A stretch of DNA of 64,000 nucleotides from the NCBI GenBank assembly GCA_012797845.1, contig JAAZOH010000040.1:57072-121071 (forward strand). Reading direction: 5' to 3'. Positions within the stretch are counted from its first letter, which is position 1. Each line of letters begins with the position of its first letter. The DNA comes from Candidatus Beckwithbacteria bacterium. GTDB taxonomy: Bacteria; Patescibacteriota; Microgenomatia; UBA1400; UBA1449. Positions 1 to 64,000 of this stretch are shown here, piece after piece. Made by a program: the position numbers and the translations under genes. The notes under the pieces were generated by a model. That model saw only the letters and a list, made by a program, of their open reading frames with translations. It did not search any database and was not told where the DNA came from.

Positions 1-345
1 AACAAACGGAAATAGTTTGATGGTTTCGGTTAGGTAGTTAAAAACAGCGTGAGCAAAAATTAAGAATGGGAAAAAGGGGTACTGACCATGATCCGAATCG
101 ATAAAGTAAAAATCAATGCCGTGACGCAAATGCCAACCGGCTCCGGAAAACAACATCACATCAGTAATCTCTTTTTTAATCAGAGCAATAGTTAGTAACT
201 GTAATCCCAACACTCCCCAAAATAAATATTGGTAATTAAGTTTTTTTAATCGTTTGCTAATCTTGGGAATAAATAGCAAACTAAATAAAATAGTATATAA
301 AGCAAAGAAGATTACAAATTCCTGGGTAAAGTTGGCAAATAGCAT
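1..345 (-). CDS. Partial polytopic membrane protein. The N-terminal 115 aa lie in this window and the gene continues past the window start.
   Basis: I translated the minus strand manually from the ATG at 343-345 (MLFANFTQEFVIFFALYTILFSLLFIPKIS...). There is no stop codon before position 1. The sequence is hydrophobic and TM-rich. It is missing from the ORF track because it runs off the window. Confidence 0.35.
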   Translation of the reverse strand, partial: MLFANFTQEFVIFFALYTILFSLLFIPKISKRLKKLNYQYLFWGVLGLQLLTIALIKKEITDVMLFSGAGWHLRHGIDFYFIDSDHGQYPFFPFLIFAHAVFNYLTETIKLFPFV

Positions 346-418
346 AATTTATTTCATTGTAGCTTAATTAGTATTCTTTTCTAAACATTAGTACAATATA
401 ACAATTACAAATTATTAA

Positions 419-502
419 CTTTGTCATCCTGAACTTGTTTCAGGATCCATGTATATAAGCTGTTTTGAGACATAGATTCCTGCCTTCGCAGGAATGACAA
501 AG
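419..502. repeat. Short palindromic MITE/REP-like element, copy 1. Two internal hairpins are flanked by imperfect terminal inverted repeats CTTTGTCATCC / GGAATGACAAAG.
   Basis: Read from the sequence: gtcatcctgaac-ttgtt-tcaggatc and gattcctgc-cttc-gcaggaatgac. The outer ends are reverse-complementary. The same architecture recurs at 19452-19525 and 56173-56204. Confidence 0.5.
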
Positions 503-1972
503 ATGAAAGATTCTGCAATTAAAGCACATATGGCAAAAAACATCGCTACCCGCGCCACTAGATCTGTTATTGCTTTGACTTCCAGAACCTTTTTTCTTAA
601 TGTTGTCAATTTTTTAGGCGCCTTTGCCCTGACTATTTTTCTATCTCCTAAAGATTTTGGTATTTTTATTATCACTTCAACTATTGTTGATATTTTGACT
701 TATTTTTCCGATATTGGCTTGGCCGGAGCTTTAATCCAGAAAAAGAAAAAGCTTAAAAAATCTGAGATTAGTGCTACTTTCACGATTCAAATGGGTTTAG
801 TGTTGTTTTTAATTGTTGTAGCTTTTATCTTTCGCTATCAAATCAAAGATTTTTACGAATTGGATCAAATTGGGCTGGTGCTTTTATATGCCCTACTGCT
901 GTCTTTTTTCTTATCTTCTCTAAAAACGATTCCTTCGGTACTTTCCGAGCGAAAATTACGGTTTAATAATATTGTCATTCCTCAAGTTATTGAAGCCTTA
1001 GCTTTTAACAGTATTATTGTCGTTTTAGCTTGGCAGGGTTTTGGGGTTAAAAGCTATATTTGGGCTGTGTTAGCTAGAGCCCTTTCCGGAACCATTGCCA
1101 TTTATATTTTAGTGCCCTGGAAACCCAGCCTAAGTTTTAATTTTAAAGCTGTAAAGGGTTTGCTTAATTTCGGTATTCCTTTTCAGGCTAATAGTTTGAT
1201 TGCAGTTTTTAAAGACCGGGTTTCTTTATTAATTCTGGCTAAGATTATTGGCGTTGGTGGGATGGGTATCTTAGGTTGGGCTGAAAAATGGGCCAATTTG
1301 CCTTTGCGCTACTTTTTGGATTCTATGGTCAAAGTTTCCTTCCCACTCTTTTCCAGATTGCAGCATGATTTAGAAAAAGCCAAACAAGCTTTGGAACAAT
1401 CGGTTCACTTTATTACTGTCATGGTTTTTCCTTCTTTAGCCGGTGCTTACCTGCTGATGCCCCAAATTATTGATATTATTCCCAAGTATTCTAAATGGGA
1501 ACCGGGTTTATCTACTTTTAATTTATTTTTGATCTCAGCTGCCATTGCTTCAGTCTCAACCTTTTTGACCAATTTCTTGACCGCTATTGGCAAAGTCAAA
1601 ACTACCATGGGCTTGATGTTTATGTGGGCTACCTTGACTCTAACGCTCTATCCTCTTTTTGCTTATAAATTCGGTTACCACGGAGTTGCTATCGCTTCAA
1701 TTACTGTTGCTCTTACTTCTATCGTTCCCTACCTTATGGTCCGAAAAATAGTCAAGGTTGATTTATTCCGACCCATTGCTATTCCGCTACTGGCTTCGCT
1801 AGTTATGCTGGCAGTTTTAAGCCCAATTTTACCCAATTTTAAACCTGGTCTTGTCAAACTTATTGGTACCATTATTTCCGGCGGCGTGATCTATGGCGCA
1901 ATTTTATATATACTAGATGGCAAAAGATTAAGTCTACAAATTCGTAAATTTATAGCCTATGCCAAACAATAA
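494..1972 (+). CDS. Wzx-like oligosaccharide/polysaccharide flippase (MOP/MATE superfamily polysaccharide biosynthesis protein).
   Basis: 492-aa polytopic membrane ORF with ~12 predicted TM segments. It sits first in a glycan-biosynthesis gene cluster. The listed ATG lies inside the palindromic element at 419-502, so the true start may be the downstream MAKNI at ~530. Confidence 0.55.
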   Translation: MTKMKDSAIKAHMAKNIATRATRSVIALTSRTFFLNVVNFLGAFALTIFLSPKDFGIFIITSTIVDILTYFSDIGLAGALIQKKKKLKKSEISATFTIQMGLVLFLIVVAFIFRYQIKDFYELDQIGLVLLYALLLSFFLSSLKTIPSVLSERKLRFNNIVIPQVIEALAFNSIIVVLAWQGFGVKSYIWAVLARALSGTIAIYILVPWKPSLSFNFKAVKGLLNFGIPFQANSLIAVFKDRVSLLILAKIIGVGGMGILGWAEKWANLPLRYFLDSMVKVSFPLFSRLQHDLEKAKQALEQSVHFITVMVFPSLAGAYLLMPQIIDIIPKYSKWEPGLSTFNLFLISAAIASVSTFLTNFLTAIGKVKTTMGLMFMWATLTLTLYPLFAYKFGYHGVAIASITVALTSIVPYLMVRKIVKVDLFRPIAIPLLASLVMLAVLSPILPNFKPGLVKLIGTIISGGVIYGAILYILDGKRLSLQIRKFIAYAKQ

Positions 1973-2873
1973 ACTTTCAATCTGTTTACTCGCCCGCAAT
2001 GAAGCAGCCAATATTGCCCGAGCTTTAGAATCTGTTAAAAACCTAGCCGATGAAATTGTAGTAGTAGTTGATCAAACTACTACCGACAATACCGCTCAAA
2101 TTGCTAAAAAATATACTAAAAAAGTCTTCGTCAAAACTCATCAGGAGCAATTTCATGTCAACAAACAAATCGCTATCAATCTGGCTAAAAATGAGTGGGT
2201 TTTATGGCTAGATGCTGATGAAAAAGTCAGTCCGGCCTTGGCAAAAGAAATTAAAAGAGTCTTAGAAAATCCTGCTTATGATGGCTATGAAATTCCTCGG
2301 AAAAATCTGCTCTTTGGTAAATGGATGAAGTACTCTAATTGGTATCCGGACTATCAGCTCCGGCTTTTCAAAAAAAGCCAAATCACTTTTCCTTGCGAGC
2401 ATATTCACGAACATCCGGAAATAGATGGTCAAAAAGCCAAGCTTAATCATCATCTCTATCACTACAACTACCAAACCATTAGCCAGTTTATTGATAAACT
2501 TAACCGCTATACTAGCGCTGATGCTACATATTTTGCCAAACAAATTCATCCACCCTTTACTTCCCAACTGATCAAACGTCCTTTTGATGAGTTTCTGCGC
2601 CGCTTCTTTGCTTTCCATGGTTATAAAGATGGCATTCATGGTTTAGCCTTAGCTCTGCTCCAAGCTTTTTACGAACTGGTTGTTGTTTTAAAAGTCTGGG
2701 AACTGAAGAAATTTGATACGACCTATGAAAAGAAAACCTTAGCTACCGTTCAAACCCAAACTACCACTATAGCTAAAGATTTTTACTGGTGGATCAAAGA
2801 AGTTGCTATAAATAAAGCCGCTAACCCCTTGCAAAAATTAAACTTGAAAGTGAAGAGAAAAATCGGTTTATAA
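1959..2873 (+). CDS. Family 2 glycosyltransferase.
   Basis: N-terminal LSICLLARNEAANI...VVVVDQTTTDNT is typical of the GT2 (GT-A fold) nucleotide-sugar binding region. The start overlaps the flippase stop by 14 nt, which suggests an operon. Confidence 0.6.
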   Translation: MPNNKLSICLLARNEAANIARALESVKNLADEIVVVVDQTTTDNTAQIAKKYTKKVFVKTHQEQFHVNKQIAINLAKNEWVLWLDADEKVSPALAKEIKRVLENPAYDGYEIPRKNLLFGKWMKYSNWYPDYQLRLFKKSQITFPCEHIHEHPEIDGQKAKLNHHLYHYNYQTISQFIDKLNRYTSADATYFAKQIHPPFTSQLIKRPFDEFLRRFFAFHGYKDGIHGLALALLQAFYELVVVLKVWELKKFDTTYEKKTLATVQTQTTTIAKDFYWWIKEVAINKAANPLQKLNLKVKRKIGL

Positions 2874-3279
2874 CTATATGGAAATTAAGAATATTTTAGA
2901 GATAATTGAAAAAAAGCCTTTACCTATTGTAATTATTTTTTCAATTCTAATTCTTCCTTTTGCAATAAATCAGTAGGTTAATTTATTTCCTAACCACTGG
3001 ATATTAACATTAATTCTTGTCTTTATTTGGGGGATTTCATTATATTTTCAGTCAAACGAAGTAAGGGATTGGAAAAGAAAAACAAGGCTTGTTAGTTACT
3101 TAAAAAGACATGGTCCATGGAGAAGCATAAAACATTTGACAACAGAGTGGTATACAAAAGATGATTACTCCGAAAAAATAATTCAAAAACTAATTAAGAA
3201 ATACCCTGAAGAATTAAATGATGTTCCTATGAAAAAATATGGGCCTGGGGTTGGAATAAATAAAAAATAAATTATACGA

Positions 3280-3543
3280 CTAATTCTTATTCTCTTCTCG
3301 CATCCTATCAGCAACTTCCCACATAAACCCTATGTGTTTCATTGCAATTTCTTCATCTACTAAACCTAATACTGCAACCTCTGTCCAAAGAAGTGCTAAT
3401 TGATCAAATACGGCTGCTGATGGAGGAATTTGAGATAGTGCAACAGCTCGATCTAAAATAGATTGATAAGTACCGCTACCATCAGAACTTATGGCTTGAG
3501 AAAAATCATTCAAAAGTTGGTCATTTTCAGAATTACCTTTCAT
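3280..3543 (-). CDS. Hypothetical small protein inside an AT-rich island.
   Basis: 87-aa ORF only. No recognisable motifs. Confidence 0.2.
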   Translation of the reverse strand: MKGNSENDQLLNDFSQAISSDGSGTYQSILDRAVALSQIPPSAAVFDQLALLWTEVAVLGLVDEEIAMKHIGFMWEVADRMREENKN

Positions 3544-3688
3544 ATTATTGGATAATTTATAGGATTAAGTATTAAAAGTCAATATTTTGTTTATTTGAAA
3601 AACTTACTATTTAAACCAATTTTTCCAATTTTCATAATTTCAAAAACTAGCATCCTTTGACTAGAAAGAAGAAATATAATCCTATAAT

Positions 3689-4681
3689 ATGTTGATTATT
3701 ATATTTTTTTATACTATAATTCAACTCTCTAAAAATATGCACGGCAGAGAATTTCAAGTACTACTATCGCCAGAAGAATTGATGGGTTATGCTGCTGCTC
3801 AAATTGCTAGGATAAATCATCTTAAAGCTAATGAAGTTCAGACTATCGAAGTTGCTGCTTTAGCCTCCATACTAACTGGTAATACTGATTTTCTTGGTTC
3901 AACACAAGCAAAGGATTTGCTTCTTTCATGTTCTTATTATCCTGATCTAATAAATTTTTTATTTCGAAAATACCTTGGATTAGATAAGCTTGAAAGAGGA
4001 AGAGAGATGCAAGAGAAAGGAACTTGTTTGATATTGGGTGCCGAATTGCTTTTAAATACTCCAGTTTTAAGTACAACATATGGGTTGTTTTTTCCTTCTT
4101 ATTCAGAATTATTACAAAGATATCGAGAAGAGAACCCTGTTTTACCTGAGGGTTATTCATCGCTCTTAGTTGGAGCCATGAGCACCAATACAATATTTGA
4201 GTTCCAAGCGTTAAATAAGGCTTTCTTTCCTAATGGACATACGTATGTAATTGACTTAGAAGGGGTAACACTTGGAGCAACTGATAATTTTGTTTTAGGG
4301 GACGGTTACCATTTACCATACGGAGTTGATTCTTTTAGTACAATTCAAACCAACTATTTACTACATTCGTTAAGAGAACCAAAAAATCCTGAGCAACACA
4401 TAAAACTTTTTGCTGAATTTTATCGTGTTCTTAAACCAGGCGGTTGCGTTTTATCGGTAGAAGGACGTCTTAATAAGATTTCCGATGGTACAACTGTTGA
4501 GCAAATTAGACAAGAGCTACAATCTGAATTAAGGGAAGCAGGCTTTCAAAATCTTAATATAGGTTATGGTTATGCTTTTGCTTCAAGATCGGGGGTTATT
4601 AAGTCACTTTGTGGCTCACCAATATATGATCAACCAGTTGAACCAGAAGCCTCTGCTTTGCAAATTTATGCAAAAAAATAA
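3689..4681 (+). CDS. Class I SAM-dependent methyltransferase domain protein (Methyltransf_11-like C-terminal domain) with a ~200-aa N-terminal domain of unknown function.
   Basis: YVIDLEGVTLG...NFVLGDGYHLPYGVDSFSTIQTNYLLHSL...FAEFYRVLKPGGCVL matches the motif I / LPF-D-SFD / LKPGG pattern of class I methyltransferases. The first ~16 codons are AT-rich and hydrophobic, so the start may instead be MHGREF at ~3737. Confidence 0.45.
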   Translation: MLIIIFFYTIIQLSKNMHGREFQVLLSPEELMGYAAAQIARINHLKANEVQTIEVAALASILTGNTDFLGSTQAKDLLLSCSYYPDLINFLFRKYLGLDKLERGREMQEKGTCLILGAELLLNTPVLSTTYGLFFPSYSELLQRYREENPVLPEGYSSLLVGAMSTNTIFEFQALNKAFFPNGHTYVIDLEGVTLGATDNFVLGDGYHLPYGVDSFSTIQTNYLLHSLREPKNPEQHIKLFAEFYRVLKPGGCVLSVEGRLNKISDGTTVEQIRQELQSELREAGFQNLNIGYGYAFASRSGVIKSLCGSPIYDQPVEPEASALQIYAKK

Positions 4682-6429
4682 GAGTTATGTAAAAATTTTT
4701 GCTTACTATTTTTACTAAAAAGTATTATCCCTCCTAAGCTCATCGCCGCAATTATCGAAACCAAATCACTCCACAGATTTATCCCCTGCTCACTCCAAAA
4801 CATCTTAATCTCACTTTGGCCTTGAGCAACAGGGCAAACATAAAGATTATCTTCAATTTTACAATCTAACTTTTGCCCATTGCTAGTAAATTGCCAGCTG
4901 GGAAAGTAAAAGCGGTTAATTTTGATTTCACCAGCTTTACTAAAGTTAGCTTTCAGGACAATTTGATTTGCATTATTAGTCACAACATCAATAGTGCCTT
5001 CACCTTTAACTAGTTCGGTTAAGGCTTTAGCTGGTTGCATATGTTCCCAATCAGTCCCAGATGGTACATAGTCAGGCAAAATTCCACTCATCCGCCAGGC
5101 AATAAAACTGGCAGTGGGCTCAAAAATACTACCGGATTCAATTAGGTCTTTAGGCCGAAAATACTGACTATTCAAAGCAATAGTGACAATAAGGAAAATA
5201 GTAATAAGAGGAGCTGCCTTTTTGAAGCTCGCAACATAAGCCGTCAAAAGCGCTAAGAAAAACGAAGCCACCCCCAAAAACCGCCAAGGAAACTGGATAA
5301 AACTAACTAACGGCAAACGCTCCCACAAGCGTTGAGATTTAAAGTTAGTCAAAGCTATAGCCAGTAGCAGAGCCAATCCAAATAAAACTAAAGTCTGTAG
5401 TTCCTGCTTTTTTTCTTGTGTTTTTTTAGCAACGTAAAAATAAATTATCAAAACTGTAGCTAGTACAGCCATAATGACGATATCATTACCCAGATAAAAA
5501 GACATATCATCTTCAATCCCTAAGACTGAACCGCCATATTTCCAATTAGGAACAAATAGTTGCCGAAAATACAGAAAGTGTAATTTAAAATAGCTAAACC
5601 CCTCAGTCAGACTGCTGGCCCGCGTATAGCCTTTTTGCACAAAAGCCGGAATCAAGAAAAAAGCTGATACCGCCACTGATTGCACTACTGATAATGCCAG
5701 TAAATACCATAGTTTTAGTTTTTTTGATAACAGTAAAATCCCCAAACTTACTCCTCCCCAAAACGGCATAAAAGTCACGATACTGACATTGTGTGACAAC
5801 AAAATAGCAAGCAAAGTCAAAGTTAAACCTATATAAGGCTTCAGTTTTTTTTCTGAGTTAATTAGTGTGACTACAAAATAAAAACTCCAGGGGATCAGAG
5901 CAACAGCCAAATATTCAGCCCAAGCGCCCCGCACATAAAGATTGACCGCATGATAAGGTGCGAGCGTAAATGTGGTAGCAGCCAGCAACCCTCCCCAATG
6001 GTTCGTCAGTTTTTTAGCTAGAAGATACATGCCATAAAAGCCAAATAAAGTAATGAGAACTAAGATAATTTTCAGAGAAGTCATCAAAGAAAAACCAAGC
6101 AGGTATGGAATTTCTGCCAGATAAAAAAATAAGGGGGCATAAAACTGAAACAGTGGCATTCCAAAACCAAAGCCAAAATTTTGCGACCAACGGGGTGGAA
6201 ATTGCTCTGCTTTAAATGTTTGATCCAGCTCAAAGAGCCGTGACGGTGAAGTAAAATCATGAACCGTAAAAACCTTATCAGTCAGCAAAGGTTTAGCAAC
6301 TAAAATATTGACAACAGCCAAAACAATAATAAAACTAATGGTTTTGACTTGATGTTTATCAAGCCAGTTATTGAGCTTGCCAATTTGTGCGATTATTGAT
6401 TTCATAAACTTGCAACGGTGCTCCGTCAT
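4666..6429 (-). CDS. Large polytopic membrane protein, YfhO/GT-C-like putative membrane glycosyltransferase.
   Basis: 587 aa with many TM helices. The N-terminal HDFTSPSRLFELDQTF...QFPPRWSQNFGFGFGMP resembles the YfhO family. Context is a glycosylation cluster. Confidence 0.4.
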   Translation of the reverse strand: MTEHRCKFMKSIIAQIGKLNNWLDKHQVKTISFIIVLAVVNILVAKPLLTDKVFTVHDFTSPSRLFELDQTFKAEQFPPRWSQNFGFGFGMPLFQFYAPLFFYLAEIPYLLGFSLMTSLKIILVLITLFGFYGMYLLAKKLTNHWGGLLAATTFTLAPYHAVNLYVRGAWAEYLAVALIPWSFYFVVTLINSEKKLKPYIGLTLTLLAILLSHNVSIVTFMPFWGGVSLGILLLSKKLKLWYLLALSVVQSVAVSAFFLIPAFVQKGYTRASSLTEGFSYFKLHFLYFRQLFVPNWKYGGSVLGIEDDMSFYLGNDIVIMAVLATVLIIYFYVAKKTQEKKQELQTLVLFGLALLLAIALTNFKSQRLWERLPLVSFIQFPWRFLGVASFFLALLTAYVASFKKAAPLITIFLIVTIALNSQYFRPKDLIESGSIFEPTASFIAWRMSGILPDYVPSGTDWEHMQPAKALTELVKGEGTIDVVTNNANQIVLKANFSKAGEIKINRFYFPSWQFTSNGQKLDCKIEDNLYVCPVAQGQSEIKMFWSEQGINLWSDLVSIIAAMSLGGIILFSKNSKQKFLHNSYFFA

Positions 6430-7837
6430 TTAGTTTTGGATAATTTTTAATAAGTTTCATTTTCTCACGACTGGCTAAATCAATCCGGTTTTCATTCCCC
6501 ACATAGTAAATTTGTTCAGCCTTTGCTTGCAAAATCGTATCTACAAAATTCTCAGAAGCCGGCCCTCCAATTCCCACAACTTCCATATTATGCCAGTTGG
6601 AATTACCTTCCAGCAAGACAAATAGACCATCCGGCAGTGTTCCAAAGTAACCTTCAGTCAAGATTAAAATCTTTTTGTTTTGAGCTTCCTTAGCTAAAAA
6701 CTGCGAAGCTTCGCGCAAGCCAATCCCGCTTGACCATTCCCATAAATATTGCTGTTGATCAGCTTTTGCCAAATGAGCTGTCAAGGGATTGCTTAAGGTC
6801 TTATAATCAGCTGAGACTGCAAATAAGATAATCAAAAGTAAAGCTATAGCTTTAGGAATTTTGCCAATAGTTTGTAGGCAAAACGCAGCTAGGAACGGAA
6901 TTGTAAATCCTAAAAATAGATAGTATCTGGGTGTAACTACCTTGCCTAAAATAAGAAACGGAGCCGCAAACATCACTGAAACTAAAATCAAATTGATAAT
7001 TAATTTATTCTTTTTAACAATACCCAAAACAATCCCAGCAATAGCTAAAATAATAACGACCCAACCTTCATAAAATACCAACCAAGATCCTAAATGCCCA
7101 AAATTGCCAGCAATCTGATCACGTTGTCCAGCCAAAACTTCAGTCACTTGAAAGCTAAAATCCTCAGACCGGTTCATGAGATATGGAAACCAAACACTGA
7201 CTTTGAGACTCAAAATTACTAAACAAGCTAAAACGGTGGTAATTAAAGCAGCTATGAATGTTTTTTTATTTCGTTCAAATATAAGTGTGCTTAGTAAAGG
7301 AAAGGGAACCAAAAACAGCGCTGGAGTTTTAGTCCAAAAAGCCAGACCCAATAACAAACCAGTTGCGATAATTCGAGAATAGTTTTTCAGCTGAGTCCAG
7401 GCCAAAACAGCTCCTAAAAGCAAGGCTGCCAGCAAGGTATCCATCAGCGCCATTCGCCCATGAAAGAAAACAAATGGAGAAATAATAATTAGTAAAAATC
7501 CGGTTTTTAACCAAAGCAGTTCTTTTTTGGTCTTTGCTAAAAAATATATTCCTATTCCTAGTGCAAAAAGAGCTAGCACTGAAACTAGCCGGCCTGAGAA
7601 AAATAAATTACCAATCAATTTAAATAGTAATCCTGTGAGCCAGATAAATAGTGGCGGTTTGCCATCAAACATGGAAATAAACGGGTTTTCTTGACCGGTT
7701 ATGACCCGATTAGCCCAGTTGAGATAAATCGCTTCATCAGCAAAAATGGGAAAGCTAGTTAGTTTATACATATAAACTCCCAAGCCCAACAGTAATGGTC
7801 CTAAAAACAAGTAATCTTTTTTACCTAAAAATTTCAT
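6368..7837 (-). CDS. GT-C fold glycosyltransferase of the ArnT/PMT type (family 39/83-like), dolichyl/undecaprenyl-phosphate-sugar dependent.
   Basis: 489-aa polytopic membrane protein. The N-terminal loop FADEAIYLNWANRV carries the DE-type motif typical of the ArnT/PMT family. It is adjacent to polyprenol-phosphate sugar synthases. Confidence 0.5.
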   Translation of the reverse strand: MKFLGKKDYLFLGPLLLGLGVYMYKLTSFPIFADEAIYLNWANRVITGQENPFISMFDGKPPLFIWLTGLLFKLIGNLFFSGRLVSVLALFALGIGIYFLAKTKKELLWLKTGFLLIIISPFVFFHGRMALMDTLLAALLLGAVLAWTQLKNYSRIIATGLLLGLAFWTKTPALFLVPFPLLSTLIFERNKKTFIAALITTVLACLVILSLKVSVWFPYLMNRSEDFSFQVTEVLAGQRDQIAGNFGHLGSWLVFYEGWVVIILAIAGIVLGIVKKNKLIINLILVSVMFAAPFLILGKVVTPRYYLFLGFTIPFLAAFCLQTIGKIPKAIALLLIILFAVSADYKTLSNPLTAHLAKADQQQYLWEWSSGIGLREASQFLAKEAQNKKILILTEGYFGTLPDGLFVLLEGNSNWHNMEVVGIGGPASENFVDTILQAKAEQIYYVGNENRIDLASREKMKLIKNYPKLNDGAPLQVYEINNRTNWQAQ

Positions 7838-9003
7838 AGTTTTTTAAATAACTCTTGTACTGGTTTAAAAAGCAAAAGTAAAAGCGGCAATCCTAAAATT
7901 ATATACCGCTGCAGTGGTACCGGCGCATCCCAGTTACCATAATAAATAAAAGGAGCATAACGCAGTAATCCACCAATAGAAAGCAGCAGGGCTAAAGCAA
8001 CCGCCCACCATTTTTTAGAAAGTAGTAATAATACAATTCCCCAATGCAAATACCAGGAATGCAGTTGCCCTGGCCGACTCAGCAAAACAATCAAAAGCGC
8101 TAAGCCTCCCCAGGTAAAAATATCAATTTTTTGTTTTAAAAAATAAAAAGGCAGTAAAACCACTGTAGCATATTTGATTGATACTGAAGCTAACCACGCT
8201 AAAAGTGCCAAAGGATACCGCTTGATACTTGGCAAAGAATCTGAGTAAAGAATTAGTAAAGACAATAAAGTGAAAGCCATCATGACACTATCGTTATGCC
8301 CCACAATAATTGTTTCAACTAAAAGCAGTGGATTTAAAACCATTATGGCTGTACGAAATAGAGCTTTTTTAGGAAAGAGTTTTAGACTCAATTTGTAAAA
8401 TAAAAAGACTTCTAAAAGGTAAAAACCTGCAACCCAAGCTTTCATCAAAAATAAACTAATAGTAAATCGAGGTAACCCTAACCACACTGGCAAGAGGGAA
8501 ATAGCCGTCCAACCATAACCGTATGGCGCGGCTGTGTGAACATTGTGCATAAACCTGACCCAAGGATCCGAAGCAAAATCCAAAGCTGTTTGTGTATGAG
8601 GATTAGCCCCATAGACCAATACCATCTTGGCATTAAATAAATAGTTAAATATATCATGAGAAAATATGGGGTATGCCAACAAGCCCAATCCTACCAGTAA
8701 CCCAATAGCAGCTAGGAGTTGAGATTTGTTCAGCGTCAGTTTACCAAGCACAATTTTGCAATAAAGACCAATCAGAAGTAGCGACAAAATCAGGAATAGT
8801 AAAGTTGCCATTGGTCGCTGATAGTAGCCCAACTCAATAAGACTATTTTGAATTTGCTGCAAAAAAGGAGTGTTAAAAATAGTCAGATTTAGATCTCGCT
8901 GGGTATAAGAATAAAGACTGACAAAAAACCAGACCAAAGCAAACAAAGCTACCCATAACCACGATTTTTTCTGAATTTGAGAATCCATAGGTTTAGTATA
9001 CAA
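7834..9003 (-). CDS. Polytopic membrane protein, putative GT-C/polymerase-like.
   Basis: 389 aa with ~10 TM helices. It is in the operon and overlaps neighbours by 4 nt. There is no decisive motif. Confidence 0.3.
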   Translation of the reverse strand: MYTKPMDSQIQKKSWLWVALFALVWFFVSLYSYTQRDLNLTIFNTPFLQQIQNSLIELGYYQRPMATLLFLILSLLLIGLYCKIVLGKLTLNKSQLLAAIGLLVGLGLLAYPIFSHDIFNYLFNAKMVLVYGANPHTQTALDFASDPWVRFMHNVHTAAPYGYGWTAISLLPVWLGLPRFTISLFLMKAWVAGFYLLEVFLFYKLSLKLFPKKALFRTAIMVLNPLLLVETIIVGHNDSVMMAFTLLSLLILYSDSLPSIKRYPLALLAWLASVSIKYATVVLLPFYFLKQKIDIFTWGGLALLIVLLSRPGQLHSWYLHWGIVLLLLSKKWWAVALALLLSIGGLLRYAPFIYYGNWDAPVPLQRYIILGLPLLLLLFKPVQELFKKL

Positions 9004-9026
9004 GAGAAAGACTAAAAAGAAGAAAT

Positions 9027-9779
9027 TTATGAGTAACGACCCATCCAGGCGTACAGCCTGATTTTGACCACATCAAAAGCCATGTGTAGCGAATCCCGCA
9101 ATGGACTAACTCGATTGGTTTCTACATGTTTCCAGTGGATAGGTACCTCAGCAATTCGAAGTCCCATTTTGCGGGCGATAAATAATAGTTCAACATCAAA
9201 CGCTCCAGTAAAGGCATGATCAATTTCTCGAGGTTTATAAACCTGAAGTTTGGAAAAAAGTTTTTTAGCTGATTTAGCCTCAAAAGCTTTAAAACCACAT
9301 TGGGTATCAGCAATGCCGCCTACCGCTAAAAGCTTAACTCCAAAGTTAAAACCTTTACCCATCATATGACGATACCACGGTTCTTTTTCCCGTTTACTCC
9401 CAGCTACTTCTCGAGAACCAATTACTACCTCTGAACCATTTTTAAGATAGGGTAAAAGTTTCTCCCATTCTTCAATAGGTGTAGCCTGGTCAAAATCAGT
9501 AAAAAGTAAGTAATTGCCCTTAGCTTCGGTTACTCCTCTAGCTACTGTCCCGGCTTTACCCATGTGTTTATTTTGAATTAAGTAAAAACCGTTATGTTTT
9601 TGGCAAAAATCTTTGATAAGAGTTGGGGAACCATCAGTACTACCATCATCAACAATTAAGACTTCCCAGCTAAATTTTTTACCAGATAAATAAGAGGCCA
9701 CAGATTCCAAGGCCTGTTTTTTAAAATTAGCAAGCTCGTTATAAGCCGGAATGATAACTGATAAAAATGGTTCTTTCAT
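9027..9779 (-). CDS. GT2 polyprenol-phosphate sugar synthase (DPM1/GtrB-like).
   Basis: SVIIPAYNELANF...VLIVDDGSTDGS is the classic GT2 DxD region. Its 250-aa soluble size fits dolichol-P-mannose/glucose synthase-like enzymes. Confidence 0.65.
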   Translation of the reverse strand: MKEPFLSVIIPAYNELANFKKQALESVASYLSGKKFSWEVLIVDDGSTDGSPTLIKDFCQKHNGFYLIQNKHMGKAGTVARGVTEAKGNYLLFTDFDQATPIEEWEKLLPYLKNGSEVVIGSREVAGSKREKEPWYRHMMGKGFNFGVKLLAVGGIADTQCGFKAFEAKSAKKLFSKLQVYKPREIDHAFTGAFDVELLFIARKMGLRIAEVPIHWKHVETNRVSPLRDSLHMAFDVVKIRLYAWMGRYS

Positions 9780-11281
9780 GGTTTAAGTAATTTATACACA
9801 GTTGGACCACCTTCAAAATGCCAGGTATTTTTGATCAAACTGGCAGTTTCAGTAGAGTCGTTGTTCAAAAACTGTTCTACCTCCCAGGTATTAGTCTCAA
9901 TAGCGTTTTCAAAACTACTATCAGTAATTAGATAGAGCAATTTAATAGTACCATACTCATATACGTCTTCAAGATTAGCTGAGTCAGTTTCTAAAAAATA
10001 CCGATAATTCATTCCTCTGTAATCTTTTGTACTATCAATAAGCGCAATATTAAATCTTTGTCCTCCGGCATCAGCTGCAATTTGAGCAGCAACTTGTTTG
10101 ACATCATCAATCTGCCATCCAAGTGGTTTAAAATAACGGTAATTTTTTAGATTCCAAAAGGCAATCAAAGTAATAGTTACTACTACAAAAAATTTACCAA
10201 GTAGTTTCTGTTTGTGGAGAAAGCTTAGCAAAATTCCCAATAGTAAAAATGGTAGTGGGAAAATAATCCCCATGTAATGTTCGAAGACATCTCCAGAATA
10301 TAAAGTAAATCCAATTAGACTGGTAATAAAGTAAATAAAAATAAGTTGAACACTTTTTTGTTTCCTGTGAAAGTAAGCATAAATAGTAAAAACAATAGCC
10401 AGCAGCCAAGATAAATTATCACGAACAATCCGAAGTTTTTCAAAACCCAAAACTTGACCCAGAATTTGTTGCAAGCGCCCTTCACTCTCTTTGATAGTTG
10501 TCCAAATATTATGTGGCGAGTGATGTCCTTTTTGGAAAAATTCTAAAAACCCCTGATAGTTGATAAAATTATGCCGAAAATCAAAAATTATCAGCGGCAA
10601 GGCTAAAATTATAAAAACTAAAAATCCCAGCCATATATATAAACTCATTTTTTTAACATCTTTTTTATTCTGCCACACGGTCAAAGCAAAAATAATAAAT
10701 AGGACTGGAGCTAAAAGCAAGGCCATGTAATGTAGCTGCAAAGCTACTCCCCAAGATAAAGCAACGAGTATAAAGTAGGCATATTTCTTGCGTTGATATA
10801 TTTGATAAAGAGCCCATAGTAAGATAATTGTAGCCAAAGGCATTGGATTTGGATTCCAAGAACCTCTAGTATTAGCAATAATCACATCAGAAACTGAATA
10901 AAGAAAAGTTGCTATTATCGCTACCTGTTTACTAAATAAATCTTTGGTAAAAAAGTAAAAAACCGGAATTGTGATAATTCCCAATAATGCCACGGCTAAA
11001 GCCGGACCAATCGGATCATAGCCAGTTAGCCACAACCATGGCGCCATAAAATAGTAATATAGAGGACCAAGTTGAATTTTCCCTACTGATGTAGTGGGGC
11101 CGACTAAAATGAGATCGCTATGAATTAAAAGGTTGCGGACAATACTGGCATCCCGACCCTGATCACCTAAAAAAATTAAAGTACTTCGTAGGTGATACAA
11201 ACGTAAAAATGCTCCGATAATAGTTGTTAGTACCAGCAGGTAATTTTGCTTGGCAAATTCGATCAATTGAAGTTTTTTCAT
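9776..11281 (-). CDS. GT-C fold glycosyltransferase, ArnT/PMT (GT39/83)-like.
   Basis: 501-aa polytopic membrane protein. The N-terminal FLRLYHL...FLGDQGRD loop motif is typical of ArnT-like 4-amino-arabinose/mannose transferases. Confidence 0.5.
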   Translation of the reverse strand: MKKLQLIEFAKQNYLLVLTTIIGAFLRLYHLRSTLIFLGDQGRDASIVRNLLIHSDLILVGPTTSVGKIQLGPLYYYFMAPWLWLTGYDPIGPALAVALLGIITIPVFYFFTKDLFSKQVAIIATFLYSVSDVIIANTRGSWNPNPMPLATIILLWALYQIYQRKKYAYFILVALSWGVALQLHYMALLLAPVLFIIFALTVWQNKKDVKKMSLYIWLGFLVFIILALPLIIFDFRHNFINYQGFLEFFQKGHHSPHNIWTTIKESEGRLQQILGQVLGFEKLRIVRDNLSWLLAIVFTIYAYFHRKQKSVQLIFIYFITSLIGFTLYSGDVFEHYMGIIFPLPFLLLGILLSFLHKQKLLGKFFVVVTITLIAFWNLKNYRYFKPLGWQIDDVKQVAAQIAADAGGQRFNIALIDSTKDYRGMNYRYFLETDSANLEDVYEYGTIKLLYLITDSSFENAIETNTWEVEQFLNNDSTETASLIKNTWHFEGGPTVYKLLKP

Positions 11282-11284
11282 GTC

Positions 11285-13383
<2,099 letters not shown>

Positions 13384-14346
13384 CTACTGTTTGTTTAATA
13401 ATTGCATGTCATAATCAACCATCATTTCAATCATTTTTTGAAAATTCAGGCTTCTTTTCCACCCTAGAGTTTTTTCGGCCTTTTCAGGATTACCATAGTA
13501 GTTTTTCTTGGGAGTTTCCCGATAAAATTCAGGAGCCATTGTAACAAATTCCTCCCAGTTTAGTCCAAGTTTGCCAAAAGCTATAGTAACGATATCTTTG
13601 ACCGTATGTAATTCTCCGGTTGCCAAAATATAGTCATCAGCCTTATCCTGTTGCAACATCAGCCACATAGCTTGTACATAATCAAGTGCATACCCCCAAT
13701 CTTGTTTAGCCTCTAAATTCCCTAAAGCCAATTGTTTTTCCAAACCTAATTTGATTTTAACTGCTCCCTGGGTAATTTTGCGAGTCACAAATTCACTTCC
13801 CCGTCTTGGAGATTCGTGATTATATAAAATCCCGGAACAAGCAAAAGTATCAAAATGTTGCCTAAAAAGCTGGCAAGAAAGATGTGCACAAAGCTTAGCT
13901 ACACTATATGGATCTGGTGGATTGTAAGCTGTTTTTTCACTCTGTTTTTCTTCATCACTTTGGCCAAAGATCCGAGCTGAAGTAGCCTGGAAAAATCTAG
14001 TTTGGGGCGAAAAATCTCGAATTGCCTCTAAAATACGCAGCACTCCTAAGCCGTTAACATCATAGTTCAAAACTGGCTTGTCCCAAGAAACCGGCACAAA
14101 AGAGATTCCGCCCAAGTTATAAACTTCATCAAACTGGTATTTTCGTATCAAATTCTCAATTGAAGCTTTATCCAACAAATCGCCTTCTTCTAAAATTAAT
14201 TTATCCTTAATGTGAGTAATATTTTGTCCGCCAATGTCATTTTTGCCGCTCACCATTCCCACAACTTGATAGTCTCTCTCCAAAAGAAATTCTGATAAGT
14301 AAGACCCATCTTGGCCAGTAATACCGGTGATAAGAGCTGTTTTCAT
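13384..14346 (-). CDS. Second GDP-mannose 4,6-dehydratase paralog, tandem to gmd.
   Basis: [30 protein letters not shown]...NHESPRRG...DWGYALDYV. I trimmed the start to the internal Met (MKTALITG). By eye it is ~60% identical to the upstream copy. Confidence 0.75.
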   Translation of the reverse strand: MKTALITGITGQDGSYLSEFLLERDYQVVGMVSGKNDIGGQNITHIKDKLILEEGDLLDKASIENLIRKYQFDEVYNLGGISFVPVSWDKPVLNYDVNGLGVLRILEAIRDFSPQTRFFQATSARIFGQSDEEKQSEKTAYNPPDPYSVAKLCAHLSCQLFRQHFDTFACSGILYNHESPRRGSEFVTRKITQGAVKIKLGLEKQLALGNLEAKQDWGYALDYVQAMWLMLQQDKADDYILATGELHTVKDIVTIAFGKLGLNWEEFVTMAPEFYRETPKKNYYGNPEKAEKTLGWKRSLNFQKMIEMMVDYDMQLLNKQ

Positions 14347-14439
14347 AAAATAAAAATACAAAACTTAGAACATAAGAATATTCTAACATTTAATTGAGTT
14401 TTATATGAATTTGGGAATTCTGATACTTTATCTTTTTAA

Positions 14440-15729
14440 TTAATCTCGACCCACTCCCACATAGCTAAAGCCAAGTTTTTTAAGCTCCTGTGGATCATAC
14501 ATATTTCGCCCATCAACGAGTAAGTCGCCTTTCATATCTTTTTTAATTTGGGCAAAATCGACTTCTTTAAACTCATTCCATTCGGTTACTAGAAAAATCG
14601 CGTCAGCTTCCTTAGCTGCTTCAGCAGGCGAATCAGCAAAGCTGATTTTGTCTCCAAAAATAGTTTTTGATATGGCAGTAGCAATTGGATCATAAGCTGA
14701 GACTTTAGCTCCTTTTTGTAATAAAAGGTTTATTAGAGTAACTGATCTAGCCTCTCTCATATCATCAGTATCTGGTTTAAAGGCCAAGCCCCAAATAGCA
14801 ATTTGTTTGCCTTGCAAAGAGCCGTATTTTTTCTCAATTTTAGAAATTACATAAGCCACTTGGCTGTCATTGATTTGATCAACAGTTTTTAAAAGTTCAA
14901 AATCATAGCCAGCGTCTTTAGCCAGATAGTAAAGACCTTTAATATCTTTAGGAAAGCAAGATCCACCAAAACCTAAACCTGGACTTAAAAATTGGTTACC
15001 AATCCGTGGATCAGTCCCTACTCCCTTCATGACATCAGTTACATCTGCTCCTAGTAGATCGCAAATCCGGGCAATGCCATTGACAAAAGAGATTTTGGTA
15101 GCCAGCAAACTATTGGCTGCATATTTAATCATTTGAGCCGAAACTACATCAGTTACAATCCGTTCACCAGGCAAAGATTTATGGATATCCAACAAATCAT
15201 CTTTGGCCTTTTGACTGGCTACTCCAATCACAATTCGCGAAGGATGAACAGTATCGGTAATAGCTGAACCTTCGCGCAAAAATTCCGGAGCTGAGGCAAA
15301 TTCATAAGCTACTTTAGTATGCTGGTCCAATATTTTGGTTAGGTGTTTGTGAATCCCAGGCGGCACTGTGCTTTTTAACACAATCGTAGTTGGCTGTTTC
15401 AAAGCTTTGGCAATGGACTCTACCGCTGTCTCTACATAACGCAAATCCACTTTGCCACTGTCAGACTGGGGTGTTCCTACACAAATAAAGACAATTTGAC
15501 AATTATCCAAAGCTTCTTGATATGAACTAGTAAAATGAAGTCGTTTAGCTTTAAGACCCCGTTGCAAAAATTCATCGAGTCTGGGCTCGTGAATAGGAGG
15601 AATGCCTTTTTTTAAAGTTTCAACCCGTTTAGGATCAATATCCACTCCCCAGACTTGGTTACCAAAATCGGCATAGACAACTGCCGAAACAATACCAACA
15701 TAACCAGTTCCAATAACAGCAATATTCAT
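14440..15729 (-). CDS. ugd: UDP-glucose 6-dehydrogenase / nucleotide-sugar 6-dehydrogenase.
   Basis: MNIAVIGTGYVGIVSAVVYA...GGSCFPKD catalytic Cys motif. Start trimmed to MNIAVIG. Confidence 0.8.
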   Translation of the reverse strand: MNIAVIGTGYVGIVSAVVYADFGNQVWGVDIDPKRVETLKKGIPPIHEPRLDEFLQRGLKAKRLHFTSSYQEALDNCQIVFICVGTPQSDSGKVDLRYVETAVESIAKALKQPTTIVLKSTVPPGIHKHLTKILDQHTKVAYEFASAPEFLREGSAITDTVHPSRIVIGVASQKAKDDLLDIHKSLPGERIVTDVVSAQMIKYAANSLLATKISFVNGIARICDLLGADVTDVMKGVGTDPRIGNQFLSPGLGFGGSCFPKDIKGLYYLAKDAGYDFELLKTVDQINDSQVAYVISKIEKKYGSLQGKQIAIWGLAFKPDTDDMREARSVTLINLLLQKGAKVSAYDPIATAISKTIFGDKISFADSPAEAAKEADAIFLVTEWNEFKEVDFAQIKKDMKGDLLVDGRNMYDPQELKKLGFSYVGVGRD

Positions 15730-15784
15730 ACTCAGAAAATATAACACAAGTTAAAGGATCTGTCATTCCTGTGAAGACAGTAAT

Positions 15785-16240
15785 CTATCCTTTTAAACTG
15801 GAAGTACAATTGGGGCAACGAGTTGCTTTAGCTGGAATTTTAGTAAAGCAAAAGGGACACGTTTTATTTTTTTCTTTCTTTTCTTTTTCTTCTTTGCGTT
15901 GCAACTGATTAATTCCCTTAACCAATAAAAAGACAGCAAACGCTACGATAGTAAAATCAATAACATTATTTAAAAATATGCCATAACTAATAACTGGAGC
16001 CCCAGCTTCAGAAGCTGCAGCCAAACTGGAATAATGTTTACCTGACAAATTAATGTATAAATCAGCAAAATCAACCTTAGCCAATAAAAGTCCTAATGGC
16101 GGCATGATAATATCGCCAACTAATGAAGAGATGATTTCTTTAAAAGCTCCGCCAATAATAATACCAACTGCCAAATCAATAACATTACCCCGCATGGCAA
16201 ATTTTTTAAACTCATTGAAAAATTTTTGTAGCATAGCCAT
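15785..16240 (-). CDS. mscL: Large-conductance mechanosensitive channel MscL with a C-terminal Cys4 zinc-ribbon extension.
   Basis: The N-terminus [17 protein letters not shown] and TM2 are canonical MscL. A C-terminal CPFC...CPNC motif has been appended. Confidence 0.8.
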
Positions 16241-16291
16241 ATTTTAACAAATAATTTAATATTCTGCACTTTCTAGGGTAAAATATACGTA

Positions 16292-16963
16292 ATGAAAATT
16301 GATGTTCTCACTATTTTTCCGAATATGTTTGGCAGCCCTTTTGCTGAGTCGATTATTAAACGGGCTCAAGATCAAAAATTGCTTGAATTAAGTATTCATA
16401 ACCTAAGGGATTGGTCAACTGATAAGTATAAAAGCGTTGATGATCGGCCTTTTGGCGGTGGAGCCGGTATGATTATGCGAGTCGATATTGTAGACAAAGC
16501 TGTCACTGCCTTTAAATCTCAAAATGCTAAGCTAAAAACTAAAGTAGTCCTTCTCGATACTAAAGGCCAGTTTTATACTCAAAAAAATGCTCAGCAATTG
16601 GCCAATCATGAACATCTCATCATTATTGCTCCGCATTTTGAAGGTATCGATCATCGGGTACATGAACATATTGCTGATGAAGTTTTTTCAATTGGCCCCT
16701 ATGTACTAACTGGTGGAGAATTACCAGCCATGGTGGTGATTGACTCAGTGACACGACTTATTCCTGGAGTCATCAATCCCGATTCTCTACTTGAGGAGTC
16801 TTATGCAAATTTTGAATTTGACAATGTCAAATTTGATCATTGCCAAGAATATCCCCAATACACTAGGCCAGCACAATATAAAGACTGGAAAGTACCTGAA
16901 GCACTGCTTTCCGGCAACCATGCCCAAATTGATACCTGGAGAAAAGAACAAGTTAATAAGTAA
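16292..16963 (+). CDS. trmD: tRNA (guanine37-N1)-methyltransferase.
   Basis: MKIDVLTIFPNMF...RPFGGGAGMIMRVD...ITGGELPAMV are the canonical TrmD SPOUT motifs. Confidence 0.9.
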   Translation: MKIDVLTIFPNMFGSPFAESIIKRAQDQKLLELSIHNLRDWSTDKYKSVDDRPFGGGAGMIMRVDIVDKAVTAFKSQNAKLKTKVVLLDTKGQFYTQKNAQQLANHEHLIIIAPHFEGIDHRVHEHIADEVFSIGPYVLTGGELPAMVVIDSVTRLIPGVINPDSLLEESYANFEFDNVKFDHCQEYPQYTRPAQYKDWKVPEALLSGNHAQIDTWRKEQVNK

Positions 16964-17849
16964 GACCAACTGATTTTAGTCTTAAAATTTCTTCATCATG
17001 GCTAGGGTGAGTCATGGTCAGAATTTTTTCAGTTTCTTGACTGCTAAGGCTTAAATTTTTAGCACCATTGTCTTCTATGCTAGTAGCTGTAATATTACAG
17101 TTTTTTTCAAAAATTTGAGCTGCGGCTGCTCCGAATGCATAAGGAGTAGTAGCTGGACCAACCACATGTAAAATTTGCCCTGAAGAAAGCAGCTTAGTTT
17201 CTAGAAGCTGGCTAATTTTCATACAAGTCTGACTAATAAAATCTATTGAAGTAGGACAGATTTTTTGATCAGCATACAAATTAACTGTCTGATTTTTATC
17301 CATCCAGGAAAGCATTTTGCGTAGTAATCCCATTTTGGGGTGAATCAGATTTCCATAAGGAAAAGCGATTCGCATAATTACTACTTGCTGATTTTTAGCT
17401 ACTTCTAAAACTGCTTCTTCGGCTGCTGCCTTTGTTTGAGAATAAACTGTATCATCGGGCAATATTGCATCAGTTTCAAGATATGGATCTTCTTTTGTCC
17501 CACCAGCAAAAACATAATCAGTACTAATATGAACAACCGGAATATCCAGTTTTTTACCAACTTCTAGAATATTTTTAGTACCCTGAACATTAAGCCGCCA
17601 GGAAAGAGATTCTTGCTCCGAGCTCAAATTTTTACCTGTGAAGGTAATAGCGGCAAAGTGAAATAAGACTGGTTTTATTCCTTCACGCAGCTTTCCTTCT
17701 ATCGCCTGAAACACGTTGTCTTTATCTAAAATATCAACGCTCTGATTCTCACCATGTAAATCAAGACCAATAAAATCCAAGCCCTGATTTATGCAGTCTT
17801 GTTTAAATTGACTAGCTACTAAACCTGATGATCCGGTACAAAAAATCAT
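16953..17849 (-). CDS. rmlD: dTDP-4-dehydrorhamnose reductase.
   Basis: SDR-fold protein adjacent to rmlC and rmlB, of RmlD length and with RmlD-like motifs. Start trimmed to MIFCTGSSG so it no longer overlaps rmlC. Confidence 0.65.
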   Translation of the reverse strand: MIFCTGSSGLVASQFKQDCINQGLDFIGLDLHGENQSVDILDKDNVFQAIEGKLREGIKPVLFHFAAITFTGKNLSSEQESLSWRLNVQGTKNILEVGKKLDIPVVHISTDYVFAGGTKEDPYLETDAILPDDTVYSQTKAAAEEAVLEVAKNQQVVIMRIAFPYGNLIHPKMGLLRKMLSWMDKNQTVNLYADQKICPTSIDFISQTCMKISQLLETKLLSSGQILHVVGPATTPYAFGAAAAQIFEKNCNITATSIEDNGAKNLSLSSQETEKILTMTHPSHDEEILRLKSVGLTY

Positions 17850-17854
17850 ATTAG

Positions 17855-18376
17855 CTATCCATTGAGTGGTTCCCAAATTTCTTCGAGCACACTATTCCAA
17901 GTAAATTTGTATTCATCACTGGGATCATATGGCTCTGATTGGAAATTGGTCACAATTACTTCTGGTGGCGTTAGAGCTTTCCAACCATGCATAATCCCAA
18001 AAGGAATTTTGATAAATTTAGGATGTTGGGTGCTAATAATAATTTTATTGGCATGCAAAAAAGTCGGACTATCTTCCCGAAGATCAATCAAAGAAACCTG
18101 AAGTTTACCACGAGTGACTGTAAATTGATCAATATGCTTTTCATGCAAATGCCAACATTTAACCACTCCATAATCAGTAGCTGATTGATAGACATGTTTA
18201 GGCGCTACAATTGGTTCTTTCTCTGTCCAAGGTAAGCTCCACAGCTCGGTAATACTTCCTCGTCCATCTACAATGGTGTTAAGCTCTTTTACATAGACTC
18301 CATCAATGGTGACTTCTTTTTGGATCGTAAAGGTTTGGCTTTTCAGCCAATCTTGGTTAATTTGTGAAATTTGCAT
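17855..18376 (-). CDS. rmlC: dTDP-4-dehydrorhamnose 3,5-epimerase (cupin).
   Basis: 173-aa cupin. DGRGSITELW resembles the RmlC substrate-binding region. Gene order is rmlB-rmlC-rmlD. Confidence 0.65.
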   Translation of the reverse strand: MQISQINQDWLKSQTFTIQKEVTIDGVYVKELNTIVDGRGSITELWSLPWTEKEPIVAPKHVYQSATDYGVVKCWHLHEKHIDQFTVTRGKLQVSLIDLREDSPTFLHANKIIISTQHPKFIKIPFGIMHGWKALTPPEVIVTNFQSEPYDPSDEYKFTWNSVLEEIWEPLNG

Positions 18377-18425
18377 ATTACTCCTTATTTTTTATTTTAA
18401 ATATATCCTTTTAATCTTTACCTTC

Positions 18426-19439
18426 TTACTTCTCTTCCCCATACTGTTTCTTATAATACTCCTGATACTCTCCCGATTTAACTCTTTGCCACCATTCTTG
18501 GTTTTGCTGATACCAGTCAATTGTTTGCTGTAAGTAATCAGTAAAATCATGTTGTGGAAAATAGCCCAGCTCATTCTTAGCCTTAGTCCAATCAATAGCA
18601 TAACGCACATCATGACCTGGCCGGTCCGTTACATGCTCAATTAAAGACTCATCTTTCTCCATTAGCTTTAAGATCATTTTTACTACTTGTAAATTGGAAA
18701 TGTCTCCTGTCATTCCACCAAAACAGTATGTTTCCCCAATTTTGCCTTTTTTAAGAACAAGCTCAATTCCAAAGCAATGATCATCGACATACAGCCAATC
18801 TCGAACTTGATTACCTTCACCATAGACCGGAATTTTTTTACCTTCAATAATATTGCTAATAGTCAGTGGGATAAATTTTTCCGGAAACTGGTAGGGGCCA
18901 AAATTATTACTACAATTGGAAATGGTAACAGGCAAGCCATAGGTATGGTAATAAGCTCTCACTAGATGATCAGAAGCCGCCTTAGAGGCACTATAAGGAC
19001 TACTGGGATCATAAGCTGTGTTTTCACTAAACTTATCTTCACTGCCTAGTTCTAGGCTGCCAAAAACCTCATCAGTGGAAACATGATGGAAACGGATGTT
19101 TTTGGTCCGAGCTGCTTCCAGCAACACATATGTTCCTTCAATGTTGGTTTTGATAAATGCTCCTGGTCCGGAAATTGACCGGTCTACATGAGTTTCAGCC
19201 GCAAAGTGCACAATTGCTTCACAACCTTCAAGAGCTTTTTTAACTACAGCAGAATCACAGATATCACCTTTGACAAACTGGTAATTGGGATTTTTCTCGA
19301 CTATTTTCAAGTTTTCTAAATTACCGGCATAAGTTAAAGAGTCTAAGTTGACAATTTGATCAGTTGGATATTTGCTAAGCCAGTAACGGATAAAATTACT
19401 GCCAATAAAACCAGCTCCACCAGTTACAAGTAGTTTCAT
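18426..19439 (-). CDS. rmlB: dTDP-glucose 4,6-dehydratase.
   Basis: [21 protein letters not shown]...[12 protein letters not shown] (YxxxK). It is RmlB across the full length. Confidence 0.9.
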
Positions 19440-19451
19440 AGTTTCAATACA

Positions 19452-19525
19452 GTCATTCCGAACTTGTTTCGGAATCCCCTATATTAATTAAAATTAAGAG
19501 GATCCTGAATCAAGTTCAGGATGAC
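19452..19525. repeat. Short palindromic MITE/REP-like element, copy 2.
   Basis: gtcattccgaa-cttgt-ttcggaatc ... ggatcctgaa-tcaag-ttcaggatgac. There are two hairpins, and the outer GTCAT/ATGAC ends are inverted. The element lies between the rmlB start and the NUDIX stop. The NUDIX stop codon falls inside the right hairpin. Confidence 0.5.
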
Positions 19526-20076
19526 ATTTTTTTAATCTTACTTTTATATAGCATGTAAGCCCCAATTGTGGAAAGGTCCATAATTTTTCCACTAGCAATC
19601 ATGTTCTCAAAAGTAGCTAAACTAAGCAACTTTGTCTCAATTAATTCGTATTCGGCTTCTTCTTTTGATTGAGTTTTCATTTCTTTTTCAAAATCATCAA
19701 CCAAAAATACATTACCTAGTTGATTACTGTAACCAGGAGCTAGCCAGTAAGATCCAAGGTGTGTAATTTGTTTAGCTTTATAGCCAGTTTCCTCCTGTAG
19801 TTCTCGCTTGGCTGCCTGTGCCGGTGTTTCGCTACTATTTCTTGCTCCCATTGGTATTTCCCAAATCCATTGTCGCAAAGGAGCTCGCCACTGTTTTTCC
19901 AGAATAATCTTGCCATCTTTTATAGCTAAAATCACTACATAATCATTATCCCGTTCTAGTGTATAGTAATCTTTTACTTTGCCATCAGGATAGCGAATTT
20001 TCTCTTTAAAAACCTTCAACCACTTACAGTCAAAGACTTTTTTTGAAGAAACTACAGCTTTATCATCTAAACTCAT
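19516..20076 (-). CDS. NUDIX hydrolase.
   Basis: The Nudix box GARNSSETPAQAAKRELQEETGY fits GX5EX7REUXEEXGU. Confidence 0.75.
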   Translation of the reverse strand: MSLDDKAVVSSKKVFDCKWLKVFKEKIRYPDGKVKDYYTLERDNDYVVILAIKDGKIILEKQWRAPLRQWIWEIPMGARNSSETPAQAAKRELQEETGYKAKQITHLGSYWLAPGYSNQLGNVFLVDDFEKEMKTQSKEEAEYELIETKLLSLATFENMIASGKIMDLSTIGAYMLYKSKIKKMSS

Positions 20077-20182
20077 AGTTTCTTATTGTAGCAAAATCAT
20101 TGGCAATATCTTGACTAGGCTTGTCAGATATTTACAGAACCGCTATATTAGGAGCGTAAATAAAAATATATAAGGAGTAACT

Positions 20183-20662
20183 ATGGCCGACGATCAAACC
20201 ACACCTCAAACTACCACTGAGGAAACTACCTATGAACTAAGCGAAGAAACCCAAAGCACTGACACTTTTAACCAGGAAGAATTTGAAGCGGTTAAAAATT
20301 TGGTCTCTCGCAAAACTTCGCAAGCCGATGAGCTCAAAGAAAAAATCCGCGAATTAGCTGAATCTTTAAAAAACATGCTGACCAATGATAGTACGCTAGC
20401 TGATGCTGAAGAAACCCTCAAAGAAACTCGTAAAGCCGTCACCAAACGTAAAAATGAAATTGCCAATTCCGAGGAAGCCCAGTCGATCAAAGCTAAGCTG
20501 CGAGAACTCAAAGAAGAAATGGCTGATATTGAAGACAGTCTCAGTACCCAGCTACTTAATCTCTATCAGATTACAGGAGTTAAAGAGTTTGAGACTAATA
20601 CTGGGGAAGTTAGAGAGTTTGTCATTAAAGCCAAAGTTAAAGCCAAGAAGATTAAAGCTTAA
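20183..20662 (+). CDS. Hypothetical acidic coiled-coil protein with a Lys-rich C-terminus.
   Basis: 159 aa. It is preceded by an AAGGAG Shine-Dalgarno sequence, with a Thr/Glu-rich N-terminus and a KAKVKAKKIKA tail. No family was recognised. Confidence 0.3.
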   Translation: MADDQTTPQTTTEETTYELSEETQSTDTFNQEEFEAVKNLVSRKTSQADELKEKIRELAESLKNMLTNDSTLADAEETLKETRKAVTKRKNEIANSEEAQSIKAKLRELKEEMADIEDSLSTQLLNLYQITGVKEFETNTGEVREFVIKAKVKAKKIKA

Positions 20663-20984
20663 CAGTCTTAATCTGTACTCCCACCAAATCAATATAGGGA
20701 AAGTAGCTTCTTACTTCTTCCCAGAATTTATCAGCCAGTTTACTAGAAAAAACTGCATTTTCGCCTTTTTCCATATGGCCACAGAGTTTGCTTTCCCACT
20801 CTTTAATAATAGCTACTACTTGTCCACCTATCTCATCAAATTCAGCTTTGTATTTTTGACGGTCTTTCCCGTAATCATCATTGAGTAGCTTGAATCGAAA
20901 GAAAAGTTCTTGATGTTCCTTAAACATCTGATTAAAGTAGTCTTTAAATTTTGGCATATTATTATCCTGAGCAAGCCTGAGCAT
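20652..20984 (-). CDS. Hypothetical small protein.
   Basis: 110-aa ORF convergent with the previous gene, with an 11-nt overlap. It lies immediately downstream of a small HTH regulator. No family was recognised. Confidence 0.3.
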   Translation of the reverse strand: MLRLAQDNNMPKFKDYFNQMFKEHQELFFRFKLLNDDYGKDRQKYKAEFDEIGGQVVAIIKEWESKLCGHMEKGENAVFSSKLADKFWEEVRSYFPYIDLVGVQIKTVKL

Positions 20985-21016
20985 ATCGAAGGCGAGTCGA
21001 AGGATTGTTCAATTTA

Positions 21017-21262
21017 TTATTTGACTTCGTATACTGCCCCTTTAGTTTCACCCCTTTTAATAACAAAGCCTTTCTTAGCCAGTTGTTCCAAATCATAACG
21101 CAATGTCCGCTCAGGGACTGCAAAAAAGCGCCGTTTAATAAAGCTAAGGCTTACCTGCTTATGATCCCTGATAATTTGCAGGATTTCAAAACGCCTAGGT
21201 AAAAGTTGGCGCTCACGAAGATCCATATTTAAACAGTAACATATCTTGCCGATTGTTGCCAA
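21017..21262 (-). CDS. Small winged-helix transcriptional regulator (DeoR-type HTH).
   Basis: ILQIIRDHKQVSLSFIKRRFFAVPERTLRYDLEQLAKKGFV matches the DeoR N-terminal HTH pattern (...VS...L...F.VS..TIRRDL..L...G.). The true start may be the internal MDLRERQ. Confidence 0.5.
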   Translation of the reverse strand: MATIGKICYCLNMDLRERQLLPRRFEILQIIRDHKQVSLSFIKRRFFAVPERTLRYDLEQLAKKGFVIKRGETKGAVYEVK

Positions 21263-21302
21263 TATCTATTGAATAGGAGATTTTATTTTTACGTTACATC
21301 TT

Positions 21303-22499
21303 TTATTTATCATAATATTTTTTCCCTTTTAATTTTTCTGGTAAAAGACTCTCTTTAGTATATTTTTGATAGCCTTTGCCATAACCTAGTTCTTTCATAA
21401 GATTAGTGGGAGCATTACGAATTGATAAAGGAATGGATAAATTACCATAGTTTTTAACATCTTTTAAAGCTGCCATATAAGCATCATAGGCTCGGCGATC
21501 TTTAGGTGCTTGAGCCAGATAGGCTACTCCAGCTGCTAGATTTTCTTGACATTCTGGATAGCCCACTGTTTCACAAGCCCGAAACACAGCATTGGCAACC
21601 ACCAAAGCTGTTGGTGTAGCTACATCTTCTGAAGCAAAAACCACCATCCGTCTAGCAATAAACTTAGGGTCTTCTCCAGCCTCAATCATGCGAGCCAAAT
21701 AATAAAGCGCTGCATCAACATCAGAAGCTCTCATGCTTTTAATAAAAGCCGAAATAGTGTCGTAGTGCTGGTCAGCATGTTTATCATAAAGTAAGGTTTT
21801 CTTTTGCAGGATATCTTTAATTAATTGAAGTGTAATTTTTGACTGGCTTGAAGTCTCTTTAGCAATCTGGACTACCCCTAAAGCAATCCGAGCATCGCCA
21901 TTAGCAAAACTACTTAAGAAATCTAGGGCTTTTTTTTCAACACTAAGATTAACTGTTTTCAAAGCTCGCTTGGTTAAAATAGCTATTTTTTCACTTGTTA
22001 AAGGTTTAAGTACATAAACCCGGCTTCGTGATAGTAAAGCGCTAATCACTTCAAAAGAAGGGTTTTCGGTAGTAGCACCAATCAAAGTAATTGTTCCATC
22101 TTCAACATATGGTAAAAGATAATCTTGCTGGGCTTTATTAAAGCGGTGAATTTCATCTAAAAATAAAACTGTTTTAGTGTTTTCACTTTTCTTTTCACTA
22201 GCTAACTCAAGTTGTTCATTTTCTAATTTTTTACTTTTTTTAACAATATTTTGAATATCTTTTTTTCCAGCTGAAACAGCTGATAGATAATAAAATTGAG
22301 CATTAACTGCCTTGGCAATAAGTTTTGCCAAGGTAGTTTTACCACAACCCGGTGGCCCCCAAAAAATCATGGAGTATAAAGTTCCATGTTCAACCATGGT
22401 CCGGATTGGTTTACCTTTACCCACAAGATGTTCTTGACCAACAAATTCTGATAAGTTTTGGGGACGTAATTGTTCTGCTAGAGGAACCGAAAAATCCAT
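21303..22499 (-). CDS. rarA: Replication-associated recombination protein A (AAA+ ATPase MgsA/RarA).
   Basis: Walker A at FWGPPGCGKTTLAKLIA and Walker B at VLFLDEIHRFNKAQQD. The C-terminal MgsA helical domain is present. Confidence 0.85.
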   Translation of the reverse strand: MDFSVPLAEQLRPQNLSEFVGQEHLVGKGKPIRTMVEHGTLYSMIFWGPPGCGKTTLAKLIAKAVNAQFYYLSAVSAGKKDIQNIVKKSKKLENEQLELASEKKSENTKTVLFLDEIHRFNKAQQDYLLPYVEDGTITLIGATTENPSFEVISALLSRSRVYVLKPLTSEKIAILTKRALKTVNLSVEKKALDFLSSFANGDARIALGVVQIAKETSSQSKITLQLIKDILQKKTLLYDKHADQHYDTISAFIKSMRASDVDAALYYLARMIEAGEDPKFIARRMVVFASEDVATPTALVVANAVFRACETVGYPECQENLAAGVAYLAQAPKDRRAYDAYMAALKDVKNYGNLSIPLSIRNAPTNLMKELGYGKGYQKYTKESLLPEKLKGKKYYDK

Positions 22500-22533
22500 G
22501 AATTTAGAATAGCAACTAAGCCTAAAAAGTCAA

Positions 22534-22935
22534 CTAAAAGCGAATATCCCAATCCAACTGAGGATAACTCAAGTTTAGTTCTTGAAGATCAACATTTTTA
22601 GTATCTTCTTCAAGTGCTTTAACCCGATCAGTTAATTCCTGTGGTAAAACCGGGGCGGGTGTAGCCGTTGCCTGAGCAGTTGGAGTCGGGGTTGTAACTA
22701 CTACTGATCCATTTTTTTGCGCCAAAAGTGCCAAAATTACCAGTAGAATAATAATGATAAATCCTAGTGCAACAGCTAGTCCAATAATATACATCTTTAA
22801 GGTCTTGGTTTTTTTATCAACTTCACTAATCGCTTCTTGCTTAGTATCTTTAGTCACTGGCTCTACTTCAGCCTCTAAATCTTTATATGGCACATTGCCA
22901 CTCATTGGTGGGGTTGTAAAAGGGTCTTCTTGCAT
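22534..22935 (-). CDS. Hypothetical single-pass membrane protein with a Thr/Pro/Ala-rich linker.
   Basis: 133 aa with one TM helix and a TPTPTAQATATPAP segment. Confidence 0.3.
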   Translation of the reverse strand: MQEDPFTTPPMSGNVPYKDLEAEVEPVTKDTKQEAISEVDKKTKTLKMYIIGLAVALGFIIIILLVILALLAQKNGSVVVTTPTPTAQATATPAPVLPQELTDRVKALEEDTKNVDLQELNLSYPQLDWDIRF

Positions 22936-22936
22936 A

Positions 22937-23809
22937 TTAATTGTTGCTAGAAGAAGCAGTAGCTTCTTTTTCTATATTTTCCCGATTAACACTATTTAAA
23001 GCTGGTAATCGCTTATTCAGATCATCGATAATTTCATTCTGAAAACCAATACCCTTAGTGAGTGCTAGTTTTGCTGACTCACTATCTGTTTTAATTTGAG
23101 TAAAAGCTTTGATTACCTGTTCCGATGAACTACTTTTTCGCACCAACTCATCTACCATAGTCTCAGCGCTTTTTAAACTTTGCAAAGCCTCAAAAGCACT
23201 GTTTTGAGCTTCATTAAGCCAGTTGCTAAGATAGCCTACTCCAGTCTCTTCAACATATGGTTTTAACTGCGATGAAATTGCAATATATTCTTGATTTAAA
23301 GTATAGACTTTACCAATAATTACTCTTGACATAGTTTCATACCCTAAAACCCGAAAATCGGTTTCTTTTTTTTCAAAACGTTTAGAGATTTCAAACAAAT
23401 CTCCCAAGGTTGGGTTAGAAGCATTATTGATATCATCCATATGATTTTGTAGCCAACCCACTTCATCATCAATACTAGCACTTAATTTTTCTTTATCATC
23501 CTTAGAAATACCCAGATTTGATTGCAGTTTAAATTTAAGGGCCAATAAATAGGTTCGCATAACTTGTGCTCTTTGAGCCAGTAATGTCCTAGTTTTTTCA
23601 ATAGCTATATTTTGTGAAGCTAAACTATTGGTTTGTAAAAATTCATCTCTAGCAGTTTCATATTCAGGATACAGTTGCCGATATTTTTCATATTGGTATT
23701 CAAAATCAGAAATCAACCGATCCTCAGCAAAAATAGGCGAAACAATTAATAATTGAACACTTATAAGTAGTAAAAATAAGATAGTGATTTTTTGCCAGAC
23801 AAATTTCAT
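22937..23809 (-). CDS. Hypothetical membrane-anchored coiled-coil protein.
   Basis: Start trimmed to MKFVWQKITILFLLL, which abuts the rmlA stop at 23811. The protein has an N-terminal TM/signal segment, and its stop is adjacent to the next gene. Confidence 0.3.
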   Translation of the reverse strand: MKFVWQKITILFLLLISVQLLIVSPIFAEDRLISDFEYQYEKYRQLYPEYETARDEFLQTNSLASQNIAIEKTRTLLAQRAQVMRTYLLALKFKLQSNLGISKDDKEKLSASIDDEVGWLQNHMDDINNASNPTLGDLFEISKRFEKKETDFRVLGYETMSRVIIGKVYTLNQEYIAISSQLKPYVEETGVGYLSNWLNEAQNSAFEALQSLKSAETMVDELVRKSSSSEQVIKAFTQIKTDSESAKLALTKGIGFQNEIIDDLNKRLPALNSVNRENIEKEATASSSNN

Positions 23810-23810
23810 A

Positions 23811-24548
23811 TTATTTTGCACTTTGGGCTTTTTCTGCCCAGTAGTTATTAGCTCGAAGCAAAGAGTCAAATGTCCCAGCATCTTCCCAAAACCCATTTAT
23901 TATTTTAGCTGTTAATTCACCTTTTTCAAAATAGGTGTTATTGATTGCTGGAGATCCAAGATAGCTAGTCATTTCTATCTCACCTCTCTGAGAAGGCGTT
24001 AACGATTTAGCAATATCACAAACTCGATTATCAAAAACATAAAAACCAACAGAGGCATAATTGCTTTTAGGGTTTTGAGGCTTTTCTTCAATAGATAAAA
24101 CTTTTCCCGTATTATCAAATTCAATAATTCCATATCTCTCAGGATCAGGTACTTCTTTTACAAAGTTCAGTCCTCCATTCTTAAAGCTTTGTATTTCTTT
24201 AGAAAAATCATAATCAAAAATATTATCACCTAAAATTAGAGCTACGCTGTCATCGCCAACAAAGCGTTCACCAACAATAAAAGCATCGGCTAAACCTCGA
24301 GCTTCTTCCTGAATTTCATAGCTAAACCTACAATTAAATTCTTTTCCTGATCCTAAGAGGTGCAAAAAATGCCCAGCATAATCAGGAGCAATGATAATTA
24401 AAATATCTTTAATGCCTGCTTTCAAAAGAGTTTCTAAGGGATAATAGATCATGGGTTTGTCGTAAACAGGAAGTAATTGTTTGGAAGTAACCAGCGTCAA
24501 AGGTCGAAGTCTTGTTGCTTTGCCTCCGGCTAAAATAATGCCTTTCAT
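23811..24548 (-). CDS. rmlA: Glucose-1-phosphate thymidylyltransferase (short form).
   Basis: MKGIILAGGKATRLRPLT...KQLLPVYDKPMIYYPL are canonical RmlA/sugar-nucleotidyltransferase motifs. Confidence 0.8.
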   Translation of the reverse strand: MKGIILAGGKATRLRPLTLVTSKQLLPVYDKPMIYYPLETLLKAGIKDILIIIAPDYAGHFLHLLGSGKEFNCRFSYEIQEEARGLADAFIVGERFVGDDSVALILGDNIFDYDFSKEIQSFKNGGLNFVKEVPDPERYGIIEFDNTGKVLSIEEKPQNPKSNYASVGFYVFDNRVCDIAKSLTPSQRGEIEMTSYLGSPAINNTYFEKGELTAKIINGFWEDAGTFDSLLRANNYWAEKAQSAK

Positions 24549-24570
24549 AGGTTAAAAATAAGTGGCAGCC

Positions 24571-24849
24571 TTATGTCCGTAAAATAAGAGTTAATAATAG
24601 TGCCATTGCTAGACTGGCTACTAAAGTATATTCTAATACAATTTTAGGATGAAAATCACCCTCATGTGCATGATGAAGCGTTCCCCAGAGAATATAAAAT
24701 AAACCAGTCCCAATAATGATAGCTACTTGCAAAGCCAATTGACCCATGCATAAAAAATAAAAACCAGCCCCACCGGCTAACCCTAAACACAAAATAAAGT
24801 AATGACTATGCAAAATATCTGACTTAGGCTTTTTATGTAAAATATTCAT
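24571..24849 (-). CDS. Small membrane protein, hypothetical.
   Basis: 92 aa with 3 TM helices. Confidence 0.25.
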   Translation of the reverse strand: MNILHKKPKSDILHSHYFILCLGLAGGAGFYFLCMGQLALQVAIIIGTGLFYILWGTLHHAHEGDFHPKIVLEYTLVASLAMALLLTLILRT

Positions 24850-24865
24850 AGGCAGTTGCTTTTAC

Positions 24866-25855
24866 TTATAATATCCTACCACTTCCAGTTAAGATAATAA
24901 TTAAAGCTACCATTACAAATAAAGATAAGTGCACAAAACTTTTTCCGGTTCTTCGGATGGTGCCCCGATGCCAAATCAAAATTCCATCAATTACCAAAAC
25001 AACGATAATAATGAGTGTCAGAGCCAGATTAACGCTTTTAGTCAGATCAAATGAGGAAAACGCAGGAATATGATCTAAACTAACTGATTCAAGTAATGTT
25101 TCCGGGAACAAAGTTTTGATTTGCGTATTTGCTGGTTCTTGTTGTTTGACTTCTTTGATATCTTCTACCACTTCATCAACTGGTTCCGCCACAGCAACAA
25201 CCGGTTCTTCAGTAATGGGTTTAACTTGAGGTTCAATTTGTACCCCCTGTACAGATTCAGCAGCTGCCTGTTCAGGGATAGCAGCAACTGCTGTTGATGG
25301 TGCTCCAAAGTGCTGAACCACTAAAGTCGTTTCCTGGCCATTTAAGAGTCCATTAACTACTGCTACTCCAATTTGGGTATAACGACCAGACATAATATTA
25401 TCTTTATGGGTTTGAGATTCCATCCAAGCTGCCACCACAGCTCCGGAGTCATTAAAATCTCGGGCTAAGTTTTCTCCAGCATACAGATAGGTATAGCCAG
25501 CTTGCTTAAAAAAAGACCAAGGACTAGTTCCATCAGGGGCTGTGTGGGCCCAATAATTATTGGCAAACATATGAGCTGCTTTATACCTGGCCGAAGTAGC
25601 TAATGTTTCATTAAATTCTAGGGCTGGCAAACCAGCTTCAGCTCGTTTCTGATTGGTCATTGAAACAATATCACCCACAGAAATATTTGAGGCATATCCT
25701 AAAACCCCAGGTTTAACTTGAGAAATCCCAGAAATTAAAAGCTGGAAAAAAAGAATCAGTAAAACTAGTTTAGAAAGCGATTTATGGTGAAGAATTTTAG
25801 CACGATGATTATTGCCGTGATGAGGAAAAAACAAATTATGTAGATGCCGCTTCAT
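24866..25855 (-). CDS. CAP/SCP/PR1-like (YkwD-type) domain protein with signal peptide and C-terminal membrane anchor.
   Basis: NYWAHTAPDG...YLYAGENLARDFN...AAWMESQTHKDNIMSGRYTQIGVAV carries the CAP domain signatures. A hydrophobic C-terminus is present. Confidence 0.7.
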   Translation of the reverse strand: MKRHLHNLFFPHHGNNHRAKILHHKSLSKLVLLILFFQLLISGISQVKPGVLGYASNISVGDIVSMTNQKRAEAGLPALEFNETLATSARYKAAHMFANNYWAHTAPDGTSPWSFFKQAGYTYLYAGENLARDFNDSGAVVAAWMESQTHKDNIMSGRYTQIGVAVVNGLLNGQETTLVVQHFGAPSTAVAAIPEQAAAESVQGVQIEPQVKPITEEPVVAVAEPVDEVVEDIKEVKQQEPANTQIKTLFPETLLESVSLDHIPAFSSFDLTKSVNLALTLIIIVVLVIDGILIWHRGTIRRTGKSFVHLSLFVMVALIIILTGSGRIL

Positions 25856-25929
25856 ATCAAACCATTATGAAACTATCAGATTATTTCGTCAATTAGAAAA
25901 GTGTGAAAATAAGAAAGTAAAGAAAATAT

Positions 25930-27385
25930 ATGTCGGACCGTCGTATTGTATTGCTTCTCTTTTTTTGTGTTGTTGCTTAAAAAAGAGTCGACGGCCCGAC
26001 TAAGGTAAACAATCAGCCCGATGTTTTGGGCTGATTGAGAATTATCTTTCTAGAACACACTCAGGGAGTATGCTCTAGTTTTCACAACTGGGGTTTGGGT
26101 CCCAGTTGAGAATTGTTTTACTCGGGGTGTGAAAGGGCCGAACTTCCCCGAGTTTTTTCAACAGCTGGGTTGAGTGGACAACCCAACTGAAAATTGTTGG
26201 AGCCCGCCATTGGGCTCCGGAACGCACGACTCTGTGCGTTCAAATAACCTCCCCTTTTTCGGGCATTGTAGTTGGCAACTTCGCCAACCAAAACCCTAAG
26301 AGGTAGGTCATTTTCTTTTTTTTATTTTTTATTGCTGTTGTTTTTCAAAAACCATCATAGCCCCTACGGCTAGGTTTTTGTTAACAACTCTGCCCCCATC
26401 GGACAGCCCAAAAATTCTCAAGAAGAATTCCGGGATTTTACTATCCAAAAAAATCAATAGCAAAATCCCAGAATCCTTACTGTTTACCATATTGTAAAGA
26501 GCCAATTACCACTTTCTAAACTAAAGCTAGTTTTCAGTTGAAAATGATAAATTTGGAAAAGTGAATTTTACTACTTAAAAAGCAAAAAATCAAGACATTA
26601 AAAGAAGAAGGTGAAACTAAAAGAAGTAAATAATATGCCCCAAAACGCGAAACAAGACACCTTCATCTACCTTTCTACTTAACGTAGAAACAACAGGATA
26701 GAATTGGGTGTCTTGTAAAAGACAATGAAACGAAGTCCACGAGGGCTGCAGGGTGTTGCAAAATCTGGTCAATAAGACCTGCAGCCCTCAGCGGACACTT
26801 AGGAAAAGGAGAAGGGTTTCGTCGCGATATTCTGCGACGGGGGTCCAAAGTCAGCCAAGAGACAGCTGACCCGAAAACCCTTCCCTCAAAGGACGGGGTG
26901 GTTCTTCCGGGCGACAGTACAGCAATGATTTCGGGGACCCCTCCCGAAATCCAGAAAATGAACGAAAATACCTTGAGGCGAGCCAGCCTCTCCAGTAACA
27001 AGCTCGCCTCGCCGAGATCTACTTTCCCTCTCCCCAGGGAAATGCAAGCAGGTCTCGGTATTAAAGACCTTTTTCGACCCAACCCAATCGCACTGGGTTG
27101 AGTTGTCCAGATCACCCCCATGTGGGCACATCTCTAAGGGGGGTTCCCTGGACACAACAGGTGCCCAATCATTGAAGGCTAAGTTTCTAGCCATCGATTG
27201 GGCGTTTTTACCGAACTTTTCCTTTCCGGGAGAATTGTCTCCCAGACTTTCAATAAGCTCAGGCAAGCCTATTCTTGCCTGAGTACGACTAAAATAATTC
27301 CACCCGGCAACCTGTGGGACGTCTTGGGTTGCCGGGCTGCGGTGCGCCTGTTGAGGGTGGCGAGGAATGTGAAAGTTTACCATCT
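25930..27385. ncRNA. GC-rich, hairpin-dense non-coding island. Candidate large structured RNA of unassigned family and unknown strand.
   Basis: Base composition rises sharply relative to the flanks. There is no credible ORF, only mutually overlapping garbage ORFs on both strands. Dozens of perfect or near-perfect stems are visible. Examples: gtcggaccgtcg/cgacggcccgac at 25932/25988; gggctgcagg/cctgcagccc at 26743/26778; caagacacc/ggtgtcttg at 26653/26707; a three-way junction at 26811-26883; cccggcaacc/ggttgccggg at 27303/27326. Confidence 0.35.
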
Positions 27386-27636
27386 AATAATTACATGGCA
27401 CACTATCACACTCCTCTTATTTTTCATTCATATTCATATTTCTCCTTTTCCTTATTTCATTGTTAAAGGGCATTAGTCATAAAAAATAAAAAAACCGCTC
27501 TTGGTTTATTATTTTTAACTGACTAATATTATGAGCTATATTATTCAATAAATTATTATTTTGTCAAGAAACATCTTGTATATTAGAGATCTTTATACTT
27601 GTCAAAGGGAATTAAATCTGCAAAGATAATTATGAG

Positions 27637-28269
27637 ATGAATGAATCAGTTAATCCCCAAACTCAAGCCAATACCAATAAAGAGGATAATCTTGTCTACA
27701 ACCCCTATACTCACAAAATGTTTACTAAAAATGCCGCTGCCATGGCTGGGTTTGAGGTTTCTTTGGATAAAGCCGCAGATTTGAAATTACCACTTTTTTG
27801 GGATAATGGCGTAATTTTTGGCTCTAAAGAAATGGTTGAGCAAAGAAAAGTCGCCACTTTACCAGGAACGGTAAATAAAGGAGCCTGTATTCACTATGAA
27901 GATATAGCCGGAAAAACAACTTATGCTGCTATTACTGAACCCTGGCTTTTTGCTAAATATAAGGGTATTTATTTGCGACCGGTTTCAGCTTTAGAAGTAC
28001 CCATTCTTTTTGGTAAACATTCTGTTTTTAAAACCTACGAAATTCGTGATAGCAATTTTATACCTTTAGATAAAGCTATTATTAAAGATAAAATTGATAT
28101 TCCAAAACAGTTTAAAAATCCGGTTTTACAGAAAATTTTTGCTGGTTATACCAAAATAAAAACTAAAGGTAAAAATTCAAAATTCTTTACTGCTGACACT
28201 ATCTTGTGGGTTTATTTTGTGCTGATTATGTCGCTTTTGACAGCTTTAATTATTCGGTTTTACAAATAA
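27637..28269 (+). CDS. Hypothetical protein with C-terminal TM anchor.
   Basis: 210 aa with a hydrophobic tail (ILWVYFVLIMSLLTALIIRFYK). No family was recognised. Confidence 0.3.
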   Translation: MNESVNPQTQANTNKEDNLVYNPYTHKMFTKNAAAMAGFEVSLDKAADLKLPLFWDNGVIFGSKEMVEQRKVATLPGTVNKGACIHYEDIAGKTTYAAITEPWLFAKYKGIYLRPVSALEVPILFGKHSVFKTYEIRDSNFIPLDKAIIKDKIDIPKQFKNPVLQKIFAGYTKIKTKGKNSKFFTADTILWVYFVLIMSLLTALIIRFYK

Positions 28270-28285
28270 TTGCGTATTAATTCCT

Positions 28286-28954
28286 CTACCTGTGATTTTT
28301 CTTAAACCAGTTACTTATAATATTGTTTGTCCTAAACCCATCCCACCAATGCTTGAAAAAGTTTTTATAGTGGTCAAAGTGATGTCCAAATGTTGGCTTA
28401 GGAGTTGGCGTTGGTGTGTGATGGTGATCAGGGTTACCACAACTAAAATTGATGTCAAAATCAAACTTGATACTGCTTTGCTGATACTCATTACCCACTG
28501 ATGAATCAATAGACACGATCCAGTCATAATCTCTTGACTGGCCGTTGCTAAGTGTGCCTAAGTTAATTCTCTCAGTTGCCAGCAGATCGGCTAAAGTTTT
28601 ATCGCTACCAGCCCACCCACTAACTAGAAAATTTCCAAAATAATCAGTGCCATTAGCTCTGATAACGGTAAATAAAACTTCGTCCAAACTTTTAGGCTCA
28701 GTTGCATCTTTTGGCCGGACTAGAAGCGTCAGCTGGCAATCTTTACCAGTAGTGTTTTTGACTGAAATAGTTTTTTGATACGTATCACCTGGTTTAACAT
28801 CTAGTTCCTGAAACAAGGTTTTTTTATCAATAGTCGTCATACTACAACGGCTCTTATCGCATTTGACAGTGCAATCGCTATGAGCAGACACAGGCTGTAT
28901 AAAAATTCCTAAACAAAATAGTGAAAACAGAATTGCTATAAAATATTTAGTCAT
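28286..28954 (-). CDS. Secreted TasA/camelysin (Peptidase_M73)-like protein, His-rich C-terminus.
   Basis: Signal peptide, then LDVKPGDTYQKTISVKNTTGKDCQLTLLVRP. This resembles the TasA core L-PGD-x-K-x-V-N-G motif. Confidence 0.4.
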   Translation of the reverse strand: MTKYFIAILFSLFCLGIFIQPVSAHSDCTVKCDKSRCSMTTIDKKTLFQELDVKPGDTYQKTISVKNTTGKDCQLTLLVRPKDATEPKSLDEVLFTVIRANGTDYFGNFLVSGWAGSDKTLADLLATERINLGTLSNGQSRDYDWIVSIDSSVGNEYQQSSIKFDFDINFSCGNPDHHHTPTPTPKPTFGHHFDHYKNFFKHWWDGFRTNNIISNWFKKNHR

Positions 28955-28957
28955 AGT

Positions 28958-31123
28958 TTATTTTTCCTGCCAAGGAAATGTAATAGTACTTGTCCCAATT
29001 GATGTATCACCATCTTTATATAGTAAATCAATGCTTACAGTTCCGATACCCGTGTGGGCTACACAAGTCAAAAGCTCATCAGAACACGTTCCTAAAAAGA
29101 TCGGATCCAAAATGAGTTGGTTTTGATTGAGTGGCTTATAGGCTTTTCCTTTAATTGTTTCTTCTACTGGTTCATTGCTATACAGATGGTGATAGGAAAT
29201 TGCATAGTCAAGTTCATCAAATCCCCAAGCATTACTAAAGCCAATTAGTAAATAGCTATCCTCTTGGTCTACGGAAACTGAGATATGGCTATGAGGGTTG
29301 GTCCCGGGATTAGGTGTTGCTAATTCTATCCAATCTGAAGGACTATCGGTATCAAAACCTAATGGACTTCTAGCTATTGAATGGCCTTCGGCCACTGCTA
29401 AAGTCCAATCAGGATACAAATGCGGAAAATTATTTGAACATGTTCCGCCATCACAAGAACCTTGTTCCCAGGCTACAAAATCAACAATTTGATCATCACT
29501 GTTTCTAAGTGTTAGCTGGTCACCGTCATTATTAAGCCAAGCTGCAGCACCAGCAAGTTGCACTATCACTGCCCCATTATCGCTAAAGCAATGAATCCAG
29601 GTCCCATTATCATGAGATAAAAGTGCAAAACCATAGGCTGGTATCTCAGGATTACCAGTGATTGTGACCGAACCGGCGTTATCGCTTAAGCTCCAATTTT
29701 TAATATTGACTGCAAAATTATTGGGATTATATAGCTCAATCCACTCACTACTGGCTTCATCGCAGTGAGTAGTATTGGCTACATCATAGTACACCTCATT
29801 GATTACGATTTTAGTAAACTCAGGTCCTGCTGGTATTTTGTGATTACCAAAATCAATATCTTCATAAAGATCTGGACCTGGGAATACGTAGTATTTACTA
29901 CTTGGCATAGTTTGCTGCCAACCGGTTTGGTTTTCTTCAGCCACTACGATTTCGCCATCAACATTGCTCAAGTCTAGTTCATACAGACCATCGGTATCAG
30001 TAATATCAGAACTTACTACTTTAAAGATAGTGACATTTAAATTACCTGTGTTGTTTGTATACAGAATGTCATATATTTTGAAGTTGACCGAAGCCCCAGT
30101 TCCAACCAAACTAGTCCAGTATTCGTGATCACTAGCATAAGGCCCCCAATCAGGAGATGCGCCATCAATTTGTAAATCAAGCAATTCGTATCCATAAGAT
30201 TCCAAACCATTAACTGTATCTGTCCAGTTGGTATCTGGGTTGCGGACTGAGTATTTGGCATCTGCCGTCAAATCGGTATCAGCTTGGTAAGTCCCGGTAA
30301 CCCTCACTAGATATGTAGCTCCATTTTCCAAAACTTCAGAATCTATGCCTGTATTATCATCGGCTGGAACACTAAGTTCCTCAACTTCCTGAGCCGCAAA
30401 AATGTTCCAACCTTCCAAACCTGGTTCAGCTTCATCTTTATCACCATTGCCATCCAAATCATTAAATTTCATGCCAGTTACTTTAGCCCATGACCCGGTT
30501 GAAACACTATTTGCTAAGATTTCTTCATCCCAAAAAGCCTGCCCATAGCTATGCTGCTGCATCCAGGCTTTCGCAACGTATGAAAAATTACAGCTTAAAT
30601 TTCCTAGATTCGGATTCGGATCATCAGGTAAAGAGACCTGATATTCAAACCAATGTTGAGCTAAACCATAATCCGGATTTGGGTAGTAATCAGCAGTAGG
30701 AAAAGATAAATCACCATCTAAACCATTTGTATTAATACTAAAGTCAACCAAAGAACCAGAGTATTTGTTTGTAATTTGTAAAATCCCATGCAAATCATAG
30801 TATTTTAGAAGAACTTCCAAATGCAGGTTTTGGCAAAGCGTTTCGTCACCACTATCAAACTGGTATTTTTGACTGTAAATAAACGGTAAAGCTCCAATTT
30901 GATTAATTAAAGCGCTGCGGGAAGATTCCTTATCAGGCATAAGCAGAGCTGGTTCAAAACCAGTTTGGACTGAATTAAAACCTAAATCTAAATTAGTAGT
31001 TCTAAAAAAATTATCTGAAGATTTTTCTTGATCACTAAATAGCGCTCCAGAAACCGGTAGGAGATACAGATTCAACAAAATGCTTATCAAACACGCTCTA
31101 GTTAAGAAGCTCAAAAGTCTCAT
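28958..31123 (-). CDS. Large secreted protein containing a lamin-tail domain (LTD).
   Basis: Signal peptide present. IVINEVYYD...SSEWIELYNPNNFAVNIKNWSLSD is the LTD signature (INE...EWIEL.N....V.L.GW.L.D). Confidence 0.6.
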   Translation of the reverse strand: MRLLSFLTRACLISILLNLYLLPVSGALFSDQEKSSDNFFRTTNLDLGFNSVQTGFEPALLMPDKESSRSALINQIGALPFIYSQKYQFDSGDETLCQNLHLEVLLKYYDLHGILQITNKYSGSLVDFSINTNGLDGDLSFPTADYYPNPDYGLAQHWFEYQVSLPDDPNPNLGNLSCNFSYVAKAWMQQHSYGQAFWDEEILANSVSTGSWAKVTGMKFNDLDGNGDKDEAEPGLEGWNIFAAQEVEELSVPADDNTGIDSEVLENGATYLVRVTGTYQADTDLTADAKYSVRNPDTNWTDTVNGLESYGYELLDLQIDGASPDWGPYASDHEYWTSLVGTGASVNFKIYDILYTNNTGNLNVTIFKVVSSDITDTDGLYELDLSNVDGEIVVAEENQTGWQQTMPSSKYYVFPGPDLYEDIDFGNHKIPAGPEFTKIVINEVYYDVANTTHCDEASSEWIELYNPNNFAVNIKNWSLSDNAGSVTITGNPEIPAYGFALLSHDNGTWIHCFSDNGAVIVQLAGAAAWLNNDGDQLTLRNSDDQIVDFVAWEQGSCDGGTCSNNFPHLYPDWTLAVAEGHSIARSPLGFDTDSPSDWIELATPNPGTNPHSHISVSVDQEDSYLLIGFSNAWGFDELDYAISYHHLYSNEPVEETIKGKAYKPLNQNQLILDPIFLGTCSDELLTCVAHTGIGTVSIDLLYKDGDTSIGTSTITFPWQEK

Positions 31124-31159
31124 CTACGTCTTTAACCTAACTTTTTAATTATTACTAGA

Positions 31160-31621
31160 TTAATTTTCGTCAAAAACAACTAATTCAGCAGGAAACCCTA
31201 GGGTTGTCGAAATACCGCCTACTGCAATTCTAAATCTATTAACTAAATTACTATCTTCAAAAAAACCTAAATAACCTAAGGCTTCCATTGCTGCACTTAC
31301 TGCTGGTCTAAATTTCTTATCTAGGTTAGCTAGACCATCTAATCCTTCACTACAATTAAACTTATTTATTTGTCTCTTACTCGCTCTAGACTCATGAGCT
31401 AAATTACAGAGAATCCAGGCTGATAATAATTGACGTGCTTTTTGTCTTTGGATTTCTTCCATAGCTCCTACAGGGATTTCATCAAGCCCTGCAGCTGAAG
31501 CTGCTGATTCCTGTACATCAAACGACCTTGCCAAAGGTAATCCCACTGTCCCTTCTCTTCCACCTGCTTCCATAGCAGCTTCTTCAACATGCGATGGAAC
31601 TAACTCAGTTCTTTCTCTCAT
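31160..31621 (-). CDS. Hypothetical soluble protein.
   Basis: 153-aa ORF with no signal peptide. The N-terminus is Ala/Glu-rich. Confidence 0.25.
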   Translation of the reverse strand: MRERTELVPSHVEEAAMEAGGREGTVGLPLARSFDVQESAASAAGLDEIPVGAMEEIQRQKARQLLSAWILCNLAHESRASKRQINKFNCSEGLDGLANLDKKFRPAVSAAMEALGYLGFFEDSNLVNRFRIAVGGISTTLGFPAELVVFDEN

Positions 31622-31673
31622 ATAATTCCTTTCTTTATTTCTTTTTAACTTTAAATAATTTTCTTCACTATTT

Positions 31674-32237
31674 TCATTTTTTTTCTTCAGCTTTTTGCCT
31701 TTTCTTTTCTTTATGTTTTAAAGCCATCTGGCCAAGTTCGGTTTTAATATTGACCAACTCGGCGTAAACAATGATAGTTATTGGCACTACAATTAGAACA
31801 ATAAAACCCATTTGGGTTTGGGCAAAAGCAATCGGATAGCCAAGATAAGGAAGGTAGACAGTAGCTTTACCTACTACCCGATCAGATCTGACCAACTCTA
31901 AATCAGGTGTATTATTAGCATCCCCTTTGGTGCGGTAACTAGTTAACCCTAAATCTTTATCTTGACTGATATCTACAATCCGATGAGTCACTGTTTCTTT
32001 AGGATTGATTTCTCCCCGAAACGTAATTACGTCATTAACTTGGTAATTTTTTTGCGGTGCAACAATTACTAAACTTCCCATGGGAATAGCTGGCTCCATC
32101 GAACCTGATTGCACCATAAAAAGTTTATAGTCGATTGGAGTATTGAGCCGGGTCAGCATTAAACTTCCAGCTATAAGCACTATCAACAAAATCACCAAGG
32201 TATAAAAAATAGTTTGAATGATTTTAAAAATCTTCAT
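31674..32237 (-). CDS. sipW: Signal peptidase I of archaeal/eukaryotic type (SipW-like, S26B).
   Basis: N-terminal TM, then VQSGSMEPAIPMGSLVIV (catalytic Ser box), then ...VTHRIVDI (His box). The 187-aa size fits SipW. Confidence 0.7.
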   Translation of the reverse strand: MKIFKIIQTIFYTLVILLIVLIAGSLMLTRLNTPIDYKLFMVQSGSMEPAIPMGSLVIVAPQKNYQVNDVITFRGEINPKETVTHRIVDISQDKDLGLTSYRTKGDANNTPDLELVRSDRVVGKATVYLPYLGYPIAFAQTQMGFIVLIVVPITIIVYAELVNIKTELGQMALKHKEKKRQKAEEKK

Positions 32238-32312
32238 ATTTTCTTAGCTCGTTTTTAAAAGCAAAAATTGGCTTCTCAAAAACCAACTAAAATATTTCTC
32301 TAGCTAAGGAGA

Positions 32313-32330
32313 GAGGGGCAAATACCCCTC
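32313..32330 (-). terminator. GC-rich hairpin downstream of the 288-aa tasA-like gene. Possible terminator or attenuator.
   Basis: gagggg-caaata-cccctc perfect 6-bp GC stem. A T-rich stretch follows on the minus strand but is not immediately adjacent. Confidence 0.3.
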
Positions 32331-32359
32331 CCTCCCCGCTAACGAAAAAACAAATTAAT

Positions 32360-33226
32360 CTATTGCTCATGCTCTGGACATACATAGTCCATATTGTTCC
32401 GTGATTGAATGGCGGTAAACTTGAGATCGGCAGTCAAAGTATCTGTTTGAGCTGCGTTATTTACCTCTACTCCATTACAAGTAAACCCAGTTCCTCTGAC
32501 TAAAGGACCAGTTGTATCTTCAGGTAAAGGAGTCAGTGTCATTTCACCAAAGCACCAACCCTTACCAATATAATAGGTTTGCAAGCCTTTTAGAGGCAAT
32601 ACGGTGTCACCTTGATCCAATCTGGTTCTATCAAAAAAGTTAAGATACTTATCAGCTAAGGTTAATTGAATTGTATTATCAGTACCTAAAAGATTTGCAA
32701 TAGTTTCAGGCCCAAGATAGTACTTAGAGGCTTCTTCATTTTCTTCCAAAACATTGTCACCATCATCAGCCCACCAAACAAATTCAATACCTTGAGCTAG
32801 CTCACCATCCATAAGTTCAGCTGATTCTGTTGCGCAACTTGGATCATCATCTAATTCTGGTTCACTACAGCCATTATCAGCATTGCTGGTTAAAGTTAAT
32901 TCGGCACAAGCCCAAGCATCGTTATTATCAACAGTTAAATCAATGGTATCCTCACCAATATCGCCTGGCTTTATATCCGTAAAATCAAAAAACTTATTTA
33001 CTGTAGTTAAGTCAGCACTAATCCATGACGTATTTGGGCTTGCAACTAACGCACCAGTAATTTGATCTGAAACATAGCTATCATTACTTACTTTCAAATC
33101 AATTGATCCAGCAGTAAAAACATTATTAGTTGAGGTTTCGGTATCAGAAAAATATGCTTGAGTAGCATAGACGCCAATTGCCCCAACTGTAGCAATAGTT
33201 AAAACACTTAGTAAAATTTTATTCAT
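32360..33226 (-). CDS. TasA/CalY/camelysin family fibre protein with SipW-cognate signal peptide.
   Basis: The N-terminus ...VGAIGVYATQAYFSDTETSTNNVFTAGSIDLKV matches the SipW-cognate class signal (AxFSDxE.S.N.F.AGT.DL). A strong AAGGAGGTGA Shine-Dalgarno sequence lies 6 nt upstream. Confidence 0.65.
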   Translation of the reverse strand: MNKILLSVLTIATVGAIGVYATQAYFSDTETSTNNVFTAGSIDLKVSNDSYVSDQITGALVASPNTSWISADLTTVNKFFDFTDIKPGDIGEDTIDLTVDNNDAWACAELTLTSNADNGCSEPELDDDPSCATESAELMDGELAQGIEFVWWADDGDNVLEENEEASKYYLGPETIANLLGTDNTIQLTLADKYLNFFDRTRLDQGDTVLPLKGLQTYYIGKGWCFGEMTLTPLPEDTTGPLVRGTGFTCNGVEVNNAAQTDTLTADLKFTAIQSRNNMDYVCPEHEQ

Positions 33227-33232
33227 ATTTTT

Positions 33233-33242
33233 TCACCTCCTT
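33233..33242 (-). promoter_or_regulatory. Shine-Dalgarno sequence AAGGAGGTGA for the tasA-like gene.
   Basis: The reverse complement of tcacctcctt lies 6 nt upstream of the ATG at 33226. Confidence 0.5.
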
Positions 33243-33293
33243 AAAGTGAAATTTATTATTTTTCTAACAAAGCAAAAGTAATGCGTCAACCGC

Positions 33294-34607
33294 TTACCTA
33301 TCTGACTCTAAACAGGTATTAACTTGTACAGCATCTACTGCATCCAAATCATAGCCATCAGCATCACTTTGGCTAAAATCAGCCGGATTACTAGTATCAA
33401 CAATCCGGACAAATTTGACCCAATCAAAACCTGATCCAGAGATATCAACATAAGATACTCCAGAACTACTATCATGATTGCTAATCGTGCCAATATAGAC
33501 GAAACTATTCCCATCCTGACTTACAAAAATATCAGCTGTTTCATTGGGGTAACTAGATCGGCCATTGGTCACCTCATGGAAAGAAATGTCTCCGGCACTT
33601 ACATTCGCAGTATCGTCAACAATCGGATTAGCAAAAGACACAGTAATTTGGCCGCCAAAACCAAGGCTGACAAAATTGCCATCCAGTGCTCCCTCAACTG
33701 AAGCTGGATTGCTTCTATTAGCTAAAACCGGTGTTCCATTTTTACGTAAACCCTGCACTAGGGTAAAAGCCTGATCAGCATAAACCGAATCTTCAATACA
33801 AGTCGGACAAACAAAGCTGTCATTATGCCTGGCTTGGAAAATATTAAAAACCACGTCTGCCATAACTCTGTCTGTCTGAGCTAAATTAAGATCAGCTGTG
33901 CCATCACAAATCACCCCTGGGTTAACTGTGGGATCTTGGCCAACTGCTACTGGTGCTTTTGTTAGTGTCCCAAAGCACCAGGCTTTACCGATAAAATAAT
34001 CTTGATTACCAGCTTGCAATGGTCCGCTACCATCCCAAAGATTGTGACTTGCATCAGCTAAAGTCCATTTGCCATTGTTTATCAAAGTATAAGCCGATCC
34101 TTCAAACAATATTTTATCTAGTTCGTTATTTTCCAAAACATTGTCACCATCATCAGCCCAGAAAATCATATTGAGATTTTGAGCCAGTTCTCCATCCCAA
34201 AGATCCTCTGTATCCTCGCTGTCTCCAGCCGTCAGTTCTGGTTCATTTGCTGTGTTTTCATCATTTTGAGTTAGTGTGATATCCATACACGCCCAAGCTG
34301 GATTGTCTGCTACATGCAAGCTAATAGTATCCTCACCTAAATCCCCTGGTTTAAGATCATGAAAATCAAAAAAGAGTTGGTTGGTAAGATTAGTTAGTTC
34401 CCAAGTAGTGCTCTCCATAAGTTCTAATCCACCATCTACTGAAAAACCATTGTAGTAACTATGATTATCAACTTTTAAGTCAATTGTCCCAGCTGTCAGT
34501 GAGTTGCCAGTTGAAGTTTCAGTGTCTGAAAAATAAGCAGATGTAGCTACTACTCCAACGATTGCTACAAAACTTAGCGTTAACAGGCTTAAAAAAATTT
34601 TTTTCAT
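33294..34607 (-). CDS. TasA/CalY/camelysin family fibre protein (long paralog) with SipW-cognate signal peptide.
   Basis: N-terminus ...VGVVATSAYFSDTETSTGNSLTAGTIDLKV. The first ~150 aa are collinear with the upstream paralog, and a ~150-aa C-terminal extension is added. Confidence 0.65.
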   Translation of the reverse strand: MKKIFLSLLTLSFVAIVGVVATSAYFSDTETSTGNSLTAGTIDLKVDNHSYYNGFSVDGGLELMESTTWELTNLTNQLFFDFHDLKPGDLGEDTISLHVADNPAWACMDITLTQNDENTANEPELTAGDSEDTEDLWDGELAQNLNMIFWADDGDNVLENNELDKILFEGSAYTLINNGKWTLADASHNLWDGSGPLQAGNQDYFIGKAWCFGTLTKAPVAVGQDPTVNPGVICDGTADLNLAQTDRVMADVVFNIFQARHNDSFVCPTCIEDSVYADQAFTLVQGLRKNGTPVLANRSNPASVEGALDGNFVSLGFGGQITVSFANPIVDDTANVSAGDISFHEVTNGRSSYPNETADIFVSQDGNSFVYIGTISNHDSSSGVSYVDISGSGFDWVKFVRIVDTSNPADFSQSDADGYDLDAVDAVQVNTCLESDR

Positions 34608-34680
34608 GTTCTCTTCACCACCTTTCTTTTATCTTATAGTTTATTAAAACTATCCTTTAATATTTGAAATCTTAAGCAAC

Positions 34681-34702
34681 AAAAAACCAGCACGTGTGCT
34701 GG
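34681..34702 (-). terminator. Rho-independent terminator after the sortase gene.
   Basis: On the minus strand the sequence reads ccagcacacgtgctgg followed by TTTTTTG. That is a 7-bp stem, a 2-nt loop and a T-run. Confidence 0.45.
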
Positions 34703-34903
34703 CTTATGATGTAAGACCTTTGTGGCCAAGATTGTATCTGGTAGTGTAGCTATTTTGCATGCTTTAGCAGTATTTTTTTGTACTGCATAAAAAGATTTCC
34801 ACAGCTTTTAGCAATTTTAAAGTAACGATTTTCTATACACTTGTCAATATGCATTTTGAAAATTATAGCTAACTCAATTATAGTTATAGGTTGCGAATAA
34901 GAA

Positions 34904-35461
34904 TTATAGGGAAGATTGTGGTTTAGCTACCACCACTAAGCGCTTTTGGTCCCAGAAACCAGTACAGGTATATAACGTCAATCGTTGATCTTTACTTTGA
35001 TCCAGCACTTCAGCTTGATTAGAAGAAACTACTCTAATACTTTGAATAGTAAAATTTTGTACTGACTTATCGGAAAATTGGATAGTTATAGTCTGACCAA
35101 CTTTAGCTTTATTAAGATTGCCAAGCAGACTATTCCAGTTGTGACCATACAAAACACTATTACCCATTTGTCCAGGTAGTGGTGTATCCAAAAGGTAGAC
35201 AATTCCTTGGCTAGGCGCACTCCAATGGCTATCAGCAAAGCTCATTGCTTGTACAGCAACATCTATATCCAAAGCTGAGATTTGCAGTCTAACGGGAAGT
35301 TTGGAGGTATTTTGAGTAGTAGTTGTATTTTGAACTAGCTGAGTATTAGTAAAACTTAGTTTGGCCGGCACATACTTTTGCCACAGCAAATAGCCCGCTG
35401 TCATTAGAAAACAAAAGCCAATGATTAAAAAAACTTGAGAAGGTTTTACAAAACTGCTCAC
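34904..35461 (-). CDS. Sortase (transpeptidase).
   Basis: N-terminal TM anchor, His in LYGHNW, catalytic Cys in LTLYTCTG (TLxTC motif), and a downstream conserved Arg. Size 185 aa. Confidence 0.7.
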   Translation of the reverse strand: MSSFVKPSQVFLIIGFCFLMTAGYLLWQKYVPAKLSFTNTQLVQNTTTTQNTSKLPVRLQISALDIDVAVQAMSFADSHWSAPSQGIVYLLDTPLPGQMGNSVLYGHNWNSLLGNLNKAKVGQTITIQFSDKSVQNFTIQSIRVVSSNQAEVLDQSKDQRLTLYTCTGFWDQKRLVVVAKPQSSL

Positions 35462-35471
35462 AAGCTAAACC

Positions 35472-36368
35472 TTAACGGACTGATTTTTTATGCAAGACCC
35501 AGCTGCCAGCAAAACTTAATCCCGCTAAACCTAAGAGCATAGCAATTTCATCAGTTGTTCCAGTATCAGCTAAGCCTAAAATAGCTCCACCAATACCGGT
35601 TGAATTGTCGTACCAGGAGCTGCTGGTTCCTAAAATTGAACCGCCACCAATACCGCTATCGCAAATTAGCGTATCAATGTAAACAGCTTGATTAGGGAAA
35701 TTGTCTTCTGCTTCAGCTTCGATTGAGCCTTCACCACTATGGCTATAAGAAACACTGGCTCGACCGTCTTTATTGGTATGGGCAATTTGCCGCATACCAC
35801 GGTAAATAAAGGTAACCTTAACTCCTTCAACTTTATTGCCGTTTTCTCTGGCATCATAAGTCACTTCAATAGCACTATCTTCACAAGTCGGCCCGTTTTT
35901 ACCCATACTAGAGTGTTTACCACCATCTGGATTAGGCGTACTAGTTGGGGTTGGTTTGGGACCACTGCCACAATCATAGTACTGGTTTTGGGCCAGATAT
36001 GGAGCTTGGGATAATCCCCAAACTTCCCCATTGGGCACATAATACCAACCTTGTTTTCTAAAAGCGTTAATATCATCTTGAGAAAGATCACCAATTTGCC
36101 ACCAATTAGTTTGAGTGCCATTGCCACCTTCTGGACAAAAGCATTGAATCAGTAGATCCGAACTAACTTGATAGACCTGATCAGAACCATGGTTATCAGT
36201 AATAACTCCCACAATGCCGTGCAAACCATCACTATAATTTGCAATAATTTCTCCTCTAGGACTAGCACATGATGGAAAATCTGGAGCAGAAACTGCTAAG
36301 GCTTTTTGAGCAAAAAAGGTAAATAGAAGAATAAAAAAACTGCCCAAAGTAATAATTTTTTTCAACAT
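35472..36368 (-). CDS. Secreted sortase substrate with an LAxTG-type sorting signal (LADTG).
   Basis: Signal peptide present. The C-terminus is ...GLADTGTTDEIAMLLGLAGLSFAGSWVLHKKSVR. That is a motif, then a hydrophobic stretch, then a positively charged tail. It is immediately upstream of the sortase gene. Confidence 0.55.
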   Translation of the reverse strand: MLKKIITLGSFFILLFTFFAQKALAVSAPDFPSCASPRGEIIANYSDGLHGIVGVITDNHGSDQVYQVSSDLLIQCFCPEGGNGTQTNWWQIGDLSQDDINAFRKQGWYYVPNGEVWGLSQAPYLAQNQYYDCGSGPKPTPTSTPNPDGGKHSSMGKNGPTCEDSAIEVTYDARENGNKVEGVKVTFIYRGMRQIAHTNKDGRASVSYSHSGEGSIEAEAEDNFPNQAVYIDTLICDSGIGGGSILGTSSSWYDNSTGIGGAILGLADTGTTDEIAMLLGLAGLSFAGSWVLHKKSVR

Positions 36369-36474
36369 AGCTATCAGGGCAGCTATTTAAAAACTTATAA
36401 GATAAATAGGATTATATCACAATTACGAATAATTTCCGAAGTAAAAGTAAAAATAGATTTTAAGTAGAGTATTT

Positions 36475-37728
36475 TTAGAAGTTATACTCTTTTTTAAAAA
36501 GACTGCTAATAAATTCTGTAATGCTTTTTTTGAGACGAAACAACCAATCTTCGCGATGTTTTCGCAGGATTATGGTCATGGGCTGGCTGCGGTAAGCTAA
36601 ATTAACCGTTTGACTATCATAACCATCAGCAGAAATAGTCAGCGTAGGATTGCTCTCTAAAAACGGCAGGATAAATTGACCGTCACGACCAGTTACTATA
36701 TGAAAGTACGGGCTGGTCACAGCTACACTATCTAACTTATCACCTGTTATATCTTTAACTACACCACTGGCGACTTGCGGCTGAAAGTATTTTGTCAAAA
36801 CAGTAACTGCAGACCTAGGTCTACCATCTTCATACCAAAGTTGGGTTGAACTGCCAGTATTGGCCCAGTAATTTACACCAATAAGTTCTGGAGTTTCAGC
36901 TAAAGCTAACATGGCAGTATCCAGCCATTCCGCCTGTTCCTGCTCAGACATATCACCATGCAAATCAGGAATAGGAGCACCAAATTCTCCTAAAACGATT
37001 TTTCCACCCGTAGCTTGGGCATACCTGCGAATATCATCAGCTAAACGCTTCGGGCTTTCCACATAGTGGTCAATCACCACAACTCCATCTAAGGCTTTAG
37101 TAGTTTCAGGATCCATAATCAGCATGGCCACATCTCCATTCATGGAAAAGTAGTTGGTCTTAACATCTTTACCGATACTCTCAAAAGCTGTCTGGCTAAT
37201 CTTATATTCATTAATAAGAAAATTGCGGAAGCCTTCAACATCTCCGGTTTTTCTGGGATCACCCGGTCCACCATTCTCACATTCTGGACAAGAGCTAAAA
37301 ATATCACCATCTTTAAACAGCCCTGGGTTGTCTTCAATAAATTGCTTGGTTTTAGCTAAGTGTTCTTCCCGGCTAATGCTAGGGTATTCAAACCAGCCCT
37401 CCCAACCGGCCCAATTACCCCGAAACCAAACGTTCAATTGGTACTTTCGCGCAGCTGTCACCCAACGTTTTAAAATAGGTAAAAATTCCACATCATAGGG
37501 GGTAGCAATAGCTACATGAGTAGCTCCGGTTTTGGCAATATTGCTGATCTGGACATCAATAACCATATCAAAATCCCGATCACCTAATTTTTCCCGAGCT
37601 TTATCACGGGAGTATTTCATGGTATCAACCGACTGCACCTGCCACCAGGGAACTTCATTATCAGCGTAAACTGGTTGGGGAAACAGTAAAAATAGACAGA
37701 TGATTAAGCTAATTAGAATCTTTTTCAT
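36475..37728 (-). CDS. Secreted glycoside hydrolase, GH5-like TIM-barrel.
   Basis: Signal peptide. NVWFRGNW...LINEY (candidate acid/base NE) and KIVLGEFG (candidate nucleophile Glu in a GEFG context) resemble clan GH-A. Start trimmed to MKKILISL. Confidence 0.45.
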   Translation of the reverse strand: MKKILISLIICLFLLFPQPVYADNEVPWWQVQSVDTMKYSRDKAREKLGDRDFDMVIDVQISNIAKTGATHVAIATPYDVEFLPILKRWVTAARKYQLNVWFRGNWAGWEGWFEYPSISREEHLAKTKQFIEDNPGLFKDGDIFSSCPECENGGPGDPRKTGDVEGFRNFLINEYKISQTAFESIGKDVKTNYFSMNGDVAMLIMDPETTKALDGVVVIDHYVESPKRLADDIRRYAQATGGKIVLGEFGAPIPDLHGDMSEQEQAEWLDTAMLALAETPELIGVNYWANTGSSTQLWYEDGRPRSAVTVLTKYFQPQVASGVVKDITGDKLDSVAVTSPYFHIVTGRDGQFILPFLESNPTLTISADGYDSQTVNLAYRSQPMTIILRKHREDWLFRLKKSITEFISSLFKKEYNF

Positions 37729-37732
37729 AGCT

Positions 37733-39364
37733 TTACAATTGATTGGCCTCCGGATTACCCAACAGGCGGGGCACATATTCAGGCTTGAGTTCGTAAATAT
37801 CGGCAAATGGATACTTAGCCATCAGCTTATATTTTTTAAAACCACTGGTCTTACTGACTAGCTTATAGGTTAAATCATTATCATCATAGGTGCGCAAAAT
37901 AATCCAACGAACCCAACGATCCGGATAAGCTGTAGCATCCAGCCAGTAATCACCCGTCCCTTCATGGATAAAGCGCCGCATCGGTAAACCAGAAGAAAAG
38001 ATGATAGCATCATGAGAAGCAGCCGAAATCAGAATCAAACCTGGATTATCATAAGTTCTGGATTTGAGCCAACCAGATACCTCGCTGACATTTTTCTGAG
38101 AAGAACCAACCCTGGCATCATCTATAGTCACTGCATCATGATTGACTATAGCAAAGAAACTAACCATAAGTAGTAAGCCAATATAAACCCATTTCAGCTG
38201 TTTAGCCCGGTCAACTAAATAGCCAAGATAAATTGCAATAGAAGGCATCAGCATGACTCCATACCGGACATTAAACCAGGTATTGCCGGAAATACCTTGG
38301 ATAAAAAGAACTGAGTGGCCAAAAAATAAAGCAATGATATTGAAAAAAAGTGGAGCCAGTAAAGCAATACTTGCAATCTTGACTTCGCTTTTAAGCTTTT
38401 TATCAAACCAAAACCATATTGCTCCCACAAAACCTAACAGCGCCGGAATAGTGTATGAATTGTAAAAAAGGGCATAGAGATACACTTTTACAGATAAAAG
38501 TAGATTATGTTGGGTGGGTAAATTCCCGGCTGCTTCCAGCTGCTTTTGCTGAGCTCGGGCTGAGAAAGGCCCAAAAGCAAAGTAAAGGGCGTCTTTAAAA
38601 ATCAATTGGTTCCAGAGTAGCCATAAAAAAATCCCAAAAGCAGCCAGAGTACAAAACATAATCACGATACCTTCTGTGGTTTTATAGCCTTTTTTCCGGT
38701 ATACCTGAAAGGCAATTAAAATGGTCGAAACAAACAGTAAAAACCAGCCGTCGTAACGAATTAACGTTGATAGCATTATCCAAAATGAGGCTTTTATCAG
38801 TTCCAGCAATCGATTAGTTTGGAACCAACGTAGCAGATAGTAGGCACCACCTGTCATGGTTCCTAAAAGCAGAAGCTCGGTCATAGCAGTTGACTGCAAA
38901 TATAAAACATTTAAATTAGCCGCCCAAATAAAAACTGCCACCAACCTACCCAATAAACCAACTTTTATTTTTTGCAAAAACAGATAGATGATAATTCCGG
39001 TGGCCACATAGGCAATCATAGATTGCAAAGCTCCAGCTAACCCTGAGTGCCACATAAAATCACTCCAGACGGTGGGCACCATCAGCAAATGTGGCAACGG
39101 TAACCAAACCGAACCCAGTTGAGCTAATCCTGGTTTAAGACCTTCAACTACCCTTCGCCCAATATCCAGATGAGACCGAGCGTCATTGTAAGCAATACCA
39201 AGACCGTTATAGTAGTATGTCCAAAAAGTAACTATAGCTGTAATCGTTAAAGCTAAGGCTATAACCACTAAAGCATACTTATTCACTATCAGTTCGGCTT
39301 TTTTAAGCCAGGATTTTGGTAATGAAAAGCTAATGGTTTCTGGTATAAGCTTATTTTTTTTCAT
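37733..39364 (-). CDS. GT-C fold membrane glycosyltransferase (ArnT/PMT-like).
   Basis: 543-aa polytopic membrane protein. The N-terminal loop YNDARSHLDIGRRVVEG resembles the D-x-R-H-type first-loop motif of GT39/83 enzymes. Confidence 0.4.
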   Translation of the reverse strand: MKKNKLIPETISFSLPKSWLKKAELIVNKYALVVIALALTITAIVTFWTYYYNGLGIAYNDARSHLDIGRRVVEGLKPGLAQLGSVWLPLPHLLMVPTVWSDFMWHSGLAGALQSMIAYVATGIIIYLFLQKIKVGLLGRLVAVFIWAANLNVLYLQSTAMTELLLLGTMTGGAYYLLRWFQTNRLLELIKASFWIMLSTLIRYDGWFLLFVSTILIAFQVYRKKGYKTTEGIVIMFCTLAAFGIFLWLLWNQLIFKDALYFAFGPFSARAQQKQLEAAGNLPTQHNLLLSVKVYLYALFYNSYTIPALLGFVGAIWFWFDKKLKSEVKIASIALLAPLFFNIIALFFGHSVLFIQGISGNTWFNVRYGVMLMPSIAIYLGYLVDRAKQLKWVYIGLLLMVSFFAIVNHDAVTIDDARVGSSQKNVSEVSGWLKSRTYDNPGLILISAASHDAIIFSSGLPMRRFIHEGTGDYWLDATAYPDRWVRWIILRTYDDNDLTYKLVSKTSGFKKYKLMAKYPFADIYELKPEYVPRLLGNPEANQL

Positions 39365-40940
39365 GGTATGCCTGCCAATATAGTAACCCTGCTAAACCAC
39401 CACTAATCCAAACTAAACATGTTGCAATAAGTAAATAGTACTGAGTTGCACTAAGATAAGTATGGCCCCAAGTTTGATATACAAAAGATTTTGATTGGTT
39501 ACTTTGCAAAAATTCCCAACTACGTAAAAAGTTGTAGTGTTCAACTCGGCCCGAAAGTTTTTCTAAAGCGAGCACTTCAACCTTGGGAGGAATAGCACTG
39601 CTGGTGATAGCTCCCAATGTATTGATATAAATTGAGTATGCCATTACTGGCAAAAAGATGATTAAAAACCAAGGTTTATGTTTAAAATAATCAACTAGAT
39701 AAGCAATGCCAATAGCTAAAATGGCATAGCCTGGCACCAGATAACGCGAACCAAAAGCCCAACCACCCCAGGGATCACCCCAAAGTGAATACAGAGTTAG
39801 ATTAACCCCAACTATAGCAATCAATACAGCTGCTATATATGGTTTTTTCAAAAAAAGCAGCCAAAGCCCCAAAGCCCCAAAAAACATAATAGGGGTAAAC
39901 CATAAGATACTGCGATCAGAACCAATAAGGTGGGTATAGAGTCCATTTACTAAATTTCTGGTTTTGAAAAAACCAACTGCTGATTTTTTTTGCAGTTCGG
40001 GATTAAGGTACGTTTGCATATCTAAAGTCCCAATTTCAGTTGGCGTGGTTGGCTTCCCTTGCTCATCAATAGCATTAACACTGGAAACCGTCCCGGAAAA
40101 CTGGAAGGGATTGCCATAGGATTGCTGATTGAACCACATAAAAAAATATAGTGGCAATACAACAGTAGCAATAGATAAAATACCGGGTAACCATAGAGAA
40201 ATTTTGACTTTAGCTCTCCCTGGACTAATTATTAACAATCTTCCAGCTGCAAATAGAGCAATCGGAAACATCAAGAATAAATTTGGGTAATCAATAGGAA
40301 TGGCGGCGGCGGCCAAAAACCAAATCAAGCCTAGCGACCACCAGGTTTTAAATTTGATGAGCAAATAGAGACTGGCTAATATTAGAAACGTTGAAATATG
40401 GTGTTGGAAAAACGAAACTCCATACACAAAGGCTGGAGTAGCAAAGAGGAAAATCAAACCTCCCAATAAAGCAGCCAGCTTTGGCACACCTAAAAGTCGG
40501 GCAATAGCTTGGATTAAAATCAGGTTTAAAAGTGCAAAAAGCGCCACAATCGCATAGGTACCAATTTGAGCAGCTCCAAACAACTTTCCTACCATATAAC
40601 CAGGAGCTGTCATAAAAGAAACCCCGGGAGCAAACATGGAAACGTAGTGTCCATTTTTATAGCCTAAATCAGGCGTAGCAAACCGGGCCACCGGCAGGGA
40701 AAAATAAAATGATTTGTCTTCAACCAGCGAGTAAAGCAAGGCAAAGCGACCTCGCTCTGGTGAAAGCTCCAATGGTCCTTTATCTGTCCAGTAAGCACTG
40801 GTCAACTCCTGAGCGACTGGATTACCAAGCCTGCCTCGCAAGGCTAAAACAATAGTTAAACATGCTAGGGCTAAAACGAAAATGGTAATAAAATCAATTT
40901 TTTTAAACATAAGTAAAGTATAGCAAGTGAATAAGGTCAC
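39351..40940 (-). CDS. Polytopic membrane protein, putative GT-C/YfhO-like glycosyltransferase.
   Basis: 529 aa with >10 TM helices. It is operonic with GT and deacetylase genes. No decisive motif. Confidence 0.3.
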   Translation of the reverse strand: MTLFTCYTLLMFKKIDFITIFVLALACLTIVLALRGRLGNPVAQELTSAYWTDKGPLELSPERGRFALLYSLVEDKSFYFSLPVARFATPDLGYKNGHYVSMFAPGVSFMTAPGYMVGKLFGAAQIGTYAIVALFALLNLILIQAIARLLGVPKLAALLGGLIFLFATPAFVYGVSFFQHHISTFLILASLYLLIKFKTWWSLGLIWFLAAAAIPIDYPNLFLMFPIALFAAGRLLIISPGRAKVKISLWLPGILSIATVVLPLYFFMWFNQQSYGNPFQFSGTVSSVNAIDEQGKPTTPTEIGTLDMQTYLNPELQKKSAVGFFKTRNLVNGLYTHLIGSDRSILWFTPIMFFGALGLWLLFLKKPYIAAVLIAIVGVNLTLYSLWGDPWGGWAFGSRYLVPGYAILAIGIAYLVDYFKHKPWFLIIFLPVMAYSIYINTLGAITSSAIPPKVEVLALEKLSGRVEHYNFLRSWEFLQSNQSKSFVYQTWGHTYLSATQYYLLIATCLVWISGGLAGLLYWQAYHEKK

Positions 40941-41716
40941 CGGTGGGTAAAGTAATATTCGGGCAAATCTGGCACAAGTCCTTTTGGAAATAACCCAAAA
41001 ATTTGAGTTTTATAGCCTTTGATCATGGTTTTCTTTTGATCTCCACATTTAGAAAATCTGGTTTTGATCAATTGATTTGTTTTAATAAATTCTGTGTCCA
41101 AATCTTCCTTTAACCCATAAGGAAAATCCAACCAGTAGACTACGTTTCTTGCCAACTTACTACAAACTTTTCTGATAATAATGTGGTCAACATGCTTACC
41201 AACTCCCAGTGGAGCAAAGACTACAGCTTTTTTTGGTATTTGTCTTGCTAGCTGGTCACTAATTTGATTAATCAAAGTATTTTCTTCTTTGGCTACTTGA
41301 CCCAATAACACATGCCATCGATACGTAGGGTAGACGTGTAAAAATTCCGGTAACAGTTTGCCCAAAAATTGTAAAAATTGTTTATTGCTTTGTTTTTTAC
41401 GGAAAGAGGCATCAGTATATGGTAAATGTTCAACTTTGACATTGTGGAGCTTAAACACTTCCCTATCCTCTACTCTTCTATCTGCAAAAAGTTTTTGTAA
41501 ATCTTGGTAACCGTTGACTTTTAAATGCTGTCTCCCTGACAACGTATATGGCCCTTCTGAGCCTTTGGTAAAAACAGTTATGACAGTCACTTTGGTTTTT
41601 GAGCTTAGGTATGCAATCAAATCCCCAGCCGACAAAGCCGCATCATCCAAGTGGGGCGAGATAAAAAAGCAGGGAATTTTTTCTTTGACAATGGTTGCTA
41701 GTAATGTTTTAAACAT
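40937..41716 (-). CDS. PIG-L/LmbE family N-acetylglucosaminyl deacetylase.
   Basis: FFISPHLDDAALSAGDLIAYL matches the PIG-L motif (SPHxDD). Confidence 0.7.
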   Translation of the reverse strand: MFKTLLATIVKEKIPCFFISPHLDDAALSAGDLIAYLSSKTKVTVITVFTKGSEGPYTLSGRQHLKVNGYQDLQKLFADRRVEDREVFKLHNVKVEHLPYTDASFRKKQSNKQFLQFLGKLLPEFLHVYPTYRWHVLLGQVAKEENTLINQISDQLARQIPKKAVVFAPLGVGKHVDHIIIRKVCSKLARNVVYWLDFPYGLKEDLDTEFIKTNQLIKTRFSKCGDQKKTMIKGYKTQIFGLFPKGLVPDLPEYYFTHR

Positions 41717-42818
41717 AATTTTTATTTACTAGAACATCTTTAATTATTTGTTTGTATTTTTCTACTACTAAATCCCAACTAAATATTTTTACTCCTTCTT
41801 CGCAAGCATGGGAAATAGCGGTTCTCAGTTTTTCATCTTGGCCCATTGTTTTAATAGCTTGAGATAATGCTTCTTTATCAAAGTCTTTTACGAGATAGCA
41901 GCAATCTTTAGGAATCCAACTAAGGCCATCAATAGTAAAACCAACTATGGGTAACCGATAGGCTAAAGCTTCCAAAGCTACTACTGAAAAAGTTTCAAAC
42001 CTAGAAGGAATCACAATAAAAGAAGCTTGGCGGAGCAATTTCCTTTTTTCTTTGCCAACAACTTTACCGAGCAATATAACTCTATCTTGCAATTCTAGTT
42101 TGTGTATCATTTTTCTCAACCGATTTTCTTCAGTTTTAGTTCCACTCCCAGCAATAATCAAGTTCTGCTTAACTTGATCCTCAGTTTGTTTATACGATTC
42201 AAGTAAGATATCTAATCCCTTTTGGTCAATTTCCAATCTTCCTAAAAACAGAATAAAATTTTTATGAGTTTTGGTGGTTGGCAAAGCATACACATCAACT
42301 CCATTGCTGACTACATACATTTGAGCTTTAGGATTGACGGCTGAAATTCTGTTTTTAATCTTTTGAGTTAAAACAATAAAATGCTGATAACTACGAAGTC
42401 CAAGGTTTTCAAAAAAAATAAACGGTAGCTTGTACTTGCGCTGCATATCTTCCCCTGCCAGCATGTGCACTAAACCTATCACCGGTTTTTTAGTAAACAG
42501 TGGTAAACAGGTAGTAGAAAATGGTGGGGTAAAGCTTTCAATCCATAAATCATATTGTTCACTGATGGCTTTGTAGATTAAAGCAATTTGAAATGCCAAC
42601 TGACTCAGTTTTGGTCCCAACCAAGTTATTCCAATATGGCAATACTGTATTCTATTGATTTTTTTATCATGACAACCCGGATATTTGCCTGTAAAAATAG
42701 TAACGTTATAGTTTTTAGTTAACGCCTTAGCTACTTTATGTACTGCTAAAGCTCCACCTCCTGCATAGTAAGGATTTTTTAGACTGTCGTAGCTGGAAAA
42801 AACTATACGTGCTTTCAT
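41709..42818 (-). CDS. Family 4 glycosyltransferase.
   Basis: C-terminal FVIPSRFETFSVVALEALAYRLPIV is the GT4 EX7E region. Confidence 0.7.
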   Translation of the reverse strand: MKARIVFSSYDSLKNPYYAGGGALAVHKVAKALTKNYNVTIFTGKYPGCHDKKINRIQYCHIGITWLGPKLSQLAFQIALIYKAISEQYDLWIESFTPPFSTTCLPLFTKKPVIGLVHMLAGEDMQRKYKLPFIFFENLGLRSYQHFIVLTQKIKNRISAVNPKAQMYVVSNGVDVYALPTTKTHKNFILFLGRLEIDQKGLDILLESYKQTEDQVKQNLIIAGSGTKTEENRLRKMIHKLELQDRVILLGKVVGKEKRKLLRQASFIVIPSRFETFSVVALEALAYRLPIVGFTIDGLSWIPKDCCYLVKDFDKEALSQAIKTMGQDEKLRTAISHACEEGVKIFSWDLVVEKYKQIIKDVLVNKNYV

Positions 42819-43723
42819 AAGGTATCTTTAGTAGAACTAATGACAGTCCAATTGGCACTAACTTCCTTTTTATCAAAAAATGCCACCAAGTGAACTAAGG
42901 GTACTACCCCTATATAAATTAAAGTCCATCCAGGGCTTTGCGTCATACTTTGCCACAGTCCCCTCAATTTATGACTCATTGTAATGGTGTATGATTTGCT
43001 GATTAAATCTTTGTCAAAGTTTTTTTCTTGCACATTCTGTGAATGAAGGTAGCGGATATTTTGTTTGAAGTAGTCTCGTAATGTGGCCGGCAAAACAAAC
43101 TGAGCATAGGCTTCAGGTTTATAGTAATATTTTAAACTGTGCGTTTGGCAATATAGGTATGGATAAACATCATCTGCACTAAAGCTAGGAAAAACTAATT
43201 GCTTATAAAGCGGTTTAGCAAAAGCTCTGATAGCGCCTTCGCAAAAATACATTGGCTGATTGGCAATTTTTTTAGTTAAATCCCAAACATGCCATGACAT
43301 ATACGCAATATGTTGAGCAAAAGTTTGTGGTGATATCGGCTTCACATATCCTGAAACTAGTTTAACCTCAGAATCTGTAATCATAGGGGTTAATAATGTT
43401 TGCAAAACTTTTTGGTCAGGAAGTTTAATATCAGCATCAAAAATAACTACGATATCCGCACGACTTTTTGCAAAGATTTGATTAATACAAGCTGACTTTC
43501 CACTTCTATTTGGATTTTCAAATATTTGGATTTTTTGATTTTTTAAAGACTTAACTTGGCTAACCGTTGTATCACTACTAGCATCAGAAATCACAATAAT
43601 ATTTTTGATTTCAAAATCTCTTTGTACTTGATTAAGAATAGTTAATAACAAGGCTTTAATGTTTTTACCCTCATTGTGAGCTGGAATACCGATGGTAACG
43701 GATGGTCTTATAGTTTTGATCAT
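42815..43723 (-). CDS. Family 2 glycosyltransferase.
   Basis: VTIGIPAHNEGKNI...IIVISDASSDTT...IFDADI are GT-A DxD-type motifs. Confidence 0.6.
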   Translation of the reverse strand: MIKTIRPSVTIGIPAHNEGKNIKALLLTILNQVQRDFEIKNIIVISDASSDTTVSQVKSLKNQKIQIFENPNRSGKSACINQIFAKSRADIVVIFDADIKLPDQKVLQTLLTPMITDSEVKLVSGYVKPISPQTFAQHIAYMSWHVWDLTKKIANQPMYFCEGAIRAFAKPLYKQLVFPSFSADDVYPYLYCQTHSLKYYYKPEAYAQFVLPATLRDYFKQNIRYLHSQNVQEKNFDKDLISKSYTITMSHKLRGLWQSMTQSPGWTLIYIGVVPLVHLVAFFDKKEVSANWTVISSTKDTL

Positions 43724-44652
43724 ATAGTTAAGATGTGATGTAAAAATTTTAGTGACGAGTTTTGGTTGGCATCAACAACTGCAGTCAGCTCCAAAAATAT
43801 GGCATAAATAGCTAAGGCTTTAAAAATTTGTTTTTGTTTTGGGGTTTTCAAAATAGTCTGTATAGTTTGGCTTTGCCAAAATAGTTTGAACAAATCCTGA
43901 TCTTCCCACAGATCGGTCAAAAAATCGATAATCTCAAACAAAGGATGAGTCAAAACTGTTAACTGGAAATCAATAATATAGACTTTATTGCCTGGCGCTA
44001 CGAGTAAATTATAATCACCAATATCCCGATGCGCTAAAGCCAGTTCATTGTGGGTTAGCAGCAAGGGTGTGCTTGCAAAAAAAATGCTAATAGCCGACCA
44101 AAGTTCACTTATTTTTTTTGGGTACTGCAGTAAAGCTTTGACAGCAAAAGCTACAAAAGTGCCAATATTGTAATTCATGCCCCGTTTTTTCAATTTACTA
44201 AAAACAGCTTTGTTTTGGACTTGTCCAAGATGGTGCAAATAAGCAAACACGTTTTCATACAAGCTAATTTTTTGCTTGGCTGATAAGTTACTTTTATTAA
44301 CGGTTACACAGTCAATCTTTTCAAATAGAATTACAATTCGTGTAGGCTTAACAATAAAATGGAGTAATTTGGGAATTAAAATATTTGGATACTTTTTTTG
44401 TAAATTAAGTCTTTCTTGCCTGCTTAGCTGGTTAAATAATTGATGGAACAGCAAGTCATTTGCTATCCAGTAACGATCAAGATTTGGAATGTTGCCACTC
44501 CACATTTTAGCTATCGCTTGTCTACCTTGATTATTTTCATACCAGGCATAACGATAACTAGTTTGATGATTACAGCTTTGCGCAATAGCTTTAAAACGGT
44601 ACTTACCCACTGTTTTAGGAAAATGATTTTGTTTACTTGGATTTTTAGACAT
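43720..44652 (-). CDS. Protein-kinase-fold small-molecule phosphotransferase (APH/choline-kinase-like).
   Basis: LAHRDIGDYNLLV...YIIDFQL matches the Brenner HxDxxxxN plus IDF/DFG-like motifs of the APH/ChoK family. Confidence 0.55.
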   Translation of the reverse strand: MSKNPSKQNHFPKTVGKYRFKAIAQSCNHQTSYRYAWYENNQGRQAIAKMWSGNIPNLDRYWIANDLLFHQLFNQLSRQERLNLQKKYPNILIPKLLHFIVKPTRIVILFEKIDCVTVNKSNLSAKQKISLYENVFAYLHHLGQVQNKAVFSKLKKRGMNYNIGTFVAFAVKALLQYPKKISELWSAISIFFASTPLLLTHNELALAHRDIGDYNLLVAPGNKVYIIDFQLTVLTHPLFEIIDFLTDLWEDQDLFKLFWQSQTIQTILKTPKQKQIFKALAIYAIFLELTAVVDANQNSSLKFLHHILTI

Positions 44653-44661
44653 AGGAGTAAC

Positions 44662-45228
44662 TTATGAGCTCAATAATCTATTAAAAAACTCCATTTTTCT
44701 AAGTTGATAGTTTCGCACCGAAAGATGGTTGGCAGATGTTTTGAGGTTTTTATACTCAGCTAAAATTTTAGAATTGCTTTGTAATTTTTCAAAAATTTCC
44801 AATTGCATTTTGAGAAAACTTGACTGTGGGTCAATGATGGTAAATTCAAGCTCAACCTGTTTATAATCAATTTTCCATTCAACATAACTAGGTCTGGTTT
44901 TAGTGGGCAACCCAAATTTCGCTTCGATAATTGGGACTATATTGTTGAAATTTTTAGGCTCACAAGGCATAAACAAATCTACATCACCAATACCTTCTAT
45001 ACCTAAATTAGTTGAGCCAACAAAGTAAACAGTAGTACCGGGAAATGTACTTTCAGCCCAAGCAATGATTTCACAGGCTACTTTTCGGGCATGGCCGGAA
45101 AATGGTTTAATAGCAATTTTTCTTTTTCCAGAATAAGTAAATGAGTATAAGTAATCTTTCGGTGTCTGCCAAAACAAGGTCAGGTGAAATCTTAATGTAT
45201 CTAGTAGTTTTTTTATCGTCAGTTTCAT
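44662..45228 (-). CDS. Nucleotidyltransferase-fold protein (Pol beta/GrpB-like).
   Basis: VYFVGSTNLGIEGIGDVDLFM resembles the GS-x-n-DxD minimal nucleotidyltransferase signature. Confidence 0.4.
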   Translation of the reverse strand: MKLTIKKLLDTLRFHLTLFWQTPKDYLYSFTYSGKRKIAIKPFSGHARKVACEIIAWAESTFPGTTVYFVGSTNLGIEGIGDVDLFMPCEPKNFNNIVPIIEAKFGLPTKTRPSYVEWKIDYKQVELEFTIIDPQSSFLKMQLEIFEKLQSNSKILAEYKNLKTSANHLSVRNYQLRKMEFFNRLLSS

Positions 45229-45231
45229 AGT

Positions 45232-48200
45232 TTAGGCTTTTATAATCTCAATAAGTTTTTGACTGCTTTTATCCCAACTAAACTGCCCAGCCCATTTCTG
45301 AGCTTCTTGCTCCATTCTGGTCCTCAGTTTTTTCTTAGTCAAAAGCTGGGTAATTTTCTGAGCAAAAGCACCGCTATCACCATGAGGAACTAAGTAACCG
45401 GTATGGGGATTAGAAACGGAATCCCGCAAGCCAGGGACATTGGCCGCCACTACTGGGGTACCACAAGCATTGGCTTCAATGACCGAGATACCCCACCCCT
45501 CCATTGAAGACGGATAAGCAAAAACCCAAGACTCTGTTAGGAGTTTGTATTTAGCTTCTTCACTAACTTTACCTACAAAAGAAACAGTGTCTTGCAAATG
45601 AAGTTTTTTAACCAGTTTTTTGAGCTGTTTTTTATGCTCTCCAAAACCGGCAATAGTTAGCTTTGCTTTAGGCTGTTTTTGTTTAATCTCTACCATCGCT
45701 TCAATAAGTGTATCTATTGATTTATATGCTTTTAATCGGCCCAAATACAGGATTGATGGGTAGGAAGTTTTTTTGCTATTTTTGGGACTGCAAACTGTCA
45801 CCCCTGGATTGATAATGGCAATTTGATGTTTTTTGCCCAGACCAATTTTGATCATGTCTTTTTTAGAAGACTCGGACACCGTGATCATTTCCACATTACG
45901 ATACACCCAAGGCATCAGTTGGCTTTCTAAAAAGGTAGCTAGCATGGCTGAAAAGGGGTTGAGGTTTTTACGAAAAACTTCTTGATGCACATGATGAACT
46001 AAGCCAACAATCGGTTCTTTGGCATACAGTGGCGTAAAAAAGGGAATGCCATTTTCACCGTCAATAATCACATCATATTTACCTTTAAACCGAAATAGGT
46101 AGTAAAAGAATGCCCAAATGTAGACAGTATAAAAACCACCCCGCCTGACAATATGGACACCGTCAATGGTTTCAAACTTAGGATTGTGGTGATCATTACC
46201 ACAAAAAACTGTCACTGTGTGGCCTTTTTCCACCAACTGTTTGGCAATTTCATGGACATAAACCTCAGCTCCCCCAGCCCAAATATGCTTGGTATCACGC
46301 CAGTTAAAAATCAAAATCTTATAGCTATCAAGCTTCTTTTTTTCTGGAGCAGGAACAGATAAAAACAGCCCTAAAAAATCAGTGATATTTCCCCAAATAG
46401 TCGGCAAGGCATCAGCAAAAATATGCAGAAAAGCCATGGCTGACAAATTGGCCAATCCCACAATAGCCATTACCCAAACAATTTGACTCACACTACTATG
46501 AAACAAAACAATGCCAAAAATTTGCACCAAGGCAAACATAAAATTGACAGTTGGGAAAAGGTGCTTATTCCTAGCCTGATGGAAGGTGGCAATAATATTG
46601 GCCACCGTGAAGTAAAAGATAGCAATGCCGTAAATTGGCAAAAGTCCAACTACCGGAACTATTTTACTACCCAAGAGTAATGGTGTGGTGTATTTACCCA
46701 ACAGACCAACAAATAGGTAGGCTAATAAACTTACTCCACTGGAAAGATAAAAAAGCTTATAAAAAATTGGTTTACTGGCTTTACTCTCCCCCTCAGCTTT
46801 ACTCACAATCGGTAAAACAAACTGGCTAAACAGGCTGCCAATCATGTAAATCATTTTGCCCACCAAAGCTACTAGGGCATAGTGACCAGCGTCACTAGGT
46901 GAAAGATAATGTTTGGCTAAAATTACGTCAAAGCTCAAAAAAGCTACAGATGAAAATTTCAATAAAACTGAACTTGAGAAAAATTTAACTGGAAATTTGT
47001 ATAAAGCCGGGCTTTGTTCAATGTGCTTCTCCTTAGTTTTTTTGGCTGCATACCACCCAACTAGAAACGAAACAGCCATAGATAAGGGAATCGCCATATA
47101 AACCCAATGCTCAAAACCAAGTTGAACTAATAACACGGTGAAGACTAATTTACTGGTAGCTTCAGCTGCAACCATAAAAGCTAAAGTTTTAAATTGTAAA
47201 ATTCCAGACAAATAACCACTATCAACTGCTGCTACCGTGCCAATAAACCAAATTGGGGTAAATAGTATAAACGGGATGACACTTGAGGAATTAAAGTAAT
47301 GACTGAGAAAAGGCGTAGTTAATAACCACAGAGCCGTCAAAGCTAAACCGATATAAACTACCTTGCTACGAATGTGAGCCCAGTAGCTTTTGATAGCCGT
47401 TTGATACTTACCAAAATAGTAGGCACTTTTATTGGTAATAGTCCGGGATAAACCGCTTAGAGGAATAGCAGATAAAAACAGGAAGTTGCCCATCAGGCTC
47501 ACTAAACCAAAACTTTCCAAAGAAATAGTTCTAGATAGATAGGCGTTATAGAGAAAATTCAGCACATTACCCAACATGGAGGCAGCCACTAAAATCCCAC
47601 CCGATACCGCATCAGTGCTTATTAAAAATCCAAATCTGCGGCCAATAAAACTTTGCCTATCAACTGATTCAACTTGCTGTTCCGCTTGAGCCTCGGCCTG
47701 TTCCTGTTGCTGTCCTAAATGCAAACCGTGAATGGTTTTTTCCCAGTAGTACGGTTTGACTATAAACTGCCATAGGGCTTTTACTGCCGCTAGGCTTACC
47801 ATCAACCAGTACACAGGAATCAAAAAGACAAATTTGACCAGTTGCCACTGTTCTCGCTTGGCACAGCCAATCATGTAATAGTAGATAAATAAGAAATTAC
47901 CAAAAATCAGTGAAGTCATAGCCATGTAAAAAATTGAGGCCGGATAGAGGGATTCGATAGTCGGACCAACGATGGCGTAGAGCGAAAAGTAAGCAATTGT
48001 TGCTAACCATAAAATCGGATTAATGAGCATGAAAGCAATTTTGCCCCCCACTACCAATTGAAAAATAAAAGCATGCCAACTCTGATTTTTGACAAACTGA
48101 ACCGGGTGACGCATGTGAACAAAGTAAGTTTGGATATAGCCTTTAATCCATCGGGATCGTTGCCTAAACCAATTGCCTACTTTACTATTAGCCTCCTCAA

Positions 48201-49842
48201 GAGTTGTCGAATCAATCATGGCAGTTTTAAAACCTTCTTTAAAAAGCCTTACGCCCAAGTCACAATCTTCAGTCACATTGAAAGCATCCCAACCCTGCAG
48301 CTTTTGCAATTCTTGAGTACGGAAATGGTTGCTGGTACCGCCAAGGGGAATAGTGGTATCTATTGACTGCAAACCGGACAAGGTAATATCAAACCAAAGC
48401 GAATATTCGGCTGTAAACAGCCTGGTGAGAATATTTTGCTCAGGATTGTAGTAGTTAAGTTTGGCCTGCAAACACTTGACGTCATCCGAAGCTTTATTAA
48501 AAGCAAGATAGGCTTTTTTAAGCTGCAATGGATCAGGTTGGTCTTCTGCATCATAGATAACCAAAAATTCACCAATAGCCTGCTTAAGACCATAATTACA
48601 AGCTTTGGGTTTTGTTTTAGGTTGGGAATGAGGGACAACAATAATTCTGACATAATCAGGCAAATTTAGTTTCTCGGCAGCTTCAATCGTAACCCTGTCA
48701 TCCTCTTCCAAAAGCAACTGGACATCAAGTTTATCCTTGGGCCAATCAAGCTTAGCAATTGATTTCAAAAAGTGTGGCAAAACATGAGCTTCTTTGTATA
48801 GCGGACAAAGAATGGTGTAGATGGGTAAAAGCTCTGGTTTTAAAGCTTGAATTTCTGCTTGGCTAACTGAAATTTCTGGCGGGAAATGGAGACTTTTTAA
48901 AATTAAATAGAGATTAAATAAAACATCAATAAAATAGATTGAGCTTAAAATCGCAACCACTACTTTTAATGTCTGAATAGGATTTAGGCATATGCCCACA
49001 GCCACTGAAGCCAAAATTAGAAATATAGTCAATTTTTGCCAATGCTTCAAGCTTGTAATAGCTGATTGATGTAATTCTAACTGTGTATGAGTAGTAAACC
49101 GTCTCCGTTTATAGCCAATTACACCCTCTTTATTTTGATCAATATACAAAGGCTTGACGTGATGAAGACGCTGCCAAATCGACAAGCTTAGTAGTTCAAA
49201 ACTGGCTGAAAATAACTTTGATTTCCGGTTACCGTGTTGGCGTCCATGATAAGGTACTTCCACAGTTCCAATACTAAAACCTGCCTCAACGCTCCTACGG
49301 ACAAATTCTAGATCAAAGCTCCAATTCCCTGGCTTAATTTCAATATGATCAATAATTTTCTTTTTAAAAACTTTAATACCGGATTGAATATCAACCTGTA
49401 GATTAAATAGTAATGTACCAAAAATAAATTTATACAAAGAAGCTAGTAGCTTTTTACCAACCCGCTGTTTGTTTTGATATTTCCTACTACCTATAACTAA
49501 ATCATATTGCTTTATGCTTTCAGCTAGTTCTGGAATTATTTCGGGAGGATACGCTAAATCAGCGTCAATAAAACCAATAGTCTGGTATTTGGCAGCCTTA
49601 ATTCCCACCCAAACAGCTTTACCTTTCCCAGAAGATTCTTTCCTAGTTATTATTTTAAAAGGATATTCCTTATTAAGATTTTTCAAAACTTTTAAACTTT
49701 TATCGGTTGAATGATCATTGACAACAATAATTTCGAAATGCCTAAAATTTTTTTGAAGAGTTTCCAACAACCTGGGGATTAAAACAGGAAGACTTTCCTG
49801 CTCATTTTTTACTGGAATGATAATACTAATCGAAGCTAGCAT
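45232..49842 (-). CDS. Giant 1536-aa multidomain glycan synthase fusion. Domain order: GT2 (DPM1-like), processive GT2 synthase (QxxRW), polytopic Wzx/MOP-like membrane domain, then GT4.
   Basis: N-terminal SIIIPVKNEQE...VVNDHSTD (first GT2). Central IYDAEDQPD...TEDCDLG...QRSRWIKG (cellulose-synthase-like D,D,D,QxxRW). Residues ~aa 600-1100 are hydrophobic and helix-rich. The C-terminus LTESWVFAYPSSMEGWGISVIEANACGTPVVA carries the GT4 EX7E motif. Confidence 0.7.
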   Translation of the reverse strand: MLASISIIIPVKNEQESLPVLIPRLLETLQKNFRHFEIIVVNDHSTDKSLKVLKNLNKEYPFKIITRKESSGKGKAVWVGIKAAKYQTIGFIDADLAYPPEIIPELAESIKQYDLVIGSRKYQNKQRVGKKLLASLYKFIFGTLLFNLQVDIQSGIKVFKKKIIDHIEIKPGNWSFDLEFVRRSVEAGFSIGTVEVPYHGRQHGNRKSKLFSASFELLSLSIWQRLHHVKPLYIDQNKEGVIGYKRRRFTTHTQLELHQSAITSLKHWQKLTIFLILASVAVGICLNPIQTLKVVVAILSSIYFIDVLFNLYLILKSLHFPPEISVSQAEIQALKPELLPIYTILCPLYKEAHVLPHFLKSIAKLDWPKDKLDVQLLLEEDDRVTIEAAEKLNLPDYVRIIVVPHSQPKTKPKACNYGLKQAIGEFLVIYDAEDQPDPLQLKKAYLAFNKASDDVKCLQAKLNYYNPEQNILTRLFTAEYSLWFDITLSGLQSIDTTIPLGGTSNHFRTQELQKLQGWDAFNVTEDCDLGVRLFKEGFKTAMIDSTTLEEANSKVGNWFRQRSRWIKGYIQTYFVHMRHPVQFVKNQSWHAFIFQLVVGGKIAFMLINPILWLATIAYFSLYAIVGPTIESLYPASIFYMAMTSLIFGNFLFIYYYMIGCAKREQWQLVKFVFLIPVYWLMVSLAAVKALWQFIVKPYYWEKTIHGLHLGQQQEQAEAQAEQQVESVDRQSFIGRRFGFLISTDAVSGGILVAASMLGNVLNFLYNAYLSRTISLESFGLVSLMGNFLFLSAIPLSGLSRTITNKSAYYFGKYQTAIKSYWAHIRSKVVYIGLALTALWLLTTPFLSHYFNSSSVIPFILFTPIWFIGTVAAVDSGYLSGILQFKTLAFMVAAEATSKLVFTVLLVQLGFEHWVYMAIPLSMAVSFLVGWYAAKKTKEKHIEQSPALYKFPVKFFSSSVLLKFSSVAFLSFDVILAKHYLSPSDAGHYALVALVGKMIYMIGSLFSQFVLPIVSKAEGESKASKPIFYKLFYLSSGVSLLAYLFVGLLGKYTTPLLLGSKIVPVVGLLPIYGIAIFYFTVANIIATFHQARNKHLFPTVNFMFALVQIFGIVLFHSSVSQIVWVMAIVGLANLSAMAFLHIFADALPTIWGNITDFLGLFLSVPAPEKKKLDSYKILIFNWRDTKHIWAGGAEVYVHEIAKQLVEKGHTVTVFCGNDHHNPKFETIDGVHIVRRGGFYTVYIWAFFYYLFRFKGKYDVIIDGENGIPFFTPLYAKEPIVGLVHHVHQEVFRKNLNPFSAMLATFLESQLMPWVYRNVEMITVSESSKKDMIKIGLGKKHQIAIINPGVTVCSPKNSKKTSYPSILYLGRLKAYKSIDTLIEAMVEIKQKQPKAKLTIAGFGEHKKQLKKLVKKLHLQDTVSFVGKVSEEAKYKLLTESWVFAYPSSMEGWGISVIEANACGTPVVAANVPGLRDSVSNPHTGYLVPHGDSGAFAQKITQLLTKKKLRTRMEQEAQKWAGQFSWDKSSQKLIEIIKA

Positions 49843-50039
49843 AATAATATAGAAACCAGGCTTGAATCATTGTAAGTACTTTAAATTAAGACCTATATAA
49901 TTCGATAATTAATTATAAATGAATTTTATATAAGTATTATACCTAATATTACAGATATAGCAATATTTTCCTATATTATTAATATAAATGACATTAAGTT
50001 ATGAAAATTGGGAGGGGTTGAAAAAAACTTAAGGAAAAA

Positions 50040-51002
50040 TTAGCGGTTATGCCATTTCCAGGCAGAAGTCACGATTGTTTCCAGATCTGAATATTGAGGT
50101 TTCCAGCCCAAATCCTGCTGCAGCTTTGTGCTATCCGCAATAAGCTCATTAGCATCACCTGGTCGGCGTTGTGAAATGTTTACTCGAACTGACTGACCTG
50201 TAACTTTTTCAACCATCTCAATAATTTGTTTATTCGAGTAACCTTGACCAGTTCCGGCATTATAAACATTAGTAGCATGACCTTCGCTTAATACCTGCAA
50301 AGCCATAATATGTGCTGAAGCCAAATCTAATACATGAATATAATCGCGAACGCAGGTGCCATCAAAAGTCTCATAATCATCACCAAATAGAGTAAATTCC
50401 CGTTTTTCCTGCACAGCTTTGATAATATTGGGGATAAGATGACTTTCTGGCTCATGAGCTTCACCTAAACTACCATCCAATAAAGCTCCAGCTGCATTGA
50501 AATAACGAATGGTAATAGAGCGTAAATGGTGAATTTGATCAAACCAACGCAACATCCGCTCAACCATTAATTTGCTTTCGCCATAAGGGTTAACTGGGGT
50601 TTTAGGATCGTCTTCTTTGATCGGAATCTGAACCGGATTACCATAGACTCCGGCAGTAGAAGAAAAAATCAGTTTGTCGACTTTGACATCAACCATAGCT
50701 CGCAGCAACTGTAAAGCCCCATTAACATTGTTATGAAAATATTTTCCCGGATCAACCATGGACTCGCCCATCTCAATCCAAGCGGCAAAATGCATGACTG
50801 CTTCGATTTTGTGCTGAGCAAGAGTTTTTTTGACAAATTCAAAATCCGTAGTTTCGCCAATCACCAGCTCATAATCTTTGACTCGCTCCCGGTCACCATG
50901 TTGCAAACTATCAAAAATTACTACTTCATGGCCAGCTTTTTTAAGCTCATGAGCACAAATCGAACCAATATATCCCGCTCCACCAGTAACTAAAATTTTC
51001 AT
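50040..51002 (-). CDS. galE: UDP-glucose 4-epimerase.
   Basis: MKILVTGGAGYIGSICAHEL...YGESKLMVERML (YxxxK) shows full-length GalE similarity. Start trimmed to MKILVTG. Confidence 0.85.
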   Translation of the reverse strand: MKILVTGGAGYIGSICAHELKKAGHEVVIFDSLQHGDRERVKDYELVIGETTDFEFVKKTLAQHKIEAVMHFAAWIEMGESMVDPGKYFHNNVNGALQLLRAMVDVKVDKLIFSSTAGVYGNPVQIPIKEDDPKTPVNPYGESKLMVERMLRWFDQIHHLRSITIRYFNAAGALLDGSLGEAHEPESHLIPNIIKAVQEKREFTLFGDDYETFDGTCVRDYIHVLDLASAHIMALQVLSEGHATNVYNAGTGQGYSNKQIIEMVEKVTGQSVRVNISQRRPGDANELIADSTKLQQDLGWKPQYSDLETIVTSAWKWHNR

Positions 51003-51003
51003 A

Positions 51004-51462
51004 TTATGTTTTATTGTAAATAAAGTGAACAATTTTTACTAATTTGCCTTTTTTATTTTTAATCCAACCAACTAAGTATAGTGCTAGCAAAATCCCTCCA
51101 ACATCAATTAACACATCTCTTATTGTCGAAGTCCGACCATAGGTAAAGCGTTGGTGGTATTCATCAGACATAGCATAGAGAGTACCTAAGACAGCCGTCA
51201 CTATTTTGTAATTTTTAATAGCATATGTATCTAAAAATGTCTGCTTTAAAGCTCTAAAAAGTAAGGTAAATAAAATAGCGTACTCGGTCACATGAGCTGT
51301 TTTTTTGATAACTACATCCCACCAAATAAGATAGGGAGTTTTGGTTGAAGGCAAGGAAGAGAAGAAAAAGATTACCCCACACCATAGTAACACTGGCAAC
51401 CATAACCTGATCATCTTGATTTTTCGAAATGGACAAGAATTAAACATAGTACTTAGTGCCAT
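51004..51462 (-). CDS. VanZ-like family membrane protein.
   Basis: 152 aa with 4 TM helices and ...KTAHVTEYAILFTLLFRAL, as in VanZ-like proteins. Confidence 0.5.
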   Translation of the reverse strand: MALSTMFNSCPFRKIKMIRLWLPVLLWCGVIFFFSSLPSTKTPYLIWWDVVIKKTAHVTEYAILFTLLFRALKQTFLDTYAIKNYKIVTAVLGTLYAMSDEYHQRFTYGRTSTIRDVLIDVGGILLALYLVGWIKNKKGKLVKIVHFIYNKT

Positions 51463-51512
51463 AGAGTACTATTGTACCGCAAGAAGGTGTTTCGAAGTAG
51501 GTTTATATAAAT

Positions 51513-52748
51513 CTAATTTTTCTTAACTTTTTGTAAAAACTTATTAAGTTTTGGCTTCATCACTGGCACACTAGCCCCTCCAATCATTGCTAATCCCAAA
51601 CCAGCAATCCCAAAAGGCAGTAGTGGTTTTTTAGTTCCAGATCTAGAACTAACTTGCTCACCTAAAACTGAAGATATTGGCGTAGCAGAGGATGTGCTTA
51701 GTAACTCTGGTAGTTTTCTTTTGGCTTCTGCTGAATTAGTGCTATTTTTAATAGTTGATTTAGGAGTAGTAGTTTTTGTACCTAAAACTTGGGGGCTAGG
51801 CGTTGGCGTTGGGTTTTCACTTTCATCTTCCTCTTCATCACTTTCTTCTTCAATACAGCTACTATTTGCGCTGTTTTGACTTGGCTCAGCCAGACACCAG
51901 TTATCATTTACCAAAGCCCATGATATGCCTTTGCTAATTTCTGGATATTCCAAACTGAATTTTTCTTCCAAAGCAGCATTGAATAATTTGAGTAAATCTC
52001 CACTATTATTTAGAGCAATATCGTTAACCTCATAAGCTTTATATGATTTACTAGCTATTTCCAGATCGGCAATGATTTCTCCATCTTTATTACTCTCTAA
52101 AGCATTGCGGTCTTTCAAGTACCAACCTTCTAAGTTAACGGAGTTGTCATTGCCATTATAAAACTCCACCCACTCAGCTCCAGTTTCTGGAGAAGGAAAA
52201 ACTTCAGTAATTTTGATATTGTCGTAGTTTTGGTAAGTTTTAGTTTCAGAGGTTGGAGTCGGAGTTGAAGTTGGTGATAGCTCAGAGGTAGAAGTTGTTT
52301 CTGAGACTATAATCTTAATCTCTTTTTCATCGCTATCAATATTGTTAGTAGTCTCAACTTTTTGAACTCTAATAACCAAGTTATTTTTACCTAACTCAGC
52401 AGTATCCTTTACTCTAAATATTGCTGATTGTTCTGGATTGATTTGTCCAGTTTCTGTAGTTATTAATACTGGAAAACTAACCCAAGAACTATTATCACCC
52501 AACCACTTATTACTTTGAGGATTAAAGGTTTCAGCTTTATTAAGGGTATTATCTACACCAATTCTGATTTTATAGTAGTATTCTGAGTTTGAATCTAAAT
52601 CACCCGTAAAACTTAAGCTACTTTCCTGATTAATTTCAATTTGTTGCGGATAAGAATTAATATTGGGAATTGCCCAAACAAACCGTGGAAACGAAATAAG
52701 AAAAAATAAAACTACTAAAAAAACTATGCTACGAAGCAAAGTAGACAT
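51513..52748 (-). CDS. Surface protein with a lamin-tail domain, a Ser/Thr/Pro linker and a C-terminal hydrophobic anchor.
   Basis: Signal peptide. IKITEVFPSPETGAEWVEFYNGNDNSVNLEGWYLKD is the LTD signature. The C-terminus is ...RKLPELLSTSS...LLPFGIAGLGLAMIGG...KPKLNKFLQKVKKN. Confidence 0.55.
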   Translation of the reverse strand: MSTLLRSIVFLVVLFFLISFPRFVWAIPNINSYPQQIEINQESSLSFTGDLDSNSEYYYKIRIGVDNTLNKAETFNPQSNKWLGDNSSWVSFPVLITTETGQINPEQSAIFRVKDTAELGKNNLVIRVQKVETTNNIDSDEKEIKIIVSETTSTSELSPTSTPTPTSETKTYQNYDNIKITEVFPSPETGAEWVEFYNGNDNSVNLEGWYLKDRNALESNKDGEIIADLEIASKSYKAYEVNDIALNNSGDLLKLFNAALEEKFSLEYPEISKGISWALVNDNWCLAEPSQNSANSSCIEEESDEEEDESENPTPTPSPQVLGTKTTTPKSTIKNSTNSAEAKRKLPELLSTSSATPISSVLGEQVSSRSGTKKPLLPFGIAGLGLAMIGGASVPVMKPKLNKFLQKVKKN

Positions 52749-52775
52749 AGTTTAATAGTAACAAAAAACTACATA

Positions 52776-53219
52776 CTAATCTTTTTTGAAAGGAACAATT
52801 GTACCAATACCTTGATTTCCAAGTCTTCGAATCCTCTCTCTAAAAGTTTTTTCTGGTTTTTGAAATAACTCTTCTTTATCAAGTCCCTCTTCTGTTAAAG
52901 TAATATCCTGTGAATAAACTTCAATTGCTAGTTCCCATAAATCCATTGGTGATAATTCAAGAGCTGGATCAATTGTCTGCAATTCGTCTAAAATAGCAAT
53001 CAATTTAGCCCTGATTTGTAAATCAGTTTGTTTTAAAGATCCATCATTAACTATTAGTTTGGAAATTCTATTTATTATTGATGTCATTCTTTCAACGCCA
53101 TTCTTATCACCAATTGAAGAACTTTCATTCAACATACCCGTTGCAATCCAATATAAGCCAGCGCCAATATTTATTGAAGTGATTGAATTAAACCTGAGTA
53201 TGTTTTGTTCTTGCATCAT
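52776..53219 (-). CDS. Hypothetical protein.
   Basis: 147-aa ORF with no recognised motifs. Confidence 0.25.
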   Translation of the reverse strand: MMQEQNILRFNSITSINIGAGLYWIATGMLNESSSIGDKNGVERMTSIINRISKLIVNDGSLKQTDLQIRAKLIAILDELQTIDPALELSPMDLWELAIEVYSQDITLTEEGLDKEELFQKPEKTFRERIRRLGNQGIGTIVPFKKD

Positions 53220-53325
53220 TAGAAGCTATATTATAAAGCAAAAATTTTCATTCTGAACTTGTTTTGCAAATTCAATATCTTAAGATTTTGCAGCAGGATT
53301 CTAAAGTGATTTTGACTGACAATAC

Positions 53326-54540
53326 CTAATAGTTCACATGCAAATAATACGTCTCCAAATCCCCATCCTTATGATCGACTCGGACATAACGTAGGCGACA
53401 GCCACCAGAACCACCATAACTACCACGATAAAGCGTCCCATCTTGGACTGCTCGAACCTCAGTTGAACCACCTAAAATATCAATTCCATTATGAAATGAG
53501 TAGATCTGACCGACCCAGGTGTTTTGGACTGCCCAAGTACTACCATACCCTTGATTCATTCTAATTTTAGGAGATAGTGGCCAAGACCAGTTCCCACTAG
53601 GATTAAAGGGATCACCTTCATTACAATCTCCTCCCCCAGAACAGTTATCGTGATCAATGCCTGATAAATAAGAAAAGGGATTATAGGTATTACCATTACC
53701 ATCAGCTACCGTAAAATGTAAATGGGTCCCACTGGAATTACATGATGAACCAGTAATAACCGAAGCAATCTTATCACCAGCCTTAACTTCACCTACTTCT
53801 TCCTCATCTCCCCGACCAGCAATAATAGCCTGAATCGCTTCAAACTCAGATCTAGCTTGAGACAGCAATGATTGGAAACGTGCCTCATCATTTTTAGTAG
53901 CTACCAATAAATCTTGCTTAACTGCTTTTTGTGAAGCCAAAACTGTCTGCTGATTTTGTAAAAAAGTTTGCAGCTCTTCCAGTTCTTTTTGTTTTTCTTC
54001 TTTTAAAGCTTTTTGTTTATCAAAGTTTTGCTTAGTCTCTTCCAAGGCGTACATCACCTCTTTATCGTGCATTTGAGCAGCCTGCAGATACTTAACTCTT
54101 GAAAGTAGATCACTAAAATCATTAGAGGCAAATAGTAAATAGACTGAAGGCATAAACGAGCGTTTATAGGTTTCTTCGATTCTATTTGTAAGAAGAACTG
54201 TAATTTCATCCAAGCTTTGATCAAGCTGGTTGATTTTGACAGCTAAATCCTCAATTTCGCTTGTAAGTACGGCAATTTCTTGCTCTGTTTTAGTAATCCG
54301 AGCAGAAGTTAAGTAAATTTGGTTATCCAAAACTGCAATTGTGGAGGCCAGTGTACGCTGTTGGGATTTAGCTTCTTCAATCTTTTGTTCATATTCTTTA
54401 ATTTTTTCTTCCAGTTCATGCAGTTTATCTCCCTGCTCATCAGCCAATGAACTGGTCGGCAATACTAAAAGCAATAATAGTAAACCAATAAAGCTTAAAA
54501 GAATACTAAGAATGATGTTTTGTTTGCGGAAAAGCTTCAT
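53326..54540 (-). CDS. EnvC-like coiled-coil M23 (LytM) peptidase family protein.
   Basis: Signal/TM at the N-terminus. A long coiled coil spans aa 35-230. C-terminal SGTHLHF and FHNGIDI are M23 signature fragments. The gene is immediately downstream of ftsX. Confidence 0.6.
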   Translation of the reverse strand: MKLFRKQNIILSILLSFIGLLLLLLVLPTSSLADEQGDKLHELEEKIKEYEQKIEEAKSQQRTLASTIAVLDNQIYLTSARITKTEQEIAVLTSEIEDLAVKINQLDQSLDEITVLLTNRIEETYKRSFMPSVYLLFASNDFSDLLSRVKYLQAAQMHDKEVMYALEETKQNFDKQKALKEEKQKELEELQTFLQNQQTVLASQKAVKQDLLVATKNDEARFQSLLSQARSEFEAIQAIIAGRGDEEEVGEVKAGDKIASVITGSSCNSSGTHLHFTVADGNGNTYNPFSYLSGIDHDNCSGGGDCNEGDPFNPSGNWSWPLSPKIRMNQGYGSTWAVQNTWVGQIYSFHNGIDILGGSTEVRAVQDGTLYRGSYGGSGGCRLRYVRVDHKDGDLETYYLHVNY

Positions 54541-54577
54541 AGCGTATCTGTCAACTATTAGCTACTAACTACTTGTG

Positions 54578-55456
54578 TTATACCCGAAGAAAGCGCCTGA
54601 CTGCAAGCAAGCTACTAATAGCTCCAACTACCATGCCACCCAAAACCATAACTCCAAGCATAATCAGAAGCAAAGTAATATTAATTGGTAAGGCAATAAT
54701 ATCCTTGAGCCAGTCAATTAAAACTGGAGTAGCATACTGTAAAGCCGTAAACATACCCAGCCAGCCAAAAAACGCTCCTAAAGCCCCATAAAACATCCCT
54801 TCAAGTAAAAACGGACTATGAACATACCAGGCTGAAGCCCCTAGTAAGCGCATAATTTCTATTTCCTTCCGTTTATCTTTGACCTTTAAGCCAATAATGA
54901 CAATCAAAATTAGAATGGATAAAAAGAGCAAAAAGCCAATCATTCCGAGTCCGGTATAACGGACATTTTTAAACCAGCGTGACATTTGGGAAACCACGTC
55001 TTCATGATACGCAATGTCAGTAACTTGCGGCTCGGATTCCAAAACATCTTTAAGCTGACCTAGCGAATCAATGTCAGTAGCCGAAATTTCGATAGATGGT
55101 GGCAAAATTTTGTAGTCAACCAATTCATTTAAAAGCGGATCATTTTCATTTTTTTCCTTGTAAATTTTTTCAGCTTCCTTGGTTGAAACATAAGTAAAAC
55201 TACCTAATTTGCCTGTTGCTTCCAGTTTTTGTTTAATTCGATCAATATCTTGATCAGGTAAATCTTTGCCTCGCTCAAAAAAAACAATTACTTGTGGAGC
55301 GGCTTCAAAATATTTGAGAATAAGGTGCGAACCAGCTGAAATTAAGACAAAAACTGCTACCGCAAAAAAAGATAGGGCCAAAATCAGCACGGCTATTAAA
55401 GCCTGATAAGGCGTACGTCTAACTTGCTTAAACATGGTCGAAATTGAGCTTGCCAT
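54578..55456 (-). CDS. ftsX: Cell-division ABC transporter permease FtsX.
   Basis: 4-TM topology with a large first periplasmic loop. The 292-aa size and position downstream of ftsE fit FtsX. Confidence 0.8.
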   Translation of the reverse strand: MASSISTMFKQVRRTPYQALIAVLILALSFFAVAVFVLISAGSHLILKYFEAAPQVIVFFERGKDLPDQDIDRIKQKLEATGKLGSFTYVSTKEAEKIYKEKNENDPLLNELVDYKILPPSIEISATDIDSLGQLKDVLESEPQVTDIAYHEDVVSQMSRWFKNVRYTGLGMIGFLLFLSILILIVIIGLKVKDKRKEIEIMRLLGASAWYVHSPFLLEGMFYGALGAFFGWLGMFTALQYATPVLIDWLKDIIALPINITLLLIMLGVMVLGGMVVGAISSLLAVRRFLRV

Positions 55457-55464
55457 AAATATAG

Positions 55465-56163
55465 TTACGCATCCTTTTTGCGTTTATACTTTTTAGCTTT
55501 TTTATCTTCAGCTAACTTACCTTTATCAAGAATCATAACCCGTTCTCCCATAGAGTTGACCATGTCTAAATTGTGTGTAGCTACAATCACGGTTTTACCG
55601 CTCCGATTAATCTCTTTTAAAAGTGAGGCAATTTTCCAGGCCGATTCATCGTCCAAATTAGCCGTTGGTTCATCGGCAAAAATCAGAACTGGATCTCCAA
55701 CCACCGCTCGAGCAATCCCAATCCGCTGAATTTCTCCCCCAGATAACTGAACTGGAAATTTATCAGCTTTATCAGTCAAATCAACCAAATCCAAAACTGC
55801 TTCAACTGCTTCTTTAATTTCCTGTGGTTTTTTACCCACGATTTCCATAGCCATGGCAATATTTTCAAAAATAGTCCGGTCCATCAACAGTTTTACATCT
55901 TGAAAAGAAGCGCCGATTTGGCGACGAAGCTTGGGTACACAAATCCCTTTTTTATTGCTAATTTCAATATTATCAAGCATGATTTTCCCCTGAGTGGGTC
56001 GAAGTTCTCTTAGTAGCAACCGCAAAAAAGTAGTTTTACCAGAACCAGAGGGGCCTACTAAAAACACCATCTCTCCTGGTTCAATTTCGCAGGATACGTT
56101 ATCTAAAGCCAATGTTTCATCGCCAAATTTATGACTGACTTGATCAAAAACAATAAATGCCAT
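55465..56163 (-). CDS. ftsE: Cell-division ABC transporter ATP-binding protein FtsE.
   Basis: Walker A at GPSGSGKTTFLRLL, ABC signature at LSGGEIQRIGIARA, Walker B at ILIFADEPT. Confidence 0.9.
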   Translation of the reverse strand: MAFIVFDQVSHKFGDETLALDNVSCEIEPGEMVFLVGPSGSGKTTFLRLLLRELRPTQGKIMLDNIEISNKKGICVPKLRRQIGASFQDVKLLMDRTIFENIAMAMEIVGKKPQEIKEAVEAVLDLVDLTDKADKFPVQLSGGEIQRIGIARAVVGDPVLIFADEPTANLDDESAWKIASLLKEINRSGKTVIVATHNLDMVNSMGERVMILDKGKLAEDKKAKKYKRKKDA

Positions 56164-56172
56164 ACATATATG

Positions 56173-56204
56173 GTCATTCCAAACGGGGTCCAGAATGACA
56201 AAAG
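56173..56204. repeat. Short palindromic element, copy 3 (single-hairpin version), sharing the GAATGACAAAG end with copy 1.
   Basis: gtcattc-caaacggggtcca-gaatgacaaaag. It lies between the ftsE start and the upstream gene stop. Confidence 0.4.
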
Positions 56205-56207
56205 AAG

Positions 56208-56798
56208 CTATTTCACTACTTCTAATTTACCCACATCCATAAGCCATCCGGCTTTTTGAGCGCTAAAGGTTTCTCCCCAAACTTTGACAGTCCGACCAAC
56301 AAATTGATCTAAATCAATAACAGAGGAAGTCATATAGATGGTTTGGGAATCACCTCCCGGCCGGACTAGATGATGAGAACCCTCACCGTCTACCCCACCT
56401 TTTTCCAAAGTTCCTTCAGCTGTATCTTTAAAAGTTCGTTCATCAGCTACTCCAACTTTAGTTCCAACTGTAATTTCGTCTTTACTAACTTCACGTTGTA
56501 AACCTGGCTCATTTCTTAAACCACTAGAACCAACACTACCTCCAGTAAAAACTGCCAGACCATAACCCGTTCCTGCTCCTAATAGTAAAACCACCAATAC
56601 TAAAACAATAATGGGAAACGGTTTTTTCATATTTGTTCCTTTCGAAGCTCCTTGTGGATCAAGTGGTTTTAAAACTGGATTTGCTGCAACTATTGGAGTA
56701 GTAGCTGGCTTGACTGCTTGATTAGTCGGGGTTGTTTGAGTTCTGGGCAAAGTACTTGGAGCTTGATTAGTAACTGGTGTAGGTTGAGCAGTTGGCAT
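56208..56798 (-). CDS. Hypothetical membrane-anchored protein with a Pro/Thr-rich N-terminus.
   Basis: 196 aa. PTAQPTPVTNQAPSTLP... then one TM, then a ~110-aa extracytoplasmic domain. Confidence 0.3.
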   Translation of the reverse strand: MPTAQPTPVTNQAPSTLPRTQTTPTNQAVKPATTPIVAANPVLKPLDPQGASKGTNMKKPFPIIVLVLVVLLLGAGTGYGLAVFTGGSVGSSGLRNEPGLQREVSKDEITVGTKVGVADERTFKDTAEGTLEKGGVDGEGSHHLVRPGGDSQTIYMTSSVIDLDQFVGRTVKVWGETFSAQKAGWLMDVGKLEVVK

Positions 56799-56896
56799 AG
56801 ATTTTTGAAAATGTTTTTTACCAGTTTACTATATCACAATTCATAAACACAGTAACAGAACTGAAGAGCTTAAATTTCATTCTGAGAAAGCTTTTA

Positions 56897-57982
56897 CTAC
56901 AAACTCACTTCGGCTTGGATAAATTGATCCAGATTACCATCCAAAACACCATCTGGATCAGAAGTTTCAACTCTGGTCCGTAAATCTTTAACCATTTTAT
57001 ACGGATGAAGTACATAAGACCGGATTTGATTACCCCAACCATGCGTTTTATGCTCACCTTTAACAGCTGCTACTTGTTGTTGTTGTTGTTGCTCCTCCAA
57101 ATCCCACAACTTGGCTTGCAAAAGTTGCATCGCTATTTTGCGGTTTTGGGTCTGGGTTCGCTGAGTCTGACATTCCACGGTAATCCCAGTCGGAAGATGT
57201 TTAAGCCGAACTGCGGTAGAAACTTTGTTAACATTTTGGCCACCATGACCGCCAGACCGAAAAGCTTCAAAGCTAATATCTTCCGGCTTGATATCAAGCT
57301 GCGTTGTTTCTTCCATAATAGGCAGTATCTCTACGCCAGCAAAAGAAGTTTGACGCAAGTTATCAGCATTAAAAGGGGACAAGCGGACTAGTCGATGCAC
57401 TCCTTGCTCGTGTTTTAGGTAGCCATAAGCAAATCTGGCTTCAATTAAATAGGTGACACTTTTAATACCGGTTTCCTCACCTGGTCGCAGATCTATCAAG
57501 ATAGCTTTCCATTCTTTTTTTTCAAAATAGCGCATATACATGCGCTGGAGCATGGCTGCCCAATCACAAGCTTCAGTTCCTCCCTGGCCAGCATGAATCG
57601 ACAAAAAAGCAGCTCCTTTATCATATGTTCCAGAAAAATACGTTTGGATTTCCAGCTTTTTGAGAATGGTTTCAGCTTTGACTAAATCTGTTTCTAACAG
57701 TTTTTGATCATCTTGGGAAAGATCGTCTCCCACCATTTCCAGATTTTCTAAACCTTCAACAAGCAATTTTTTGACTAAATCAATTTGCTCTATATCTTCC
57801 CTAAGCTGATCCAGGTTTTGCATTTTTTGTTGGGCAGCTTGGGAATCCTGCCAAAAATCAGGAGCACTAGCTTCTGCTTCCAATTTTGCAAGCTCCAGTT
57901 TCATAGCTGACAAATCAAGCTTGTCGATTAAAATATTGGCTTTTTGATTAAGATCTTGGAATTTATCTGATAATTCACTCAT
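56897..57982 (-). CDS. prfB: Peptide chain release factor 2, encoded as a single uninterrupted ORF.
   Basis: The SPF tripeptide (RLSPFNAD) identifies it as RF2-specific. GGQ is present ([11 protein letters not shown]). The 361-aa ORF is full-length from ATG and has no frameshift site. Confidence 0.85.
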
Positions 57983-58016
57983 GAAGCTATTTTAACATCA
58001 TCCTGCTTACGCGTCT

Positions 58017-58457
58017 TTAATCTTCCTCCAGCCAGTCTTTACAAATTTGTTGGTACATTTCTTTCCGTAGCTCTTTTTTGATCTCCTCTACTTTCTCAGC
58101 TGGTAGGTCTTTTACATCCTGTAATTTTTCATTAACTTTTTTCTCAACTGCATCTGAAGCAGCTTGTGATGGGTCATCACTTTTTGCTAAATCAGTAATA
58201 GTTTCAGAAATTGGTAAGTCGGCTTGTTCGACTTGATTGGCAAAATCAATCGTGGTTTGAGTAATAGCTGGTCCCAAGCTACCGGCTTTATCCCAAGTTG
58301 TTCCTAAAACCTGTCCAAAAACCGGCATTCTTCTAGCCGGATTAATCACCATGTCTTCAAGTTGGCTAGGGAAAAACAAGCGGCCAATAGCTATGCCTCC
58401 AAGAATAAATAATAGGATGTTTTTGAAAAAAAACTGAACTACTTTGGGAAGCTTCAT
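58017..58457 (-). CDS. Hypothetical membrane-anchored protein.
   Basis: 146 aa with an N-terminal TM helix. Confidence 0.25.
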   Translation of the reverse strand: MKLPKVVQFFFKNILLFILGGIAIGRLFFPSQLEDMVINPARRMPVFGQVLGTTWDKAGSLGPAITQTTIDFANQVEQADLPISETITDLAKSDDPSQAASDAVEKKVNEKLQDVKDLPAEKVEEIKKELRKEMYQQICKDWLEED

Positions 58458-58462
58458 ACAAG

Positions 58463-58939
58463 CTAGTATACAGCCTCAGCTATAGACATGGGAGCAATAC
58501 TTTGGTCAACAAATTGCAAATCTATTCGAAAAGATTTAAAAGGAACTTGGCCAATAGTTTGATTTACATAGAAACGGTTACCATTAGCTTGACTTAATTG
58601 ACCTAAGTCAACATCTCCATCCTCCATAATTCCAATGAGATGATAGCTGGTATCAGTTTGAACCTGGTCTAAATCAATTGCAGCCTCAATATACTGATTG
58701 CTATTTGCATAACGAATAGTAATGTCACCAATTTTTTGTGATGAAGCAAGAGATATGACTTCTAAAACTTTGGTTCCAAATGGATCTTTAGATGTTTCAG
58801 CAAGATATATATTGGCTTGTTGTGAGGTTCGGCTTTTTACCCAGATTCCCCCAACCGCAGTAAAAATTATGGTTAAAAATATAATAAAAACAATTTGATA
58901 TTTACTCATAGTTTTACTTTCCACCTGACCAAAAAGCAA
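58463..58939 (-). CDS. Hypothetical membrane-anchored protein.
   Basis: 158 aa with an N-terminal TM helix. Confidence 0.25.
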   Translation of the reverse strand: MLFGQVESKTMSKYQIVFIIFLTIIFTAVGGIWVKSRTSQQANIYLAETSKDPFGTKVLEVISLASSQKIGDITIRYANSNQYIEAAIDLDQVQTDTSYHLIGIMEDGDVDLGQLSQANGNRFYVNQTIGQVPFKSFRIDLQFVDQSIAPMSIAEAVY

Positions 58940-60137
58940 AATTATTACCTACTTGATCAAGTGGTAGGATTTTTTGAGATGATAACTGCCATAAGCCAGT
59001 GCTTTCTTGGCAATGAGTTTTATTCTGATACTTAATTAAAGCAAATTTTTGATCAGCCGAAAAGAGATATTGATTAAATTCAATCGGAAAACTAGTCAAA
59101 TAAGCCGGAGAACTAAAACTCTGATTTTTTTCTAGCTTGCCATTTTTAAGGGCATATACATAGAGCTGATGGCTTTTAATTTCATTATGGGTATCGCTAC
59201 CTGCAAAACAATCTTTTATAAAATCAATTTGGATTCCTTCTTCTTCCTCTATGGCTATCTGATCATGTGCGCTAATACCTCTAAATATCCCCATATCTAA
59301 ACTATCACTTATTTTCCCAGTCCCAATATCAAATACCGACATCCCTTGCTGGCCAGTAAAAACAATATGTTGGTTATCTTGTGAAAAAGCTATAGCCACA
59401 TCATTAACCACCACCTTGGGAAATAAATTGACGCTCTCTACTCCGTTGACAATGACCGCTAAAGCCGTTGGTTCACTGCCTTTGTTCGGTTCAATATTTT
59501 GATATGTAAACCCAATAAAATTAGCATCCGGACTAATAAAGGGCACATAAACCGTCATTGTCAAATTACTGGTCAGTTTTTTTAAATTAAAATCAATCAA
59601 ACTATAACGGTATAAAGCCCGGCGACGATAATTATCCCGAGCATCACGATCGGAAGTAAAAAGAATATATTCCCCACTAGCAGCTACAACAGGAGGAGTT
59701 TCAACTCCAAAACTACCATCATTTTTTTCTAAAGGGACATAATATTTTTCAAAATGTTGACCATTTTGGATATAGAGCTTATCAAAAACAAAGCTACGAC
59801 CAATAGTCTTTTTTTGCCAAAAATAAATCCGACCATCTGCTAGCATTCCTGGATAATACATTTCTGTACCTTTAATAAGAACTGTTTTGCTTTTGGCATC
59901 TGGGCTAAGCGCAAATAGGTTTTGGTTATCGGTAAAAATAATACTGTTGCCAATATCACTGGCATCTATAGTCACCTGGCTTACTTCATGCAAAACTGGC
60001 TCGGTAATGGGTTCTTCTTGTTCTTGCTTGCGTTCTGGCACATAGCCCTTACGATTTAAAGCAATAACAACCAAAACAAAAATAAGTACGCTACCAATGC
60101 CAAAAATATATTGTTTTAATTTGATTTTTTGTCTCAT
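58914..60137 (-). CDS. Membrane-anchored beta-propeller (TolB/PD40-like) protein.
   Basis: Start trimmed to MRQKIKLKQYIFGIGSVLIFVLVV (a TM helix). Repeated ...SPDG/ISPDANFIGF... segments resemble PD40 blades. There is a 4-nt ATGA overlap with the upstream gene. Confidence 0.4.
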   Translation of the reverse strand: MRQKIKLKQYIFGIGSVLIFVLVVIALNRKGYVPERKQEQEEPITEPVLHEVSQVTIDASDIGNSIIFTDNQNLFALSPDAKSKTVLIKGTEMYYPGMLADGRIYFWQKKTIGRSFVFDKLYIQNGQHFEKYYVPLEKNDGSFGVETPPVVAASGEYILFTSDRDARDNYRRRALYRYSLIDFNLKKLTSNLTMTVYVPFISPDANFIGFTYQNIEPNKGSEPTALAVIVNGVESVNLFPKVVVNDVAIAFSQDNQHIVFTGQQGMSVFDIGTGKISDSLDMGIFRGISAHDQIAIEEEEGIQIDFIKDCFAGSDTHNEIKSHQLYVYALKNGKLEKNQSFSSPAYLTSFPIEFNQYLFSADQKFALIKYQNKTHCQESTGLWQLSSQKILPLDQVGNNFAFWSGGK

Positions 60138-61297
60138 ACACTCGGATGATCTTTGCGCCAATATAAATAAATCATACCAGTTGCTGCTGATAAAATAGCA
60201 ATTCGGTATAAAAAGCCAATAACTGGCATAAATCCTAATAGTAAATAAACTATTATGCCAGTTATGAGTGCCCAACCTCGGCGTTCACCAAGACCTAAAC
60301 TTTGGAGCAAAAAACGACCAACCAATAAGCTGCCAAGAATTTTTGCCAAAAATAGTAATACCCAATAAAGCAAAGCGGTAATAATCGCAAATGGAATTCC
60401 TAAAATAGTAATTACCAGCAATGCAATCAGCAACGGAATTACAATGAGAATTAGCAATCCTTTACCAAAAAGGTGTACGTAATTAAGCTCTAAAGTGCTC
60501 AACATATCACCAAACTGTTTAGGAAAGATTTTTAGAAGAATTAATCCTAAAACCAATGCAAACATTGCCTCAATAGCTCTGCCAACCATAAAAACCTGAT
60601 TTATTATCCTACCAACATTATGAACTCGAACTGGATTAAATTTATAACGATATAGTTGGTCTGGAATGTAGCGAATTTCTCCGGAAATACTAGCTTGTGG
60701 AGCAATAGTAGCTTTATTGGGTGAGCGATAGGTCAAGCTTTTAGCTGAAAAATCAGGCTCAACTGTAATAGTTTGAGCAGTAATATCCCAATTATCTTGA
60801 CCAAGACTATCAGCCAAAACTGAACCAGCTGCTACCACTACTTTGCCATCGATTTGACCAAAAATTTCAGTTTGTCCGGCTGCAACCACTAAAGACCGAT
60901 GTAAATGGGCATTTGAACCAATTCTGATTTGGCCACCAAGAGCGGTCACATTACCTAAAACTTCACCATTAATAGAAACAGTTCCTCCCAAAACCCGCAC
61001 ATCTTGTTCAACTACACCTTGAATTTCAACTTTACCACCAGCCACAAGAAGATCTCCTTGTACAACGCTATCTATATACACATCGCCCCCTCCTAAATAA
61101 GCATCATCAGTAATGGTTTTACCAATAACATGAACTGACTTGGCTCCTTCGAGAAAAATTCCTTCATGAGTATTTTCTTGAGTTGTCTCCATTTGAGCAG
61201 CCACATTTTGAGCCGCAACTGGAGATGGCAATAAAAGTAATACAATAGCAATAATAATTTGGGAAATTTTTATCATATATAAATCTTTTTTGTCCAC
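60134..61297 (-). CDS. Bactofilin-like (DUF583, polymer-forming) domain fused to a C-terminal polytopic membrane domain.
   Basis: GDVYIDSVVQGDLLVAGGKVEIQGVVEQDVRVLGGTVSINGEVLGNVTALGGQIRIGS is the repetitive beta-helix motif of bactofilins. The C-terminal ~160 aa contain 5-6 TM helices. Confidence 0.5.
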   Translation of the reverse strand: MDKKDLYMIKISQIIIAIVLLLLPSPVAAQNVAAQMETTQENTHEGIFLEGAKSVHVIGKTITDDAYLGGGDVYIDSVVQGDLLVAGGKVEIQGVVEQDVRVLGGTVSINGEVLGNVTALGGQIRIGSNAHLHRSLVVAAGQTEIFGQIDGKVVVAAGSVLADSLGQDNWDITAQTITVEPDFSAKSLTYRSPNKATIAPQASISGEIRYIPDQLYRYKFNPVRVHNVGRIINQVFMVGRAIEAMFALVLGLILLKIFPKQFGDMLSTLELNYVHLFGKGLLILIVIPLLIALLVITILGIPFAIITALLYWVLLFLAKILGSLLVGRFLLQSLGLGERRGWALITGIIVYLLLGFMPVIGFLYRIAILSAATGMIYLYWRKDHPSV

Positions 61298-61540
61298 TTT
61301 TTTAAAACGCAGCTATCAAGAAGCTGTTTTGTGAATTCCTTAATAAAGTGTCTTCTGCATTCCTCTGAGGGAAGCTTAGAAGACATAAATAAACAAAACA
61401 GATTCCTGAAGACCGTTTTATAAAGTGGCAGTTTCTTTTTGCCTATTTCCTTTGCTGTCAAAGAAAATAGGCTATTAAAATATTTATTCTAAAAAATTAG
61501 TTATATTTATAGTAATCGACTCCAGCATTTCAGTCTAGAT

Positions 61541-63262
61541 TTAGTTGAAGGTAAAAACTTGATCCTGATCAAGCCAACGTTTTGCCTGCATAGTTTTACC
61601 ATTTTCAATCAATTCAACGCTGTACCAAAAGCCTGGAATTCCTGACTGTTTTACTACCGTAAGCTGATATGGATAGTTTTGATTTTTAGGTAAAACATAT
61701 GACAAAGAAACAGTGCTTTGCTGCTGAAAAGAAACGGGCACAAAAAATCCCAATTCCTGCAACCCCTCATCAATTCTAACTTTTCGACTCAAATCGGCGG
61801 CGGCAATTGCCTGACCATCAACTTGGACTTGAGGTAATTTAGCTTGAGCAGGCAGTAAAATTCTAAGGTAATTTTTATAGTTTCCGCCCCAAAATTTAGG
61901 AGGCTGAGGATTAGCCGCAATACTGTGATTTTCAACAAGATAGTCAACTGAAACCTGATAAGCTTTTTCTTGCTGAGTCACAATTTGTGTAGCTCCCCGC
62001 ATAATGCAACAATTGGCTTTATTAGCCCCTAAATTAGCCTCCACAAAAAAGAGGTAGTCTGAGCTCACCCTATCATCTTTTGGTAGCTTTAATTCACCAG
62101 ACCAACCCTGAGCTCGAGCCCAAGCTTGAAGGGTTTGATCTTTAAAATAAAATTGGATATTTTTTTGTTTTAAATGTTTAGCTATGACATCTAAAATCTG
62201 TACTAGTTGATCAGCACTTGCATGTGAGGCTGCAAAAAATAACTGCTTAGATAGAGCTTGCAAAAAATCTTTTTTTTGGGTTGAGCCAGGGAAAAAATCA
62301 CGTTCAGCTTCATATTGGGCAATACTATAGATATTGTCGCCGGTAATTTCTTGGCCATAATCAGCAACCTTAATTGGGCCCAAGATATCTACAACATCTT
62401 CCAAAACTTCTAGATTTAAGCCAATAATGCCGTCACCAGGATCAACCCCTCCTTTTTCAAAAAACCAGGTCATGGTTTCGCTGGCTTTAGCAAAATTAGG
62501 ATCCCAGTTACTATCTCGTAATCGCCACCACCCCTGACCAAAAGCTTCCTGAATCGGTTCTGGCGGATTCACATGCCCGGCAATCGCCCCATCAGGCACA
62601 TAAATATCTTGAACTAAGTAATTAGTAAGTCTGGCTTTTTGAAACGTTAACTGGCCATAAGATCCGATAAAACCGCCCGTTGGCCTAATTTCCCGATTAT
62701 TTTGCAGTAAAACAGTATATTTTTTAGGCTCCCAAAACCCTAAAAATTGCGGCGCAATTTGCATAAAACTTTGGATTGTTCCTTGGTAAGTTTCTAATTC
62801 GGTCAATTTTTGAGTTAATGCGTTGAGGTTTTTTTCTTTTCCAGTTATTGAAGCCAAGAAACGAATAGTGGGATCAGTTAGTATATGCTGCATTTCTTCA
62901 AACTTATTTAGGAGAGTTGTAGTAGCTTGGGATAATGCTCGCCAAGCTGTTTCATTTTGAGCTTCAGGATTATCTAACACATTGCTAAAAAAAGTTTCAC
63001 TACTGTCTTTTACTTTTTTAAGCTCCAAGCTTATGTTGCTAATTTGATATATTGTCGTAAATGGAGCAAAACCAATGGGAGTTTTTTGGGTCCAAACTGT
63101 AGCTATTTGTAATATTTTTGCCTGATTGGCAGCTTTATCCAGAGAACCATTTTCCAGATTTTTTAAAAACCAAATACCCAAAACTACAACTGTCAATACA
63201 TAAAGAGCTACTACACCTACTATCGAAATAAAACCTATAAAGAATACTTTTTTTCTGGACAT
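61541..63262 (-). CDS. Large N-terminally membrane-anchored extracytoplasmic protein of unknown function.
   Basis: 573 aa with a single N-terminal TM helix. No catalytic motif was recognised. Confidence 0.3.
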   Translation of the reverse strand: MSRKKVFFIGFISIVGVVALYVLTVVVLGIWFLKNLENGSLDKAANQAKILQIATVWTQKTPIGFAPFTTIYQISNISLELKKVKDSSETFFSNVLDNPEAQNETAWRALSQATTTLLNKFEEMQHILTDPTIRFLASITGKEKNLNALTQKLTELETYQGTIQSFMQIAPQFLGFWEPKKYTVLLQNNREIRPTGGFIGSYGQLTFQKARLTNYLVQDIYVPDGAIAGHVNPPEPIQEAFGQGWWRLRDSNWDPNFAKASETMTWFFEKGGVDPGDGIIGLNLEVLEDVVDILGPIKVADYGQEITGDNIYSIAQYEAERDFFPGSTQKKDFLQALSKQLFFAASHASADQLVQILDVIAKHLKQKNIQFYFKDQTLQAWARAQGWSGELKLPKDDRVSSDYLFFVEANLGANKANCCIMRGATQIVTQQEKAYQVSVDYLVENHSIAANPQPPKFWGGNYKNYLRILLPAQAKLPQVQVDGQAIAAADLSRKVRIDEGLQELGFFVPVSFQQQSTVSLSYVLPKNQNYPYQLTVVKQSGIPGFWYSVELIENGKTMQAKRWLDQDQVFTFN

Positions 63263-63475
63263 AGCGCTACCAAGAATGTGTTTTTATGATATCATTCAAA
63301 ATAGATTAGGCTCATTGCAAAATAAAAAATGTTACAAAAACGAAGAATTTTTGTTCAATTTTCTAGGAAATTAAACCGATAGTACTTAATGTACTTGAGG
63401 TGTTAAGTGACAAAGAAAATTGACAAAAAGACAAGTTAGTGTGCGTTTGCTTATTTTGCAATAAGTCTAGTTATT

Positions 63476-64000
63476 ATGGCTACTGTTATCATTTCATTTC
63501 TAAAAGATATAGGCAAGACACTCCTAAAACTCATTCGCAGCTTATTGCTGAATGTGATTGTTTTAGGTTTAATCTTTTTCTTGCTATTCATACTTATTAC
63601 AGCTGTAATACCTCAGAGTCAAACCGGCTTAGGCTATTTTAAAGAACAAGTGGTTCGTAATGAAGGCGGTGAGGCTAAAATTGCAGTCATTCCTCTTTCT
63701 GGTTTAATTTTGTCAGATAATGCTACTGATTTACTATCTGCTGGTTCTGAAATTATTTCTCCAACCAAAGTCCGTAATGCCCTTTTGCAAGCTCAAGCCG
63801 ATCCAATGACTAAAGCAGTGATTTTTGATCTCAATTCGCCAGGCGGTTCGCCGGTTGCTTCTGATCGGATTTTTGAAGAAGTTGTCAATTTTAAGCGTCA
63901 AACTAAAATTCCGGTTGTTTTTCTGCTCGGTGATTTGGCAGCTTCTGGTGGATACTATATTGCTTCATCAGCTGACTTTATTGTAGCTAATCCAGCCACA
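63476..64000 (+). CDS. sppA: Signal peptide peptidase SppA (S49 family). Only the N-terminal part is in the window; the gene continues beyond the window end.
   Basis: I translated the ORF manually from the ATG at 63476. It runs open to the window end and is absent from the ORF track because no stop falls inside the window. It has an N-terminal TM helix, then ...IAVIPLSGLI...AVIFDLNSPGGSPVASD...LGDLAASGGYYIASSADFIVANPA, which are S49 signatures. Confidence 0.7.
   Translation, partial: MATVIISFLKDIGKTLLKLIRSLLLNVIVLGLIFFLLFILITAVIPQSQTGLGYFKEQVVRNEGGEAKIAVIPLSGLILSDNATDLLSAGSEIISPTKVRNALLQAQADPMTKAVIFDLNSPGGSPVASDRIFEEVVNFKRQTKIPVVFLLGDLAASGGYYIASSADFIVANPAT

What the first reader, a model, noticed from the sequence alone, without database searches (positions are those of the whole stretch)
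419..502. Family of GTCATYC...GRATGAC palindromic MITE/REP-like elements. Copy 1 supplies the first ATG of the listed flippase ORF
There are three clear copies at 419-502, 19452-19525 and 56173-56204, and a weaker relative at 15757-15785 (ggatctgtcattcctgtgaagacag). All share the core GTCATTCC/GGAATGAC(AAAG).

All lie in short intergenic spacers, and two of them consist of two hairpins with swapped loop sequences (cttgtt / tcaag).

Copy 1 has terminal inverted repeats CTTTGTCATCCTG...CAGGAATGACAAAG. The 494 ATG of the listed flippase ORF lies inside its right arm, ggaATGacaaag. Either the real start is downstream, or the element has been exapted as a 5' end.

The short loops and conserved ends are more consistent with a mobilisable miniature element or a protein-binding REP than with ordinary terminators.
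Basis: seen in the sequence. Interest (0 to 1): 0.6.

Follow-up and report, generated by a model that had tools for sequence, protein, structure and literature searches.

The report
Ssn-type GTCAT hairpin repeats, CPR genome
The flagged "palindromes" are real copies of a short oriented DNA hairpin repeat found in many bacterial phyla and some viral contigs, of the kind recently tied to small GIY-YIG single-strand DNA nucleases (Ssn); here they sit between genes of a Candidatus Beckwithbacteria genome and do not supply the flippase start codon.

Summary
It is a 26-28-nt oriented hairpin, YGTC-[AT-YC-Ynnn / 4-5-nt loop / nnnR-GR-AT]-C. Copies 1 (419-502) and 2 (19452-19525) are each two such units in convergent orientation with a 22-23-bp spacer. 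15761-15788 is a decayed solo unit. The 56173 palindrome is not a demonstrable member.

Four perfect units occur where about 0.001 is expected. The near-exact 25-mer is in more than 120 genome stretches across unrelated phyla and 65 viral-contig stretches. Stems covary, and the GTC before the stem and the C after it are conserved. Chenal et al. 2025 showed those positions control cleavage and binding of Neisseria NTS by the ssDNA nuclease SsnA. Unit U2 is 24/28 identical to NTS.

Small GIY-YIG genes lie 10-209 bp from units in other genomes, including a CPR genome. No transposase recurs near units. The element is absent from the orthologous spacer in two relatives. The flippase starts at 530, downstream of the element.

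Verdict: a variant subfamily of a known kind (NTS/Ssn-related motifs) that the published search pattern misses. No nuclease gene was found in the 75 kb available for this genome.

The parts
422..448 (+). Unit U1: T-GTC-ATCCTGAA-CTTGT-TTCAGGAT-CC. Left half of doublet 1, CTTGN-loop type.
   Evidence: Perfect 8-bp stem. External covariance model gives 45.1 bits, E 6e-10. 96% complementary to U4 (I3).
472..499 (-). Unit U2, read on the minus strand: T-GTC-ATTCCTGC-GAAG-GCAGGAAT-C-TAT. Right half of doublet 1, NTS-like type. Contains the spurious ATG at 494.
   Evidence: Perfect 8-bp stem. 24/28 identical to the Neisseria NTS consensus CGTCATTCCCGCGMAVGCGGGAATCYRG, and two of the four differences form one compensated pair (sequence compared with PMC11893778). 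Model score 20.5 bits, E 0.003.
419..502 (.). Doublet 1: convergent (+ then -) pair of units, GTC ends outward, 23-bp spacer, outer 9-bp inverted repeat CTTTGTCAT/ATGACAAAG. Lies in the divergent intergenic region 346-529.
   Evidence: ssDNA fold -16.4 and -17.9 kcal/mol, z -6.0 and -5.1. Same '+-' layout as 49 of 78 adjacent unit pairs in other genomes. No counterpart in relatives L124 and L127.
19451..19477 (+). Unit U3: A-GTC-ATTCCGAA-CTTGT-TTCGGAAT-CC. Left half of doublet 2.
   Evidence: 46.0 bits, E 3e-10.
19500..19526 (-). Unit U4, minus strand: T-GTC-ATCCTGAA-CTTGA-TTCAGGAT-CC. Right half of doublet 2. Supplies the last codons (...K M S S) and the TGA stop of the NUDIX ORF.
   Evidence: 43.4 bits. 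ORF 19516-20076 minus strand, sequence. It is the only unit that passes the terminator-like scan.
19452..19525 (.). Doublet 2: convergent pair, 22-bp AT-rich spacer, between the NUDIX gene and the dTDP-sugar dehydratase-like gene (both on the minus strand).
   Evidence: ssDNA fold z -5.5 and -4.7.
15761..15788 (+). Unit U5: decayed solo unit of the U2 type, T-GTC-ATTCCTGT-GAAG-ACAGTAAT-C-TAT. One compensated pair and one broken pair relative to U2. Its 3' end overlaps the MscL stop codon (15785-15787).
   Evidence: 89% complementary to 472-499 (I6). One-mismatch stem with the same C-TAT flank. Model score 13.8 bits, E 0.18. Weak fold, z -2.3.
56173..56199 (.). Palindrome GTCATTC-N13-GAATGAC in the 44-bp spacer between the ftsE-like ABC ATPase gene and a 196-aa ORF. 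Doubtful relative, not a demonstrable member.
   Evidence: Not found by the model at E<=10. This geometry occurs 0 times in 1.43 Mb of unit-rich loci. Weak fold. Shares the TTTGTCATTC end with U2 (3 found against 0.3 expected).
530..1972 (+). Oligosaccharide flippase (Wzx-type) CDS with its most likely true start at ATG 530. The in-frame ATGs at 494 and 503 are upstream.
   Evidence: Pfam Polysacc_synt_3 and Polysacc_synt. The NCBI protein P0001 is 480 aa and identical. The N-terminal alignment of 11 homologues starts at Met530 plus 0-3 residues. The ENA gene caller chose 503.
1..345 (-). 5' part of a divergent 407-aa gene with no Pfam hit. Its start codon is at 343-345, so doublet 1 lies between two divergent starts.
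   Evidence: Gene table of L002 (7164-8387 minus strand, offset 8042).

Best explanation
The window carries five copies (four intact, one decayed) of a 26-28-nt oriented hairpin repeat. It belongs to the same class as the Neisseria NTS/dRS3 element and the 'Ssn-related motifs' (SRM) of Chenal et al. 2025. Each unit is YGTC, then an 8-bp Watson-Crick stem beginning AT, a 4-5-nt loop, and a C. Four of the units form two REPIN-like convergent doublets.

Most likely mechanism: when the DNA is single-stranded (during replication, repair, uptake or transfer), each unit folds into a hairpin. A small single-domain GIY-YIG ssDNA endonuclease of the Ssn type recognises that hairpin, with binding keyed by the stem and the 3' C, and cutting keyed by the 5' GTC. 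The nuclease gene and its hairpins behave as a horizontally moving selfish or domesticated module, and the hairpins outnumber the gene and colonise intergenic spacers.

In this Beckwithbacteria genome the copies are insertions into spacers. Their side effects are incidental: spurious upstream ATGs before the flippase, and a new C-terminus and stop codon for the NUDIX ORF.

Shown here: the family, its flank conservation and stem covariation, its cross-phylum and viral-contig distribution, its adjacency to GIY-YIG genes elsewhere, its absence at the orthologous site in relatives, and the flippase start at 530.

Inferred, not shown: ssDNA recognition and cleavage for this subfamily, how copies spread, and whether a cognate nuclease exists in this genome.
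For: 1. Family and significance. Four perfect units against about 0.001 expected. A model trained on external units recovers U1-U4 at 20-46 bits.

2. Same class as NTS. U2 is 24/28 identical to the NTS consensus, with one compensated pair. True NTS-type hairpins (ATTCCCGCGAAGGCGGGAAT) and U2-like ones (ATTCCTGCGAAAGCAGGAAT) occur in the same loci as the CTTGN-loop type, sometimes within one doublet.

3. Functional positions conserved. The C after the stem is present in 214/216 units and 109/109 distinct units. In 138 hairpins found by stem and loop alone, GTC precedes the stem in 116 and C follows in 121. The paper's mutagenesis found the C immediately after the palindrome most crucial for SsnA binding, and the three nucleotides upstream most important for cleavage.

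4. Hairpin under selection. 51 distinct hairpins, 202 of 216 with full 8-bp stems. 6-7 of 8 pairs change on both sides, 139 double changes against about 5 wobble cells, 99.7% paired.

5. Horizontal spread. More than 120 genome stretches across CPR, Sphingomonadaceae, Treponema, Bacteroidota, Melainabacteria, Ignavibacteria, Elusimicrobia and Dehalococcoidia. 65 viral-contig stretches.

6. Nuclease link. PF01541 single-domain ORFs lie 10-209 bp from units in L013, L028 (Kerfeldbacteria, CPR), L050 and L117, and in viral contig L191. Starting from the protein, L194 is carA | unit(+) - GIY-YIG - unit(-) | carB and L203 is cydA | unit(+) - GIY-YIG - unit(-) | cydB. L207 has the gene between doublets, and L195 has degenerate units. 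In the L194 protein, Y17 and E64 fall at the residue numbers of two of the three residues the paper mutated in SsnA (Y6, Y17, E64). These proteins are 65-85% identical across phyla.

7. Not a conserved site. Syntenic relatives L124 and L127 have spacers of 115 and 38 bp and no unit in 35 kb, even with the model.

8. No orientation rule relative to flanking genes (29 same, 24 opposite) and 84% outside long ORFs.
Against: - No GIY-YIG gene lies in the window or in the roughly 11 kb of extra contig sequence I could read, about 75 kb in all. None of the 135 relatives of the CPR GIY-YIG fragment is named as Beckwithbacteria. A cognate nuclease in this genome is therefore unproven.
- The published SRM search pattern matches none of the window units and only 3 of 216 external units. 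Membership of the published family holds in a broad sense only.
- From the motif side only 6 of 185 loci carry a GIY-YIG gene, so most copies are orphans and the link is statistical.
- I could not compare these GIY-YIG proteins directly with SsnA or cd10448, because neither the sequence nor the model was available. PDB gave only weak UPF0213 matches.
- Gene-unit geometry is not uniform: the gene is inside a '+-' pair in L194 and L203, and between pairs in L050 and L207.
- No biochemical data exist for this subfamily.
Confidence: 0.65

Rival explanations
1. REP/REPIN-type elements mobilised by a RAYT or IS200/IS605 TnpA (Y1 HUH transposase). On this view the doublets are REPINs and a single-copy transposase elsewhere in the genome copies them.
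For: The architecture matches REPINs: two hairpin repeats in inverted orientation with a short spacer, intergenic, with no target-site duplication (REPIN definition in PMC3337134, listed). Only about 75 kb of this genome could be inspected, so a distant transposase gene cannot be excluded.
Against: No transposase Pfam family appears in any called gene of the window. None appears among the 150 small ORFs within 74 bp of units in 185 loci. All-against-all clustering of ORFs within 1 kb of units finds no transposase-like cluster. The genes that units actually bracket are GIY-YIG nucleases. The conserved 5' signature is GTC, as in NTS, rather than the GTAG-type REP head (the latter is from my own knowledge).
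Confidence: 0.06
2. RNA-level elements: intrinsic terminators, mRNA-stabilising hairpins or translational regulators that act in the transcripts of the neighbouring genes.
For: The hairpins are stable and sit between genes. U4 with its T-rich tail passes a terminator-like scan on both strands. U2 lies 31 nt upstream of the flippase start, and its AGGAA could pair or act as a decoy Shine-Dalgarno site. Secondary exaptation of individual copies is compatible with the main explanation.
Against: Three of the four intact units lack a T-tract, and the terminator-like count is at chance (16 found against 14.9 expected). Doublet 1 sits between divergent gene starts, where a terminator has no role. Unit orientation is unrelated to flanking gene direction (29 against 24). 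Terminators do not need loop sequence and GTC/C flanks conserved across phyla. Wobble pairs are almost absent. SsnA does not interact with RNA (PMC11893778).
Confidence: 0.1
3. Recombination or integration target sites, in the way Neisseria dRS3 serves as the attachment site for a phage recombinase. On this view the hairpins are landing pads for an integrase or an IS110-type element rather than nuclease substrates.
For: The paper states that dRS3, the core of NTS, is the target of a specific phage recombinase (introduction of PMC11893778). Units occur on 65 viral-contig stretches.
Against: No integrase or IS110-type gene lies next to the window copies. None recurs near units elsewhere. Both doublets are intact with short spacers and nothing is inserted in them.
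Confidence: 0.07
4. A lineage-specific protein-binding operator that regulates the polysaccharide-synthesis genes, or a chance palindrome.
For: Five of the six sites lie in the first 20 kb of the window, a region rich in sugar-nucleotide and glycosyltransferase genes.
Against: Syntenic relatives with the same gene cluster lack the site. Near-identical sequence occurs in unrelated contexts across many phyla and on viral contigs. Chance is excluded.
Confidence: 0.02

Closest known systems
Neisseria Transformation Sequence (NTS, which contains dRS3) and Ssn-related motifs (SRM), with the SsnA GIY-YIG ssDNA endonuclease (Chenal et al., Nat Commun 2025, PMC11893778)
   Same: An oriented hairpin repeat of about 28 nt with a (C/T)GTCAT head, a stem that starts ATTCC or ATCC and ends GGAAT or GGAT, and an obligatory C after the stem. 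It is multicopy, mostly intergenic, and found across phyla next to small single-domain GIY-YIG genes. U2 is 24/28 identical to the NTS consensus.
   Different: Most units here and in the 185 external loci have an AT-richer stem (YC-YGAA) and a conserved CTTGN loop, and the published SRM pattern misses them (0 of 6 in the window, 3 of 216 elsewhere). The strict dRS3 pattern ATTCCC-N8-GGGAAT is not met. The host is a CPR bacterium. The dominant arrangement is a convergent doublet. No ssn gene was found in the sequence available for this genome. No biochemistry exists for this subfamily.
REPINs and RAYTs (Bertels and Rainey 2011; PMC3116915, PMC3337134)
   Same: A doublet of two hairpin repeats in inverted orientation separated by a short spacer. 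It is non-coding and intergenic, is far more numerous than the associated enzyme gene, and that gene is itself flanked by the repeats.
   Different: The associated enzyme is a GIY-YIG nuclease of about 65-100 aa, not a Y1 HUH transposase. The distribution looks horizontal (near-identical units and 65-85% identical nucleases across phyla and on viral contigs), whereas REPIN-RAYT systems are described as vertically inherited (abstracts).
Neisseria intergenic mosaic elements (NIMEs) and Correia-type MITEs
   Same: Short repeats built from dRS3-like hairpins that fill intergenic spacers and can alter neighbouring gene ends. Regular arrays of units are seen in L031, L032 and L082.
   Different: The window copies show no conserved internal repeat segment between the hairpins, no target-site duplication and no DDE-transposase-type terminal repeats. 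This comparison rests on my own knowledge of NIMEs and Correia elements and was not tested here.

Membership tests
NTS / Ssn-related motif (SRM) hairpin repeats (PMC11893778) | Oriented non-palindromic 5' flank (C/T)GTCAT immediately upstream of the palindrome | tested here: met
   All five window units have T/A-GTC-AT. GTC precedes 116 of 138 hairpins that were found without using the flank.
NTS / Ssn-related motif (SRM) hairpin repeats (PMC11893778) | Cytosine immediately 3' of the palindrome (the most crucial base for SsnA binding) | tested here: met
   C follows the stem in U1-U5, in 214 of 216 external units, in 109 of 109 distinct units and in 121 of 138 independently found hairpins.
NTS / Ssn-related motif (SRM) hairpin repeats (PMC11893778) | Semi-palindrome of about 20 nt that forms a hairpin, maintained by compensatory change | tested here: met
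   Perfect 8-bp stems in U1-U4. ssDNA fold z between -4.7 and -6.0 for the doublets. 6-7 of 8 pairs change on both sides and 99.7% of cells are paired.
NTS / Ssn-related motif (SRM) hairpin repeats (PMC11893778) | Match to the published degenerate SRM pattern HGTCWYN(0-2)YYVSBRHN(0-5)WNVSBRGN(0-2)RNCYNB | tested here: not met
   0 matches in the window and 3 of 216 external units. The NTS positive control matches. The pattern requires a GC-rich inner stem.
NTS / Ssn-related motif (SRM) hairpin repeats (PMC11893778) | Match to the NTS consensus CGTCATTCCCGCGMAVGCGGGAATCYRG with at most 1 mismatch (the paper's criterion) | tested here: not met
   The best unit, U2, differs at 4 of 28 positions, and two of those form a compensated pair.
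NTS / Ssn-related motif (SRM) hairpin repeats (PMC11893778) | Spatial association with a small single-domain GIY-YIG (cd10448, Ssn) gene | tested here: inconclusive
   Met for the subfamily in other genomes: units lie 10-209 bp from PF01541 genes in L013, L028, L050, L117, L191, L194, L203 and L207. Not met within the 75 kb readable for this genome. The cd10448 assignment could not be checked, and only the residue numbering (Y17, E64) agrees.
NTS / Ssn-related motif (SRM) hairpin repeats (PMC11893778) | Bound and cut by Ssn only as ssDNA, in one orientation | not testable with these tools
   Needs purified protein and oligonucleotide assays.
dRS3 (Neisseria) | ATTCCC-N8-GGGAAT | tested here: not met
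   U2 is ATTCCT-N8-AGGAAT. The other units have different stems.
REPIN / RAYT | Two repeats in inverted orientation with a short spacer | tested here: met
   Doublets at 419-502 and 19452-19525. The '+-' arrangement accounts for 49 of 78 adjacent pairs elsewhere.
REPIN / RAYT | A cognate Y1 (HUH) REP-associated tyrosine transposase flanked by the repeats | tested here: not met
   None in the window's called genes. None in the Pfam census of the 150 nearest small ORFs. No recurrent cluster. The whole genome was not available.
Classical MITE (derived from a DDE-transposase IS) | Terminal inverted repeats plus a target-site duplication | tested here: not met
   Doublet 1 has a 9-bp inverted repeat, CTTTGTCAT/ATGACAAAG, but neither doublet is flanked by a direct repeat (sequence).
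Intrinsic terminator | GC-rich hairpin followed directly by a T-tract, oriented with the upstream gene | tested here: not met
   Only U4 qualifies. U1, U2 and U3 do not, and scan totals are at chance.

The most novel reading that the evidence does not exclude
The CTTGN-loop GTCAT hairpins are the non-autonomous, REPIN-like population of a pan-bacterial and phage-borne mobile module whose 'transposase' is an Ssn-type GIY-YIG ssDNA endonuclease of about 70-90 aa. That would be a transposition or homing chemistry not yet described. The published SRM pattern misses most of this population (3 of 216 units), so its true extent, including in CPR bacteria with minimal genomes, would be much larger than reported.
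Probability: 0.3. Interest if true: 0.75.

Novelty: new variant of a known kind. Interest (0 to 1): 0.45.

Why it matters
Practical consequences:
- These hairpins create spurious ORFs (…VIPAKAGI…, …ILKQVQDD…) and false start codons. Three pipelines chose three different starts for this flippase.
- They rewrite gene ends, as with the NUDIX C-terminus.
- They may break metagenome assemblies: many of the associated GIY-YIG genes sit on contigs under 2 kb.

Biological consequences:
- The class was tied to a site-specific ssDNA nuclease only in 2025, and how the hairpins multiply is still unknown.
- A subfamily that is nearly identical across phyla, is carried on viral contigs, forms REPIN-like doublets, and brackets a tiny nuclease gene wedged inside conserved operons (carA/carB, cydA/cydB) is a good system for working out that mechanism.
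- Widening the search pattern would improve repeat annotation, and could turn up new ssDNA-cutting specificities for the tool uses the Ssn paper proposes.

Tried and rejected
- Rfam (gathering thresholds) and a tRNA scan of the window found nothing.
- A GIY-YIG search of the window by motif regex, by tblastn with sequences recalled from memory, and later by an HMM found nothing.
- Walking along the 124-kb contig was blocked beyond about 8 kb upstream and 2.8 kb downstream, because only window proteins can be looked up. The extra flanks held no unit.
- The look-up of NCBI protein P0001 found no record.
- NUDIX homologues were too distant, or on contigs too short, to compare the orthologous junction of doublet 2.
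- PDB sequence search gave no SsnA structure, only weak UPF0213 hits. The paper's supplementary tables are not held.
- I considered that the 56173 palindrome is a '+-' doublet collapsed by recombination between two units. I rejected it as a recurring form because it occurs 0 times in 1.43 Mb.
- I considered that the doublets are the empty envelope of a unit-gene-unit element. L194 and L203 support this, but L050 and L207 do not (the gene lies between doublets), so I kept it only as a possibility.
- A promoter-like hit uses U5's TGTCAT as a -35 hexamer (15766-15738, minus strand). Promoter-like counts are at chance (59 found against 61.9 expected), so I did not pursue it.
- Literature searches for the exact DNA strings and for their translated peptides returned no papers.
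- The metagenome-collection scan was not used, because the genome and viral scans were sufficient.
Full report
**1. What is in the sequence.**
Parsing them shows that the repeating entity is not the long palindrome. It is a 26-28-nt oriented hairpin: Y-GTC, an 8-bp stem beginning AT, a 4-5-nt loop, the complementary arm, then C.

The window holds four intact units:
- U1, 422-448 (+)
- U2, 499-472 (-)
- U3, 19451-19477 (+)
- U4, 19526-19500 (-)

Each is a convergent doublet with the GTC ends outward and a 22-23-bp non-conserved spacer. The 'swapped loops' of copy 2 are simply CTTGT and the reverse complement of CTTGA. Copy 1 combines a CTTGT-loop unit with a GAAG-loop unit.

The site at 15761-15788 (U5) is a decayed solo unit of the U2 type. 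It is 89% identical to U2 including the C-TAT flank, with one compensated pair and one broken pair.

The 56173-56199 palindrome has a different geometry (GTCATTC-N13-GAATGAC).

**2. Is it more than chance?**
The window has four units of GTCAT + perfect 8-bp stem + C. None appeared in 100 first-order Markov simulations, and the analytic expectation is about 0.001.

A covariance model (R1) built only from 109 distinct units of other genomes was run on the window with filters off:

| Unit | Score | E-value |
|---|---|---|
| U3 | 46.0 bits | 3e-10 |
| U1 | 45.1 bits | 6e-10 |
| U4 | 43.4 bits | 2e-9 |
| U2 | 20.5 bits | 0.003 |
| U5 | 13.8 bits | 0.18 |
| 56173 palindrome | not found | >10 |

The 56173 palindrome also folds weakly, and its collapsed form never occurs in 1.43 Mb of unit-rich loci. 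It shares only TTTGTCATTC with the family. I treat it as a doubtful relative.

**3. Organism and context.**
Proteins identical to those in the window are annotated at NCBI as Candidatus Beckwithbacteria, in the Patescibacteria/CPR. The window is bases 57058-121057 of ENA contig ERZ928041 k127_38915. It has 37.3% GC, no tRNA genes and no Rfam hit.

- Doublet 1 lies in a divergent intergenic region (346-529), between a 407-aa gene of unknown function and the flippase.
- Doublet 2 lies between the NUDIX gene and a sugar-dehydratase-like gene, both on the minus strand. U4 provides the last codons and the TGA stop of the NUDIX ORF.
- U5 overlaps the MscL stop codon.

**4. The flippase start.**
The mechanical ORF starts at 494, inside U2. 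The ENA gene caller chose 503. NCBI annotates the identical protein from 530, giving 480 aa. The homologues are mostly 480-484 aa, and in the alignment all eleven begin within 0-3 residues of Met530. None has a counterpart for the 9-12 extra residues. The true start is therefore almost certainly 530, and the element is entirely 5' of the gene.

**5. Distribution elsewhere.**
Hosts include CPR groups (Gracilibacteria, Kerfeldbacteria, Parcubacteria, Roizmanbacteria), Sphingomonadaceae, Treponema, many Bacteroidota, Melainabacteria, Ignavibacteria, Elusimicrobia, Dehalococcoidia and others. It also hit 65 stretches of IMG/VR viral contigs.

Within the 120 bacterial loci (872 kb) there are 216 GTCAT-hairpin units and 51 distinct hairpins. 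Of these, 202 have a full 8-bp stem, 198 have a 5-nt loop, and C follows the stem in 214.

The stems covary (CC/GG, GC/GC, TC/GA, TG/CA and others). Six or seven of the eight pairs show changes on both sides. Model-derived hits are 99.7% paired, with 139 double changes against about 5 wobble cells. That suits a Watson-Crick DNA hairpin better than an RNA helix, with the caveat that the alignment was fitted to the model.

The unit finder anchored on GTCAT, so I repeated the flank test on 138 hairpins found by stem and loop alone, excluding those matching the scan pattern. GTC precedes 116 of them and C follows 121.

Adjacent units are mostly '+-' doublets with 5-90-bp spacers (49 of 78), the same form as in the window.

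**6. What is known.**
A full-text search for GTCATTCC led to Chenal et al. 2025 (PMC11893778). They define the Neisseria Transformation Sequence, CGTCATTCCCGCGMAVGCGGGAATCYRG, which contains dRS3. They show it is bound and cut, only as ssDNA and only in one orientation, by the small GIY-YIG nuclease SsnA. In their mutagenesis the C immediately after the palindrome is most crucial for binding, and the three nucleotides upstream matter most for cleavage. Homologous nucleases across phyla are flanked by 'Ssn-related motifs', and the paper notes that the NTS-ssnA-NTS layout resembles an insertion sequence.

U2 is 24/28 identical to NTS, and two of the four differences form a compensated pair. The positions conserved in the present family are exactly the functionally critical ones.

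However, the published SRM pattern matches none of the window units and only 3 of the 216 external units, although it does match the NTS control. The exact DNA strings and their translated peptide signatures occur in no searchable paper. The CTTGN-loop, AT-richer-stem subfamily therefore appears undescribed, or at least uncounted.

**7. The nuclease link for this subfamily.**
Starting from the motif: an HMM seeded from two ORFs found next to units detects PF01541 single-domain ORFs in 5 of 120 bacterial loci, four of them 10-209 bp from a unit. One is in a Kerfeldbacteria (CPR) genome. There is one more in a viral contig, 47 bp from a unit.

Starting from the protein: relatives of the CPR fragment are 65-91-aa single-domain GIY-YIG proteins, 65-85% identical across unrelated phyla and often on very short contigs. 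The four contexts I could fetch are:
- L194: carA | unit(+) - 48 bp - gene - 17 bp - unit(-) | carB
- L203: cydA | unit(+) - 67 bp - gene - 10 bp - unit(-) | cydB
- L195: nurA | degenerate units and gene | herA
- L207: gene between doublets, with a perfect 18-bp-spacer doublet 120 bp downstream

In the L194 protein, Y17 and E64 fall at the residue numbers of two of the three residues the paper mutated in SsnA (Y6, Y17, E64).

No other family recurs near units. Clustering of ORFs within 1 kb finds only GIY-YIG and unrelated phage genes. A Pfam census of the 150 small ORFs within 74 bp of units finds no transposase.

**8. This genome.**
No GIY-YIG gene or transposase is present in the window or in the extra 11 kb I could read. 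I could not reach the rest of the contig or genome.

Two relatives with the same gene cluster and the same GC content (flippase 62-64% identical) have 115-bp and 38-bp spacers upstream of the flippase. They have no unit in 35 kb, even with the covariance model. The copies are therefore insertions in this lineage rather than conserved sites.

**9. Alternatives.**
- Terminators: only U4 qualifies, counts are at chance, and doublet 1 lies between divergent starts.
- Orientation relative to flanking genes is random: 29 same, 24 opposite.
- REPIN/RAYT: the architecture fits, but the enzyme does not.
- Classical MITE: there is no target-site duplication.
- Operator: refuted by absence in relatives and by the cross-phylum spread.
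- Integration target, as dRS3 is for a phage recombinase: not excluded, but nothing is inserted at the copies and no recombinase gene lies nearby.

**10. Conclusion.**
The finding is a real, non-random repeat family. The specific partner (IS200/IS605 TnpA) does not, and the third copy does not belong.

The best-supported reading is an NTS/SRM-class ssDNA hairpin repeat, organised as REPIN-like doublets and linked to Ssn-type GIY-YIG nucleases. It is present here as a subfamily that the published pattern misses, in a CPR genome. How the copies spread, and whether a cognate nuclease exists in this genome, remain inferred.

Noticed in passing
window 19516-19527 (minus strand): The NUDIX ORF reads into unit U4 and ends ...K-M-S-S-TGA, so the hairpin insertion supplies the last codons and the stop codon. 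Close NUDIX homologues were too few to tell what the ancestral C-terminus was.
   Followed up: partly
window 494 / 503 / 530: Three different start codons are in use for the same flippase: 494 (mechanical ORF), 503 (ENA contig gene caller) and 530 (NCBI). The two upstream ATGs are created by, or lie next to, the hairpin element. The homologue alignment favours 530.
   Followed up: yes
window 424-675 (minus strand): A spurious 83-aa ORF runs through doublet 1 and contains ...FVIPAKAGIY..., the translation of unit U2. ORFs across units in other loci carry ...ILKQVQDD... or ...MLNLFQHL... These are recurrent artefact peptides that could contaminate protein databases.
   Followed up: partly
L194 3001-3273, L203 2001-2264, L195 2001-2270: Small GIY-YIG genes with flanking hairpins are wedged into the spacers of conserved gene pairs: carA|carB, cydA|cydB and nurA|herA. 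This behaviour resembles free-standing homing endonuclease genes.
   Followed up: partly
L148, L149, L167 (IMG/VR viral contigs): Some viral contigs carry 5-9 units, all on the same strand. Bacterial loci mostly show convergent doublets. This might reflect strand-specific exposure as ssDNA, or co-orientation with phage transcription.
   Followed up: no
L031 1485-1681, L032 47-248, L082 143-948: Regular arrays of units or doublets at spacings of about 40-150 bp, reminiscent of Neisseria intergenic mosaic elements.
   Followed up: no
window 12403-13371 and 13384-14361 (minus strand): Two tandem paralogous NAD-dependent epimerase/dehydratase genes, with 73-79% nucleotide identity over several segments at an offset of 975 bp (D1, D2, D4).
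   Followed up: no
window 32735-32823 and 34122-34210 (minus strand): An 89-nt segment 75% identical between the adjacent 288-aa and 437-aa ORFs, neither with a confident Pfam hit. They are probably paralogous surface or secreted proteins.
   Followed up: no
window 15766-15738 (minus strand): The TGTCAT head of U5 read on the minus strand (ATGACA), followed 17 nt later by TG-TATATT, scores as a sigma-70-like promoter pointing at the UDP-glucose dehydrogenase gene. Promoter-like counts overall are at chance.
   Followed up: no
P0144-P0263: The GIY-YIG relatives are 65-85% identical across Kerfeldbacteria, Chloroflexia, Dehalococcoidia, Ignavibacteria, Terriglobia, Deltaproteobacteria and a Firmicute. 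Many lie on contigs under 2 kb, which suggests recent horizontal transfer and assembly breakage at the flanking repeats.
   Followed up: partly

Follow-up and report, generated by a model that had tools for sequence, protein, structure and literature searches.

A GC-rich, hairpin-dense intergenic island in a Candidatus Beckwithbacteria genome as a candidate gene for a large structured non-coding RNA

Genomes of the Candidate Phyla Radiation are reduced, and one Candidatus Beckwithbacteria genome, with a size estimated for its group at roughly 1 Mb, otherwise tolerates almost no non-coding DNA. What, then, occupies a long gap between two of its divergent genes? The gap lies in a 64 kb stretch of a Candidatus Beckwithbacteria contig (JAAZOH010000040.1), referred to here as the window, between a CAP-domain gene on the minus strand (24866-25855, start at 25855) and a plus-strand gene (27637-28269). 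The start points of the two genes are 1781 nt apart, in agreement with the 1.78 kb given in a preliminary description of the locus. The product of the plus-strand gene is a tail-anchored membrane protein of 210 aa that belongs to a rare family, and the neighbours in the window include CAP, LTD, camelysin-like, signal peptidase, sortase and sugar-nucleotide genes. Since genomes of this radiation are reduced, 1.6 kb of non-coding DNA would be costly to keep, and it is therefore probably useful.

Most of the gap is filled by an island (approximately 25930-27400) which has the highest GC content and the most stable folding within the window. In 300-nt windows, the GC content climbs to 0.42-0.46 over 25900-26350 and to 0.50-0.54 over 26650-27400, compared with a window mean of 0.373. 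The GC step that had been described by eye is thus real, although it takes the form of two GC-rich blocks rather than one, with an AT-rich valley (GC 0.33-0.37, around 26350-26650) between them. When the loci scanned in relatives are included, the island still ranks first among non-coding GC outliers, and no other GC-rich structured island has been detected in those loci. In three published GC-IGR searches, long GC-rich intergenic regions of AT-rich bacterial genomes are described as enriched in structured non-coding RNA genes, which is the basis of such searches (PMC6429828, PMC8632094, PMC11109978), and the GC excess of the island matches this pattern of structural RNA genes in AT-rich genomes.

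A GC-rich block could also be a protein-coding gene, or a pseudogene from a GC-rich donor, a reading that is almost certainly wrong. It would draw on two minus-strand ORFs of 165 and 148 aa, one of which has been called as a gene in the ENA and Logan annotations. However, these ORFs overlap each other in different frames, their GC1/GC2/GC3 values are flat, and the island ORFs have background codon scores (-0.14 to 0.07 under a host-trained model, compared with 0.29 +/- 0.07 and a minimum of 0.10 for real genes). Among 5.8 billion proteins, the sole match of the 165-aa ORF is itself, and no equivalent NCBI-sourced protein has been found; the 24 remaining six-frame segments that reach 35 aa or more (a 1541-aa concatenation) have no match at E <= 10 in the same collection. 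No Pfam, PADLOC or PHROG family is matched in the island. The earlier view that the island holds no plausible ORF is borne out, and the six-frame search gives no sign of a degraded gene from a GC-rich donor.

The folding of the island stands far outside that of its surroundings. Fold z-scores against shuffled controls range from -6.9 to -18.5 across both blocks and strands, and the free energy of the island is -534/-611 kcal/mol, compared with -266 to -399 kcal/mol for 18 control segments of equal length. The base pairs common to the folds of both strands number 350, compared with 52-173 in the same controls. The predicted minus-strand fold comprises about 32 hairpins and pairs approximately 61% of the nucleotides. 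All four long-range pairs proposed earlier exist, at 25932-25943/25989-26000 (12 bp), 26652-26661/26707-26716 (10 bp), 26741-26752/26778-26789 (a perfect 12 bp) and 27303-27312/27327-27336 (10 bp), and the proposed three-way junction at 26811-26883 has a perfect 9-bp closing helix (26811-26819/26875-26883). The GNRA-like loops mentioned alongside them have not withstood inspection, with no GNRA tetraloop among the 4-nt loops of either strand and other recognisable tertiary motifs likewise absent. Perfect, short-loop stems without tertiary motifs are unlike those of well-studied large RNAs, and could point instead to a process acting on DNA or to an element that is very young.

Two features of the fold would also be expected of a palindrome cluster acting in DNA, produced by template-switch mutation or serving as protein-binding sites, recombination sites or a single-strand origin, with the RNA having no role: inverted repeats of 9-13 bp without a mismatch make up many of the stems, whose loops are short, and the GC-rich block at 26635-27420 folds equally well on both strands (z = -10.3 on the minus strand, with an equal plus-strand value). 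This explanation is nevertheless very unlikely. The nested long-range helices span 450-825 nt, the hairpin sequences all differ and their stems lack the common motif expected of binding sites, and no replication or recombination gene has been detected near the island. In helices common to both strands, moreover, G.U wobbles number 18 on the minus strand and 3 on the plus strand, an asymmetry unexpected for DNA duplex palindromes, though a folded single DNA strand could give it.

The same wobbles bear on the direction of transcription. Tested against the window baseline of 109:73 (60:40) in place of 50:50, the asymmetry has P = 0.011, whereas a 50:50 null gives P = 0.0007. The minus strand folds better across the whole window, so that the strand signal is partly compositional. 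For the block at 25925-26530, the z-score is -18.5 on the minus strand and -6.9 on the plus strand, with free energies of -254.5 and -207.4 kcal/mol. A scan of 25700-27750 revealed no plus-strand promoter-like site on the CAP side of the island. Taken together, the wobbles, the strand-specific z-score, a promoter-like site and a terminal stem-loop followed by a U-rich tract favour the minus strand as the transcript strand. The putative promoter and terminator were recognised by their consensus in a sequence that is AT-rich, and are not in themselves evidence of transcription.

Read in this direction, the element would begin at a sigma-70-like promoter (27567-27540, minus strand), the best site within 25700-27750, in which TTGACA and AATAAT are separated by 16 nt and 11 of 12 consensus positions are matched. 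Transcription would start at approximately 27532. An inverted repeat whose arms are 25 nt long gives the AU-rich stem-loop that follows at 27474-27527 (z = -5.5; helix pairing probabilities 0.94-0.97). This stem-loop overlaps a promoter-like site on the plus strand (27515-27544) that would serve the 210-aa gene. It may function as an operator, as a hairpin capping the 5' end of the RNA, or in both roles. As a cap hairpin, it would protect the RNA ahead of two closed domains.

The first of these, domain I (27473-26635), would be organised by an AU-rich strand at its 5' side, here termed the spine (27421-27473), which is predicted to form four nested and collinear helices with downstream segments at 26635-26641 (7 bp), 26722-26731 (10 bp), 26801-26813 (13 bp) and 26954-26968 (14 bp), with pairing probabilities of 0.90-0.97. 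The 13-bp helix (27440-27452/26801-26813) is perfect. The spine chain amounts to 41 bp, compared with 23.8 +/- 5.9 in shuffles, and has been matched by 1 of 1000 shuffles and by none of 1000 random genomic 57-mers, in a test that was picked post hoc from the fold. As the spine zips with its four partners, clusters of GC-rich hairpins, around 17 in total, would project comb-like from a long interrupted helix. These hairpins make up the GC-rich part of the domain (26635-27420, 50-54% GC), whose first element is an imperfect 23-bp hairpin at 27362-27416.

An AU-rich and pyrimidine-rich linker (26489-26634, GC 0.33-0.37) with two weaker hairpins (26562-26592 and 26502-26556) separates domain I from domain II. 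The linker contains internal promoter-like sites, such as one at 26520-26491 on the minus strand with 9 of 12 consensus positions, and the two domains could therefore be separate transcripts, the second of which would start near 26484. Domain II (26488-26004; z = -18.5 minus, -6.9 plus) is predicted to be a closed multi-branch loop with about 12 hairpins. Its closing helices are 26479-26488/26004-26013 and the pairing of UUGAGAAUU (26413-26421) with AAUUCUCAA (26035-26043), the latter sequence being present again at 26106-26114. The first element within it is a 24-bp hairpin with four G.U pairs (26423-26478). A comparison of domain I with domain II has revealed no internal paralogy, which closes the route to covariation within the element itself.

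At its 3' end, the transcript would finish at a terminal stem-loop followed by a U-rich tract (feature 25900-26001, z = -7.0), so that both ends of the predicted RNA carry stable hairpins and its length would be approximately 1.6 kb. The stem is GC-rich, 12 bp long (26000-25989 with 25943-25932) and has a pairing probability of 1.00. An alternative, small terminator-like hairpin occurs at 25986-26001 and is followed by U6. The terminal stem-loop differs from a textbook intrinsic terminator.

The position of this end raises the question of whether the island belongs to the CAP gene. It lies on the same strand, with 75 nt between its end and the CAP start codon, as would a very long structured 5' leader of an mRNA starting at about 27532, whose hairpins would stabilise or regulate the message in cis. 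Other points to be counted on the side of a leader are the atypical terminator and a perfect 12-nt complement, plus 7 nt more, between the linker (26512-26534) and the CAP coding sequence (25761-25777). On the other hand, two promoter-like sites (TTCACA-16-AATAAT and TTGACG-17-CATAAT, each 10 of 12; 25864-25907, minus strand) lie between the island and the CAP gene, downstream of the terminal stem-loop; that the gene has promoter-like sites of its own past the terminal hairpin supports the island as an independent unit. CAP orthologs with 55-57% identity in syntenic relatives manage with only 54-412 nt upstream and no such element, and no riboswitch, T-box or leader family of Rfam is matched. 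We are not aware of any cis-regulatory leader of 1.6 kb in bacteria. A leader of the CAP gene is thus improbable, and cis regulation of the CAP gene is judged less likely than a role in trans. A conserved CAP leader was also considered and has been rejected, the CAP homologs being preceded by genes or short AT-rich gaps.

Searches for relatives of the island have been uniformly empty. With nhmmer and blastn, no homolog has been detected in 80 MgsA-anchored GTDB loci, in 39 CAP-anchored JGI metagenome loci, in five syntenic loci of the nearest relatives or in seven loci with homologs of the 210-aa protein, and blastn against phage and plasmid collections gave the same result, as did exact-pattern and back-translated scans of IMG/VR. 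The syntenic relatives retain the neighbouring genes. In two of them (L124 and L029) a p222-like gene adjoins CAP, with the island absent between them, and in three others (L122, L125 and L104) the island is absent upstream of CAP; the nearest relatives compared are distant, with a MgsA identity of 69%. Relative to these loci, the island and the adjoining 210-aa gene constitute one lineage-specific insertion of 2.4 kb. The family of the 210-aa protein has seven representatives among 1.84 billion proteins, and the protein itself has no family match. A functional partnership between this protein and the island has been considered and found no support, as six distant homologs occur without the island nearby.

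A segment with so sharp a composition step, known from one sequencing run, might be an assembly artefact in which a foreign GC-rich fragment was joined into a Beckwithbacteria contig. It is most improbable that this is so. The 2.4 kb segment is identical in an ENA MEGAHIT contig and a Logan contig, with no polymorphism between the assemblies, and a contig of the NCBI MAG (identified by proteins NMC36467.1 and NMC36474.1) that differs in length, at 153 kb, carries the same flanking proteins, all assemblies checked being derived from that single run (ERR1876141). Both flanks run on into syntenic host genes, and the spine and linker, which are AU-rich and host-like in composition, pair with the GC-rich parts.

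The insertion could, however, be genuine and inert. In that case 2.4 kb would have arrived by horizontal transfer or rearrangement, as the relic of a foreign RNA gene or as a non-autonomous, hairpin-rich mobile element, and the structure would be inherited, serving no function in the host. The island's absence from the five relatives' loci named above, its GC content of 50-54% compared with 37% for the host, and its being a complete orphan in protein searches are all compatible with such an origin. The borders tell against it, showing neither target-site duplications nor terminal inverted repeats, as does the lack of any transposase or integrase near the island and of a second copy in the remaining 62 kb of the window. 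In addition, the strong promoter-like site is correctly placed, and the codon use of the co-inserted 210-aa gene is entirely that of the host. The helices show essentially no decay, and their mismatches are biased to wobbles on one strand, which speaks for selection that is ongoing or very recent. It is therefore regarded as rather unlikely that the insertion is inert or selfish.

A large structured RNA, probably of an undescribed type, is the best reading of the island, which makes it a credible but orphan candidate. More specifically, the balance tips slightly towards the island being one gene, or a pair of neighbouring genes, encoding a large, highly structured and lineage-specific non-coding RNA, and the chance that the island, seen in one genome and with no homolog detected, is a structured RNA under selection can be put at even or a little better. 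Of the earlier suggestion of a functional large RNA, the general part has thus been strengthened by the extreme fold stability, the non-coding character, the GC excess and the minus-strand signals, whereas the specific family resemblances have not been upheld. By analogy with OLE, ROOL and GOLLD, the RNA would most likely work in trans, in an architectural or scaffolding role, as part of an assembly of RNA alone or of RNA and protein in which many distinct hairpin loops are displayed, a suggestion which can be offered with low confidence. It is a more tentative proposal still that the island represents a new class of very large bacterial RNA of approximately 1.6 kb, twice the size of GOLLD, comb-like, with about 30 hairpins in two closed domains, and acting as a self-standing scaffold or assembly in what is so far one Candidatus Beckwithbacteria lineage. 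Very large structured RNAs known from bacteria are few, and OLE, ROOL and GOLLD each showed an unexpected RNA architecture. We know of no very large structured RNA from the Candidate Phyla Radiation. If transcribed, the RNA would be among the largest structured RNAs that bacteria have outside the ribosome. Its singleton status is the main weakness of this interpretation, and the island may prove to be a young insertion without function.

Comparison with known RNA families helps to define what the candidate is and is not. A search of the whole window with the 4227 families of Rfam gave no match at gathering score, and at E <= 10 the region 25700-27700 produced only noise from miRNA-precursor, CRISPR-DR and lncRNA models (best E = 0.077), in which the miRNA-type matches correspond to the two 23-24-bp hairpins that open the domains. 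No covariance-model match has been found for RNase P RNA, tmRNA, SRP RNA, 6S RNA or rRNA, and ARAGORN detected neither tmRNA nor any tRNA in the 64 kb, in keeping with the absence of RNase P, tmRNA, SRP and rRNA signatures noted earlier. The models for GOLLD, ROOL, OLE, HEARO, RNase P, tmRNA and group I/II introns are absent even at E <= 10. The likenesses to OLE, GOLLD, ROOL, HEARO and group I/II introns raised in the preliminary description therefore do not extend to membership, and the absence of Rfam matches excludes GOLLD, ROOL, OLE, HEARO, RNase P and group I/II introns as the identity of the island.

Several partial likenesses are nonetheless instructive. Group I introns are recognised by a P3-P9 core with a guanosine-binding site in P7, and group II introns by a domain V of about 34 nt with an AGC triad and a GNRA loop, a 5' GUGYG and a host gene or intron-encoded protein. 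The island shares with ORF-less introns of both groups a similar size range, the lack of an ORF, a high degree of structure and an insertion-like nature. Unlike them, it lies between genes and matches none of Intron_gpI, Intron_gpII and group-II-D1D4 at E <= 10; its fold contains no domain V-like hairpin with a GNRA loop, and no reverse transcriptase has been detected near this intergenic element. REP/BIME and MITE clusters likewise pack hairpin-forming sequence into intergenic regions, but these are multi-copy families, whereas every hairpin of the island is distinct, the remaining 62 kb of the window share with the island nothing more than chance AT-rich 12-14-mers, and long-range helices organise the whole. 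In rRNA and other large RNAs, blocks are closed by long-range helices from which hairpins radiate, and the predicted pairings of the island (27440-27452/26801-26813 and 26479-26488/26004-26013) are of the same kind, although the pairing of one 5' strand with four successive 3' segments is unlike rRNA and no rRNA model is matched.

The closest parallels are GOLLD (RF01998), ROOL (RF03087) and OLE (RF01071). GOLLD and ROOL typically occur near prophages or tRNAs and OLE near oapA/oapB, and at the island no phage similarity has been found, nor has any tRNA or oapA/oapB context. In contrast to these families, the island comes from a single genome, its stems are mostly short and perfect, and it has no GNRA loops. 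GOLLD, ROOL and OLE form RNA-only homo-oligomeric assemblies (PMC12286853), and by analogy this mode of action is considered the most plausible one for the island. Like these RNAs, it is a stand-alone, non-coding element far above the size of riboswitches and small RNAs, and neither they nor the island have a known biochemical function. GOLLD is approximately 800 nt long, and the island is about twice as large. As in all three families, the island is GC-enriched within an AT-rich genome and is predicted to fold into multi-branch domains that carry many hairpins.

A 1781-nt gap separates the divergently oriented CAP-domain gene (24866-25855, minus strand) from the unannotated 210-aa gene p210 (27637-28269, plus strand), and the GC-rich, hairpin-dense island reported there in the preliminary description is confirmed. 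A GC excess is evident in 300-nt windows (42-46% at 25900-26350 and 50-54% at 26650-27400, against a window mean of 37.3%), and the island is the top outlier for GC and folding across the 64 kb, but it comprises two blocks divided by an AT-rich valley (33-37% GC, ~26350-26650) and not the single block first described. Relative to dinucleotide shuffles, 26640-27420 folds with z = -10.3 on the minus and -10.8 on the plus strand, and 25925-26530 with z = -18.5 and -6.9, respectively. When a 1.66 kb segment over the island is folded as either strand, the two folds (-534 and -611 kcal/mol) have 350 base pairs in common; 18 control segments of equal length reach -266 to -399 kcal/mol and share 52-173 pairs. 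The island's structure is exceptional and strand-biased. All long-range pairs named earlier were found in the sequence, the sole failing detail being the GNRA-like loops, as no GNRA occurs among the 4-nt loops of either strand. In composition, the island is like the structural RNA genes of AT-rich genomes, whose GC enrichment is, according to PMC6429828, PMC8632094 and PMC11109978, the principle of searches based on GC-rich intergenic regions.

Elsewhere in the window, the gap 2874-3688 (815 nt, flanked by ORFs of 120 aa or more) is AT-rich (29% GC), carries an 87-aa minus-strand ORF (3280-3543) and looks ordinary, unlike the island. The minus-strand spacer 32238-32359, between the camelysin-like and signal-peptidase genes, contains a very stable GC-rich hairpin along with another one (-53 kcal/mol for 136 nt, z = -6.4), which are probably a terminator or attenuator within a surface-structure cluster (28286-35461, minus strand). 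This cluster encodes a sortase-like gene, two camelysin/TasA-like proteins, an S24/S26-type signal peptidase, a 153-aa protein, a 721-aa LTD-domain protein and a 222-aa secreted protein.

The island is non-coding, as had been claimed. Its ORFs overlap mutually in differing frames, with background host-trained codon scores (-0.14 to 0.07, versus 0.29 +/- 0.07 in 41 real genes) and flat GC1/GC2/GC3, and no family match was obtained in Pfam, PADLOC or PHROG. The 165-aa ORF chosen by gene callers has no match but itself in 5.8 billion protein clusters, and the rest of the six-frame segments (35 aa or longer), concatenated, gave nothing at E <= 10 in the protein search. Within their word-based sensitivity, these searches gave no sign of a degraded gene, an explanation that had been raised beforehand, and a coding gene has next to no chance of accounting for the island.

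With Rfam 15 (4227 families), zero matches were detected at gathering score in the whole window, and at E <= 10 the 2 kb around the island gave only noise (best E = 0.077), consisting of CRISPR-DR and lncRNA fragments and of miRNA-precursor models that hit the two long hairpins (27362-27416, 26423-26478). The suggested likeness to GOLLD, ROOL, OLE, HEARO or an ORF-less group I/II intron was not borne out: at E <= 10 none of these models appeared, nor did those of RNase P, tmRNA, SRP, 6S and rRNA. The island is absent from all curated RNA families. ARAGORN returned nothing over the 64 kb, and the whole window (1-64000) is without tRNA, rRNA or any Rfam-recognised RNA gene.

Three independent lines of evidence point to the minus strand, on which CAP also lies. 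In helices common to both folds, G.U is found at 18 positions on the minus strand (A.C on the plus) versus 3 in the reverse sense (P = 0.011 against the rest-of-window baseline, P = 0.0007 against 50:50), as in the 24-bp hairpin 26423-26478 and in hairpin 27104-27154, which on the minus strand has G.U followed by tandem G.A/A.G. The best sigma-70-like site of the region (TTGACA-16-AATAAT, 11/12) lies on the minus strand just 5' of the island, at 27567-27540, and no plus-strand promoter-like site is directed into the island from the end near CAP. The strand contrast in z is present only in the 3' block, the GC-rich block being equal on both strands; a DNA-level cluster of palindromes is considered very improbable. 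Nearly all genes of the window lie on the minus strand, which also folds more stably throughout (G.U baseline 109:73, favouring minus), and this general bias is a weakness of the RNA reading.

Folding and promoter-like sites delineate a predicted minus-strand RNA of ~1.6 kb, from 27532 to ~25925, with ~32 hairpin loops and ~61% of its nucleotides paired. Its AU-rich 5' hairpin (27527-27474, z = -5.5) is an inverted repeat (27472-27527, 25-nt arms, 76% complementary) situated between divergent promoter-like sites (minus, 27567-27540; plus, 27515-27544) and overlapping the promoter-like site of p210, and may serve the island and p210 as a common operator. Domain I, the GC-rich block 26635-27420, follows with an AU-rich spine strand (27473-27421) engaged in four nested, collinear predicted helices of 7, 10, 13 and 14 bp, whose partners are, in order, 26641-26635, 26731-26722, 26813-26801 and 26968-26954 (pairing probabilities 0.90-0.97; the 13-mer helix is perfect), with clusters of GC-rich hairpins projecting between them in the predicted fold. 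In a test picked post hoc, once the fold had been seen, this 41-bp chain exceeded the 23.8 +/- 5.9 of shuffled spines and was attained in 1/1000 shuffles and 0/1000 random genomic 57-mers. In the AU-rich and pyrimidine-rich linker (26634-26489), two weaker hairpins occur along with internal promoter-like sites (e.g. 26520-26491), so that two separate RNAs, of ~900 and 555 nt, are possible. Linker positions 26512-26534 contain a perfect 12-nt complement, followed by a 4-nt bulge and 7 nt more, to CAP 25761-25777 (~codons 27-32), both being on one RNA strand if read-through occurs; the match may be due to chance, since part of it is the self-palindrome AAACTAGTTT.

Domain II (26488-26004) has ~12 high-probability hairpins and is closed by pairs 26488-26479/26013-26004 and by UUGAGAAUU (26421-26413) with AAUUCUCAA (26043-26035), the latter duplicated at 26114-26106 and thus offering an alternative pairing. 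Three neighbouring hairpins of this domain (plus-strand coordinates 26035-26043, 26106-26114 and 26187-26195) are each preceded by AAUUCUCAA or AAUUUUCAG on the minus strand, and each domain has a hairpin containing the 11-mer ACUCAACCCAG (26165-26175 and 27093-27103), which hints at local duplication as the island grew; no paralogy was found between the two blocks. The predicted RNA ends in a 3' terminal stem-loop (26000-25932, z = -7.0) followed by a U-rich tract, beyond which lie two minus-strand promoter-like sites of CAP (25907-25864, each 10/12). That the island is a giant cis-acting leader of CAP, on whose strand it would be read, is judged distinctly unlikely.

Homologous islands, a search for which the preliminary description had suggested, were recovered neither by blastn in phage and plasmid collections, nor by nhmmer and blastn in loci from GTDB (80) and JGI metagenomes (39) and in 12 others, nor by IMG/VR scans or protein-space searches. 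No comparable GC-rich non-coding island is present in the examined loci of relatives, and within the other 62 kb of the window none of the island hairpins is repeated. By these sequence comparisons the island is an orphan, and its presence is lineage-specific. The contig is k127_38915 (123.9 kb) in ENA assembly ERZ928041 from run ERR1876141, a Logan contig from that run carries the identical segment, and the same flanking proteins occur in an NCBI MAG of Candidatus Beckwithbacteria bacterium (NMC36467.1, NMC36474.1); a chimeric assembly is given a very small chance.

No close relative is available, since the nearest other MgsA, a neighbouring gene product used as anchor, is just 69% identical. 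More distant relatives conserve the block CAP - 90 aa - NTP-transferase - 277 aa - 145 aa - MgsA and carry CAP orthologs of 55-57% identity, upstream of which the AT-rich sequence is unremarkable and no more than 54-412 nt long. In relatives L124 and L029 the gene order is LTD protein, p222 homolog and CAP, with a gap of 54-74 nt to CAP, whereas in the window p210 and the island sit between p222 (a 222-aa gene, 28286-28954) and CAP; 25856-28285 is thus a lineage-specific insertion of 2.4 kb. In relative L122 a sortase gene is directly 5' of CAP instead, and the locus has therefore been rearranged. Neither target duplication nor terminal repeats were found for the insertion, nor any mobility genes near it, and an inert or selfish insertion, its structure inherited, is a rather unlikely explanation of the island. 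The p210 protein, tail-anchored in the membrane and host-like in codon use, comes from a rare family, with only 7 representatives in 1.84 billion, and has no family match and no significant fold match. Its six homologs lie in other gene contexts, none with an island, and a functional link between this protein and the island is therefore unsupported.

On this evidence the island is best read as a large structured non-coding RNA gene standing alone on the minus strand, or as two such genes side by side. The earlier proposal of a large structured RNA is sustained by the extreme fold, non-coding character and strand bias, but not by membership of a known family or by homologs, the island being confined to a single genome. 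Further weaknesses of this reading are the large number of short, perfect stems, with no tertiary motif recognisable among them, and a putative promoter and terminator that rest on consensus matches. As a sequence feature the island is real and striking, and it makes a credible candidate for a large structured RNA that is new and outside every known family; we infer its transcription, transcript ends, tertiary organisation and function. A role in trans, architectural or as a scaffold, is tentatively preferred as the most likely function by analogy with OLE, ROOL and GOLLD, which are described in PMC12286853 as RNA-only assemblies.

Follow-up and report, generated by a model that had tools for sequence, protein, structure and literature searches.

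The only large non-coding gap of a densely coding 64-kb Candidatus Beckwithbacteria (CPR) window, the window being the whole 64,000-nucleotide stretch analysed, lies at 25856-27636 (~1.8 kb) and contains a GC-rich, ORF-poor, hairpin-dense island at about 25980-27535 (~1.5 kb). The island is read here as one long untranslated structured RNA, possibly two; that it is a lineage-specific non-coding RNA gene of ~1.5 kb on the minus strand, with a triplicated module in its 3′ part, is a proposal to which we give roughly even credence. An earlier sequence-only reading had singled out 240 nt of this region as three repeated units of hairpins and linkers within a GC island. Those hairpins and linkers are where it placed them, and the setting is as described (GC 0.43-0.54 here, against ~0.37 in the window); what it missed was the likely strand and the 1.5-kb context. 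The three units form the last fifth of the island and are not an isolated array, because the hairpin series runs on for 1.3 kb past them. The features of the locus are as follows:

24866..25855, minus strand, CAP-domain membrane protein gene, flanking, downstream of the island
25864..25907, minus strand, CAP-gene promoter-like sites TTCACA-16-AATAAT and TTGACG-17-CATAAT (promoter scan)
25979..26001, minus strand, terminator-like end: hairpin AGUCGGGCCGUCGACU (26001-25986) followed by CUUUUUU; weak stem, -5.6 kcal/mol
26004..26488, minus strand, predicted domain B, including the three units (prediction only)
26489..26634, minus strand, AT-rich spacer between two GC-rich blocks (base composition, promoter scan, fold)
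26593-26565 and 26520-26491, minus strand, weaker promoter-like sites in the spacer (promoter scan)
26716-26652, minus strand, terminator-like hairpin preceding the spacer, tail UUUCGCGUUUUGG (fold)
26635..27473, minus strand, GC-rich block 2, or predicted domain A, ~15 hairpins (prediction only; z -12.4 and -14.1)
27459..27472, minus strand, boxA-like element UGCCCUUUAACAAU, matching E. coli rrn boxA plus spacer UGCUCUUUAACAAU at 13/14 positions
27471..27528, minus strand, AT-rich 5′ hairpin just before the boxA-like element, -17.3 kcal/mol on the minus strand
27540..27567, minus strand, promoter-like site P1, TTGACA-16 nt-AATAAT, 11/12 consensus (consensus match only)
27637..28269, plus strand, orphan gene of 210 aa with a C-terminal membrane helix, flanking, divergent from P1

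Long GC-rich intergenic regions of AT-rich genomes are a classic signature for finding structured RNAs (PMC6429828). Here, ~26 strong hairpins are packed into the island, with folding z-scores of -7.5 to -14 across its segments. Perfect GC-rich stems of at least 8 bp number 8 per 1.5 kb, as compared to a maximum of 3 in 201 unrelated loci (1.6 Mb), and no comparable stem density occurs elsewhere in the window. The host organism has been seen in one sample only; in two independent assemblies from the same sequencing run, the 2,430-bp block comprising the island and the orphan gene is identical.

The island carries no coding signal. In its ORFs, GC at codon positions 1, 2 and 3 does not follow the pattern of the host, and the ORF of 165 aa, searched against 1.84 billion representative proteins, returned itself and one weak match (E 7e-8). 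The latter is a 24-residue stretch matched 20-fold in a 1,452-aa protein, which we judge to be a low-complexity repeat and no credible homologue. Alternative genetic codes open no convincing frame in the island, and a recoded ORF was rejected, as read-through of TGA, TAG or TAA gave at most 237 nonsense-looking codons. A pseudogene was likewise rejected: when the genes upstream in the relatives were compared with the gap by tblastn, no match was significant (best, 21 residues at E 0.006), and no remnant of a neighbouring gene is detectable. There are no tRNA or tmRNA genes, and neither an rRNA operon nor nus genes were found among the ORFs scanned on this contig. None of the 4,227 covariance models of Rfam 15 matched the window at gathering thresholds; permissive searches (E up to 10; three slices) returned generic miRNA-type hairpins at 14-25 bits against thresholds of 37-200 bits. 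A replication origin was also rejected, there being no DnaA boxes in the gap and no GC-skew switch.

The sequence-only reading would have had the units present and covarying in related genomes, and this expectation failed. The CAP gene opens a conserved block (CAP / 90-aa / NTP-transferase / ... / RarA), and in 10 syntenic loci from seven relatives, with CAP proteins 55-62% identical, the whole island is absent. The gaps upstream of CAP there are 22-411 nt long, the 411-nt gap being unstructured (z = +0.4), and neither blastn nor a covariance model of the units found anything in these loci (89 kb). The lineage can do without the island, which may have been acquired recently as foreign DNA. With the orphan gene, it makes up a lineage-specific 2.4-kb block. 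The 210-aa protein matches only itself among 5.8 billion proteins searched and has an uninformative structure model (pLDDT 41); its one weak match in PHROGs (E 0.013) is to a family of unknown function, and PADLOC found no match among the neighbouring genes, this one included.

Wider searches gave the same picture. The 165-aa ORF, spurious as a gene, had served in the protein search as a probe for relatives of the island; tblastn-confirmed scans of JGI metagenomes and IMG/VR found no relative either, nor did blastn against phages and plasmids. A two-linker pattern had more than 120 chance matches in IMG/VR, none hairpin-rich, and a three-linker pattern had 74 in GTDB genomes. Those inspected (the best-folding L172 and L168 and the multi-match L139) proved to be tandem repeats in two cases and, in the third, a CRISPR array with the motif in its repeat; the others were dropped solely for their folding energy (no stronger than -0.36 kcal/nt; this locus, -0.42 to -0.46). 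A specific linker-plus-hairpin pattern had 0 matches in JGI metagenomes and IMG/VR. Within the window, blastn of the gap found no copy beyond the gap, the other matches being two of the gap's own hairpins. Dispersed REP, BIME or MITE elements were rejected on the absence of further copies in 64 kb of the genome and 89 kb of the relatives and of boundary repeats. As no homologue was found, any comparison of conservation or covariation is limited to the three internal paralogues.

These observations bear on the possibility that the island is a non-functional relic: foreign DNA of higher GC, perhaps a remnant of some mobile element or phage, which came in along with the orphan gene and whose hairpins stem from the donor and are not used by the cell. 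We consider this unlikely. In its favor, the block is lineage-specific, the seven relatives having a same-strand gene abutting CAP; its GC lies 15-20 points over that of the host; the orphan gene adjoins it; no collection searched holds a homologue; and GC at paired and unpaired positions is the same as in shuffled sequences, giving no sign of long-term selection. Against it, the boundaries show no direct or inverted repeats and no target-site duplication; the 10 kb on each side and 30 further ORFs contain no gene for an integrase or transposase and none of phage type; and no donor appeared in the phage, plasmid, IMG/VR or JGI searches. The codon composition of the orphan gene is already host-like, and perfect stems persist despite the strong AT pressure of the genome. 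Finally, a host-type promoter, a boxA-like element and a terminator stand in coherent order on the strand that folds best.

This order of signals is part of the case for a transcription unit. P1 is the best-scoring promoter-like site in 25700-27800, where 10/12 such sites are on the minus strand, and its predicted start is near 27533. About 60 nt past that start, which like P1 is a consensus prediction only, and directly 3′ of the hairpin 27528-27471, lies the boxA-like element. Its sequence, UGCCCUUUAACAAU, is close to UGCUCUUUAACAA on the transcribed strand (13/14 positions), the reference being the E. coli rrn boxA (PMC2724277). The sequence of boxA and its role, including upstream of CRISPR arrays, have been described (PMC2724277, PMC7665894). 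The element is the sole match with at most one mismatch in 64 kb (0.05 expected), for a reference from E. coli that may not be the CPR consensus, and it is absent from 204 other loci (1.6 Mb). The match was noticed post hoc, and the 10-nt boxA core alone is unremarkable (10 matches, 12 expected). Downstream of it are ~1.45 kb without credible ORFs.

If these signals are used, RNA polymerase would start at the near-consensus promoter 27567-27540 and would first transcribe the 5′ hairpin and then the boxA-like element (27472-27459). The latter could recruit NusB/NusE and other Nus factors, as in rRNA operons and CRISPR arrays, and the Nus factors may render the untranslated transcript resistant to premature (Rho-type) termination. 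Co-transcriptional folding would then yield ~26 mostly local hairpins, which a thermodynamic model arranges into two domains with long-range closing helices. Transcription would stop at the hairpin and U-run 26001-25979, just upstream of the CAP-gene promoter.

The same signals could instead define a long 5′ leader, with the promoter and boxA driving read-through past a weak terminator into the CAP / rmlA-like / rarA operon, restoring its expression after the insertion had separated it from upstream genes; the hairpins would be passengers or modulators. The island does lie directly upstream of the conserved CAP operon on the same strand, in the relatives the upstream gene directly adjoins CAP in the same orientation, which suggests that the two are co-transcribed, and the terminator stem is worth just -5.6 kcal/mol. 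boxA elements are also found in leaders of mRNAs. However, CAP has promoter-like sites of its own (10/12 consensus, 25907-25864), the hairpin and U6 tract fall exactly between these and the island, and a 1.6-kb hairpin-dense leader has no obvious rationale. Such a leader is, in our estimate, distinctly improbable.

The three units are best described on the minus strand, where each reads as hairpin, linker, hairpin and tail:

26002..26078, minus strand, unit 1: hairpin 26050-26078, linker AAAGAUAAUUCUC (26038-26049), hairpin 26010-26037, tail GUUUACCUU
26010-26037, unit-1 hairpin CAATCAGCCC/GGGCTGATTG, 10 bp, perfect
26050-26078, unit-1 second hairpin CTAGAACA../..TGCTCTAG, 13 bp with 2 G.U on the minus strand
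26079..26153, minus strand, unit 2: hairpin 26120-26153, linker UAAAACAAUUCUC (26108-26120), hairpin 26085-26108, tail GUGAAAA
26085-26108, unit-2 hairpin CAACTGGG/CCCAGTTG, 8 bp, perfect
about 26120-26153, unit-2 second hairpin CTCGGGG/CCCCGAG, 8 bp on the minus strand, 18-nt loop
26154..26241, minus strand, unit 3: hairpins 26220-26241 and 26199-26218, linker AACAAUUUUC (26189-26198), hairpin 26162-26189, tail GUUGAAAAA
about 26162-26189, unit-3 hairpin CAGCTGGGTTG/CAACCCAACTG, one C.A mismatch on the plus strand; 11 bp including one G.U on the minus strand
26199-26218, unit-3 second hairpin GGAGCCC/GGGCTCC
26220-26241, unit-3 further hairpin GAACGCAC/GTGCGTTC

All seven hairpins that had been described are present in the sequence, as are the conserved linkers, which read GAGAATTAT (26037), GAGAATTGT (26108) and GAAAATTGT (26189) at spacings of 71 and 81 nt. 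The region folds far better than shuffled controls (26000-26300: z -7.5 on the plus and -10.0 on the minus strand, 0/100 shuffles as good), with z-scores for units 1 to 3 of -5.3, -1.8 and -5.9 (plus) and -9.0, -3.5 and -6.8 (minus). The description of three tandem units stands for the hairpins and linkers; as repeats they are very degenerate. Tandem Repeats Finder reports no array, and a three-way alignment of the units has 63% column identity. What can be aligned in all three, on the minus strand, is only the stretch from the linker through the adjacent hairpin to a tail rich in A. The linker AACAAUUCUC and its CAAYYRG hairpin have thus been triplicated locally, whereas the remaining hairpins cannot be aligned. 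A covariance model built from them finds the three units only, at 46-50 bits, the next best match scoring 14 bits. The paralogy of units 2 and 3 is clear (CAACTGGG/CCCAGTTG versus CAGCTGGG/CCCAACTG); their stems differ by one A-T/G-C swap and by one change that forms a G.U pair on the minus strand only.

The compensatory change that had been proposed finds support in the linker-adjacent hairpin, where 8/8 aligned pairs are kept in 3/3 copies and 5 have changed on both sides. Only 6/500 shuffles did as well, for a very small sample of three paralogues from one genome. Compensatory change cannot be claimed for the second hairpins (26050-26078, 26121-26153, 26199-26218), which share no alignable sequence or common length. 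A modular arrangement of repeated hairpins and linkers does exist, and it is no simple terminator. A GC-rich stem followed by a U-run occurs on the minus strand only at 26001-25986 (CUUUUUU); on the plus strand, the stem and TTTTTT at 26121-26153 are a loose fit with an 18-nt loop. The other ~24 hairpins lack U-runs, so the array cannot, taken as a whole, be a series of terminators.

Within the proposed RNA, each copy of the module would run from a variable hairpin over the linker AACAAUUCUC to a CAAYYRG hairpin and end in an A-rich tail. The stable hairpins would keep the conserved linkers single-stranded, making the linkers available for docking. As a partner, the leading candidate is UUGAGAAUU, their exact complement within the same RNA (26421-26413); a protein is the alternative. 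This segment belongs to predicted domain B (26413-26421), which also holds a long hairpin at 26423-26478 and further hairpins at 26390-26406, 26358-26372 and 26272-26289. The loops of the seven unit hairpins share no common motif. The sequence GARAATTRT is not enriched in the whole window (9 copies, 6.2 expected); 4/9 copies lie inside the island (1.4 kb), all on the same strand.

Several lines of evidence give a partial bias toward the minus strand. Two plus-strand mismatches in the unit stems turn into G.U pairs on the minus strand, so the RNA strand is probably minus; the hairpin 26050-26078, for example, reaches -16.8 kcal/mol with a 13-bp stem on the minus strand and -8.2 on the plus. The local fold of the island is worth -592 kcal/mol (43 G.U pairs) on the minus strand versus -517 (26 G.U pairs) on the plus. 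The minus strand is the better for 19/26 strong hairpins (sign test p = 0.015; Wilcoxon p = 0.002), and z-scores favor it in every segment compared. Among the seven unit hairpins the preference is mixed (3 minus, 3 plus, 1 equal).

At larger scale, the model nests four closing helices around predicted domain A: 27473-67/26641-35, 27463-54/26731-22, 27452-40/26813-01 (13 bp, Watson-Crick) and 27431-21/26968-58, with pair probabilities of 0.80-0.97. Predicted domain B would be closed by 26488-79/26013-04 and 26421-13/26043-35 (0.63-0.84). Shuffle controls support domain closure only partly. In the model, 60 bases pair at long range; the range in 36 linker-shuffled controls is 7-40. The energy of the full-length fold (-639.7) does not improve on that of these controls (-641.5 +/- 5.4). 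Shuffled sequences often form long-range helices once G.U pairs are allowed, and they also saturate the nested-chain scores.

The strand asymmetry also bears on whether the feature acts as DNA, the repeated TTGAGAATTGT boxes and hairpins being protein-binding or recombination sites (iteron-like, a single-strand origin, or cruciforms). An 11-nt box does occur in three direct copies, spaced by 71 and 81 bp, beside an AT-rich stretch, and either strand of a perfect palindrome can extrude. A G.U pair on one strand is an A.C mismatch on the other, however, which argues for single-stranded RNA over a DNA-level feature. The lack of DnaA boxes in the gap, of a GC-skew switch, of replication, relaxase or recombinase genes nearby and of repeat copies elsewhere in the 64-kb window also counts against such a feature, and we hold a DNA-level function to be very improbable.

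Very improbable, too, is a functional plus strand encoding three tandem small RNAs, each made up of a hairpin at the 5′ end, then an A/U-rich seed (GAGAAUUGUUUUA) and lastly a terminator-like hairpin with U-runs. TTTT and TTTTTT follow the second hairpins of units 1 and 2, and 3/7 hairpins are slightly more stable on this strand. However, no plus-strand promoter-like site occurs in 25700-27500, and the units leave no space between them for promoters. The U-run is missing in unit 3, the unit-2 "terminator" has an 18-nt loop, and the z-scores are weaker on the plus strand for 3/3 units.

A degenerate or orphan CRISPR-like array of ~40-nt hairpin "repeats" ending in GUUGAAAAAAC or GUGAAAAC and ~31-33-nt "spacers", to which the 71-81-nt period, the ...GAAAAC tail after a hairpin in the repeat-like part and an upstream boxA, documented for CRISPR arrays (PMC7665894), might point, is effectively refuted by the non-identity of the repeats: these are just ~60-70% alike with unlike stems (no three or more near-identical 23-47-nt repeats by TRF or a repeat finder), the "spacers" are themselves perfect hairpins, no Rfam CRISPR-DR model matches the units, the other 1.3 kb of hairpins has no repeat structure, and no cas genes were found (Pfam over 10 kb on each side, 30 further ORFs, PADLOC on the neighbours), an absence that is not decisive alone given that orphan arrays exist. 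Integron attC sites or a CALIN were rejected as well: the stems are perfect, whereas those of attC sites are imperfect and carry extrahelical bases, there is no integrase, and of the attC cores (RYYYAAC ... GTTRRRY) AAC...GTT occurs in unit 2 only, where the 3′ core GTTGAGA ends in A and not in Y.

The proposed minus-strand RNA resembles several known systems in part. As in the E. coli rrn leader (boxB-boxA), a promoter and a stem-loop precede UGCCCUUUAACAAU, the 5′ hairpin 27471..27528 having the same relative position as boxB, and a long, untranslated, highly structured transcript is predicted to follow boxA. In the model, a boxA-adjacent segment pairs hundreds of nucleotides downstream, as in rRNA processing stems. 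Unlike an rRNA operon or CRISPR array, the island has no SSU, LSU or CRISPR match in Rfam, and Nus antitermination is putative here. The island shares with OLE, GOLLD, ROOL, raiA and HEARO a 0.6-1.5-kb size class, GC far above background, many helices with no coding signal, and a tie to variable or accessory genome regions, but matches none of them in sequence or structure (Rfam 15). Those classes are defined by conservation and covariation over many genomes, whereas the island is a single-genome orphan; ornate RNAs also have intricate junctions, whereas most helices of the island are plain, perfectly paired hairpins with loops of 6-8 nt.

The repetition of a short single-stranded motif between stable hairpins recalls the sponge RNAs CsrB/RsmZ (GGA sites) and CrcZ (A-rich sites). 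The units differ from these in having three copies only, a motif (AACAAUUCUC) that is neither GGA nor AANAANAA, and loops without a common motif; no Rfam model of such RNAs matches, the weak CrcZ hit (E = 0.58, 14 bits; threshold 95) being to an A-run that is not part of the units. In Type III toxin-antitoxin loci, ToxI likewise combines tandem RNA units, a terminator and a gene on one strand. Its units are near-identical and ~36 nt long, whereas those of the island are degenerate and ~75-90 nt, and downstream stands not a ToxN/AbiQ toxin but a conserved CAP-domain membrane protein; PADLOC gives no match.

CPR/Patescibacteria genomes are tiny and coding-dense, and, introns apart, a literature search turned up no report of a large non-coding RNA from them, which makes the retention of a 1.8-kb non-coding gap notable. 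The island might represent a new class of large CPR RNA, namely a ~1.5-kb, two-domain, hairpin-dense non-ribosomal RNA made from an rRNA-style unit (strong promoter, boxB-like hairpin, boxA/Nus antitermination), whose triplicated 3′ module docks an RNA segment or protein and which is accessory, strain-specific and possibly mobile with a small membrane protein. This broader proposal is tentative, and we hold it to be unlikely; any cellular role is hypothetical. The island is at present a single-genome candidate, to be valued as a concrete lead that can be tested and not as an established finding. If transcribed as proposed, it would be a rare case of a non-ribosomal, non-CRISPR RNA using boxA-type antitermination, and would offer a convenient system in which to study the escape of long untranslated RNAs from termination in CPR.

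Collectively, the data give an even chance that the island, a GC-rich, hairpin-dense and ORF-poor stretch at about 25980-27535, encodes a long, highly structured RNA on the minus strand that is not translated and bears a triplicated module in its 3' domain. The source contig belongs to an uncultured Candidatus Beckwithbacteria (CPR/Patescibacteria) organism known from one sequencing run, and the sole large gap of its densely coding window (25856-27636) lies between a CAP-domain membrane protein gene (24866-25855, minus strand; the CAP gene) and an orphan gene (27637-28269, plus strand; 210 aa). Two blocks of the gap, 26000-26300 and 26700-27400, have GC raised to 0.43-0.58, compared with ~0.37 for the window overall. 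Perfect GC-rich hairpins cluster in this gap only, at 8 per 1.5 kb; 201 unrelated loci totalling 1.6 Mb hold at most 3 per 1.5-kb window. The run's two independent assemblies agree base for base over a 2,430-bp block comprising the island and the orphan gene. The rest of the window is a cell-envelope/glycosylation region encoding many glycosyltransferases (one a 1,536-aa multi-domain protein at 45232-49842), dTDP-sugar enzymes, a sortase, LTD-domain and Peptidase_M73-like surface proteins, FtsEX and a release factor.

Every hairpin and linker that the sequence-only reading listed at 26009-26250, where it described three hairpin-linker modules (units 1, 2 and 3; order 3, 2, 1 on the minus strand), is present, with these stems:
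26010-26037: perfect, at least 8 bp
26085-26108: perfect, at least 8 bp
26120-26153: perfect, at least 8 bp
26220-26241: perfect, at least 8 bp
26050-26078: shorter or near-perfect
26163-26189: shorter or near-perfect
26199-26218: shorter or near-perfect

The modules are nevertheless too degenerate to score as a tandem repeat, and the proposed array forms part of a much larger element, likely on the opposite strand. The linker boxes GAGAATTAT, GAGAATTGT and GAAAATTGT are spaced by 71 and 81 nt, and a fourth copy lies at 27230. The proposed folding is borne out against shuffles: for 26000-26300 the plus strand gives -122.7 kcal/mol (z -7.5) and the minus strand -138.1 kcal/mol (z -10.0). Folded singly, each unit is better than its own shuffles, always by a larger margin on the minus strand, and the second GC block gives z of -12.4 (plus) and -14.1 (minus).

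Read on the minus strand, a unit comprises a variable hairpin, the linker (A)AACAAUUCUC, a hairpin opening C-A-A/G-Y and a GUUGAAAA-like tail. The linker-to-tail segment can be aligned across the units: every one of the 8 aligned pairs persists across the three copies, and 5 pairs have changed on both sides; only 6 of 500 shuffles do as well. In slid registers, pairing is 14-54%. Paralogy is obvious between units 2 and 3. Because the remaining hairpins of the units do not align to one another, the compensatory change originally proposed is limited to one hairpin per unit, in three paralogues only. Searched across the 64-kb window, a covariance model of the segment recovers no site beyond the three copies (46-50 bits; the next best scores 14), and it has no match in 89 kb from relatives.

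When 25980-27535 is folded locally, with a pairing span of at most 150 nt, the minus strand reaches -592 kcal/mol with 43 G.U pairs and the plus strand -517 with 26. Across 26 hairpin elements (dG -8 or better), minus is favoured in 19 and plus in 6 (sign test p = 0.015; Wilcoxon p = 0.002); within the flagged 240 nt, minus is better in three, plus in three, and one is equal. A promoter scan returned 12 sites against 3.6 expected, 10 of them on the minus strand. The transcription signals are:
27567-27540, minus strand: TTGACA-16-AATAAT, the top-scoring promoter-like site of the scan
27472-27459, minus strand: boxA-like element UGCCCUUUAACAAU, directly after an AT-rich hairpin (27528-27471)
26001-25979, minus strand: terminator-like hairpin followed by CUUUUUU
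25907-25864, minus strand: promoter-like sites for CAP, after the terminator-like hairpin

The strong promoter lies ~60 nt upstream of the boxA-like element, which is identical at 13 of 14 positions to the boxA plus spacer of E. coli rRNA, UGCUCUUUAACAAU (PMC2724277). This element is the only window site with at most one mismatch to that sequence (0.05 expected), and 1.6 Mb of other loci contain no such match; its 10-nt core by itself is unexceptional (10 in the window, 12 expected). boxA recruits NusB/NusE and other Nus factors, and shields long untranslated transcripts (rRNA, many CRISPR arrays) from Rho termination (PMC7665894). Motif and position, as in a boxA leader, are the sole known-family feature of the island. 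Because the match was noticed post hoc and the consensus is that of E. coli, which may not be that of CPR, it is supportive, not conclusive. A second, weak boxA-like core, UGCUUUUUAA, at 26575-26584 (minus strand) in the AT-rich spacer between the GC blocks, recalls the second boxA of rRNA spacers and is statistically unremarkable.

Shortly downstream of the boxA-like element, a GGAG Shine-Dalgarno-like sequence stands 4 nt ahead of a mini-ORF of 6 codons (AUG AAU AUG AAU GAA AAA UAA; within 27417-27445, minus strand), and the purine tract there (27452-27440) is the 5' arm of a predicted 13-bp long-range helix. In both the CAP and the island promoter-like sites, the -35 region is formed by a 13-nt near-duplicate, TTGACRAAATAAT (minus strand; 25880-25892 and 27555-27567), which may reflect coincidence or a small promoter duplication.

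With no limit on pairing distance, the minimum-energy fold predicted for the minus-strand RNA (-639.7 kcal/mol) has two closed domains:
27473-26635, minus strand: predicted domain A, its 5' strand beside boxA pairing in nested order with four downstream segments
27452-40/26813-01, minus strand: predicted 13-bp Watson-Crick helix in domain A
26488-26004, minus strand: predicted domain B, with closing helix 26488-79/26013-04
26421-13 (UUGAGAAUU) with the unit-1 linker 26043-35, minus strand: second predicted closing helix of domain B

In the ensemble, pair probabilities reach 0.80-0.97 in domain A and 0.63-0.84 in domain B, and the unit-2 and unit-3 linkers are ~70% unpaired. Controls for the long-range helices are mixed: G.U-tolerant ones are frequent in shuffles, and 1 shuffle in 100 contains a Watson-Crick helix of 13 bp or longer; the fold has 60 long-range paired bases, where 36 linker-shuffled controls have 7-40, yet its total energy does not improve on theirs. 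The RNA would start at the promoter with the boxA element and end at the terminator at 25980, or possibly be made as two transcripts divided near 26650. The best explanation for the conserved linkers would be displayed docking sites, for which the complementary UUGAGAAUU at 26421-26413 is the only concrete candidate partner.

The two longest island ORFs (165 and 148 aa) lack the host GC1 > GC2 > GC3 pattern and match no family in Pfam, PHROGs or PADLOC. Searched against 1.84 billion representative proteins, the 165-aa ORF returns itself and one weak match (E 7e-8), a 24-residue stretch that occurs 20 times in a 1,452-aa protein and is provisionally read as low-complexity. Readthrough of any single stop codon gives no convincing frame, and no trace of the genes that precede CAP in relatives was detected in the gap, which disfavours a recoded ORF and a pseudogene remnant, respectively. 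Rfam 15 gives no match at gathering thresholds and, in permissive mode, only generic miRNA-type hairpins far below threshold; searches for tRNA and tmRNA genes found none. Membership tests for CRISPR, attC, REP/MITE, type III antitoxin and Csr/Crc-type sponge were each negative.

CAP orthologues (55-62% identical) in seven related genomes retain the downstream block CAP / 90-aa / NTP-transferase / ... / RarA, and all seven are without the island upstream of CAP, an outcome that the sequence-only reading had named as counting against it. Because the relatives' CAP instead has a same-strand gene 22-411 nt upstream (the single 411-nt gap being unstructured), the 1.8-kb island plus orphan gene is, on this genome comparison, a lineage-specific 2.4-kb block. 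Neither boundary repeats nor nearby mobile-element genes were found. Searches of phage/plasmid records, IMG/VR, JGI metagenomes and protein collections turned up no relative of the island, its ORF translation or the orphan protein. The orphan protein matches only itself among 5.8 billion proteins; its gene has host-like codon-position GC, and its AlphaFold model is poor (pLDDT 41) outside a confident C-terminal membrane helix. The predicted promoter of this gene (27515-27544, plus strand) overlaps back to back with the island promoter (27567-27540, minus strand).

The rival explanations, taken by weight, begin with a foreign relic without function, which is unlikely but the strongest of them. 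A long structured leader re-driving the CAP operon, whose promoter-like sites follow the terminator-like hairpin, is less likely still. A DNA-level binding or recombination array is improbable, and tandem small RNAs from the plus strand, the less stable in the local fold, marginally more so. A degenerate CRISPR-like array is scarcely credible; the window ORFs scanned include no cas, integrase, transposase or phage genes.

GTDB genomes, searched by motif pattern only, yielded no island relative; because the three-linker pattern failed to recover the source genome, that genome lies outside the set searched. Several pattern matches are due to CRISPR arrays such as L139 (1339-3681; ~31 repeats, 66-nt period), whose 36-nt repeat GTTTGAGAATTGTGTAAATTAATAGGATAGTTAAAC starts with the linker motif by coincidence. 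Loci L201 and L196, with matches ~197 nt apart as in L139, are presumed to be similar arrays; the three are on Monoglobus and Intestinimonas contigs, and such arrays are unrelated to the island. A Candidatus Uhrbacteria locus (L172; CALRBH010000005.1, 1393-1660), retrieved only because its repeats contain TTGAAAATTAT, has at least three near-identical ~60-nt tandem repeats adjoining a tRNA-Val gene (1316-1392). Each opens with the first ~16 nt of the tRNA (GGACGCTTAGCTCAGC), followed by GC-rich hairpins, and the array looks like repeated partial duplication of the tRNA 5' end. In an uncultured bacterium (L168; CAYOOD010000018.1, 3290-3560), three intergenic tandem units of ~90 nt, near-identical over most of their length, carry GGATTGAAAATTATCGG and GC-rich palindromes and have no sequence relationship to the island.

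The feature is genuine and striking in statistical terms, but it comes from one genome, with covariation limited to three internal paralogues. The island is not yet a discovery; as a candidate unclassified large structured RNA of a CPR bacterium, it merits a targeted look in metatranscriptomes and the full MAG.
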